Shown: piece by piece, positions 1 through 64,000 of the stretch | How positions within the stretch are numbered: position 1 is the stretch's first letter | Layout of the letters: every line of letters begins with the position of its first letter | Assembly (NCBI GenBank): GCA_965218795.1 | Contig: OZ244653.1 | Location: 2,944,001 to 3,008,000, forward strand | Reading direction: 5' to 3' | Length of the DNA: 64,000 nucleotides | From: a bacterium | Lineage (GTDB): Bacteria; UBA8248; JACPRG01; G963555815 | The notes under the pieces: generated by a model | What the model saw: only the letters and a program-made list of their open reading frames with translations | What the model was told of the DNA's origin: nothing | Database searches by the model: none | Made by a program: the position numbers and the translations under genes

Positions 1-220
1 GCTCGCGGGTGTGGATTATCTACTCAACGACCGGGTCACCCTGGGACTCAAGCTCCGATGGGCCAAATTTGGCGAATTCAAGGACGACGGGACCCCCTGG
101 GACCGCCTTCGCAGCCATGATTCGCTCACCGGGCCCGGCGGCGATCCGATTGTCTACAGTGTAGAGACGGACGATATCCAGTTCTGGGGGTTGAGCCTTG
201 CCTTGAAATACCGGTTTTGA
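1..220 (+). CDS. 3' end of an outer-membrane beta-barrel protein (partial, runs off window)
   Basis: Alternating hydrophobic beta-strands ending ...WGLSLALKYRF, a typical OMP C-terminal Phe signature. Confidence 0.65.
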   Translation, partial: LAGVDYLLNDRVTLGLKLRWAKFGEFKDDGTPWDRLRSHDSLTGPGGDPIVYSVETDDIQFWGLSLALKYRF

Positions 221-884
221 ACGATGACCATCTCCCGTTGGTTGTGGCGGGAGTTTTGTGGCCACCGGCAAGGAACTCGGCCAACGCATTTTCGGCGATT
301 TCTGCAATAATTGTCCGTCCTGATGCACCATAAGCGTGGTTGGCTGCGGTCTTGTTCAGCCTGACCTGCTCCTTGGGATGAAACTCGCCCGTAACGCCTG
401 GAAAATCCCCCGGGAAAAAGGCCCTGAATCGCCCGGAAAAAAAGCGTTTCCGGGGCCTTTTTCGGCCGTTGCAAGGCCGTAATCTACAGATAATTTTTTT
501 CGGTTGTTTCGGGGTTCGAGCGGTCGTCCAGGTGTTCTCCAGGGTGCGCTGTCTGACCCTCAGCGGGGCGCTGTCCGCCCATCCAGGCATAAAAAGCTGC
601 TTCTCACCCCTTCGGTCGTTAAATTGTCCCGAAAAAGGCGCTTGTTACGCGATTTTTAGGCGTTTGACGCAAGAAAGCGGCGGTCGGATTTGCGACCACC
701 GAGGCGCATTTGAGACGCATCTTTGCGACGCGCCGCCACGGCCCCCACAGCCACTCCCGTTCCGGTATGTTCCGCCAAGTTCCGCATAGGTTCGTTAAAA
801 CGGCCCCTACAGATATGACCTGCCCCCTTCCAACGAGTCCAGTTTATAAATGAGTAAACCTGGATTTTCGGAAGGAGGGGAAGG

Positions 885-1163
885 ATGGCCAGGAAGCGGT
901 TTACAGCGGAACAGATCGTCATCAAGCTGCGAGAGGCGGAGGTGTCCCAGGCCCAGGGGAAGACGGTGGTCCAGGTGTGCAAGCAGCTCGGGGTGACTGA
1001 GCAGACCTACTACCGGTGGAGGAAGGAGTATGGGGGTCTGAGGATGGACCAGGCCAAGCGTCTGAAGTCGCTGGAGAAGGAGAATGCCCGTCTGAAGAAG
1101 CTGGTGGCGGATCTGTCCCTGGACAACCAGATTCTGAAGGAAGTCTCCTCGGGAAACTTCTAG
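885..1163 (+). CDS. IS3-family transposase OrfA (HTH)
   Basis: MARKRFTAEQIVIKLREAEV...YYRWRKEYGG...LEKENARLKKLVADL; GGAGG RBS; ends in slippery G_GGA_AAC. Confidence 0.93.
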   Translation: MARKRFTAEQIVIKLREAEVSQAQGKTVVQVCKQLGVTEQTYYRWRKEYGGLRMDQAKRLKSLEKENARLKKLVADLSLDNQILKEVSSGNF

Positions 1164-1184
1164 GCCCGGCAGCGGAGACGAGCC

Positions 1185-2054
1185 GTGGTATGGGTCAGAG
1201 AGCGATTCGGACCTGAGCGAGTCTCCGAGCGTCGGGCCTGCCGCTTGTTGGGACAGGCCAGGTCCACCCAACGAAGAGTCCGGCAGATTCCCAAGGAAGA
1301 GGCACAACTGGTGATCCGGATGGTGGAGTTGGCCAGTCAGTACGGCCGATACGGGTACCGGAGGATCACGGCGATGCTTCGTTGGGAGGGGTGGAAGGTG
1401 AACCCCAAGCGCGTGGAAAGGCTCTGGAGGCAGGAAGGGCTGAAGGTCCCGTCCAGACAGCCGAAACGCAGGAGACTGTGGCTCCATGACGGCTCCTGCG
1501 TGCGCCTGAGACCGACTCATCGGAACCATGTCTGGAGCTATGACTTCATGCATGAGCGTACCCAGGAGGGGAGAGCTTTCCGGCTGCTGACCATTTTGGA
1601 TGAGTACAGCCGGGAATGTTTATCCATTGATGTCCAAAGGCAGATGAATCACCAGGATGTGCTGGAGCGGTTGGCAGAGCTGTTCGTGGGCCGGGGCGTC
1701 CCTGAATACCTCCGGTCAGATAACGGTTCGGAGTTCACGGCTCGGGTGGTCAGGCACTGGCTCAAGGCGGTTGGCGTGAGGACGTTGTACATCGAGCCAG
1801 GGAGTCCCTGGGAGAACGGATATGTGGAGAGTTTCAACGGGAAGCTGAGGGATGAGCTCCTGAATATGGAGGTGTTTGAGACGCTGAAGGAAGCCCAGGT
1901 GCTGGTGGAGAGGTGGAGGTGGGAGTACAACCAGCGACGGCCTCACAGCGCCTTGGCCTACCGGCCGCCTGCGCCAGAGGCCAGATTCCCAAGATCCCAA
2001 GCCTTGGCGCCGGTCCCCCGGAGTGGACTTCAAATGGTCCCGTGTCTAACGTAG
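1185..2054 (+). CDS. IS3-family transposase OrfB (DDE/rve)
   Basis: [42 protein letters not shown] motifs. Confidence 0.93.
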   Translation: MVWVRERFGPERVSERRACRLLGQARSTQRRVRQIPKEEAQLVIRMVELASQYGRYGYRRITAMLRWEGWKVNPKRVERLWRQEGLKVPSRQPKRRRLWLHDGSCVRLRPTHRNHVWSYDFMHERTQEGRAFRLLTILDEYSRECLSIDVQRQMNHQDVLERLAELFVGRGVPEYLRSDNGSEFTARVVRHWLKAVGVRTLYIEPGSPWENGYVESFNGKLRDELLNMEVFETLKEAQVLVERWRWEYNQRRPHSALAYRPPAPEARFPRSQALAPVPRSGLQMVPCLT

Positions 2055-2263
2055 CAGGTGGTCTCGTTCGTGGGGGCACGTCAGTCAAAGAGGACGATTG
2101 AACCGCTCAAGGAAACCTTCGGTGAGGCGGTCAAGAAGGTAATCCGCAGCAAGAATCCAAAAGAAGAGCAGACCCTCCAGAAAGAACAGGGTGTTGCCGA
2201 ATCGTCGAACATTTACCGGCCGAAACGGTCTAAACCTTCAAGTAAATAGGGAGTAAGGAACTA

Positions 2264-2473
2264 ATGTCGAATAATATTCCTGAAATCAACACGGAATATG
2301 ATTTTTCCCCTGCCACCAAGTTCGATGTAGACATGATGATTACCGAGCGCATTTTACAATTCCATGATGCACTTATTAGCCGTGGTCAAATCAAACCTAT
2401 TGCATCTGAATCCGCGGAATGGGCGAATCATCCCAAGGCAGCTGAGAAGGCAGTTAATGAGGTATCTGTCTAG
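2264..2473 (+). CDS. small hypothetical passenger protein (69 aa)
   Basis: ATG preceded by GGGAGTAAGGA RBS; low GC like neighbouring cargo. Confidence 0.55.
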   Translation: MSNNIPEINTEYDFSPATKFDVDMMITERILQFHDALISRGQIKPIASESAEWANHPKAAEKAVNEVSV

Positions 2474-2733
2474 TCCTTTCCGTTACATCCTGTTGGCCAC
2501 CTGCAGTTAGGATGACCATCGATAAGATCGCGCTCCTCGTTTTTTCGAGCGGTCACGTTTCTGTTCAAGTGAACATGATAATGAGTTGCTTCTTTTCTAT
2601 TCACGCATCCTTCACTATTGGCCGCGTCATAGCGTTCCCTTAAATCTCCTTGTCCGATATATATCGGATGCCAAGTATTGCCTACAATTTTGGCAAAAAT
2701 ATAGTTTCCTTCAGATGTTGGCTTGAGAGAAGT
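2470..2733 (-). pseudogene. GIY-YIG-like nuclease remnant lacking its N-terminus/start
   Basis: Open frame absent from the ORF track reads ...GNYIFAKIVGNTWHPIYIGQGDLRER...ATHYHVHLN...RKNEERDLI...*; in-frame TAG at 2736-2734 upstream. Confidence 0.6.
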
Positions 2734-2811
2734 CTAGCTCAGAATGGAGGGCGGGTCAATTCTCATTCAGCGCTAGTAGTCGTAGCGGAGGAAATTGACA
2801 AGGCTCTGGTG

Positions 2812-3198
2812 TCAGGCAGACGGTTCCACAACCCAAACAGATTCTTTTGCTAACTTTTTTTTGACACTTTGCGTTTTGTCCCCCTCAACTTCGGAATGGG
2901 AGTAGCAATCTTCAAGGGGTCTATGTACAGCTTTAAGCTTGAGATCTTTGAGTAATTTTACCGATATTGAAGCCAAAAAAAATCCGTCATGCCCCTTCAG
3001 GGCATACTCAGGCCCTGGACAAATCCTCTCAAGACAAGCGGACATGGGAGTACCATCTCTGTTGTCTTGGTATGCCTGAGATGAAGGGCGCTTTCCTCCC
3101 GTGTTTTCATCAGGAACGCACCATTGTGGAGGGACGCGACGCCAGAGGATGTCATCATCATAGATCAAACAGATTTTAAGGTCTTTGGATGCCGTCAT
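2812..3198 (-). CDS. hypothetical protein, putative ADP-ribosyltransferase-like toxin fold
   Basis: 128 aa; LWRRV...RPSSQAY...MSA...HSEV pattern resembles R-S-E ART active-site strands (by eye). Confidence 0.5.
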   Translation of the reverse strand: MTASKDLKICLIYDDDILWRRVPPQWCVPDENTGGKRPSSQAYQDNRDGTPMSACLERICPGPEYALKGHDGFFLASISVKLLKDLKLKAVHRPLEDCYSHSEVEGDKTQSVKKKLAKESVWVVEPSA

Positions 3199-3223
3199 TC
3201 GCCGTCAATTTGGAGGGTATGGG

Positions 3224-3856
3224 CTACGAGTCTACACACTTAACGACCAAGCCCTGAAGTAGCTCTATGTGGTTCGCTGGATCGTCTTCTCTTTCGAATG
3301 GCTCTTCCCCTTTTCCTTCGTAGGAAAACGCCCCCCCAGAATCAGGATAGATTTCAATCTCTAGGTCCACCCCATTTCTGTGCCATTCCAGTTGAACACC
3401 TCCCCTGGCGGTTGGGACTACCGAAGGAGATGGGAGAGAGAAAGAAGGGTTGACTATACCAGAGAGGATATCGAAAGCTCTCAGTATGGATTTCTCGTTA
3501 ATTGGCGGTGCGTCATACGAATCCCAGTTTTGCTGCAAATTCATCAAGAGAACCAATTTTGAACAGATGGGGGCATACCAGTTGAAAGATAACTCGTCCT
3601 TCTCTCTCAGAAGAAATGTTCCCCTTTTGCAAACGAATTCTCTCTGGTATGTTGGTGGTTCTCTGGACAGAAGAAAATCGTCTTGCGACTGAGGGTTGGT
3701 AACACTGTCTACGGTAAGGTCACGCTCACTCAGAGCCCTTTCCGTGGCATAGATATCTTCATACGGTGCATCCACCGTCCAGGCTGTCACTGGAAGCGCT
3801 CCCAAATTTTGTGCATATTCTCTTCCGTTATTGATGCAAAGCCTCTCACAATCCAC
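3224..3856 (-). CDS. hypothetical protein with NWDSYDAPP...PSVVPTARGGVQLEW domain (true start may be downstream of 3856)
   Basis: Conserved-looking C-terminal domain of a type I associate with TIGR04255 operons; overlaps the upstream gene. Confidence 0.65.
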   Translation of the reverse strand: MDCERLCINNGREYAQNLGALPVTAWTVDAPYEDIYATERALSERDLTVDSVTNPQSQDDFLLSREPPTYQREFVCKRGTFLLREKDELSFNWYAPICSKLVLLMNLQQNWDSYDAPPINEKSILRAFDILSGIVNPSFSLPSPSVVPTARGGVQLEWHRNGVDLEIEIYPDSGGAFSYEGKGEEPFEREDDPANHIELLQGLVVKCVDS

Positions 3857-4617
3857 TCCCTCCCTTCATTGAAAAAAGGAATGACACCATCGCCCTCACC
3901 ATCCAGGGGCTTCCCTCTCGCAATAAGGGTCATGGCAATCAGGGGCTTATTGTCCGTTTTTTGAAATCCCGGCCGGACAATGATATTCAGCCGCCCCAAG
4001 GGCTTGTCTCCCTCCCTCGGGATCTGGTAGCGAACGGCAAATGTCACATCTTCTGGCTGCGGAAGGAATGAATCGCTATATCTCGCGTCCCAAACTGTGA
4101 AAAGCTTTTCTAGCTCTCCATGATGCTTCCACCCCTCCCCCTGGAAGATGTGATTCACATATGTGATTTCACATTGGTTGGGGACAAATTCACCAAGTCC
4201 CTCATCTGAAAGGAACTTTTTGTAAATGTCGAAGTCTTTCTTGAAGGACTCACTGATGATTTCGTAGTGGGGGTACGGCTCGTCCCCTTGAATTTTTCGC
4301 CAATTTCGAATGAAACGATCTTGTTGAACCTGTATAAGCTCCGTCTTTTCTTCATTTAAAAGCCAGAGCCTAGGAACCGGCGGTTCATTGAAAACATTAA
4401 ATTCCAGCGTTGGAGATATTTGTTCCCCGAACTTCTCCGTTGCAGGATTCATGGGAGGATGCTCTTCAAAATTCGGGAAATCTTTTTTGAAAATTTCCCG
4501 GATGGAACCGAGATGAACCAAACGCAGGGATTGCAAGGGGTCACACTGTACGGAGAGAGCGACTTCCGTTACGGGAGGATTATGGAAATCTGGCAAGCGC
4601 TGGTTTTCTTCGTTCAT
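3787..4617 (-). CDS. TIGR04255-family protein
   Basis: PPVTEVALSVQ, LIQVQQDRFIRNWRK, YPHYE, CEITYVNHI motifs; 276 aa. Confidence 0.8.
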   Translation of the reverse strand: MNEENQRLPDFHNPPVTEVALSVQCDPLQSLRLVHLGSIREIFKKDFPNFEEHPPMNPATEKFGEQISPTLEFNVFNEPPVPRLWLLNEEKTELIQVQQDRFIRNWRKIQGDEPYPHYEIISESFKKDFDIYKKFLSDEGLGEFVPNQCEITYVNHIFQGEGWKHHGELEKLFTVWDARYSDSFLPQPEDVTFAVRYQIPREGDKPLGRLNIIVRPGFQKTDNKPLIAMTLIARGKPLDGEGDGVIPFFNEGREWIVRGFASITEENMHKIWERFQ

Positions 4618-4683
4618 CCTTAAGGAATGCCCTGCAGGGCTTTATTTCTTGACAACCGATTTCCGGCGTTGTACAAAAAGAGT

Positions 4684-4748
4684 GACAGTTGCCCAGTTTA
4701 CTGCACCCACCCAAGAAGCCACTGGCGACCCACCAGTGGCTTTGTTGT
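4684..4748 (+). ncRNA. putative small RNA antisense to the TIGR04255 operon leader
   Basis: TTGACA(4649)-17-TACAAA promoter followed by hairpin AAGCCACTGG/CCAGTGGCTT plus T-rich tail. Confidence 0.35.
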
Positions 4749-4958
4749 TACTTCTTTATCCCAATTCCATTGACATGTCAAAGGTATTCTGAACGGCATT
4801 TTTTAGATCTTTCCACCACTCTGGATCATCCATGACTTTCTCCCCTTGCGTTGGTACAATTAAGTATGTAATTCCCTTTCAAATGCAAGGACAACGACTC
4901 CGTCAAAATGCAAGGCGCGAAGTTGATTCTTTCTGAAGTTGAACGATTGAATGTGGAC

Positions 4959-5793
4959 TGACGTGCCCCCACGAACGAGACCACCTGCTACGTTAGACAC
5001 GGGACCATTTGAAGTCCACTCCGGGGGACCGGCGCCAAGGCTTGGGATCTTGGGAATCTGGCCTCTGGCGCAGGCGGCCGGTAGGCCAAGGCGCTGTGAG
5101 GCCGTCGCTGGTTGTACTCCCACCTCCACCTCTCCACCAGCACCTGGGCTTCCTTCAGCGTCTCAAACACCTCCATATTCAGGAGCTCATCCCTCAGCTT
5201 CCCGTTGAAACTCTCCACATATCCGTTCTCCCAGGGACTCCCTGGCTCGATGTACAACGTCCTCACGCCAACCGCCTTGAGCCAGTCCCTGACCACCCGA
5301 GCCGTGAACTCCGAACCGTTATCTGACCGGAGGTATTCAGGGACGCCCCGGCCACAAACAGCTCTGCCAACCGCTCCAGCACATCCTGGTGATTCATCTG
5401 CCTTGGGGGCATCAATGGATAAACATTCAAAGGCTGTACTCATCCAAAATGGTCAGCAGCCGGAAAGCTCTCCCCTCCTGGGTACGCTCATGCATGAAGT
5501 CATAGCTCCAGACATGGTTCCGATGAGTCGGTCTCAGGCGCACGCAGGAGCCGTCATGGAGCCACAGTCTCCTGCGTTTCGGCTGTCTGGACGGGACCTT
5601 CAGCCCTTCCTGCCTCCAGAGCCTTTCCACGCGCTTGGGGTTCACCTTCCACCCCTCCCAACGAAGCATCGCCGTGATCCTCCGGTACCCGTATCGGCCG
5701 TACTGACTGGCCAACTCCACCATCCGGATCACCAGTTGTGCCTCTTCCTTGGGAATCTGCCGGACTCTTCGTTGGGTGGACCTGGCCTGTCCC
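4959..5793 (-). mobile_element. second, inverted and 5'-truncated copy of the IS3/IS407 element; orfB frameshifted
   Basis: Near-identical reverse complement of about 1250-2083; IRR at 4959; identity stops at 5793; indels near 5350-5435. Confidence 0.92.
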
Positions 5794-6070
5794 TGAGTTC
5801 CAAATCGTGGCCATCAGGTACATGTCGGATGGCGATATCGCGATGCCGACGGATCCGGGAAAGTGGTTTGTTCAACAGGCTTGCATCTTCGACTTGCTCC
5901 GCAGCCAAACAATTGAGCAGAAGCGGGAACAGCTACGTTGAAGCCATCGATTCAATAAGTAGGAACGAAGGGAAATCAACACTTGAGACGATAAATCTCT
6001 CCGAGAGTCGTGCAATGGGGTCGGCGTATTTTATCCGGGGGTCTGAAGTAATGTACGAGAACTACAAGCT

Positions 6071-6511
6071 GTGCGATCGTCTAACAGCCTCCAAACTGTG
6101 TCTCGTAGTCGAGCAGACTATGCGATGTTGGAGAAGAACACGGGGAACAGGGCGGGGGTTCCATTTCTCCGGGAAGAAATCATGTGCGGCCGGCCCGACG
6201 ATGAGCACATCTCCACCAGCTACGTCGAGCGGCAAAACCTCAGCATGAGAACAAGGGTGAAGCGCCTGGCGCGAAGGACGAACGCTTATTCCAAGAGAAT
6301 CGAGAACCACACCCACGCATTGAGCCTGTACTTCCTCCATTACAACTTCTGCCACGTCCTCAAAGGCCAGTCCGAAACGCCGGCGATGAAGGCCGGCATC
6401 GCTTCCGAGCGCCGTGACATCGACTGGATTCTTGGGCTCATCGAGGCCAGGGAACCAAAGCCAGGCCGGCGCGGGAAGTACAAGAAGCGGGAGAGGGCTT
6501 CTCTAATCTGA
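6071..6511 (+). pseudogene. IS1-family transposase C-terminal remnant
   Basis: DYAML...HISTSYVERQNLSMR...RLARRTNAYSK...HYNFC...TPAMKAGI motifs; N-terminus missing. Confidence 0.8.
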
Positions 6512-6766
6512 ATCCCATAATGGTCTTTGGTTCAGTTCCTTGAAGCTTAAGTCTCTCTCAAGGCACAAAACTTTCCGCTCCAGCTTCACGCATTTCTCTT
6601 TGTATCGATCGGCTTCAGCCGTTGCCATATTGTAATGATCGTAAATATCTGGTTCGTGATATTGGAGTGGCTCGGGTTCGTCGTATTCGACGGGTGGGTC
6701 TAAATAGTCTAGGGAGGGATCGTCAATGCTGTTTAGGAAATCGTCAGGTTCGATGTCGATGTTCAT
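6503..6766 (-). CDS. small acidic hypothetical protein with C-terminal coiled coil
   Basis: ATG at 6766 with GGGAGA RBS; MNIDIEPDDF...CVKLERKVLCLERDL. Confidence 0.55.
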   Translation of the reverse strand: MNIDIEPDDFLNSIDDPSLDYLDPPVEYDEPEPLQYHEPDIYDHYNMATAEADRYKEKCVKLERKVLCLERDLSFKELNQRPLWDSD

Positions 6767-6832
6767 TGGGCATTCTCCCAGATATATGGGAGACCCCTTG
6801 ACTCGGCTCCGCCAGTACCCTATCTTTACATA

Positions 6833-6914
6833 CAACAACTCCGGAGCTTTTCCCGCAGGGGACTCCCATGGTCATGCGGGGCATCCAGGCCGGCTTCCTA
6901 CAGCCGGCCTTTTT
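6833..6914 (+). ncRNA. putative small antisense RNA
   Basis: TTGACT(6798)-17-TATCTT promoter; internal hairpin CCCGCA/TGCGGG; terminator AGGCCGGCT-loop-AGCCGGCCT-TTTT. Confidence 0.5.
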
Positions 6915-7034
6915 GCGTCAATGGATGGATATAGTGTGATTTTTTTCAGATGTCAAGAAAGGCGAAATAACCCGCGCGGGCCGTACAGGGAGCGGGTTGA
7001 CAGGGGGGCCTGAAGGTCCTATATCCTGAGACGT

Positions 7035-7101
7035 GAAAAAGCCGCTGGTTCTGTGCCGGAGCCAGCGGCCATTCGAGACCTACATTGATCACCATCCCCA
7101 C
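7035..7101 (-). ncRNA. putative small antisense RNA
   Basis: Minus-strand TTGACT(7136)-17-TACATT promoter; terminator GCCGCTGG/CCAGCGGC followed by TTTTT. Confidence 0.5.
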
Positions 7102-7187
7102 CCCTCCAATGTAGGTCTCTCCAATCCAAAAGTCAAGGACACTCCCACAGGATAAGTGAGCCTTGGCTCGGACAGGAGAGCCTTACC

Positions 7188-7370
7188 ATGAAAACAGAAG
7201 CTCAAGCAACACGCGAATACCTTGAGGATCGTCTGCTCCAGGACGCCATATCGGAGGGCCTGGTACGGAGGCCGATGGGGTTCATCGACCCGCCCCAGCT
7301 GAAGGAGTGCCTCTATGAGCAGTTTGTCTCGGAGGACCCGCTGGCCGGTGCGATCATTGAAGAGGAGTAG
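7188..7370 (+). CDS. small hypothetical protein (60 aa)
   Basis: AGGAGAG RBS, ATG; followed 5 nt later by the next ORF. Confidence 0.5.
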   Translation: MKTEAQATREYLEDRLLQDAISEGLVRRPMGFIDPPQLKECLYEQFVSEDPLAGAIIEEE

Positions 7371-7375
7371 GAATA

Positions 7376-7699
7376 ATGATGATGCAAGATCACCAGTTGG
7401 ATTCCATGTCAAAAGATGAGTTCGTAAAAGAGGTCTTGAAGGGGGGGCAATCCATATCTGTCAAGGACTTCGAAATTTTTGAGAAAGAAGGTGGGGAGTT
7501 TGCCTTGGTGCTGATGTCTGGAAATAACACCGTCGATTTGTGCTCCGAAAGCCCTGCGGGGGGACGCTATTACAGACTGGATTCCACAAAAGCCAAGGAA
7601 TTGACGACAGAATTACACAAAAAAACCAGGGGAAAAATCCCTTACGAGGATGAGCCTTTGCCGAGTGTGGATGTCATCGAACAGGAAATGAATCGCTAA
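7376..7699 (+). CDS. hypothetical protein (107 aa)
   Basis: GAGGAG RBS, globular-looking sequence, low GC. Confidence 0.55.
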   Translation: MMMQDHQLDSMSKDEFVKEVLKGGQSISVKDFEIFEKEGGEFALVLMSGNNTVDLCSESPAGGRYYRLDSTKAKELTTELHKKTRGKIPYEDEPLPSVDVIEQEMNR

Positions 7700-7854
7700 A
7701 TTCAGGCCGCATTTCAAACTGAGACACTACCGAAAGCCGGTGGACGTAAAGTCTTCTCCCTATCCGGTAGATAGGGTACCCCCGGCTCGCTGCTCCGGGA
7801 AGCACCGGGGAGATCCCGCCAGCCGCACGATGGCGCGAATCGTGCCGCACGCAG

Positions 7855-8340
7855 CTCCTCGCGCGCTTCGCACGATTCGAACGCCCACGGCTTCGCCACG
7901 CGTAGTACCCGCTGGGAGAGACACCCGGCCGACGGTACATCGTGGCTACCCGATGACGGGCCTGATTCGCCCTCACGAGCTCGAACACTTCGCCCGTACC
8001 GAGCCGGTCTCCCGAGCGAACCAGGCCGTAGCTTTTTTAGGATCTCCCGTTCCTCGCGAAGCTGACGGTTCTCCCGACGAAGCCGCCGTAGCTCCTCACG
8101 CTCGGCCGTCGTCAGACCGTCCTCACGACGGACCTCATCCCGATCGGCTTGACGCACCCAGTTGCGAATCGCCGAAGCGGAGCACTCGAACTCGCGGGCC
8201 AGTTCCCCGGGCGTGCGGCCCGAGCGGACCAGTTCGACCATCTGGCGCCGCTACTCCGGCGCGTAAGGAGAATGAGTCTTTGCCATCTGAACACCTCCTG
8301 CGAACAGGCTGAAGGTGTCCACCGAAACGGGGCAAATCCA
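7855..8340 (-). mobile_element. IS3-family remnant (IRL, orfA with internal stop, start of orfB)
   Basis: IRL TGGATTTGCCCCGTTTCGGTGGACACC from 8340; ELVRSGRTPGELAREFE...EELRRLRRENRQLREEREILKK; VSPSGYYAW; left limit approximate. Confidence 0.85.
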
Positions 8341-8379
8341 GCGACAATCCGCTTTCTCCCCGGAGCTGATCGTCGTCTG

Positions 8380-9588
8380 CTACTTGGCGCGATCCTGCAG
8401 CGACATCTCTCGATACCCCTTCAGGATGTGCCCGGCGATGCTGTCCGCGACCCGCACAGCCGCCTCGTGCACCGAATCTCGGGCGAGATGCGCATAGCGC
8501 GCCGTGGTCTCGACCTGGGTGTGGCCAAGGAGCTTTCCGATCATCGGGAGAGACTCGCCCAGCGCCAGGGCCCTCGACGCGTAGCTGTGCCTGCAGTCGT
8601 GGATGCGCATGTCCGTGAGTCCCGCGCGCTCGCAGATGATCTCCCAGGGGTCGTTCAGGTTGCGCATCGGCCTGCCCTTGACCTTGCCCGGAATGACGAA
8701 CGGATTGTCCTGAACGCGCGGGATAGCCGCCAGCACGCCGGCGGCTTCCGGCGAGAGCGAGATCCTCCGCGGGCCGGTCTTGGTGTCAGGCAATCCGAGC
8801 TCGTTCGCCTTGAGGTCCACCTCGTCCCAGCGCATCGAGAGGATCTCGTTCTTCCGGCATCCGGTCAGCAGAAGCAGGCGGATAGCCGCCACCGCGTGAA
8901 CCGAAACCCCCTTGCGGGTCTCCGCCTCGTCCAGCACCCGGCCGAGACGCCGGAACTCCTCCCCGGTCAGGAACCGGTCGCGGGCGCGCTCACGGTACTT
9001 GACCACCAGCCGGCACGGGTTGGCGGCCTCCGGGATCAGCCCCCGGTCCCCGGCCGCGTTGTATATCCGCGAGAGCACGTCCACCACGCGGTTCGCCATG
9101 AACGGCGTCTCCCGGAGCTTATGATGCAACTCGCTCACACGGACGTGTCCGACCGCAAGCGCGGGCATCCTGCCGAGCGCGGGCAGGATATGTTTCCGGA
9201 CGGCCTGGCCGTACATCTCCACCGTCTTCGGCTTGCACCGCACCGCGACGTGTTCTTCCAGATACGCCCGGGCAAGTTCGGCAACGCTCGGCCCCTCCGC
9301 CGGCCTGAGCGGCTTGGGGACCGGCTCCTCGCCCGCCTTGATCCGCGTGATGATAAGCGCCGCCCGCCTGCGCGCCTCCTCGGCCGTAACGACGCCGTGG
9401 CGGCCCACCGTCACCCGCTTCGCCGCCCGGCCGCCCGCGCGGGTCTGCACCACGTAGTACTTGCTCCCCGAGGGATAGACCCGCACCCCGAACCCGCTCA
9501 GTTCGCTGTCCCAGAACACCGTGTCCTTCTCTACCTTGAGCGCCTCCACCGTGCGCCTGGAAACCGTCTTCGTCTCAAACCTCGCCAT
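8380..9588 (-). CDS. tyrosine recombinase/integrase with N-terminal arm-binding domain
   Basis: WDSELSGFGVRV arm domain; catalytic GCRKNE, KTG, HDCRH, LGH, RYAH. Confidence 0.95.
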   Translation of the reverse strand: MARFETKTVSRRTVEALKVEKDTVFWDSELSGFGVRVYPSGSKYYVVQTRAGGRAAKRVTVGRHGVVTAEEARRRAALIITRIKAGEEPVPKPLRPAEGPSVAELARAYLEEHVAVRCKPKTVEMYGQAVRKHILPALGRMPALAVGHVRVSELHHKLRETPFMANRVVDVLSRIYNAAGDRGLIPEAANPCRLVVKYRERARDRFLTGEEFRRLGRVLDEAETRKGVSVHAVAAIRLLLLTGCRKNEILSMRWDEVDLKANELGLPDTKTGPRRISLSPEAAGVLAAIPRVQDNPFVIPGKVKGRPMRNLNDPWEIICERAGLTDMRIHDCRHSYASRALALGESLPMIGKLLGHTQVETTARYAHLARDSVHEAAVRVADSIAGHILKGYREMSLQDRAK

Positions 9589-9600
9589 ACCTCTCCTCCC

Positions 9601-10779
9601 TCACGCGGAGCCGTTCAGAACGTCCGCCCCGATGCTTCCGCCGACCTTCACGGCGGAGGCCTTCTCGGTATCGCGCGCGAGATGCGCGTACCGCGCCGTC
9701 GTCGTGACCTTGTGGTGACCCAGGAGCTTCCCGATCATGGGAAGCCCCTCGCCGAGGGCCAGCGCCCTCGACGCATAGCTGTGCCGGCAGTCGTGGATGC
9801 GGACGTCCTCGAGCCCGGCGCGCGCCCGGAGCCTGAGCCAGATGCCGTCCAGGTTCTTGAGGTGATCTTCCGGATTCTGGCCGGCGATGACCCAGGGGTT
9901 GTCCTTGAGGCGCGGAATACCGGCGAGCACCGCCTCCACCGCCGGCGTCAGCGGAACCCGCCGCGCGCCCGTCTTCGCATCGGCGATCCGCAGTTCGCCC
10001 GCCGTGCGGTCCACGTCGTCCCACCGCAACGTCACGATCTCGTTCTTCCTGCATCCGGTCAGCAGCAGAAGGCGGATCGCCGCAATCCCGGAGGCGAGCA
10101 CCGAACCATCAGCCTCCGCCTCCTCCAGCACCTCTCCCAGCCGCCGGTATTCCTCGGGCGTCAAGAACCGCTCGCGGCGCCGTTCCTTGTAACGCCGCAC
10201 CGAGCGGCACGGGTTCCGTCTCGGCGGCGTCATGCCCCAGGCCTCGGCGAGCTTGAACATCTTCGCCAGCACGCTCACCGTCTGGTTGGCCTGGTAGGGC
10301 TTGTCCCGGAGTTTGTGATGGAGTGCGGAGACATGGGACCGTTCCACGGCGGACAGCGCGAGTTCCCCCAGCTCCGGCACGATATACAGATCGACCACGC
10401 GCCGGAACACTTCCACGGTGTTCGGCCGGCAGTTCACCTCGACATGGGCCCGCATGTAGCGCTCGGCAAGATCGGCCACCGTCGGTTCCGGGGCGGGCTC
10501 CGGCGGATGCGGATCCTCGCCCCTCTTGATGCGGTCGATCACGACGGCGGCCTCGCGCCGCGCCGCGTCGGCGGAGATATCCCCGTGCCGGCCGATGGAG
10601 GCGCGCCTGGGTCCACTGGCCGGCCCCCGCGTCTGTACGACATAGTTCTTGCGGCCCGTGGCGTAGACCCGCACCCCGAAGCCGGGGAGTTCCCGGTCCC
10701 AGAAGACGGCATCCCCCTTCTCCACGGCGAGTGCGTCGACCACTCGTTTGCTGAGCTTGACTGCATCCTTCCGGGCCAT
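9601..10779 (-). CDS. tyrosine recombinase/integrase with N-terminal arm-binding domain (paralog of 8380-9588)
   Basis: WDRELPGFGVRV; GCRKNE, KTG, HDCRH, LGH, RYAH intact. Confidence 0.95.
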   Translation of the reverse strand: MARKDAVKLSKRVVDALAVEKGDAVFWDRELPGFGVRVYATGRKNYVVQTRGPASGPRRASIGRHGDISADAARREAAVVIDRIKRGEDPHPPEPAPEPTVADLAERYMRAHVEVNCRPNTVEVFRRVVDLYIVPELGELALSAVERSHVSALHHKLRDKPYQANQTVSVLAKMFKLAEAWGMTPPRRNPCRSVRRYKERRRERFLTPEEYRRLGEVLEEAEADGSVLASGIAAIRLLLLTGCRKNEIVTLRWDDVDRTAGELRIADAKTGARRVPLTPAVEAVLAGIPRLKDNPWVIAGQNPEDHLKNLDGIWLRLRARAGLEDVRIHDCRHSYASRALALGEGLPMIGKLLGHHKVTTTARYAHLARDTEKASAVKVGGSIGADVLNGSA

Positions 10780-10984
10780 GAGAATGTCTCCATACGGTCC
10801 TTCGCGCTGCCGATCGGATCACGCAAACCGTCATCATTCCGCAACCGACTGAGGTCAAATCCATGGCCATTTAAGTACATTCTTGTCGCAAATCCAAGGG
10901 CCGGGAGAGGCACGAAACGGAATTAAAATGAATGATTACATATATTTATCATGTAATCGGCATGACATGCGCACCAATGTCAAT

Positions 10985-11212
10985 CAGGATGATTTTATAC
11001 ATAATCTATGTCATTCGTATGCCAGCCGTGCACTGGCGCTCGGCGAGAGTTTGCCGATGATCGGAAAGCTGTTGGGCCACAGCCAAGTCGAGACCACGGC
11101 TCGGTACGCGCATCTGGCGCGGGATTCGGTGCAGGAGGCCGCAGCCCGTATCGCCGACAGTATCGCGACCGACATTCTGGGCGAAGGCTGGAGGCCAGCT
11201 TCCGGTTCATGA
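10985..11212 (+). pseudogene. inverted C-terminal fragment of a third related integrase
   Basis: IHNLCHSYASRALALGESLPMIGKLLGHSQVETTARYAHLARDSV; HxxRH degraded to HNLCH. Confidence 0.85.
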
Positions 11213-11464
11213 TCTTTGCCACACTTATGCAGTTCTAGAGAATTTCCACGCTCTCAAATATCGTTTATCTATTTGTTTTTCAATGTTGTTTCCGTGTTCG
11301 CTGCAACTCGCCTGATTATGTCCTACTGGGCTGGGTGATCGTTTCGCAACCGGATTTGATCAATATGCAGGCATGACATGTCTGCACTTGTCGGTTATCG
11401 CTCCCGGGACCCTGATTCCGACATCCCCGCACCGTGGCCCGTCGCACGGCTCCATTCACGCAAA

Positions 11465-11728
11465 ACGATCCGCTCGAGCTCCTCCACGCTCCGAACTCCT
11501 CAGACCGTCCTCACGACGGCCCTCGTCCCGATCGGCTTGGCGTACCCAGTTGCGAATCGCCGAAGCGAAGCACTCAAACTCGCGAGCCAGCTCCCCGGGC
11601 GTGCGGCCCGCGCGGACCAGCTCGACCATCTGGCGCCGTTACGCCGGCGCGTAAGGGGAATGAGTCTTTGTCATCTGAACACCTCCTGCGCACAGTCTGA
11701 AGGTGTCCACAAAAACGGGGCAAATCCA
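11465..11728 (-). mobile_element. second IS3-family left-end remnant (same element type as 7855-8340)
   Basis: IRL TGGATTTGCCCCGTTTTTGTGGACACC from 11728 and degenerate orfA; left limit approximate. Confidence 0.85.
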
Positions 11729-11935
11729 GTCAACGTACTGCTCATGGCCCAGGTGCTCGGGCTTGGCATCAGCTTCTTTCCCTATCAGATGCCCCCGCTG
11801 ATCACGGCACAGGGCTTCGGGGCCTATACGAACAAGCAGGCCCTGCGCGTCATGCTGCCCTTCGGGATCATCAGCATCCTCATTGTCATCCCGCTCACAA
11901 TTCTCTACTGGAAGCTCATCGGGTTTATTCCTTGA
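11729..11935 (+). pseudogene. C-terminal remnant of an SLC13/DASS-like membrane transporter, cut by the IS
   Basis: VLLMAQVLGLGISFFPYQMPPL...LTILYWKLIGFIP begins right at the IS end. Confidence 0.65.
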
Positions 11936-11987
11936 GGGGGCGCTTCCGATGAGAGGGTTCACCCCTGGGTCGTGATAACGGGTCCAT

Positions 11988-12027
11988 GATAGACTGGGAT
12001 AGACTGGGATAGACTGGGATAGACTGG
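11988..12027 (+). repeat. tandem repeat (GATAGACTGG)x4
   Basis: Four perfect 10-bp units in the intergenic region. Confidence 0.95.
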
Positions 12028-12125
12028 TTTTGCTTTCCCTTTTGATAAGCCAATCGGTTGCGGAATGAGGCCGTTCTCGGAAGTGTAAAACATCATCAGA
12101 GGGTCAACAGAAAAGGAAGAGGTTG

Positions 12126-13328
12126 ATGGGTAACACTCCTTGGGCATGCGAGGATTTTTGGGTCGGGCCGCTGAACTACTCGGATGAAGTCAAGAGCCGG
12201 CTGGACCTTCCGGAAAAAGTGGAGATCCACGATGTCACCCTGCGGGACGGTGAACAGACCCCGGGTGTCGTTTTCCGGGTTGAAGAGAAGCTGGAGATCG
12301 CCAAGGCCCTTGACGATCTGGGGGTTGACCGGATTGAAGGCGGCATGCCCGCTGTTTCGACCGACGACGCCAAGGCTATCGAGGAGATGTCACGGATGGG
12401 CCTTCGGGCCAAGTTGATGACGTTCTGCCGGGCCACGCCCGCGGATGTCGATCTCTCCCTGAAGTGCGGCGCGCAGGGGGTGATCATCGAGATCCCCTGC
12501 GGCAAGCCGAAACTCAAGTACCAGTTCACGAAATGGAGCGAAGAGGACGTCATTCAGCGAAGCGCCGAGACGGTGGCCCACGCCAAGGCTGCGGGCCTTC
12601 ATACGGTCTATTTCCCTTATGACACCACACGGGCGGATCTGGATTTTCTCGACCGTCTGTTGGGAGAAGTCATGGAGCGAGGCCGGCCGGACGCCGTAGG
12701 CGTCGTGGATACGACAGGTTGCTTGCTCCCCCAGGCCATGGAGGTGTTGGTCCGCAGGGTGCGGAAACGGATTGACGCTGAGGTCGAAGTCCACACGCAT
12801 AACGACCTGGGGATGGGCATCGCGACGACCCTGGCGGCTGTCGGAGCCGGGGCGACGGTGGCCCACGTGAGCGTGAACGCCTTGGGAGAGCGTAGCGGAA
12901 ACGCCTCCCTGGATGAAGTGGCGGTGAGTCTCAGGACCCTGTACGGTATGAAAACCAATATCCGGTTCGAGAAGCTGGAGGAGGTGAGCGCTCTGGTTCA
13001 GAGATTGTCGGGCTATCCCCTGGCTCTCGGAAAGGCGTTGACGGGATTGAATACCTTCACGCGGGAGTCCGGCATCGGAATCGACATGTTGTATGAGCAT
13101 CCGCTGGCGATGTTCTCCATTGCGCCGAAGTTCGTCGGAAACCGGCCCCGCGTTGTGTTGGGTAAGAAGAGCGGAGCGACTTCCATCCGGGTCAAGCTCG
13201 AGGAGCACGGCCTGAAACTGGAGGAGGAAAAGACCCAAGCGGCCCTGGCGGAAGTCAAGCGGCGGTCGATCGAGCGAAAGGCGCTCATCGACGATGACGA
13301 ATTCAGGGAGATCGTCGAGGCTTTGTAA
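12126..13328 (+). CDS. DRE-TIM metallolyase, homocitrate/2-isopropylmalate synthase-like (no regulatory domain)
   Basis: DVTLRDGEQTPG, HTHNDLGMG, GERSGNA, VLGKKSG. Confidence 0.88.
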   Translation: MGNTPWACEDFWVGPLNYSDEVKSRLDLPEKVEIHDVTLRDGEQTPGVVFRVEEKLEIAKALDDLGVDRIEGGMPAVSTDDAKAIEEMSRMGLRAKLMTFCRATPADVDLSLKCGAQGVIIEIPCGKPKLKYQFTKWSEEDVIQRSAETVAHAKAAGLHTVYFPYDTTRADLDFLDRLLGEVMERGRPDAVGVVDTTGCLLPQAMEVLVRRVRKRIDAEVEVHTHNDLGMGIATTLAAVGAGATVAHVSVNALGERSGNASLDEVAVSLRTLYGMKTNIRFEKLEEVSALVQRLSGYPLALGKALTGLNTFTRESGIGIDMLYEHPLAMFSIAPKFVGNRPRVVLGKKSGATSIRVKLEEHGLKLEEEKTQAALAEVKRRSIERKALIDDDEFREIVEAL

Positions 13329-13403
13329 AGATTTCGTTGTCTTATGGTTCCACGGTGACCCGCCTGGGCGGGTTATCCCATTTTCATGGAGTCTGCCATT
13401 CAC

Positions 13404-14579
13404 ATGGATTTCGAATTAACGTCTGAACAGAAGTCATTGCAGAGAAAGACGCGAGAATTCGTCGACCGGCACATCCTCCCGATCAGCCTGGAGCGCGATC
13501 AGATTCCGGACCCCGCTGAAGCCTTTCCCTGGGAGGTGATTGAAGAGGGCGACCGGCTGGGGCTGCGGCTCTTGTCCCTCCCGGAGGAAGACGGCGGGGC
13601 CGGCGCGGATATCGTGGCCTTGTGCCTGGTGGGGGAGGAGCTGGCGCGCGGCGACCTGGGCCTCGCGGTGGCCTTTGACCAGACCTGGAAGATGTTCAGC
13701 CTCCTCGCCGGGAGCATGTCGGAGGATCAGAAAAAGCGTCACTTTCCGGCGCTCCTGAACAATCCTCGGGCGCTCTTGGCCACCGCCAACACGGAGCCCG
13801 AAATCGGATCGGACAATATCCTCCCCTATGATGCGCCGGGGGCCGGTACGCAGACCACGGCCCTGTTGGATGGCGATCACTATGTCATCAACGGGCGGAA
13901 GCACTTCATCTCCAATGGCGGCCTTGCGAGTTTCTACGTCTTGTATGCACGGACAGACAACAGTGTAGGGGTCTCCGAGGGATTGACGGCATTCCTTCTG
14001 CCGGCGAATACGCCGGGATTTTCCGTTGTCCGTGTACACAACAAGATGGGACAGCGTCTTGTCCAAAACGCCGAGTTGCTGTTGGAGAATGTTCGGATTC
14101 CGGTGGAAGACCGCCTGGGGGAGGAAAACAAGGCGATGTTCATGCGGCGGCATTGGCTTCTGGGGAGCAATACCCAAGCGGCAGCGACCGTCCTCGGGTG
14201 CGCCGTCGGCGCCTACGAATACGCGCTGAATTGGGCGAAGACGAGAATCCAGGGCGGGAAGCCGATCATCGAGCATCCCAATGTCGCCTCCGTCTGCTCG
14301 GACATGTTCATGGACCTCGAAGCATCCCGAAGCTTTATCTTGCGGACGGCCTGGGCGGCCGAGCACGATCCGAATTTTCAACCCCGACTCAGCAACATGT
14401 GCAAGGTCTTCGCATCCGAAGCGGCCACCCGGGTCTGCATTGCGGCCCTCGATATTATGGGCGGGCATGGATATATGAAGGACCATCCGGTCGAGAAGTA
14501 TCTGCGGGATGCGTTGTCATTCCACCACTCGGATGGACATAATCATATCATTCGTCTTCGAACCGCACCCATGCTCTAG
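13404..14579 (+). CDS. acyl-CoA dehydrogenase family protein
   Basis: TEPEIGSD, NGRKHFISNG, RIQGGKPI, MGGHGYMKDHPVEKYLRD. Confidence 0.92.
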   Translation: MDFELTSEQKSLQRKTREFVDRHILPISLERDQIPDPAEAFPWEVIEEGDRLGLRLLSLPEEDGGAGADIVALCLVGEELARGDLGLAVAFDQTWKMFSLLAGSMSEDQKKRHFPALLNNPRALLATANTEPEIGSDNILPYDAPGAGTQTTALLDGDHYVINGRKHFISNGGLASFYVLYARTDNSVGVSEGLTAFLLPANTPGFSVVRVHNKMGQRLVQNAELLLENVRIPVEDRLGEENKAMFMRRHWLLGSNTQAAATVLGCAVGAYEYALNWAKTRIQGGKPIIEHPNVASVCSDMFMDLEASRSFILRTAWAAEHDPNFQPRLSNMCKVFASEAATRVCIAALDIMGGHGYMKDHPVEKYLRDALSFHHSDGHNHIIRLRTAPML

Positions 14580-14989
14580 CCCGGAGATCCGGCTTTCGAC
14601 GGTCTGAAGATTTCCTGGATAAGGCTTATTGAAAAATAAGGCTGATGGCTGCCGCATACCGAGAAAGACACTCAACCCTCGGGTTGCGTCACACTCTCAT
14701 CCAGCCGCGATCATCTCCCCGGATCACCCTGCACTTTCGTGACAAGGGGAAGGGGGCCGCCTTCGCCCGCTTTCCTGGTCAACCCGCTCCCAAGCAGGAC
14801 CGCGTCCGGGCCATCGATTTCCATTGGGTCCGCAAAACCCCTCCGGCGGCGAAAGCCGACGGATTGACCCACCCTTGCAATACGACCGATCATTGAAAAT
14901 TCAACGAGATTCGATTCCTCCCGATGAAGCCTGAAGGCTGCCGTCCGGCCAGGGGGAATCATTCGAATTTCCTGAACGGGGAGGCGGGC

Positions 14990-15286
14990 ATGTCAACGTA
15001 TGTTCTTCTCGCGAACTTTACAGACCAAGGAATCAGAACAGTCAAGGAATCCCCCATGCGCTCGGCAGCCGCGGGCCGGATAATGAATGAATTGGGGGGA
15101 GAGCTGAAAGAGGCCTATCTGACCTTCGGAGGCTACGATTTCGTTGTGATTGCAGAAGCGCCCAGTGATGAGGTCATGGCCAAGTTCCTGATGCGCATCG
15201 CCTCGGACGGAAACCTTCGGTTCACAACCCTGAAGGCATTTCCGAGCGCTGAATATCGGAAGCTCATGGAAGAAATTCCTTCTTGA
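14990..15286 (+). CDS. GYD domain protein
   Basis: YVLLANFTDQGIR...LTFGGYDFVVIAEAP...TTLKAF. Confidence 0.88.
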   Translation: MSTYVLLANFTDQGIRTVKESPMRSAAAGRIMNELGGELKEAYLTFGGYDFVVIAEAPSDEVMAKFLMRIASDGNLRFTTLKAFPSAEYRKLMEEIPS

Positions 15287-15435
15287 ATTTTCGGTGGAGC
15301 GAGAGCCGTTCCAATGCGTGGTTGACAGTTCAGCCTTTTCGGTTGATCGTGGTTCATTCCATCGACCCAAGCTGCTGTGTCTTTCTGGAGGCCTCGTATT
15401 CCCCAAAAGCAAATTTTTTCGAAGGGGGTATCACG

Positions 15436-16434
15436 ATGAAACGTTTGTCAAAGGTTGGGGCGATAGCGCTTGCTTTCGTTTCAGCCATCAGTCTGTCCGT
15501 ATCGCAGGGAGTCGCCGCGGACAAGGTGCTCTTTATCTTGGACTGGGCCCACTACGCGGCGCACACGGGCTACTTCAACGCACTCGAAGGCGGGTTTTTC
15601 AATCGGGCGGGCATGGACGTCACCATCCATCGCGGTTACGGATCGGGCGACACCATTAAGAAAATGGCGGCCAAGAAGGCGGATTTCGGATTCGCCGACA
15701 CAGGGACTCTTGTGGTTTCTCGCAACAAAGGCGCGATGGTCAAGAGCCTGGGAGTCCTTCATAATAACGCCCCCCACTCGGTTTATGCGCTGAAGAGCTC
15801 GGGCATCAGCAGCGTCAAAGCCCTCGAGGGGAAAACCTACGGAGATGCCGCGGGCGGTTCGACGGCTGCGCTGTTCCCCGCTCTGGCGACGCTCCACGGC
15901 GTAAAGAAGTGGAACTTCGTCAATTTTGCCCCGGTTGCGAAATATGCCGCCCTTCTCAGCAAATCGGTGGATTTCATCTGTACGTACGCGGATGTCGCCG
16001 AAGGCATGAAGCGCACGGCCGTGAAGAGAAGGGACGAGCTCGTCGAGCTGCGTTGGTCGGACAATGGTCTCCAATTCCACGGCAACGGTATCGTCGCGCA
16101 CGATGACACCATCTCGCAACGGGCCGACCTCACACGGCGTTTCGTCAATGCCGTCTTCAAGGGCGTGGCGAATGCCATTGGAAATCCTCCGATGGCGGTT
16201 CAGAGGTTCCTGAAGAACGCTCCGGCACTGAACCCCGATATCATCAGCAAGGATTGGAAGACCACAATGTCCTTGGCCTATACGCCGGAGACCCGAAAGA
16301 TTGGGGTGGGGCGTCTGAGCGAGAAGAAGATGAATTCAACCATCGACGTAGTGACGAAGTATATGAAGATCCCGAGACGGGCAAAGGTTGAGGAAATTTA
16401 TGCACCTCAGTTCCTGAAAAAGCACCTGCCCTGA
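15436..16434 (+). CDS. ABC substrate-binding protein, NMT1/THI5-like
   Basis: Signal peptide; LDW, GMDVTIHRGYGSGD, ADFGFAD. Confidence 0.88.
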   Translation: MKRLSKVGAIALAFVSAISLSVSQGVAADKVLFILDWAHYAAHTGYFNALEGGFFNRAGMDVTIHRGYGSGDTIKKMAAKKADFGFADTGTLVVSRNKGAMVKSLGVLHNNAPHSVYALKSSGISSVKALEGKTYGDAAGGSTAALFPALATLHGVKKWNFVNFAPVAKYAALLSKSVDFICTYADVAEGMKRTAVKRRDELVELRWSDNGLQFHGNGIVAHDDTISQRADLTRRFVNAVFKGVANAIGNPPMAVQRFLKNAPALNPDIISKDWKTTMSLAYTPETRKIGVGRLSEKKMNSTIDVVTKYMKIPRRAKVEEIYAPQFLKKHLP

Positions 16435-16447
16435 CAGGGTGGACATG

Positions 16448-16490
16448 AACCGGCAAGGCTGGGTGTCCCCTGGCCTTGCCGGTTGTTTTG
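16448..16490 (+). terminator. intrinsic terminator-like hairpin
   Basis: AACCGGCAAGGC...GCCTTGCCGGTT then GTTTTG after the stop codon. Confidence 0.6.
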
Positions 16491-16601
16491 TGGAATGATA
16501 CGTTTGACTAGTCAGGAGTATCATTCTCTGGGAATTCCCGTGGCACCCGTACCTCGCCTCGAGATCGTCAGGCGCCGCGTAAGTCGATTTCTCCCTCGAG
16601 A

Positions 16602-16682
16602 TGGATTCCCGCTTCCGCGGGAATGACAGATGGGTGAGGCTGCGTAACTCTATTTCGTCATTCCTGCGCAAGCAGGAATCCA
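16602..16682. repeat. pair of REP-like palindromes, GTCATTCC(C/T)GC-N-GC(G/A)GGAATCCA family
   Basis: 16602-16627 (reverse) and 16657-16682 (forward); same family at 24615, 25705, 37408, 37462. Confidence 0.85.
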
Positions 16683-16685
16683 GGA

Positions 16686-16850
16686 AACATTAGGACGGGC
16701 TGCGAGAGAAAGACCTGAACGCGTACCTGAAGCTCTACTAGCTCTACAACACCGAGCGGCCTCATCAGGACTGTCGCAACATGGGCAGGAGACCCATCGT
16801 CACGGTCAGGAAGTTTATCCAACCTGTGAGGAAAGAATCCTAGTCATACA
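16686..16850 (+). mobile_element. IS481-like 3' end remnant
   Basis: Degenerate KDLNAYL..YNTERPHQ..RNMGRRP..KFIQPVRKE* then ...CATACA end; second copy at 32748-32915. Confidence 0.65.
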
Positions 16851-16955
16851 GATAATGAATCCCTCGGCTTTATCGCTTCACTTGGATCATTGGCGTAAAG
16901 GATGGACTGGGATTCGGTTCACTGCGAACTGTTGGAATCCGCGCAGAGGAGGCCG

Positions 16956-17957
16956 ATGATGAATGCGAGCACTGTGAAAGAAGCTCCGTTGAGGGAGGGA
17001 GCCTTGTGGCCGGCTCTGCGGGATTACTGGCATGTGGTCGCCTGGTCGGAAGATATCAAAGAGAATGAAATCTTCCCCTACACGCTCCTCGATGAAGACA
17101 TCGTTGTGTGCCGGCTGGGCGGGGAGTTGGCGGCATTCTCCGATCTCTGTGTGCACCGAGGGACGCCGATGTCCCTTGGAACCATTGAGGGCGACCGGAT
17201 TGTCTGCTGCTATCACGGCTGGGAATATGATGCGGCGGGTCAATGCAAGCGGATTCCGTCCATTCCCGACGATCACCCCATTCCCAGACGGGCGTGCCTG
17301 ACGAAGTATTCGGTCGAGGAACGCTACGGGATGATTTGGGTCTGCATGTCCGACACGCCCCGCCAACCTGTCCCCGAGTGCCCGCTGGCGGAAGACCCGA
17401 GCTATCGGCTCGTTTTCCAAAATCGATGGATTTGGAAGACCGGCGCCGCGCGGGCGACCGAGAATTTTTTCGATCAGGCTCATTTCGTTTTTGTGCATAG
17501 CGGACTTCTGGGCGACAAATCCAAACCGCGGGTATCTCAACCGACCATTGAACGAAACGGCGACATACTTCATTTCTGGGTGGACGTCCCGGCGGACTCA
17601 ACCCACGTTGAGCCCTATGTGCGTCGCTATACGGTCTTCCGCCCTTTCACCATCTACCAGCAGAAGCAGGTTCCGGGGGAACGAAACGAGGTCTATCTCA
17701 ACTACTCCTCACCTAACTCAGCCAGGCATACGACCCGGTTTCTGAAGATTTTGCGCAATTATGATCCCCCGCCAGAAGAAGCCACGGGGGTCGAGCACGT
17801 GACGGAGTTGGTGGTGGAGCAGGACAGGGTCATCGTCGAGCGGCAGCGGCCCGAGGAGCTTCCATTGGACCTGTCCGAGGAATTGCACGTGAAGGCGCCC
17901 GACGCTATTGCCGTGGCGTACCGCCGATTCATGGGCGAGTTGGGCGTGGAATGCTGA
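16956..17957 (+). CDS. Rieske non-heme iron oxygenase, VanA/N-demethylase-like
   Basis: CVHRG...CCYHGW Rieske motif, ENFFDQAHF..H, EQD. Confidence 0.92.
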   Translation: MMNASTVKEAPLREGALWPALRDYWHVVAWSEDIKENEIFPYTLLDEDIVVCRLGGELAAFSDLCVHRGTPMSLGTIEGDRIVCCYHGWEYDAAGQCKRIPSIPDDHPIPRRACLTKYSVEERYGMIWVCMSDTPRQPVPECPLAEDPSYRLVFQNRWIWKTGAARATENFFDQAHFVFVHSGLLGDKSKPRVSQPTIERNGDILHFWVDVPADSTHVEPYVRRYTVFRPFTIYQQKQVPGERNEVYLNYSSPNSARHTTRFLKILRNYDPPPEEATGVEHVTELVVEQDRVIVERQRPEELPLDLSEELHVKAPDAIAVAYRRFMGELGVEC

Positions 17958-18033
17958 CCCCTGTTTTCAAGGGATTGCGTCAGGAATCTGAAAACAATGA
18001 ATCAGACGGATCAAGCTTGGAAAAGAACATGGC

Positions 18034-38756: not shown

Positions 38757-39749
38757 ATGAAATTCGGTCTCGCCCCATGTCAGGAAAAAGCGCGCTGGGC
38801 GGAAACCGTCGAGCAGACGGTGAAGGCCGAGGAGTGGGGGTACGACTCGATCTGGATCTCTGAGCATCACAGCGTGGAAGAGGGTTACTACCCGTCGCCC
38901 TGGGTCGCACTGGCGGGGTTGGCGCCCCACACGAAAAACGTTCAATTGGGCACGGCGGTCGTCATCGCCCCTTATTACCACCCCTTCCACATTGCCGAAG
39001 ACGCGACCATGGTGGACGTCATCTCCGACGGGCGGTGCATCGTGGGATTGGGGGTCGGATACCGCGAAGAGGAGTTCGAGATTTTCGACGTCCCGATTCG
39101 GGAGCGCGGCGGGCGGACCGAGGAGGCGGCCCGAATCCTGCGTGAGTTGTGGGCCCATGACCGTATCTCCTTCGAAGGAAAGTACTACCAGTTGCGTGAA
39201 GCGTGTCTTCTGCCCAAACCTGTCCAGCGCCCCCGTCCGCCTATCTGGTTGGGAGGCTGGACCGAGCCCGCCTGCGCGCGCGCGGCGCGTCTGGCCGATG
39301 CCTGGTTTCCCGGCCCCTCCGCCGACCTGGAAAAGGTGAAGCGGGCAAACGGTTTCTACCGGAAAGCCCTTGCCGAGGCGGGGGAACAACATGAAAAGCG
39401 GGAATCCCCGTTAATGAGGGAATGCTTTTGCTGCAAGGACCAGGAAGCGGAAGCGCTGGCGCGGGAACGCCTCTTTCACATTTACACCGCCGATTACATC
39501 ACCTGGGGGCACACGACCACCACGACCGGCGAGGCGGAAGTCACCTTCGAGGGTTTGATGAAGGACCGGTTCATCGTTGGGTCCCCCGAGGCCTGCATCG
39601 AGGGTTTGGAAACCTGCGTCAAAGAGCTGGGCGTGGACCATCTGATTTTTCGGATGCACTTTCACAACATGCCCCAGCAGGCGGTGCTGGATTCCATGGA
39701 ACTGTTCGCGAAGGAATGCATGCCGTATCTCAAGAAGCAGTATCCCTGA
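38757..39749 (+). CDS. LLM flavin-dependent oxidoreductase (tandem paralog)
   Basis: Same length (330 aa) and motifs as the upstream gene. Confidence 0.92.
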   Translation: MKFGLAPCQEKARWAETVEQTVKAEEWGYDSIWISEHHSVEEGYYPSPWVALAGLAPHTKNVQLGTAVVIAPYYHPFHIAEDATMVDVISDGRCIVGLGVGYREEEFEIFDVPIRERGGRTEEAARILRELWAHDRISFEGKYYQLREACLLPKPVQRPRPPIWLGGWTEPACARAARLADAWFPGPSADLEKVKRANGFYRKALAEAGEQHEKRESPLMRECFCCKDQEAEALARERLFHIYTADYITWGHTTTTTGEAEVTFEGLMKDRFIVGSPEACIEGLETCVKELGVDHLIFRMHFHNMPQQAVLDSMELFAKECMPYLKKQYP

Positions 39750-39842
39750 TTCCGGTGAGGAGGAGAGGGCTTGCCGCTCAGCGGGAATTCTCGAGGACGC
39801 TGCCGGAATGTTCACGACTTGAATGATGGGAGTGCCTTAAGG

Positions 39843-40595
39843 ATGGCCGGAAGACTGGATGGACGCGTGGCTCTCGTGACAGGCGGCGCGCAGGGGATCG
39901 GACTGGTCTATTGCGAGGGATTGGCCAAGGAAGGGGCCAAAGTGGTCGTCAACGATCTCCTCGATTGCGCGGGGCCGGCGAATCAAATCAAGGAAGACAG
40001 AGGAGAAGCTATCGGGATTGAGGGAGATATCTGCGACCCCAAGGCGATGGATGCCGCCGTGAAGAAGACGGTCGATGCCTTTGGACGCCTGGATATCCTT
40101 GTCAATAACGCCGCCCTGTACGCCGGTATCCAGCGAGGCTCGATGTTCGACATCACACTGGAGGAATGGGAACGCGTGATGAAGGTCAATGTCATCGGGC
40201 AGATCGTGGCGGCCCAGGCCGTGGCCAGGCAGATGAAGGAACAAAAATACGGGAAGATCGTGAACATCGCTTCCGCTGTCGTGGACACGGGCATCCCCGC
40301 CTTCATCCATTACACGGCATCCAAGGGCGCCGTCTACGCCATGACCCGGGCCATGGCACGGGAGCTGGGTGCTGACGGGATCACCGTCAATTCCATTTCC
40401 CCGGGGTATGTGGATGTGACCTCGAACGATCCGTTGCCGAAAGATCGTCACGACGATAACATCAGGGTTCGGTGCATCAAGCGCAACCAGTACCCCGATG
40501 ACCTCGTCGGCACGCTCATCTATCTATCCTCGGCCGACAGTGATTTTGTGACCGGCCAAAACATCATTGTGGACGGCGGAATCGCGTTCGCCTAG
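39843..40595 (+). CDS. short-chain dehydrogenase/reductase
   Basis: TGGAQGIG, NNAA, YTASK. Confidence 0.93.
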   Translation: MAGRLDGRVALVTGGAQGIGLVYCEGLAKEGAKVVVNDLLDCAGPANQIKEDRGEAIGIEGDICDPKAMDAAVKKTVDAFGRLDILVNNAALYAGIQRGSMFDITLEEWERVMKVNVIGQIVAAQAVARQMKEQKYGKIVNIASAVVDTGIPAFIHYTASKGAVYAMTRAMARELGADGITVNSISPGYVDVTSNDPLPKDRHDDNIRVRCIKRNQYPDDLVGTLIYLSSADSDFVTGQNIIVDGGIAFA

Positions 40596-40680
40596 CGCGC
40601 GGGTGATTCTGTACTTGGGATTCAATCGCATTGCCGGGAGGCGAACCATTCAGAAAGCCCCCGGCAGAGGAGAAGGTCTG

Positions 40681-41433
40681 ATGGCTGGAAGGCTGGATGG
40701 AAAAGTTGCGGTGATCACGGGCTCGGCTCAAGGCATCGGCTGGGTCTACGCGGAAGCGATGGCGGAAGAAGGGGCCAAGGTCGTCATCAATGACATTACG
40801 GATTGCGAAGAGCCCGCTCAGGCCCTTCGTGATTCCGGGGCGGAGGCGATTGGGATTCAGGCGGACGTTACGGACCTCGGAGCGATGGAAGAAGCGGTCC
40901 AAAGGACGGTCGATGCGTTCGGAAGCGTGGACGTTCTGGTCAACAATGCCGCCATCTTTGCGGGTCTCCAGCGGAGGTCGTTCTTTGACATTCCCATGGA
41001 CGAATGGGACAAGGTCATTCACGTCAATATCACGGGAACCTTCGTTCCCATCCGTGCGTTTGCACAACAAATGAAGAAACAGGGGACGGGCAAGATCGTG
41101 AACATCTCTTCAGCCGTCGTCGCCACTGGAATCCCCGACTTCGTCCACTACACGACCTCGAAATCAGCGGTCATCGGGATGACCCGTGCGATGGCCCGCG
41201 AGCTGGGCCCCTCCGGCGTCAGCGTCAATGCCGTGATGCCGGGATACGTCATGGCGCCTTCGAATGAGGGCAACCCCAAATCCGTCGATGACATGAATGT
41301 TTCGAGGCGCTCGATTCAGCGCACCGGCTATCCGGCGGACGTCGTGGGAACGGTGCTTTATCTGTCCACCTCGGAAAGCGATTTTGTGACGGGTCAATCG
41401 ATCATCGTGGATGGAGGGATTTGCTTCGGGTGA
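40681..41433 (+). CDS. short-chain dehydrogenase/reductase (tandem paralog)
   Basis: TGSAQGIG, NNAA, YTTSK. Confidence 0.93.
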   Translation: MAGRLDGKVAVITGSAQGIGWVYAEAMAEEGAKVVINDITDCEEPAQALRDSGAEAIGIQADVTDLGAMEEAVQRTVDAFGSVDVLVNNAAIFAGLQRRSFFDIPMDEWDKVIHVNITGTFVPIRAFAQQMKKQGTGKIVNISSAVVATGIPDFVHYTTSKSAVIGMTRAMARELGPSGVSVNAVMPGYVMAPSNEGNPKSVDDMNVSRRSIQRTGYPADVVGTVLYLSTSESDFVTGQSIIVDGGICFG

Positions 41434-41598
41434 CGGTGTACGGAGCGGATGGAGCTATCCAGGCGTCCGATCACTCTTCAGTCGGAAGGTTTGCTTTGCA
41501 AGCGGAGCTGAGCGCCGCAATTTCAACCAAAAAGAAAATCATCGTTCTCTCATCGTGAGGGTTGTCTTCTATCTCTGACAGGGGCGGAGGATCTGAAA

Positions 41599-42591
41599 TT
41601 GTCTCGCGTACCGCTGACACTGGCCTGTTGGGATTACGATCGCACCCGCCCTCTGCGCGACGGGACGGTTCTAGTGGACGGTGTCGACCTGAATTATCTC
41701 CCGCTTCCGGTCGAAGAAATTTTTTGGCGGATGTGCCAGTTCGAGGAATTCGATGCGTCCGAAATGAGCCTGTCCGCCTATCTCCTGTACAGGACGCGAC
41801 CGAACCCGCCCTTCATTGCCATCCCCGTGTTCCCGTCCAGAATGTTCCGCCACGCATTTGTCTTCATCAATGTCCATTCCGGTATCCGACAACCCGAAGA
41901 CCTCAAGGGGAAGCGGCTGGGAATTCCCGAGTGGGCGATGACGGCCATTGTCTGGCTGAAGGGAACATTCCAGCACGAGTACGGCGTAAAGCCTGAGGAT
42001 GTGGAATTCCGTGTGGGCGGGTTGGAAAATCCCGGACGCAAGGAGCGGCTCGAAATTGCTTTGCCGGCGGGCGTCAAGGTCTCAGAAATTCCCGAAGACA
42101 GGACGCTCAGCGATGAACTGGACGAGGGGGGGATCGACGCGCTGTTCACCTCTCGGATCCCCCGATGCTTTCGGGAGGGGTCGCCCAACGTGCGCCGCCT
42201 CTTCGAAAACCACAAACAGGTCGAGATGGATTATTTCAAGCGGACGGGGATATTCCCGATTATGCATACCGTGGTGATCAAAGAAGAGATTGTTCGGGAA
42301 CACCCTTGGATTACGCAAAACCTCTATAAGGCGTTTTGCGAGGCAAAGGCAATTGCGGATGAATGGTTGCGCGACACCCAGGCCATTCGTTACACGCTCC
42401 CGTGGCTTCTGACGGAAATAGAGGAGGAAGAAGCGCTCATGGGGAAAGACTTATGGCCTTATGGCGTTGAAGAAAACCGCAAAACGCTGGAAGCCCTGAT
42501 CCGGTATTCCATCGAGCAAGGACTGGCCGAGCGGGAGATCCCGATCGAAGAGCTATTTCCGGAGAATACACAATCGCCTTTCAGGGTTTAG
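41599..42591 (+). CDS. 4,5-dihydroxyphthalate decarboxylase-like protein
   Basis: LACWDYDRT, FDASEMSLS, PVFPSRMFRH, GIFPIMH, WPYGVEENR. Confidence 0.85.
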   Translation: MSRVPLTLACWDYDRTRPLRDGTVLVDGVDLNYLPLPVEEIFWRMCQFEEFDASEMSLSAYLLYRTRPNPPFIAIPVFPSRMFRHAFVFINVHSGIRQPEDLKGKRLGIPEWAMTAIVWLKGTFQHEYGVKPEDVEFRVGGLENPGRKERLEIALPAGVKVSEIPEDRTLSDELDEGGIDALFTSRIPRCFREGSPNVRRLFENHKQVEMDYFKRTGIFPIMHTVVIKEEIVREHPWITQNLYKAFCEAKAIADEWLRDTQAIRYTLPWLLTEIEEEEALMGKDLWPYGVEENRKTLEALIRYSIEQGLAEREIPIEELFPENTQSPFRV

Positions 42592-42704
42592 GCTTCCCCT
42601 CTCAGCCCTGCTGCATTCGCCCGAAATTCCGCCTCTTGCGGTTGTCACCAGAAATCTCTGAACCTTCTGTCGTCACTGTGACAGTAGCATCCTGAAGGTC
42701 GGGC

Positions 42705-42870
42705 TCAGCGGCAAAGCTGTTTTTGTCCTCCTCCACAGAGGATGCCGACGTCTTTCTCGTCCTCCGAGTCTTCGCCCCCGACGGGGAAGAAGTCTTTTTT
42801 CAGGGCCAGAGCGATCCTCACACGCCGATTGGCCAAGGCTGGCTGCGGGCGTCGCACCGGAAGCTCGCCC
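42705..42870 (+). pseudogene. internal fragment of a CocE/NonD-family hydrolase C-terminal domain
   Basis: AKLFLSSSTEDADVFLVLRVFAPDGEEV...GQGWLRASHRKL. Confidence 0.7.
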
Positions 42871-42892
42871 CGAGCGTCACGCCGATTGCGCT

Positions 42893-43603
42893 TCATCCTG
42901 ACCCTTCCATCCTGATCGGGATGGAGTCCATCAGCCGGAGCTCTCTCCTGGTTATCCTGCAGGTGAGGGCTTTCACCGTCACCCCCCACCCAACGGCCTC
43001 CCTGAGCGCTTGGCTGAATTCCGCGTCATTCTCGTCATTGGCGGAAAAAGATATTGCATCGGACCGGGCGACGACGAACAGAATCGCGGCTCGGTCGCCG
43101 CGGCGGACCCTTTCGGTCAAGTAGCGCAGGTGCTTCGTACCGCGTGGCGTGGGAGCATCCGGAAAGAGCGCGACGCCATTCTCCACCAGCGTGACGCATT
43201 TGGTTTCAACGAGACAGGGCGGGATCCCATTCCCTTCAAAAAGAAAGTCGAGCCGTCCCGCCGGAATGCGAGGTTCGGGGACGGCAATCGAATAGGTTTC
43301 AAACCCGGGCAGGACTCCGTCTTCCACCGCTTCCTTCACCAATCGGTTGGGGTTCCGGGCATCCACACAGACCCAACCCCGGCCTTCGGGCCGCCCTGCA
43401 AGCAGGAGGTCGTAGCGGGTCTTGCGGTTTGGACCTGCAACGGGCAGGAGGAGAACGCGGTTGCCCGGGAAGAGGAGTTCGCCCAGCCGTCCGGAGTTTG
43501 GGACATGGACGGCCGACACCTTGCGTCCGATGCGAACTTCCGCTCGAAATCGGTTCGCCCGACGGAGGAAGACTCCCTCGACCGCAGTCGCTGGAACCCG
43601 CAT
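42893..43603 (-). CDS. sfsA: SfsA DNA/RNA nuclease
   Basis: RRANRF, HVPNSGRL, RLDFL, VETKCVTL, FPDAPTPRGTKHL. Confidence 0.92.
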   Translation of the reverse strand: MRVPATAVEGVFLRRANRFRAEVRIGRKVSAVHVPNSGRLGELLFPGNRVLLLPVAGPNRKTRYDLLLAGRPEGRGWVCVDARNPNRLVKEAVEDGVLPGFETYSIAVPEPRIPAGRLDFLFEGNGIPPCLVETKCVTLVENGVALFPDAPTPRGTKHLRYLTERVRRGDRAAILFVVARSDAISFSANDENDAEFSQALREAVGWGVTVKALTCRITRRELRLMDSIPIRMEGSG

Positions 43604-43617
43604 AGGAAATCGGTTCT

Positions 43618-43839
43618 TTAGAAATAGCTCGCCAGAATCGGCGCTAGAATCAATGCCGGAAGCAGGTTCGCCACACGGATCTGCTTGATGTCCAGAAGCA
43701 GCAATCCGATGGCGAGGCTGGCCAATCCTAGTCCGTGCAGAACGATTTCCCGCGCTCTGTCGGGTAGATGCTTTCCCACGGCAAGGCCCAAGGCGGATCC
43801 CGCTAGGACCGCGGCCGCGTTGACGATGGTTCCCGTCAT
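43618..43839 (-). pseudogene. DUF554-family membrane protein with large in-frame internal deletion
   Basis: Family N-terminus (GTIVNAAAVLAGS) joined to C-terminus (IRVANLLPAL) in only 73 aa. Confidence 0.75.
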
Positions 43840-43864
43840 CGCGCACCTCGTATCTGTTCAGAAA

Positions 43865-45190
43865 TCAGGAAGGCAATTGTGAATCGGCCGTCGTATTCTG
43901 ATCGGCCCGGGCGATGGGACGCACCTTCCGGGGTGCGGCAACCCATATTCCGATCACGGTCAATATATAGATCGCGAGGAGTCCCTGCAGAGCGGGAAGA
44001 TAAGTTCCCATTCGATCGTATGCGAGACCGACCAGCCAGGGCCCAAGGGCCGCTCCAATCCCCGTCCCCGTCTGAATCAATCCGAAGATGACGCCGAAAT
44101 TTTTCCCATGGAAGATATCGGCCTTGAGGGACGATGAGATTGTCCCTGTAGCTCCCGATCCCAACCCATGCAAAATGGCGAAGGCGTAAAGGATCAAAGG
44201 TGCCCCCGGTTGCGCGAAAATCAAGGCCATTGTGCCGACGAAGGTCAAGAGGCTGAATACGGTGACTCCCATCTCGCGGCCGAAGCGGTCAGAGAAATAC
44301 CCGCCGAGAATTCCGCCTCCGGAACGGAAAGCAGCGCTGAGGCCGAAGATGGTTGCGGCAAAGAGATTCGTAAACCCCACGTCGCCGATATAGGCAACGG
44401 TGTGAACCAGAAGGCCGGAAAAGCCAATCCCGCTGATAATGCCGACAATCGCGAGGGTCCAGAACCGATGGGATCGCAAAGCTTCAGCCAGTGTGGGGCC
44501 GGTCACGCTCGGTCGAGTTTCGCCCTTTACGGGAGGCTCATGGTCCGGATCGCCGAGCCGGGTCAACCCCTTGTCCGCCGGATGGCCCCGCTGAAAGATG
44601 GCCAGAAGCGGAAAGAGAACGACAAATACCAGCAAGCCTAAAAAGAGATAGGCGTTTCGCCAGCCGACGGTTTGGATCGCATACTGGATGAGAGGAAGCA
44701 GAATCAGTGCTCCAATTCCCCGTCCTGCGTTTGCGATCCCCAGGGCAAGTGCCCGGTGGCGAAAAAACCAGTTGGAAATGATGAGCACATTGGGGATGAA
44801 GCCGATATGCGTTACACCTATGGCAAGCAAAAATCCGTAGAAAAAATAGAGATGCCAAAGTGAAGTAATGAGGCTGGATCCCATCACCCCCGCGGTCAGG
44901 ATGACCACGCCGAACGGCATGACCTTTCGGGCCCCGAACTTGTCGAAGAGCCAACCCACCAAGGGACCGCAGGCACTGAAGACCAACATGCTGAGGGAGA
45001 AGGCGCCTGCGGTATCCGCCCGGCCCCAATGAAAGGTATCCAGGATGGCAACGTAAAAAATCGAAAAGGAGCCGTTCGTCGTCCCCCCCACGGCCAACGT
45101 GAGGAAACAGATCCCCACGATCGTCCATCCGTAGTAAATTCGAGGTTTAGGCGGAGAGAGGGCGGACTCGGTCAAGGGCGGCCCCTTCAT
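43865..45190 (-). CDS. MFS transporter
   Basis: About 12 TMs, GWLFDKFGAR and SDRFGR motif A. Confidence 0.92.
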   Translation of the reverse strand: MKGPPLTESALSPPKPRIYYGWTIVGICFLTLAVGGTTNGSFSIFYVAILDTFHWGRADTAGAFSLSMLVFSACGPLVGWLFDKFGARKVMPFGVVILTAGVMGSSLITSLWHLYFFYGFLLAIGVTHIGFIPNVLIISNWFFRHRALALGIANAGRGIGALILLPLIQYAIQTVGWRNAYLFLGLLVFVVLFPLLAIFQRGHPADKGLTRLGDPDHEPPVKGETRPSVTGPTLAEALRSHRFWTLAIVGIISGIGFSGLLVHTVAYIGDVGFTNLFAATIFGLSAAFRSGGGILGGYFSDRFGREMGVTVFSLLTFVGTMALIFAQPGAPLILYAFAILHGLGSGATGTISSSLKADIFHGKNFGVIFGLIQTGTGIGAALGPWLVGLAYDRMGTYLPALQGLLAIYILTVIGIWVAAPRKVRPIARADQNTTADSQLPS

Positions 45191-45364
45191 CTCGTTGAGA
45201 TCTGTGACACCGGACGATGGATTGGTTGAGCGTCGGGCTTTTGGCGTGTACGGGACTCAATGATTCATCCTACGAGCAGCCCATGCCGGGACCGCCCGGG
45301 ATGTCGGATGCGTGATGGGTCGAATTTCTAGAAGATGGAGCGTCTCGGAGGGGCGCGCCTTGTT

Positions 45365-46465
45365 TCAAACCCTCATGGGCATGACGACACAGAAATAATC
45401 CTTCTCGCCACTGGGCGCAATCAGCGTAGAGCTTAATGAATCCTTGAGGTCGATTCGAAGCTTCTCATCCTCAACCACAGACAAAAAGTCGAGAATATAT
45501 CGCGAATTGAACCCGATGGTCATCTCCTCGCCCTTATAGTCGATCTCAACCTCTTCGTTCGCCTCTCCCACTTCGGACGTATCGCTGATCATGGAGAGAA
45601 GCCCTTCCTGGAATTTGAGCTTGACCATTCGGGATTTCTCGTTGGCCATCAAGGAAACGCGCCGCAAGCCGCCTACGAAATCCTCTTTGGAGACAGTCAC
45701 TCGTTTGTCGTTTGCCTTGGGGATGACCTGTTGATAATTCGGGAACTGGCCTTCGATGAGCCGCGAAACCAACACCATCGAATCCAATTGAAACAATATG
45801 TGGTTTTCCTGCCGTTGAAATTGCGCGGTCTCGACGTCGTCCCCCAGGACCTTCAAAAGCTCCTGGATCGCCTTGCGATGGATGATGATCCCGATATCCT
45901 CCGTCAGGCTCTCGAATGACTGTGAGATACAGGCCAGTCGGTGTCCGTCTGTCGCCACAAGACTGAGCGTTCCCCCCTTTGCCTCGAAGAAAATACCGTT
46001 CAAGGCCGTCCGGGTTTCGTCCGAGGAAATCGCAAACTGGGTTTTCCGGATCATCTGGCCAAAATCGCCGGCCGGCAGAGGGATCGAGGGGGTATCGTTG
46101 AATGTGGGAACTTTCGGAAATTCATTGGGGTCCAAGCCCGGAAACCGAAATTTGGATCGGGCACAAGTCATTCGAACCCAATGGTCCTCGTCCGCTTCCA
46201 GATGAACCTCTGATTCCGGGAGTTCCCGGACGACATCAAAAACCTTCCGAGCCGGAAGGGTCACTCGTCCTGGCGTACTCACCTGGCCTTCATAGCTGGC
46301 TCGCAGGCTGATATCAAGATCAGTAGCCGACACCCAAACGGTTCCATCTTCCCCCTCCAGCAAGAGGTGTTGGAGGATAGGCATCGCGCTGCTCCGGCTC
46401 TCTGCGATTCCTTGCACGCGCGAAAGGGCCTTCTGAAGTTCGGCCTTCCCAATTGTTACGTCCAT
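45365..46465 (-). CDS. dnaN: DNA polymerase III beta sliding clamp
   Basis: ATDLDI, VATDGHRL, SRLIEGQFPNY, GFNSRY, VVMPMR. Confidence 0.96.
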   Translation of the reverse strand: MDVTIGKAELQKALSRVQGIAESRSSAMPILQHLLLEGEDGTVWVSATDLDISLRASYEGQVSTPGRVTLPARKVFDVVRELPESEVHLEADEDHWVRMTCARSKFRFPGLDPNEFPKVPTFNDTPSIPLPAGDFGQMIRKTQFAISSDETRTALNGIFFEAKGGTLSLVATDGHRLACISQSFESLTEDIGIIIHRKAIQELLKVLGDDVETAQFQRQENHILFQLDSMVLVSRLIEGQFPNYQQVIPKANDKRVTVSKEDFVGGLRRVSLMANEKSRMVKLKFQEGLLSMISDTSEVGEANEEVEIDYKGEEMTIGFNSRYILDFLSVVEDEKLRIDLKDSLSSTLIAPSGEKDYFCVVMPMRV

Positions 46466-46551
46466 ATCTCCTCCGGCAGAAGGGGGTTGTCTCCAGAACG
46501 GATCGAAAAAAACAGGGTGCACCGGGCGACGCAATGCGTCCATTCGTTCTT

Positions 46552-48590
46552 CTATGGCTTTTTCCCTTTGGGCATCAGTTTTGGAAATGTCACCTCGCTG
46601 CCCACGGTCACCTTGGACCGAAACAGATCAGGATTATATCGGGCCACGACCCAATATGGAACTTCATACTTATGGTGAGCGAGTTCCCAGAGGCTCTCAC
46701 CCTTTTGGATGGTGTGGTGGAAGGTTCCAATCACCCTGTACCGCTCATGAAAATCATCTTCCAGACTTTTATGATATTCCAATCGCCTGTTTTCAAATTC
46801 TTCCCGGGTTGCGCGGCGGAAGCTCAGTAAGAGTTTCTGACCCATCCGAATGGCCCGCCCCGGGCGCAGTCTGTTGAGACGCCGTAGGACCCTTGGGCTT
46901 GTTTTCAGCCATTCGGCGAAATGACCCAGGGTTTCCTCCGCTTCCACCCGCGTCCACCCCCGTCCGGGCGATCGGCCCGTCACCCGAACCGAGGGCAACT
47001 TCTTCCACTCCGGCCATTCTACATCTTTTGACTCCGCCGTCTTCTTCCCTTCGGAGAAAGGCTTTGAAACGGCGGGAGGACTCTTGGCAGCGGATTCGGA
47101 CGATTTGGGTTCGACAGGTTTCCCCCCCGGCCCAGCGGCCCAGGCGGTCGCCAATTGGATACCGGGTGCTTTCTTCGCCGTACCGGCGCCCTTGAGGGTT
47201 TCCTCCGATTTCCGCAGGCGCGGGGTTTTTGATACAGGGGAAGGTCGGGTCGTGACGCTCTTTACCCCGGGGATAGACAGAATTTTCCCAGCGCGAATCC
47301 GGGAGATATTTCTCACATCGTTCACTGCGGCCAGCGCCCGGACCGTTGTCTTGAATCGCCGTGCGATCAACCCCAACGAATCGCCTCGTCTCACGCGGTA
47401 CCAGCGGATCCGCTTTTGATCGCTTCGTTTCAACTTTGCGGGCAAAGAAGCATAGCGCTGTCGCAGGCGGCTCAATCGGCCGGCGGGTACTCGAAGCAAG
47501 TACCCCTTGGGGATATGCCGTTCCCCCCTTAACACCGGTACACGGAGTCCTGGATTATAGTTTTTCAGTTCTTGAAAGGTCAGGAGGTCTCGACCTGTTA
47601 TTGCCTCCGCGGATACATACGCCGGCATTCGGAAGGTTTCATAGCGTCGCGGTCTCTGCTTTTGAATGGGTCCGAAGTGACGTCGGGCTCTTTTTGACAC
47701 CCTTCGCGCCGCGAGAAATTCTGCGTAGAAATTCCTGGATGCAAACCCGAAGGTTCGCCCACTGTATTTCCTGATGATGGTGGGAAGATGCTTCGTGCCC
47801 ACCTGGCGGACTGCGCGCGCCATTCCCGCACGGCCGTGATTGTAAGCCGTAACCGCAAGCGGCCAGCTCCCCAGTTCCTGATAATTCTGTCGGAGAAGCT
47901 TAGCGGCCGCGTGCGTGGCCTTTATCGGGTCTCGGCGCTCATCCACGTCATAGTTGATCTTCATGAACAAGCGGCCCGTGGAGCGCGTAAACTGCCAGAC
48001 GCCGACCGCACCGAGGCGGGAGTATGCTCGGTAATTGAAGGAAGATTCCACGTGGGGAAGGTAGGCAATATCCGCCGGAAGGCCGTGCTTCTTAAAAATC
48101 CTTCTCATCTCCTGGATGTAGAGTCCTGACCAGGCGATCCCCTGGGGCGAAACTTTTCGCGCAATCCCTGCTGGGCTCGCACATTTCGGGCAGCCCGTCG
48201 AAATGACCGTCTTTTCCGTCGGAGTTCCCTGTAGATTCTCTGTTGCTTCCGGGGAAGCTTTTCGATGTTCGGTGTCTTCTTGGACCATCGGAGGAGAAGA
48301 GCCGCGTAGCGGGTTCGGGCGCGTTTTGCATTCCTCCACCTTATTTTTTCGCCTCTCCGGCCGGACCCTTCACTCAGGTCAACCACGTCATAGACGAGAC
48401 TTAGATGCTCCGCGTCGTGGATGACCGCTTGGCTTCGGCTGTATTTCGTGAAGATGCCGACCCAGAATTCGACAGCGTCTTCCAGCCCCTTGGGGACAGG
48501 AAACGGGTCCTTCGCCGATGCCGTCCCTATCCAAAAAAGAAACAATAAGGATGCCAGGGCAATTCGTGATTTCCACGATCCGATTTGCAT
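46552..48590 (-). CDS. LysM-containing lytic transglycosylase (MltD-like), frameshifted near 48150
   Basis: Signal peptide; HVESSF, GVWQF, AYNHG; three LysM-like repeats; frame break in CCCC/GGGG runs. Confidence 0.85.
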
Positions 48591-48796
48591 GGCGATGGGT
48601 TTCCTGCCGGGCGGGTTGTCTCGGCAAGGGGCCGACTTGAGTGAACTGAAAATTCGGTTGCCAAATGTGCTATAAGGGAAAATAAGGTAACAAATCACAT
48701 GCCAAAGCGTCAAGAGAGTTTATAAGTTTATTAATAAAATCCATTGTTTTCAAACCTCCAAGATGAATCGATTTTGTCTTCAGCCAATTTTCTCTC

Positions 48797-48826
48797 TTGA
48801 CATTGGGTCGGCTCAGACCGTAATGT
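48797..48826 (+). promoter_or_regulatory. sigma70-like promoter
   Basis: TTGACA-18-TAATGT upstream of the sORF. Confidence 0.5.
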
Positions 48827-48855
48827 GAAATCAACGCGGGAAAGGAGGTGATCGA

Positions 48856-48900
48856 TTGAAAAAGTCTTCATGTAGCGATCGCGAGGTGGCCGAGGTCTGA
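48856..48900 (+). CDS. 14-aa small ORF MKKSSCSDREVAEV
   Basis: TTG start just after AAAGGAGGTGATC (full anti-SD complement); TGA at 48898-48900. Confidence 0.55.
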   Translation: MKKSSCSDREVAEV

Positions 48901-48958
48901 CGACCTAACCCGGTGTTAGCCGGGCAGGCGCCCAGGCTAATCTAAGTCGGCACCACCG

Positions 48959-49012
48959 AAAAATCCCCGGGCGGTATGGCCTATGAGACCTTTCGCCGGG
49001 GGATTTTTTTTG
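48959..49012 (+). terminator. long intrinsic terminator
   Basis: AAAAATCCCCGG...CCGGGGGATTTTTTTT. Confidence 0.75.
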
Positions 49013-49015
49013 TGC

Positions 49016-49050
49016 TTGACTTTCGTTCTCATTTCGAAAAAAATACGTTC
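49016..49050 (+). promoter_or_regulatory. lexA promoter with candidate LexA operator
   Basis: TTGACT followed by TTCG-N7-TTCG (11-bp period). Confidence 0.4.
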
Positions 49051-49136
49051 AATCATTGAAATCAAATTTCCCTACAATCCGGAAGGTCGCATCACAAAGG
49101 GATTCAACGAAAAGAGGCAAAAAGAAGGAGTAAACG

Positions 49137-49739
49137 ATGTACCTCACAAAACGGCAGCGACAGATATTGGATTTCATTAAAGAGTTCATCGAAGAGAAGG
49201 GTTATTCCCCGAGTCTGGAGGAGATCGGGGCGGGGTTCGGTTTGACCTCTCCAGCAACAGTTCATAAGCACGTGATGAATCTGATTGATAAAGGCCTCCT
49301 AAGACGAGGCTGGAACCGGAGTCGGTCGATCGAGGTGCTGGAGGGGAGAAATCCCGAGCCCGTCAAGGAACTGCCATTGCTGGGATATATCGCAGCGGGA
49401 AGCCCGCTGGAGGCGGTTCTCGATCAGACCACCATTGCGCTTCCCTGGACCGAAGCCGGAGCACGTAGGCTCTATGTCCTTCAAGTCAAAGGACAGTCCA
49501 TGATCGAGGATCATATTGAAGACGGCGATTATGTCATTGTGGAGGAACGACAAACCGCCAATAACGGAGAAACGGTTGTCGCCCTGCTTCGCGATAACGA
49601 GGCGACCCTAAAGCGTTTTTACCGCGAAAACAGCCACATTCGCCTCCAGCCGGCAAACCGGGAGATGGAGCCCATCCTCGTGAGTGAGAGCGAACTGCGG
49701 ATTCAGGGAATCGTGGTTGGAATTCTCCGAAAATACTGA
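49137..49739 (+). CDS. lexA: SOS repressor LexA
   Basis: LTKRQ..ILDFI, YSPSLEEI, IAAG cleavage site, GQSM, ATLKRF. Confidence 0.96.
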   Translation: MYLTKRQRQILDFIKEFIEEKGYSPSLEEIGAGFGLTSPATVHKHVMNLIDKGLLRRGWNRSRSIEVLEGRNPEPVKELPLLGYIAAGSPLEAVLDQTTIALPWTEAGARRLYVLQVKGQSMIEDHIEDGDYVIVEERQTANNGETVVALLRDNEATLKRFYRENSHIRLQPANREMEPILVSESELRIQGIVVGILRKY

Positions 49740-49744
49740 AAAAC

Positions 49745-50355
49745 TTACCTCCGGTCCTCCGCAATACTGTGGGTAATGAAAAGGACCGTCTTCCGGGTCT
49801 TCTGCCAGATCCGCAAGAGCTCCAGATTCATTTCATCCCGGGTGATGGCGTCCAGCGCGCCGAACGGCTCATCCATCAACAACAGAGGCGGGTCATGGAT
49901 TAATGCCCGCGTGATTGAAGCTCGCTGTTGTATCCTCCCTGAAAGTTCACCGGGATACTTGTCCTCGAACCCGTTGAGGCCAACGAGATTGAGAAGCTCC
50001 ATCGCCCGGTCCCGATAATCCGAGACGTTCATCTTACGGGCCTCAATCTGCAACAGCACATTATCGAGGGTCTTTCGCCATTCCAGCAACACGGGCGATT
50101 GGAAGACGATCCCCACATTGGTCAACGGACCACGAACCGGGGCTCTCCCGAAACGTCCACGGTCCCTTCCGTCGGTGACAGCAATCCGGCGGTCAGCTTC
50201 AGCAGGGTGGTCTTCCCGCAGCCGCTCCGGCCTACAACCGTGAGGAACTCACCGTCTCCGACGTTCAGGTCAACCTCTTCCAGGGCGATGACCTCCCGAT
50301 CCGCTCCCGGATTGTAGACCTTTCGAAGACCCCGGTATTCGATGACGTTCGCCAA
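49745..50355 (-). pseudogene. TauB/SsuB-type ABC ATPase, frameshifted and 3'-truncated
   Basis: GRSGCGKTT in ORF 50122-50424; LSGRIQQR/DEPFGALD in ORF 49745-50125; ends soon after the H-loop. Confidence 0.8.
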
Positions 50356-50365
50356 ACGTGCTCCC

Positions 50366-50520
50366 TTACATCCCCGGGTTGGGGCGGATGAACTGGTTTG
50401 TATAGACCTTCTTGTAATCGACATGCGGGGAGAGCTTGAAATGCTTGTTGGCCGTCGCCACCGACTTCCGGACCATGGATTCCTTCATGTAGCCGAGGCT
50501 TTTCCCTTTGACTGCCGGGT
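50366..50520 (-). pseudogene. C-terminal remnant of an NMT1/THI5-like binding protein
   Basis: PAVKGKSLGYMKESMVRKSV...DYKKVYTNQFIRP* abutting the IS30 end. Confidence 0.6.
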
Positions 50521-50522
50521 CC

Positions 50523-51724
50523 GGCGGTCTCAAGGGGTTGACGCACCATCTTGGTAATGATCAACTCATTGCCAGGGGGTGGTGATGCGGCCACGGGAGG
50601 AGCATGGAAGGCTAAGCAGGAGTGATCGCCTCGAGATCAGAGAACGGATCAGAGCCGGTCAGACACACGCGGAGATCGCATCAGCCATCGGATGCTCCAC
50701 GAAGTCGGTGCAGCGGTTGCTGGTACGGACGGGCGGCTACCCGCCACGTCGGCGAGTGCGTTCTCCACTTCGACTGACGGTTGGGGAGCGAGAGGAGATT
50801 TCACGAGGGTTGAAGGCTGGCGATTCGTTCAGAGCGATCGCCAGGCGGCTGAATCGAGCGCCCTCAACCATCTCGCGGGAAGTAGTCGCCAACGGATCTC
50901 GGAACCGATATCGAGCTTGGCGCGCCGACCGAAGACGGCGAAGCTGGCACGCAACCCACGGCTGCGTGCGAAGGTAGAGCGGTGGCTCGCCCAGCGCTGG
51001 TCCCCGGAGCAGATTGCCCATCGCCTCAAGCTCGAGCATCCTGACGACCCCGAGATGCATGTGTCTCACGAGACGATCTATCGGTCCTTGTTCGTCCAAG
51101 CCCGCGGGGTGCTCCGTAAAGAGCTCACAGCGTATCTGCGAACCCGACGCACACGCAGACATTCTCGGCGACGGCTCGACGGTGCCGGCCGGCTGCGCAA
51201 CATGGTCTCGATCGCCGAACGACCGCCTGAGGCTTCCGATCGGGCCATCCCGGGGCATTGGGAGGGGGACCTGATCCTTGGCGAGGTAGGTCACTCAGCC
51301 ATCGGTGTGGTGGTCGAGCGGAGGAGTCTGTATGTGCTGCTCCTCCACCTTCCGGACGGGCGGGGGGCTCCTGAGGTTCGGCGGGTCCTCGCCGAACAGT
51401 TGACGGCTTTGCCCAACCAACTCCGTTGCACGCTCACCTGGGACCAGGGCAAGGAGATGGCCGAGCACGTCCGCTTCACCATCGAGACCGGCGTTGCCGT
51501 CTACTTCTGCGATCCGAAAAGCCCATGGCAGCGCGCAACGAGCGAGAACACCAAGGGTCTCTTGCGTCAGTACTTCCCGAAGGGGACTGACCTATCCCTC
51601 CACTCCCAGGACGAGCTCGACGCCGTCGCTCGAGAGTTCAACGCCCGCCCTCGACAAACGCTCGGCTGGATGACACCATGTGAGGTCTTCGCCAAGTCCG
51701 TTGCGTTGACCCCTTGAGACCGCC
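50523..51724 (+). mobile_element. IS30-family element; transposase 50579-51717 broken near 50930
   Basis: IRs GGCGGTCTCAAGGGG / CCCCTTGAGACCGCC; GHWEGDL, TWDQGKEMA, SPWQR..ENT. Confidence 0.92.
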
Positions 51725-51728
51725 GGAC

Positions 51729-51983
51729 GCACCGGCCGTCCCCTGAGTAGGCCCACCCATGATAGGCGCAAATGATCTCTTCGCCCTCGACCCATCCGAG
51801 AGAAATGGGCGTGCCTCTGTGGATGCAGAGGTCGTGGAATGCCTTGACCTCTCCACCCAGGCGGCAGACCGCAATCCGGTCGTCCAATAGAGTGACGGAG
51901 ATGGGGCCATCATCCACGTCTTTGGAAAAGGCAACGGGGTGCCAATATTCTCTCAGCTTGGGCCATAGGGCACTCTCGCGCAT
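51729..51983 (-). pseudogene. N-terminal Rieske oxygenase fragment truncated by IS30
   Basis: LREYWHPVA...CIHRG...CAYHGW, paralog of the 16956/18034 genes. Confidence 0.88.
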
Positions 51984-52012
51984 CTTATTCCCTTCGCGGC
52001 TGAAGGCGATTT

Positions 52013-52618
52013 TTAGTTATGGGCGCTTGGCCCCAGGATGGTGATCCCTTCCTGCCGTTCAATTTGACGGATGAACGTGTACTTGTGCTCTCGGCCGTCG
52101 GCGTGTTTTCGTTTCACGCCCGGTGTGATCACCGCTTCGACCTTGGCGACCACGAAGTGAGGCCCCTCGGTTTGGATGATGTCCTCGCAGGCCGACTCGA
52201 ATTCATCAATGGAACGCACAGTCTTGGCTCTATCAATTCCACAGGCCCGGGCGACGCCTTCCAGGTCAGTTCGTCCGCGCGTATGCGTGGGCGGACCGCC
52301 GACGGAGAGGTAGCTCTCGTTGTCCCAGACGATGACGCCCAAATTCTTCGGCTGCTCATTTCCCAATGTGGGAATAATCCCCAGGTTCAGGAGCAGTCCC
52401 CCGTCGGTATCCAGCGCGATAACCTTTCTGTGGGGGAGGCCCATGGAAAGCCCGAACGCGACCGGTGATACGGTACCCAGATGCTGGTGAAACATGCTCT
52501 GCTCGCGCAAATGGGGGGCGACGTCGTACCACTCGTCAACCGCTCCGCCCAATGAGATCACGATGAGTTCGTCCTGAACCTTGGGGGCGAGAGCCTGCAT
52601 GCATTCATATCGCCTCAT
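52013..52618 (-). CDS. TPP-dependent decarboxylase beta subunit (ComE-like)
   Basis: DTDGGLLLNLG...DNESY TPP motif. Confidence 0.85.
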   Translation of the reverse strand: MRRYECMQALAPKVQDELIVISLGGAVDEWYDVAPHLREQSMFHQHLGTVSPVAFGLSMGLPHRKVIALDTDGGLLLNLGIIPTLGNEQPKNLGVIVWDNESYLSVGGPPTHTRGRTDLEGVARACGIDRAKTVRSIDEFESACEDIIQTEGPHFVVAKVEAVITPGVKRKHADGREHKYTFIRQIERQEGITILGPSAHN

Positions 52619-53115
52619 CGGACGGCTTCCCCCGCCATAATCACGGCCGTATGGTAATAGGACGAGTAAGCGTGATGAAAGGCGTTCACGATGGAGTTCT
52701 TGATGTCCCGGTCTTCCCGGACAATCTGATAGGGGATGCGGAGTGCCTGAAGCATTGGCTCCATGGTGGTTCCATGAGGAACGCCCCACCAGTTTTGTTC
52801 ACCGAATTCTCCGCGGTAGCTCATGATCATGACCACCGGGACTCCGTGCCCCAGCCCCATTCTGGCCAAGGGCTCGGATGCCACGCGGAGGCCGGAATTC
52901 TCCATGATCATCACCGCCCGTTTCCCGGAAGCGAATACGCCGCCGCATATGGCCACGCCCTCACCTTCATTGGTCACGCACACGGATCGGACTTCAGGGT
53001 CTGCCACAACCGCTTCATAGAGTTCCTTCAGATGGGAATCAGGCAGGTAACAAACGATGCTTGCGCCGGCTTCCTTGAGCCCGTCCATGGCGAGCTTGAC
53101 GGCGTCAGGGCGCAT
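52615..53115 (-). CDS. TPP-dependent decarboxylase alpha subunit (ComD-like)
   Basis: YLPDS, NEGEGVAIC, MENSG, SYRG; 4-nt overlap with the beta subunit. Confidence 0.85.
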   Translation of the reverse strand: MRPDAVKLAMDGLKEAGASIVCYLPDSHLKELYEAVVADPEVRSVCVTNEGEGVAICGGVFASGKRAVMIMENSGLRVASEPLARMGLGHGVPVVMIMSYRGEFGEQNWWGVPHGTTMEPMLQALRIPYQIVREDRDIKNSIVNAFHHAYSSYYHTAVIMAGEAVR

Positions 53116-53262
53116 CAGTTCCACTCCTGGTCTGTGAAGGAGGGGCTCAGGCTGTGGATGGAAATCCCTGCCCGAGTGACGTTCATTCTGACGTCAATGA
53201 TTCAAGAACCCAGTCGTCATTTTATCGGAAAAACGGGAGCGGTGAAAAGGGGAACTGAACCA

Positions 53263-54644
53263 TCACCCGGTGAGCAGTCTTGGAATGAATGAAATGTCGT
53301 CAAGATCCTCGAGGTGCGCGATGGCCTCCCCGAGCTCTTGGAGATTGGCCTCGTGGATTTTGGTCGCTGAGAAGGCCGCGCACGCGGCCGCCTTGTCGAA
53401 CACTTCCTCAAAACTCATGGGATCGTCTGGGTGGCCTTTGGGAGATTCCTTGGTGTGTGGAAAGAACCCCGGTGGTGGGTGATGATCTCCACGGGGGTCG
53501 GAGGAATGACACGGGCGAGATGCTCCAGCCGTTCGTCCACCTCGGGTACGACGCGGCGCGCAAGCATCAGGATGTCCTTATCCTGAATCGCCTCTTCCGA
53601 GATCTCATGGATGAACAGCCTCTGACGCACGGCCGCGGCGGCCAGGCAATAATACAGGCTGAACGCCGCGTGGAGGGGGGTTTGGGGCTGGAGTCTCAAG
53701 GCTCGTGGTTCACACGTCATGTGATAACCGTTTTGACTGACCGTGACCCTGATCCCTTTGATCTGCTCAGGGGAAAGGCCCTCGTTTCGGACAATTTCAA
53801 GAACGCTGTCGATCGCGCCGTGAAAATACCGGCCACAGGGATAACGCTTGATGCTGACATTGGCGACTTCGAATCGTTCCCCCAAGTCATCGATAATCGG
53901 GTGAGGGGTCCATTGGTCCAGGAAGTAGGCTGGATAGAGACCGAACCGGCCTTCGAGGAAGTTCTGGATTCCATCTATGCCGCTTCGTGCCAGGAACGCC
54001 GACCGTACTCCCGCTTCAACGGCCATCCCGTGCTGGACACGCAGGTTGAGGGTTCCGTCCAGTTGGGATTGAAGCGATCCCGCCGATTGACTGTAAGCGA
54101 GGCCGAGTGCATTCCACATTTCGTACTCATCCAGCCGCAGAAGTTTTCCAGTCACGGCGGCGGAAGAGAACGTGGCGAACGTGGCGGCCCCCCAGGCGAT
54201 GTGTCCGACTCGGATACCGCAGGCCAATCGAAGCCTGGCGACCAAATCCACTCCGAGTGAAACGGCCGTAATGATCTCTTTGCCGGTGACGCCGCCCAAA
54301 TCCTCGGCCACGGCCACTGCTGCCGGGACGGCTGCAAGGCCGGAATGATCCCCGGTCAGGTCGTGGGAGTCGTCAAGCTCCCGGGCCCGACCCATCGAGG
54401 CATTTGTCCAGGCTGCCATCGGGGCGGTGAGCCGGTCGCCGAAGGCGAAGACGGTGGACTTTCCCGATGGGGACCAGCTCTTGACCTGCCGGACCAAGGC
54501 GTCCGAGCCTTTTGCGCTGCTTCCCGCCAGGATAACGCCCGATGTGTCGAGGATCATATGCTTCGCCGCCTTCACGGCGCTGACGGGGAGATGGTCGAAG
54601 TCGGTGTGCACGAGATGATGGATCAGGCGTTCTGTCAGTTCCAT
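53263..54644 (-). CDS. MmgE/PrpD-family protein, frameshifted near 53450
   Basis: ELDDSH, KRYPCG, FSLYY; C-terminus PKGHPDDPMS.. lies in the adjacent frame. Confidence 0.85.
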
Positions 54645-54908
54645 GTCTGATTCACCGTGGTTCGGCGGGTCTCCATCGGGAAAATCGGCTCGGGTTCAAT
54701 GGAGAAAATTTTCAAAGACGATACGCCGTAAGAATCATTCGGGTCAATCGCTTTGAAATCCCGCCCAATTTCTCATAGGATTCTGTATCGGGGGACATGG
54801 GTTCAAATCTTGCTCTGTTTTTCCCTTTCGTGACCGCAGTCGCGGAATTTTGTGCGGCGTTGCCGGCGTGGACCGGCTGTGACGCAATCATCCACGAGGA
54901 GAATGACC

Positions 54909-56000
54909 ATGAGCATGAAGGCGCAGGGGGTGATTTCCAGAAAGGTCGGAGAACCCACGGAGCTTGAAGAGATTCAGATCGATCCTCCCGGACCGGGGGA
55001 GGTGTTGGTCAGAATCCAGGCGAGCGGTGTGTGCCACACGGACCTTCATTACAAGCTGGGAGCGATCAACGATGATTTTCCCTTCCTTTTGGGGCATGAA
55101 GGCGCCGGGATTGTCGAAGAAGTTGGCGAGGACATCCTCGAACCGAAAGTCGGCGATTACGTGATTCTGGCTTGGCGCGCGCCTTGCGGAAAATGCCGCT
55201 TCTGCCTGATCGGCCAGCCTCACCTTTGTTCGGCCAGCCTCAACGCCGAGCCGCGGATGAAGACCTCGGAGGGACAGGTATTGTCGCCGGCCCTGGGAGT
55301 CGGCACATTCTGCACCCATACAGTCGTTTCCGCCAAACAGGCGGTTCAGGTCCCCGAATCGTGCCCGCCGGCCCAGGCCTGTTTGCTGGGCTGCGGGGTC
55401 ATGACAGGGATTGGCGCGGCGCTGTACACGGCGCAGGTCCATCGCGGCAGCACGGTGGCCGTGTACGGGTGTGGCGGGGTCGGGTGCAGCGTCATCATGG
55501 GCGCGAAAATGGCCGGCGCGCGGACCATCATCGGTGTCGACGTCTTGAAGAATAAGCTCGATTGGGCGAAAGATTTTGGAGCGACGGACGTCGTGGACGC
55601 CGGCAAAGGTGATCCAGTCGAGGCCATCAAGGAATTGACCGGCGGCCTGGGGGTCGACTACGCCTTCGAGGCGGTGGGCAAGCCTGAAACCCTTCTCCAG
55701 GCGCTATGGTCCCGCGATCTGGCCGGGACTTGCACGCTGATCGGCGTTCCCAATCCCCAGATGAAAATGGAGCTTCCCATGCTCCAGTTCTTCGGCCTCG
55801 GCGGGTCGTTGCGGGTGAGCTGGTACGGGGACTGCCTGCCCTCGAGGGATTTCCCGCTGCTGGCGGACTGGTACGGCCAAGGACACCTGGACCTGGACAG
55901 GGTGGTCACCGAGGAGATCAGGCTGGAGGACGTCGAACCCGCCTTCGAGGCCATGGAGGCGGGTTCGACCCTGCGCTCGGTCATCGTGGTTCCGGATTAA
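54909..56000 (+). CDS. Zn-dependent alcohol dehydrogenase, S-(hydroxymethyl)mycothiol dehydrogenase-like
   Basis: GVCHTD, GHEG, CGKCRFC..C, SWYGDCLPSRDFP. Confidence 0.88.
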   Translation: MSMKAQGVISRKVGEPTELEEIQIDPPGPGEVLVRIQASGVCHTDLHYKLGAINDDFPFLLGHEGAGIVEEVGEDILEPKVGDYVILAWRAPCGKCRFCLIGQPHLCSASLNAEPRMKTSEGQVLSPALGVGTFCTHTVVSAKQAVQVPESCPPAQACLLGCGVMTGIGAALYTAQVHRGSTVAVYGCGGVGCSVIMGAKMAGARTIIGVDVLKNKLDWAKDFGATDVVDAGKGDPVEAIKELTGGLGVDYAFEAVGKPETLLQALWSRDLAGTCTLIGVPNPQMKMELPMLQFFGLGGSLRVSWYGDCLPSRDFPLLADWYGQGHLDLDRVVTEEIRLEDVEPAFEAMEAGSTLRSVIVVPD

Positions 56001-56058
56001 GTCAAAAAGAAGGGCGGCGAGGGGCTGTGGGGGCAACCTCCCGCAGCCCTTTCGCGCA

Positions 56059-57078
56059 TCAGTCGAGTGACCCGGTCAAGCCCAGTAATCGCGCCGCGTT
56101 TCCGCCCCTGATCATCGCAATTTCATCTTTTGAGCAGCCCGACAACCCATCGATCGTCTCCACGGGGTCCGAATCCGACATGAGAAATGGATAATCCGTC
56201 CCCATCAGAATGTGGTCGCCTCCCCACGTTTTCACGAGGAACTCCAGGGCCGCCGTATCGAAGACGAGGGTATCGAAGTGGAGCTTTCGGAGTGAGTCCC
56301 GGAGGGGCCGGCTCAGTTTTTCTCCTGTGTTCGGGCGAACCTCGATCATTCGCGTTAACCTTCCGTGCTGATATGGGATAAATCCCCCTCCGTGGACGAT
56401 CGCCACCTTGAGGTTAGGCAACCGTTCAAGCACCCCTCCGAAGGCCATGCTGGCTCCCGCGATGGTACTGTCGATGGGGTTTCCGAGAGAATTGATGAAG
56501 GTGTAATCCCTGAGACGGTCTGCGGCCGCGACCTGATAGGGGTGGATCAAGACGAACGCGCCGAGCTGCTCGGCCCGCTCGAAGAACGAGAATAGTTCAG
56601 GCGCGTCAAAATTCTTCCCGAGGACATGAGTGCCGATTTCGACCCCCCGAAGGCCCAACTCACCCATGGCTCTTTCCAACTCACCGACGGCCCGCTCGGG
56701 ATCCTGAAGGGGGACCGTCCCAAGGCCCGTGAACCGATCGGGGCGGTTGGATACGGCTTCCGCGATGCAGTCGTTCTGCAACCGCGCAAGCCGCTCACCG
56801 ATCTCCGCATCCGCCTCGTACAGGAAGAGGTACGGGACGGGCGCCAGGACGTGGAAATCCACCCCCGCCTCGTCCATTTCCGTCAGGCGACGGTCCATGT
56901 CAAACCCGCCCAGGCGCATCGGCCCGATTTTTCGGTTGTTGATCTGAATATCAAATAACTCAGGGGCGGTTTCCTCCCGGACGAACGTCCATGCGGAATC
57001 GACCCGGCTCATTTCCTCCAGGCATTCCGGAGTCACCCAGTGGCAGTGAACATCGATGGCGCGGGTATCGGTCATCAT
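56059..57078 (-). CDS. amidohydrolase-2 family (ACMSD-like decarboxylase)
   Basis: DVHCH, VPLQDP, IHP, HGGG, GTDYPF. Confidence 0.9.
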   Translation of the reverse strand: MMTDTRAIDVHCHWVTPECLEEMSRVDSAWTFVREETAPELFDIQINNRKIGPMRLGGFDMDRRLTEMDEAGVDFHVLAPVPYLFLYEADAEIGERLARLQNDCIAEAVSNRPDRFTGLGTVPLQDPERAVGELERAMGELGLRGVEIGTHVLGKNFDAPELFSFFERAEQLGAFVLIHPYQVAAADRLRDYTFINSLGNPIDSTIAGASMAFGGVLERLPNLKVAIVHGGGFIPYQHGRLTRMIEVRPNTGEKLSRPLRDSLRKLHFDTLVFDTAALEFLVKTWGGDHILMGTDYPFLMSDSDPVETIDGLSGCSKDEIAMIRGGNAARLLGLTGSLD

Positions 57079-57086
57079 GCAATCCT

Positions 57087-57489
57087 CTAAGGGCTATGTT
57101 TGGAAGGCTGAGGAAGGACCAGAAAGCAGGCCTCTTCCATCATTTCTGCGTTGGGTCTCGGATTCCCTCCGCGGTTGGAGCTTCGGCGCGGTCCAGATCG
57201 GGCGCCCGTCACCCTTGAAAAGCGGGAACCGCGGGCCGCCTGTCTCCACACCCATGGGTGCACGGGGAATTTCACCGTCATCGTGGAGCCGTCATCGGGT
57301 CCTCCGGTTGTCCGCACCCAGAACCGCCCGCGTTTTGGCGCGGATCTTATCGGCCACTTGAATTTGCTCGCCCCCCGTGGTCCCCATGATGGGCGGCACC
57401 GCAATCAGTCGGGCAGCCGCACATCCAAGGATACGCCAGCGCCGGACCTGCCGCTCCAGTCGGTCCAAACGTCGTTTGATGCTGTTCAA
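57087..57489 (-). pseudogene. degraded membrane-anchored hypothetical protein
   Basis: RLDRLERQVRRWR..TM..IRAK pattern broken across frames. Confidence 0.4.
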
Positions 57490-57573
57490 GTCCGTGTTCC
57501 GTTCCTTTTTGAGGTCATCACTTGTTTGCGGTGTGATTCCCTTCGAACGCTGGGATGCGCTGATTTCTCTCTA

Positions 57574-58353
57574 TCAGGCACCCTTCACGGGGCTTTCCCA
57601 TTCGATTCCGTGTTCACGGTCCCAGTCGACTGAATTGAGGAAACTCCCGTTTGGATATCCGGCGGGATTCGTCAATAAATCCAGGAGGCTTCCCCGCACC
57701 GCTTCAATCGGGCGGGCCTCATGGTAGCGATCTTTGGGAAGTTCCGAGAGAGGGAAATTTCTGGTGATCATTCTTCCCGGTCCCAGGGTGTGAGCCAGGA
57801 TGCCCCGATCGCCAAATTCGGCGGCGATGCCCTGGGTGATCCCCTCAACCGCCCATTTGGTGGAGCTGTATCCGATCGCATTTGGCACAGCGCGGTGCGC
57901 AAGGCCCGAGCTGATGTTGATGATGTGCCCGCCCCCCTGCTTGACCATCTCGCGGAGTTCCGCCTGACAACTGAGCATCACCCCAAGAATATTGACCATC
58001 AGGAGATCCCGGTACATCCCGGGGTCCAGGTCCAGGAGTGAGTCCCTGCGACCCCCAAGGCCTGCGGCGTTAATGGCAATGTCCAACCCGCTCAGGGCCG
58101 AGACCGTCTCCCGGACCATCCTCTCCGTATCGTCTTTTTCCGTCACATCCGTTTTGACAGACAGTGACCGAGAATCCAACCGACGGATTTCATCCCTCAC
58201 AGCCTGGATTTCCGAATCGGTAGTGGCCGCAACGGCCACCGAGGCGCCGGATTCCGCAGCCGTCAGCGCGCACTCGCGGCCGATGCCCCGTCCGCCTCCC
58301 GTGACGAGGACGACCTTGCCCGCCAGGGGCTTCCCCCTGGATTTGTCTGTCAT
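57574..58353 (-). CDS. short-chain dehydrogenase/reductase
   Basis: TGGGRGIG, NAAG, YSSTK. Confidence 0.92.
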   Translation of the reverse strand: MTDKSRGKPLAGKVVLVTGGGRGIGRECALTAAESGASVAVAATTDSEIQAVRDEIRRLDSRSLSVKTDVTEKDDTERMVRETVSALSGLDIAINAAGLGGRRDSLLDLDPGMYRDLLMVNILGVMLSCQAELREMVKQGGGHIINISSGLAHRAVPNAIGYSSTKWAVEGITQGIAAEFGDRGILAHTLGPGRMITRNFPLSELPKDRYHEARPIEAVRGSLLDLLTNPAGYPNGSFLNSVDWDREHGIEWESPVKGA

Positions 58354-58499
58354 CGGTGACTCACTTTGCCGACGGATGAATGAGAGATTTCAAGACGCAA
58401 GAATACCACAGCCCGCCCAGCGGCTGTCTTCGTCTCCGGGAGTTTCGCATGGTTCAATGGATATCCGTGTTGCCTGGTTTCATGGGGGGCTGCCGGGGG

Positions 58500-58745
58500 A
58501 GGCAGCATTTCCAGCGTGTGCAGCACGCCGGCCGCTACATCGGAGTGGAGCGCAATAACCCCGATTTTGCAGAGGTGGCCAGACTCTTCGGGGCGCACGA
58601 CGAGCGTATGGAGGATCCGGGCGGGTTGCGCCCGGCCATGGAAGAGGCATTGAACACGGGAAAACCGGCTGTCCTGGCCGTCATCATCGATCGCAACGAA
58701 GACGCTGAAATCCGTACGGACCTTCTACCATATTTCAAGGAGGCC
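58500..58745 (+). pseudogene. C-terminal remnant of an acetolactate-synthase-like TPP enzyme
   Basis: NPDFAEVARLFGA...LRPAMEEALNTGKPAVLAV. Confidence 0.7.
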
Positions 58746-58804
58746 TCATTCTTTCTTCTCTGGAGCCTGGGTTTTTCGAGGGTCCGGCACGCCAGCCGGA
58801 TGGC

Positions 58805-60001
58805 TCACGAAATCGCTGAGCCTTCGGGCTCTTCGTCCACCGGGTCGTCGCTGCTTGCGCGCTTTTTGGCCGTAGGCGCATAGCCGCCCCCCTTCATCTT
58901 TGAAGCGGCATCCAGGGTCGCCTTCATTGATTCGGGCGGGATCCCGTTGGGATAGGCGTCGTCAGGGCACCGGCTGTCCCGCATGTAGGTGCATGGGCGG
59001 CACTCAATGCAGCGGATGATGTCGTCGGACTTCCCCGCGATGGCCTTCTGAGCATACTGGGGATCCGACAGCATTCCACGCGCGACCGCAACGAAATCCG
59101 CGCCCATCTTCAGGTAGCTCTCAATCCGCCCCGCATCAAAGGCTGCGCCGTTGGCAATGATGGGAACCGCGACGGTCTTCCGAAGCCGCTGGAAGGCGGG
59201 ATTGTAGAGATCCGGCATGACCGGAACACCCACGCGGGCATTACGAGAGCAGTGGAGGATGTCCACCCCTGCGTCCACGAGCGCGGGGGCCAGGGCCAGT
59301 GTGTCTTCAATCGTGAATCCTTCGTCCCAAGGCTCCAACAATCCCAGTCGATAGCTGATCACCATGTCCGGTCCGGCGGCGTCCCGCACAGCACGGGCAA
59401 CCTCCAGCGGAAAGCGCATTCGGCTTTCCAGAGACCCGCCGTATTCGTCCGTCCGCTGATTGGATGCGGGCGAGAAAAATTGCTGACAGAGGTACCACGT
59501 GGCCCCGTGAATTTCGACTACTTCGATTCCCGCCTCGCGGGCGCGGCGGGCAGCCTGACCGTAAGCCTTGACGGCGTCCTTGACCTCCTGCGTGGTCAGT
59601 TCTCTGGGGACCTCGTCTTCGGTCGGATGGGCGATGGGCGACGGTCCGACAATCGGCATTCCCGTGATTTCTCCGATCGCCGTCCGGCCCGCATGGAACA
59701 ACTGAAGCCCCAGGGGGGCGCCGGCCGCACGGACCTCCTCGGCCAGCCGTTTCAGTTCGGGAATCAGCGAATCGTCACAGGAGCCGAGCTGATCGGGAAA
59801 TCCCTTCCCTTCCTGATTGACGTGGGTCGCTTCGGTAAAGCAAATGGCCGCGCCGCCGCGCGCCCGCTCCGTGTAATGTGCGAACGACCATGGGGAAGGG
59901 GAACCGTCTTCGTTAGCCCGCGATGTGGTCATTGCGGACATCAGGACGCGGTTCTTGATCCTGAGGCCGCGAACCTCGATAGGGTCGGTGAATTCTGTCA
60001 T
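58805..60001 (-). CDS. NADH:flavin oxidoreductase (Old Yellow Enzyme family)
   Basis: IKNRVLMSAM, QLFHAGR, NQRTDEYGGS, VARG; CIECRPC tail. Confidence 0.9.
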   Translation of the reverse strand: MTEFTDPIEVRGLRIKNRVLMSAMTTSRANEDGSPSPWSFAHYTERARGGAAICFTEATHVNQEGKGFPDQLGSCDDSLIPELKRLAEEVRAAGAPLGLQLFHAGRTAIGEITGMPIVGPSPIAHPTEDEVPRELTTQEVKDAVKAYGQAARRAREAGIEVVEIHGATWYLCQQFFSPASNQRTDEYGGSLESRMRFPLEVARAVRDAAGPDMVISYRLGLLEPWDEGFTIEDTLALAPALVDAGVDILHCSRNARVGVPVMPDLYNPAFQRLRKTVAVPIIANGAAFDAGRIESYLKMGADFVAVARGMLSDPQYAQKAIAGKSDDIIRCIECRPCTYMRDSRCPDDAYPNGIPPESMKATLDAASKMKGGGYAPTAKKRASSDDPVDEEPEGSAIS

Positions 60002-60226
60002 CGATTCATGCTCCGATCATTGATGGGTGGGCTTTTCGACAGTGAATGGGAGGATATGAAGACCGTGGTTTGTCTCCGTGCCGTCAATGGTGCCGCGCCG
60101 GTCCTCCAGGTCGTGGCAACCCACGAGCCCGACGTTCTCGGCTGACACGGCAGCGGAAGGTTTGGATAGGTTCACGGAGCGGACCGATATCGTTACGCCG
60201 AAGCGGATCGATGCGGGCCGCGATCG

Positions 60227-60820
60227 TTATCGCCAATCCGGGCCGAGTCGGCTGAGCGGCAGGGGGCAGACCTCGTTCACATCAACGCGGAGCGCCCCGT
60301 TGAATTTTGCGTGATAGTTTTGCATGGAGACGGCGGAGGTCAGGCTCACGATCTCTGCGTCGCGGAAGTGTTTTCGGACTTCCTCGAAGCATTCGTCGTC
60401 CACTTGGAGATGGATATCCGTGATCCGCTCAGCGAATTCGAGCGCCGCCTTTTCCTTTTCGCTGAACAAGGGGCTGCTGCGAAACTCTTGCACGGCCAGG
60501 ACTTTGTCCCGCGCCAGATGACGGCTCTCCCCATTGTCTCCATGCTCATTCAGCCAACTGGCCGAATGGAGATCAATTCAGTGAAGGCAGCCGTTGAGCT
60601 GGGAAACACGGATATTGATCAGGGTTCTCAGGTCCGGCGGAATGGAGGGGTCCGATTCAGTGGCCTGAATCATGCCCATGACCGCTTTCAGGATCTCGGG
60701 CCGATGGGCCCTGGCCTTCGTTGTGGTCAGAACCTTCCCCAGATGTTGCTCTTGCGCATTGTAAACGGACCGGACATCTTCCGGCGTTTCGTTGTACTCC
60801 AAAAGGGGTATGCGAGCCAT
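60227..60820 (-). CDS. AhpD/carboxymuconolactone decarboxylase-like selenoprotein (CxxU)
   Basis: ORFs 60578-60880 and 60227-60493 are in one frame across a TGA in NGCLH-U-IDLH; SECIS-like hairpin follows. Confidence 0.8.
60547..60568 (-). promoter_or_regulatory. bacterial SECIS-like hairpin
   Basis: CAUUCGGCC-AGUU-GGCUGAAUG; GU-containing loop 19 nt after the UGA. Confidence 0.7.
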
Positions 60821-60857
60821 GCCCGTCCTCCTTGATGAATCAATCGGGATCCAACCG

Positions 60858-61439
60858 CTATGATGCTGGAACAGGCTCACCGCGCAGGGAGGCTGCGGCC
60901 TCCTCCAGCGGCACGACTTGGGTTCCGTAGTACCGGCTCATGTATCGCAGGGCGTATTGGTGGTCTTCCTCCGAGGGACAGGAGACCGCCTCTTCCACGA
61001 TGGTCGTTCGATAGCAAAGGCTCCATGCGTCCATCACGGTGTGTTGAACGCACGCATCCGTCCACGTCCCCCCGAAGTAGAGGTCGGTCACCCCCAGTTC
61101 ACGAAGAACCTGGTCCAGGCGCGTTCCCTGGAATCCGCTGTACCGCTTCTTTCGAATTTGGAAATCCCCTGACTGGGGTTCCAGCTCGTCCAAGACCTCG
61201 GCGTCGGGCGTTCCCACGATGCAGTGGGCGCCGAACAGCTTGAAGTGGATGTCGAACTCCACCTCTTCGGGCCAGAAGTTGTCCTTGATGAAAATGACGG
61301 GAACCCCCGCTTCTCTCGCGGCCCGCGCGAGTCCCCGGCAACCTTCAATCAGCTGCTCCGAGTTCAAAGGGGACGGCACCGGTTCGCCCTTGAAGAACCC
61401 CTTGAGCATGTCGACGATGACAACGGCAGACTTTCCCAT
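60858..61439 (-). CDS. isochorismatase-family cysteine hydrolase
   Basis: IVDM, KKRYSGF, GTWTDACV. Confidence 0.92.
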   Translation of the reverse strand: MGKSAVVIVDMLKGFFKGEPVPSPLNSEQLIEGCRGLARAAREAGVPVIFIKDNFWPEEVEFDIHFKLFGAHCIVGTPDAEVLDELEPQSGDFQIRKKRYSGFQGTRLDQVLRELGVTDLYFGGTWTDACVQHTVMDAWSLCYRTTIVEEAVSCPSEEDHQYALRYMSRYYGTQVVPLEEAAASLRGEPVPAS

Positions 61440-61543
61440 CGGACATCTTCCTCCCGTGAGAGAGCGCTCTCAGGCGTGGTCTCGATCCGCGCAATGAAGT
61501 TGAAAGTCGCCTGAACTTGCGTGACCCGCTCTGGACGGGGGAG

Positions 61544-62653
61544 TCAGGAAGTCGCCTGGGGTACGCCCTCGGGTCCCAAACGACTACCGTCCTCCCCGAA
61601 GTAGTATAGATTTTCATGCTGCAGATGGACGCCGACGGTGGAATCCGTTTGTATGTCGCGGTGTCCTTCGATCACCGCGATGAGGTTGTCCTCACTTCCG
61701 TAATCCAAGTACAATAATGTGTCTTTGCCCAGGGGCTCCACCAGAGCGACCTTTGCGCTGAAATCCTCGCCTTCTGTACTCCCCGAATCACCGATGGTCA
61801 TGTGCTCCGGCCGGATCCCGAGGGTGGCCGCTCCCTCCGTGTTCGGGACGGGCCCGGGAAGTCGTGCGTTGAATTCGCCCGCCCGAAAAGAGGCTGCTCC
61901 GTTCTCCCGGCGGAGTTCGCCTTTCAGGAGGTTCATCGGGGGAGAGCCAAAGAAGTCCGCGACAAACAGGTTGATCGGGTCATGGTAAATTTCAAGGGGC
62001 GTGCCCACCTGGTCGATGAATCCGTCCCGCATGACGACGATTCGGTCGGCCAGCGTCATGGCCTCTTCCTGGTCGTGCGTCACGTAAATGAAGGTTTTCT
62101 TCAATCTCTGGTGAAGCCGGTCGATCTCGGCCCGCATTTCTTTGCGCAGCTTGGCGTCGAGGTTGCTCAGGGGCTCATCCAGCAGAAACACCTGGGGTTG
62201 GGTGATGAGCGTTCGCGCGAGCGCGACCCGCTGCGCCTCTCCGCCCGATAGCTGTCCTGGAAGCTTGGGGAGCAGGGGGTGGATGTGGACCATCCGGGCC
62301 ACGTCTTCCACTCTCTTTTTCCGCTCTTCCCCGTCCACTTTGTTCATTTTGGGACCGAAGCCGATGTTGTCGAATACGGACATGTGGGGGAAGAGGGCCA
62401 GGTTCTGGAAAACCAACCCGATATCCCGGGCTCCCGGTTCAAGCTCGTTTACGAGTGTCGGGCCGATGAAAATTTCGCCCCGTGTGGGGTCCTCAAGGCC
62501 AGCGATCATTCGCAGCGTCGTGGTCTTCCCGCACCCCGAGGGGCCGACGAAGACCATGAATTCCCCTTCCCTGATGGTCAGGTTCGTATTCTCAACGGCG
62601 ACCACGCCCCCGCCGAACTCCTTGCGAAGATCTATAAGACGGATGTCACCCAC
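61544..62653 (-). CDS. sugar ABC transporter ATP-binding protein
   Basis: GPSGCGKTT, LSGGEAQR, DEPLSNLD. Confidence 0.94.
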   Translation of the reverse strand: MGDIRLIDLRKEFGGGVVAVENTNLTIREGEFMVFVGPSGCGKTTTLRMIAGLEDPTRGEIFIGPTLVNELEPGARDIGLVFQNLALFPHMSVFDNIGFGPKMNKVDGEERKKRVEDVARMVHIHPLLPKLPGQLSGGEAQRVALARTLITQPQVFLLDEPLSNLDAKLRKEMRAEIDRLHQRLKKTFIYVTHDQEEAMTLADRIVVMRDGFIDQVGTPLEIYHDPINLFVADFFGSPPMNLLKGELRRENGAASFRAGEFNARLPGPVPNTEGAATLGIRPEHMTIGDSGSTEGEDFSAKVALVEPLGKDTLLYLDYGSEDNLIAVIEGHRDIQTDSTVGVHLQHENLYYFGEDGSRLGPEGVPQATS

Positions 62654-62656
62654 GCT

Positions 62657-63541
62657 TTATCGCCTCCGAATCATGCCGAATGAGAACCCGCGGACCAGGT
62701 GCTTGTGGATCAGTAACCCAATAATGACGAGCGGGATGGTCACGCCGATGGAGATGGAGGACTGGAGTCCGTAGAGCCGCCCCTCGCTCGCGCCCTCGAA
62801 CTTGTTGAGCTGGACGGGGAGGGTTTGCGACTCGGCCGCCGTCAGCACCAGGCCCAGGAGGTACTCACTCCACGTCAGAATGAGGATGAACATGCACGTC
62901 GCCACCACCCCTGAGCGGATCAGGGGCACGACGATGGTCCCGAACGCCCGCAGCTTGCTCGCCCCCAGGATCTGCGCGGCCTGCTCCATCTCCTCGGGGA
63001 CCTCGTCGATGAATGACTTGGTCATCCAGGTCGCATACGGAATCGCCGTGATCGTGTAGATGATGATCATCCCGTGCCAAGTGTCCAGCAATTTCAGGGT
63101 TGAATACCAGATCACAAGGGGGATGGCGATCACGATGGGGGGCATCATCCGGAGCATGAGGAGGTTGAACATCCGCTTTTCCGGGAGGATCTTGTAGCGC
63201 GAGACCCCATAGGCCAAAAGGAGTCCGATGGACACGGCAAGGAGAGTTGAAACCCCCGCAATGACAACGCTGTTCCCCATGGCCAGCAGGGGATCGATGC
63301 TGATGGCGGGCAACACGAGGCCCGGGCGGGGGATCATCTGATGTCCCAACCAGCTGATGGCGAAGTTCTCCAGGGTGGGCGGAGTCGGAAACCAAGTGGG
63401 CGGCCAGGTAATCCACTGCTCGGGGAGCTTGAACGCGGTCGTCACCATCCAATAGATCGGAAAGACCGACACGATTAACCACAGGGACAACACAACGTAC
63501 CGTGTGACCGAGAAGAGTGTCTTGCGGGTCTCTCGTTTCAA
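62657..63541 (-). CDS. carbohydrate ABC permease
   Basis: TM helices, EMEQAAQILGA. Confidence 0.92.
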   Translation of the reverse strand: MKRETRKTLFSVTRYVVLSLWLIVSVFPIYWMVTTAFKLPEQWITWPPTWFPTPPTLENFAISWLGHQMIPRPGLVLPAISIDPLLAMGNSVVIAGVSTLLAVSIGLLLAYGVSRYKILPEKRMFNLLMLRMMPPIVIAIPLVIWYSTLKLLDTWHGMIIIYTITAIPYATWMTKSFIDEVPEEMEQAAQILGASKLRAFGTIVVPLIRSGVVATCMFILILTWSEYLLGLVLTAAESQTLPVQLNKFEGASEGRLYGLQSSISIGVTIPLVIIGLLIHKHLVRGFSFGMIRRR

Positions 63542-63544
63542 CGC

Positions 63545-64000
63545 CTAACCTTCCTCACGGGCGAACATAACGTCCAGGGACTGCTTCTGCCTCAACAGGG
63601 TCCGAATGGAGAAGTAGATGATGGTCCCCACCAGGAGGAGGACCACATAACTCATGGCGGCCGCCTTCGAGACGTTCAGGTAATCCCAGGCCGTCAGGAA
63701 GAGGTAGACGGGGATGGTCTCCGTGGCGGTCCCCGGGCCCCCTTGGGTCAGGGTCCAGACTTTGGGGAACTCGGCCAGGGCTTCCAGGAATCTCAGGATG
63801 ATTGCCAAAATCAGGACCGGTTTCAGCAAGGGCAGCGTCACGTGCGTGAAGATCTGCCAACGGCTGGCCCCCAGCACCTGTGCGGCCTCGACAGGCTCCT
63901 TCGGCATGCTCACCAAGCCGGCCAGCATGATGATCATGACAAAGGGGGTCCAGTTCCACGTCTCGATGAGGACCATGGTGGCGAAGGCCCCGGTGGGGTC
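63545..64000 (-). CDS. carbohydrate ABC permease (5' partial)
   Basis: ETWNWTPF, EPVEAAQVLGA. Confidence 0.9.
   Translation of the reverse strand, partial: DPTGAFATMVLIETWNWTPFVMIIMLAGLVSMPKEPVEAAQVLGASRWQIFTHVTLPLLKPVLILAIILRFLEALAEFPKVWTLTQGGPGTATETIPVYLFLTAWDYLNVSKAAAMSYVVLLLVGTIIYFSIRTLLRQKQSLDVMFAREEG

Follow-up and report, generated by a model that had tools for sequence, protein, structure and literature searches.

What is encoded by the short, densely marked stretch directly ahead of lexA in the genome of a bacterium of the phylum Nitrospinota: a peptide, a small RNA (sRNA) that binds ribosomes, or an attenuator of the gene behind it? The window analysed here, a stretch of 64,000 nucleotides (contig OZ244653.1, positions 2,944,001 to 3,008,000), had previously been read from its letters alone, and at 48797–49012 this sequence-only reading described a promoter, a Shine-Dalgarno sequence (SD), a TTG-started open reading frame (ORF) of 14 codons and a long terminator upstream of lexA. 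All of these features are present. The element is best explained as an independent gene, equipped with a promoter and a terminator of its own, the transcript of which (approx. 180 nt) is a structured RNA and, at the same time, a mini-mRNA. Below, we describe its layout, relatives, fold and mini-ORF, and weigh the readings that these permit.

Layout of the element

All features of the element lie on the forward (+) strand. The −35 box TTGACA (48797–48802) is unchanged in 5/5 genomes of the family amid diverging surroundings, and the sister genera carry TTGACT or TTGACA at an equal distance. In the −10 box TAATGT (48821–48826) the TAA is retained in all five genomes (TAATGT, TAAGTA, TAAGTT, TAAGCT), and transcription would be expected to start near A48833/A48834. 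The 5′ domain begins with the first strand of helix P1a (CGCG, 48835–48838), which pairs with CGCG at 48880–48883, and continues with the SD GAAAGGAGGTGATC (48840–48853). A weakly supported local hairpin, P1b, is formed by AUCG (48851–48854) and CGAU (48876–48879), with the start codon in its loop. The mini-ORF (48856–48900) consists of TTG, 13 further codons and TGA and, read directly, encodes the peptide MKKSSCSDREVAEV; its stop codon, at 48898–48900, closes 14 sense codons, TTG counted. Within the ORF lies a second SD-like motif, GAGGTG (48883–48888), which ends 9 nt ahead of the stop and of which AGGTG is invariant in MAFFT alignments.

Two long-range helices follow. P2 pairs GGUGG-CCGA (48885–48893) with UCGG-(CA bulge)-CCACC (48947–48957), and P3 pairs GGUCUG (48894–48899), which reaches two bases into the stop codon, with CAGGCU (48933–48938). 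Between P3 and the second strand of P2 stands the conserved unpaired junction AAUCUAAG (48939–48946; GAAUCCnn in relatives), and alignments place a block GAAUCC, GACUCC or UAAUCU directly 5′ of that strand in all groups. P3 encloses a variable apical domain, the hairpin P4 (CCCGG-UGUUAG-CCGGG, 48909–48924), which is kept in 5/5 family genomes with C-to-U changes that yield G-U pairs, and which in other phyla is variable in both length and sequence. The element ends with an intrinsic terminator (48959–49011), predicted to fold as a long bulged stem, AAAAAUCCCCGG...CCGGGGGAUUUUU, followed by T8; the stem ends and the T-run are unchanged in all five genomes.

Of the three hairpins proposed by the sequence-only reading, CCCGG/CCGGG is retained as P4, whereas AGGTC/GACCT and TCGG/CCGA exist as written but have been reassigned. 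The former is lost outside the family, and its 5′ arm is part of the long-range P3; TCGG at 48947–48950 pairs with CCGA at 48890–48893 in P2 and not with the CCGA nearby.

A consensus scan for promoters and terminators flagged neither the promoter nor the terminator of the element. Both were accepted because their conservation supports them, the −35 box, the TAA, the terminator stem and the T-run being kept in 5/5 family genomes in which the flanks diverge. The whole RNA is more stable than its shuffles (folding z = −2.75), and ARAGORN detected neither a tRNA nor a tmRNA over 48000–50000.

An extended Shine-Dalgarno sequence

The 3′ end of the genome's own 16S rRNA gene is ...GGATCACCTCCTTTCT (antisense reading, locus L153), and the complementarity of the SD therefore spans 14 nt. 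The 13-nt complement noted previously, and described as stronger than any other ribosome-binding site seen there, is thus slightly extended. Its 12-mer core, AAGGAGGTGATC, has a single copy within the window; if one mismatch is tolerated, chance would give 0.46 matches there, so that the motif by itself lacks significance. The 5.17-Mb genome contains five copies, one of which is the 16S rRNA gene itself, and three of which have no start codon 3–13 nt downstream, and the element is therefore the sole genomic site that uses the 12-mer as a ribosome-binding site. The start codon is located 7 nt past GGAGG.

The SD is located in the unpaired stretch 3′ of the first P1a strand, and GGNGGTG with an A/G-rich lead is present in every family member examined. 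A preferentially open SD core was sought by partition-function folding of 61 sequences and was absent: the mean unpaired probability of GGAGG was 0.35, vs 0.37 for the whole RNA, and GGAGG exceeded the average openness in 26/61 sequences, which counts against a simply 'displayed' SD. Most non-actinobacterial members were gathered with a pattern that fixes the SD 12-mer and AGGTGGCCGA, and the invariance of these two segments (the latter covering the GAGGTG region) is therefore partly due to selection of the sequences.

Conservation in close relatives

The element is single-copy in its genome. With BLAST, it was found at 78–92% identity in four of the six other family genomes, with diverging flanks; the two genomes without a match are 2.1 Mb each. 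Across the family, the sequences align almost without change from ACGCGGG through to the T-run, and both the promoter spacer and the two flanks diverge. A close relative (DNA run X18) differs by three substitutions in 180 nt, at 48944, 48951 (in the P2 bulge) and 48984, all of them unpaired; in the same relative the upstream 134 nt are replaced and lexA has many changes. Matches of 29 nt returned by BLAST in 15 sister-genus genomes were rejected, as they lie inside a 410-aa ORF reading ..SEREVAEVW.., and the genuine sister-genus orthologues were recovered by a covariance model instead.

Distribution and relation to the sRNA family Ms_IGR-5

To find more distant members, one genome per species was scanned with a pattern consisting of the SD 12-mer followed, 20–45 nt later, by AGGTGGCCGA. 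The scan returned 57 loci, 10 of which were unrelated (mostly coding sequence) and 47 of which share the design of the element: 4 from Nitrospinota, relatives of the window, 14 of an Acidimicrobiia type, 28 from Acidobacteriota and 1 from Planctomycetota.

Whether the element matches an already described Rfam family, a point raised by the sequence-only reading, has a two-sided answer: it is a distant relative of one, RF02471 (Ms_IGR-5), but falls below its threshold, and that family has no known function. At gathering thresholds, no Rfam family was found anywhere in the window. Searched over 2 kb, the element matches RF02471 over its full length with 18.3 bits (E 0.19), below the gathering score of 45; genome-wide, the two best RF02471 candidates score approx. 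16 bits, and the element is not among them. Five relatives score 21.7–29.1 bits, likewise sub-threshold, and in two genomes of Acidimicrobiia the element outscores every other RF02471 match in the genome (E 2e-4 and 4e-3). Over 151 sampled genomes of Actinomycetota, 50 have RF02471 matches at E ≤ 0.01, all but one of them with a single match, and the scores run continuously from 185 to 22 bits; 19/151 reach the threshold or exceed it.

For a wider covariance model, R1, the proposed structure was combined with 31 sequences from Nitrospinota, Acidimicrobiia and other Actinomycetota. R1 found one match per genome in 43/51 Nitrospinota and matches in 73/151 of the sampled Actinomycetota, compared with 19/151 by the Rfam threshold, which indicates that most members of the family escape Rfam's model. 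Genomes flagged as unpublished number 4 in the RF02471 tally and 6 in the R1 tally for the 151 Actinomycetota, and no further statement depends on them. Among the 25 candidates scored per genome, R1 gave one weak match in 121 genomes of Planctomycetota and none in 121 of Chloroflexota, a result that, with candidates so restricted, is no proof of absence from these phyla. A 29-bit match in genome G206 was set aside, as it looks like coding sequence. As a non-circular test, model R2 was built from 28 actinobacterial sequences retrieved with RF02471, with the clade of the window excluded. The element is the sole R2 match in its genome, with 48.9 bits (E 9.2e-10), and one match each was found in 26/31 genomes of Nitrospinota.

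Judged by sequence and structure models, the element is distantly related to the actinobacterial sRNA family Ms_IGR-5, of which it represents a Nitrospinota type. The two have in common the closing helix, GRAAGGAGGUGRUC, a start codon, an ORF of 12–14 codons ending in E-V-[AT]-x-x-stop, P2 and P3, the GAAUCC junction, a 3′ hairpin or terminator, and a single copy per genome; the secondary structure P1a/P2/P3 is common to both, with compensatory changes. They differ in that the element scores below the 45-bit gathering threshold, in the host, which belongs to Nitrospinota and not to Actinobacteria, and in a pseudoknot of Actinomycetota not found in the Nitrospinota sequences (see below). In the accessible parts of the sources, IGR-5 of Mycobacterium smegmatis is a validated but uncharacterised sRNA between MSMEG_5794 and MSMEG_5795, NAD-capped (2021 preprint), and was detected again as ncMSMEG15794c (2023 paper); those parts of both sources mention neither an ORF nor a link to the ribosome. 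As far as the accessible text of the literature goes, MSMEG_5795 appears only in papers on Rv0812. A literature search, outside of which lay the original description of 2013 and supplements, returned no functional study of Ms_IGR-5 and no report of its ORF.

RNA fold and covariation

Covariation was assessed with 44 sequences aligned to model R1 (alignment A8), and since the model structure guided this alignment and the sequences share ancestry, the following pairing and covariation figures lean toward the fold. Overall, 88.0% of the cells are paired, vs 31–42% with the partners slid, and the covariation score is 0.308, vs 0.03–0.07 with the partners slid, a value reached by 0/500 shuffles. 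Cells changed on both sides number 106, vs 6–16 with the partners slid, and 10 pairs across P1a, P2 and P3 have changes on both sides, counts that overstate the number of independent events because the sequences are related.

P1a, the helix that closes the 5′ domain, is 99.4% paired, with covariation in three of its four pairs; in a plain MAFFT alignment its two inner pairs are formed in 31/31 sequences by five or six pair types. P2 is 92.6% paired and two of its pairs covary (UA 25/CG 18; GC 28/AU 9), and P3 is 81.6% paired, with covariation in four of six pairs. In P2, the initial four pairs (AGGUG with CACC) are constant, whereas P1a varies freely, and this stretch is therefore conserved as a sequence and not as a helix alone. 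P1b is 78.6% paired in the same 44 sequences, without real covariation at this scale; within the family it has one compensatory change (GAUCG/CGAUC vs GAUCA/UGAUC). The conservation and covariation that the sequence-only reading had proposed to look for in relatives are thus found: P1a, P2 and P3 covary, and the start, frame and stop of the ORF are kept (see next section).

The position of P1b in the Nitrospinota-type element (48851–48854/48876–48879) is that at which Actinomycetota form a pseudoknot. There, NGGAC, located just 5′ of the second P1a strand, pairs with the loop sequence GUCCN of the hairpin that follows P2; the partners form a perfect, covarying 5-bp helix (A/U, G/C, C/G, U/A) in 36/39 sequences of Actinomycetota. 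A search for a pseudoknot of this type in 20 Nitrospinota sequences gave 0/15 and 1/5, with no consistent place. In Acidobacteriota, a 5′ strand CRCUGR matches YCAGYG in a loop 37–42 nt past the first P2 strand in 14/20 sequences, with compensatory changes. Whether the junction GAAUCC might pair with the SD was inspected by eye; at most 3–4 bp form, in registers that differ between clades, and the idea was dropped.

Start, frame and stop of the mini-ORF

The mini-ORF was tallied in 62 distinct sequences from all groups. In 62/62 of them, a stop codon (TAG 30, TGA 23, TAA 9) lies precisely 15 nt downstream of the G of GAGGUG, and TGG was never found at this place. A canonical start codon 7–13 nt past GGAGG is present in 50/62 sequences, every one in frame with the stop; counting all canonical starts within this range, 50/51 are in frame, the remaining one being a single out-of-frame extra. 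The frame is held although 15 different SD-to-GAG distances occur (31–48 nt), with every residue modulo 3 represented, for the start shifts accordingly, and the length of the ORF ranges from 12 to 17 codons. The other 12/62 sequences have no canonical start at 3–13 nt (nine have CTG in frame, one has ATA in frame and two have ATG at 14 nt), and some lineages may accordingly translate the ORF poorly or do without its translation.

The weak match from Planctomycetota keeps the start, length and stop but uses a different frame relative to GAGGUG, which favours translation over peptide sequence as the conserved property. The only residues shared across phyla are E-V-[AT], which the invariant GAGGUGR encodes. 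Furthermore, the 3′ half of the ORF doubles as the second strand of P1a and as the first strands of P2 and P3, with the stop inside P3 at a fixed place, and any ribosome translating the ORF must therefore open the whole fold. We conclude from these comparisons that the mini-ORF is under selection alongside the RNA fold, and that it seems to be the act of translation, rather than the peptide sequence, that is conserved. The unannotated peptide ORF suspected from the window alone is thus borne out as a reading frame whose start, frame and stop position are conserved across phyla, and the covarying fold supports the other suggestion, that of a ribosome-binding sRNA.

Ribosome engagement, peptide or non-coding RNA

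Taken together, we think it probable that the RNA acts by engaging ribosomes and that its fold is unzipped by the translation of its own mini-ORF. The explanations in which only the peptide, only the RNA or an attenuation of lexA matters are ranked well below this one.

The first of them holds that the peptide is the product, i.e. that the locus is a gene for a very small protein and that the fold merely tunes its translation or stability. The conserved start, frame and stop agree with it, as do the likeness of the peptides within Nitrospinota (MK..C[RS]DEV[AT].. in the sister family and MKKSSCSDREVAEV in the window) and the synonymous changes inside the family (AAA/AAG, AGC/AGT, GAG/GAA). However, the residues common to the phyla are those encoded by the very GAGGUGR that forms P2, and the 'xGG ACx' codons coincide with the GGAC pairing strand, whereas the N-terminal halves are unrelated between phyla in peptides of 12–17 residues, which are short, hydrophilic and without a recognisable motif. 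The use of another frame of the same RNA in the weak Planctomycetota match argues in the same direction, and we consider a peptide product unlikely.

A purely non-coding sRNA would rely on its G-rich stretch and its fold to base-pair or to bind proteins, and might for instance be a decoy that titrates the 16S 3′ tail or C-rich targets; its ORF would remain untranslated. The strong covariation of P1a, P2 and P3 would suit such an RNA, and so would the 10/62 sequences with only CTG or ATA at the start position, the predicted ensembles, in which the SD is often paired, and the description of the actinobacterial relative as an sRNA in the accessible parts of its sources. Against it stands the stop, fixed in every sequence with three stop types in use and with TGG avoided even though its G-C pairs would fit the helix, and likewise the in-frame position of practically all canonical starts (50/51) despite ORF lengths of 12–17 codons; a fixed stop and in-frame starts are hard to explain without translation. 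We therefore regard an untranslated RNA as improbable and prefer an RNA that engages ribosomes.

Independence from lexA

The gene downstream of the element, lexA (Peptidase_S24 and LexA_DNA_bind domains), begins at 49137; upstream, an SLT/LysM gene and dnaN are located on the opposite strand. The sequence-only reading had offered, as one of its options, an attenuator that couples translation of the mini-ORF to lexA and the SOS response. Such a leader is suggested by the position of lexA, which is the next gene in 5/5 members of the window's own family and the −35 box of which starts 5 nt past the T-run of the element, and by the SD and ATG of the next gene in Acidimicrobiia, which closely trail the last hairpin. 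The downstream genes, however, vary by genus and phylum. In the sister family, ytoQ was identified in 3/3 loci tested by Pfam, and the N-terminus of its ORF is visible at 9/15 loci, other downstream neighbours being a glyoxalase-family gene and unassigned ORFs; tsaD follows in 9/9 tested loci of Acidobacteriota (Bryobacterales and others), and a GNAT gene, a Yip1 gene or an unassigned ORF follows in Acidimicrobiia. The adjacency of lexA is therefore a matter of local synteny and not of function.

Moreover, the terminator is strong and conserved, and lexA is preceded by signals of its own, a promoter-like site at 49016–49044 between the terminator and lexA (consensus scan) and a conserved TTGACTTTCG block that accompanies it. 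The mini-ORF contains no run of regulatory codons, and the relative in M. smegmatis is, in the accessible parts of its sources, a discrete validated sRNA. The element is thus not a lexA leader, and the attenuator, on which the earlier proposal is not upheld, is a very improbable explanation. A consistent antiterminator was sought by eye only and none was seen, the GC-rich CCGGG repeats permitting many pairings. The candidate LexA operator TTTCG-N6-TTTCG occurs 24 times genome-wide vs 15 times for the reversed control and is not clearly enriched. In RNA run X20 (9% of the words sampled), a single contig was obtained, which covers lexA at 49578–49750 only and lies outside the element; a second possible RNA run, X24, yielded no contig on this stretch.

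A type I toxin or SOS toxic peptide of the tisB/istR type was rejected, as type I toxins combine a hydrophobic peptide of approx. 20–60 residues with an antisense RNA, whereas MKKSSCSDREVAEV has 14 residues and is hydrophilic, and no antisense unit was seen.

Comparison with known systems

Two kinds of known systems resemble the element in part. The dual-function sRNAs SgrS/SgrT, SR1/SR1P and RNAIII/hld encode peptides of 26–43 residues with activities of their own and have known base-pairing targets. They are alike in that one short transcript has both an RNA structure and an ORF under selection; here, in contrast, the ORF almost fully overlaps the structural strands, and the peptide, of 12–17 residues, is poorly conserved. 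In leader-peptide attenuators of the trpL, hisL and pheL type, a short ORF is served by a good ribosome-binding site, as it is here. As in the element, translation of their ORF must melt the downstream helices and an intrinsic terminator comes next, but the element has no regulatory codon runs, no conserved controlled gene and a separate downstream promoter.

Proposed mechanism and significance

For an RNA that engages ribosomes, the following course can be envisaged. The very long SD pairing of 14 nt would capture the 30S subunit tightly, and every round of translation would then open P1a, P2 and P3 and release the conserved 3′ half, consisting of the junction AAUCUAAG and the CCACC strand. 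The second, invariant GAGGUG might pair with the anti-SD of the terminating ribosome and possibly hold it: the motif ends 9 nt before the stop, i.e. 6 nt before the last sense codon, which is the SD–anti-SD spacing for a ribosome with that codon in its P site. Once released, the 3′ half may act on another partner, or it may fold back onto the first SD. Both the retention of a ribosome by the second GAGGUG and a function of the released 3′ half are conjecture.

Carried furthest, the same steps (capture of the 30S subunit, translation that unzips the fold and a ribosome held at the second GAGGUG) would make the RNA a ribosome gauge or decoy common to Actinomycetota, Nitrospinota and Acidobacteriota, an extension that we regard as speculative and rather unlikely. 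If true, the ratio of folded to translated RNA would report or buffer the free ribosome capacity, and it could bear on the balance between SD-led and leaderless translation, or on the entry into hibernation.

A single-copy RNA gene of the same unusual design, with the longest SD of the genome and a mini-ORF built into the structural helices and ending in a fixed stop, is found in most of the sampled Nitrospinota and in about half of the sampled Actinomycetota, and in a rewired form in Acidobacteriota. The sole described member of this family is an uncharacterised mycobacterial sRNA, and the element is a good candidate for a translation-linked, possibly translation-sensing RNA.

Structural variation of the 5′ domain

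In the Acidobacteriota members of the RNA family (loci L025-L074, from other genomes compared with the element), the helix P1a, which closes the 5′ domain in the window (48835-48838/48880-48883), is absent in its usual register. A 5′ motif, CRCUGR, is instead complementary to YCAGYG in a hairpin loop situated 37-42 nt 3′ of the 5′ strand of P2 (48885-48893 in the window). This match was found in 14 of 20 Acidobacteriota sequences and includes compensatory changes, with the 5′ strand and loop reading TCGCTG/CAGCGA, CACTGG/CCAGTG and CGCTGA/TCAGTG. Because the usual P1a is missing and CRCUGR matches this distal loop, the 5′ closing helix of the family has been rewired in Acidobacteriota.

In Actinomycetota members (L086-L115 together with the Acidimicrobiia loci), the hairpin that follows P2 carries GUCCN in its loop, and this sequence covaries with an NGGAC segment lying 5′ to the 3′ strand of P1a. 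The pairing is perfect in 36/39 sequences, and its variable pair is seen as A/U, G/C, C/G or U/A. The NGGAC/GUCCN pseudoknot is in competition with the GGUCC that adjoins the Shine-Dalgarno sequence.

In the window itself, GCGATCGC at 48875-48882 forms an 8-nt palindrome across the 3′ strands of P1b and P1a. A 29-nt stretch with 90-93% identity to window 48874-48902 occurs in sister-genus locus L011 (1501-1529) and likewise in 14 other sister-genus loci, where it falls within a 410-aa ORF reading ..SEREVAEVW..; it was rejected as an occurrence of the RNA, being an ordinary protein gene with the same R-E-V-A-E-V codons.

Genomic surroundings and the lexA promoter

Two Acidimicrobiia loci carry tRNA-Sec genes approximately 1.1 kb away from the element (L033, 320-410, 76.6 bits; L035, 2739-2829, 78.9 bits). 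In a related genome from DNA sequencing run X18, 132 unrelated letters replace the 134 nt 5′ of the element's promoter (window 48653-48786); both the element and lexA are retained.

The lexA promoter region (49016-49044) contains the block CTTGACTTTCGT-N5-TTTCG, kept in all five family genomes, and within it a direct repeat, TTTCG-N6-TTTCG, with a period of 11 nt (49021-49036). Genome-wide, this repeat was counted 24 times, versus 15 for the reversed control, and several of the copies read TTTCG[AT]TTGACTTTCG. The repeat preceding lexA may represent the clade's LexA operator.
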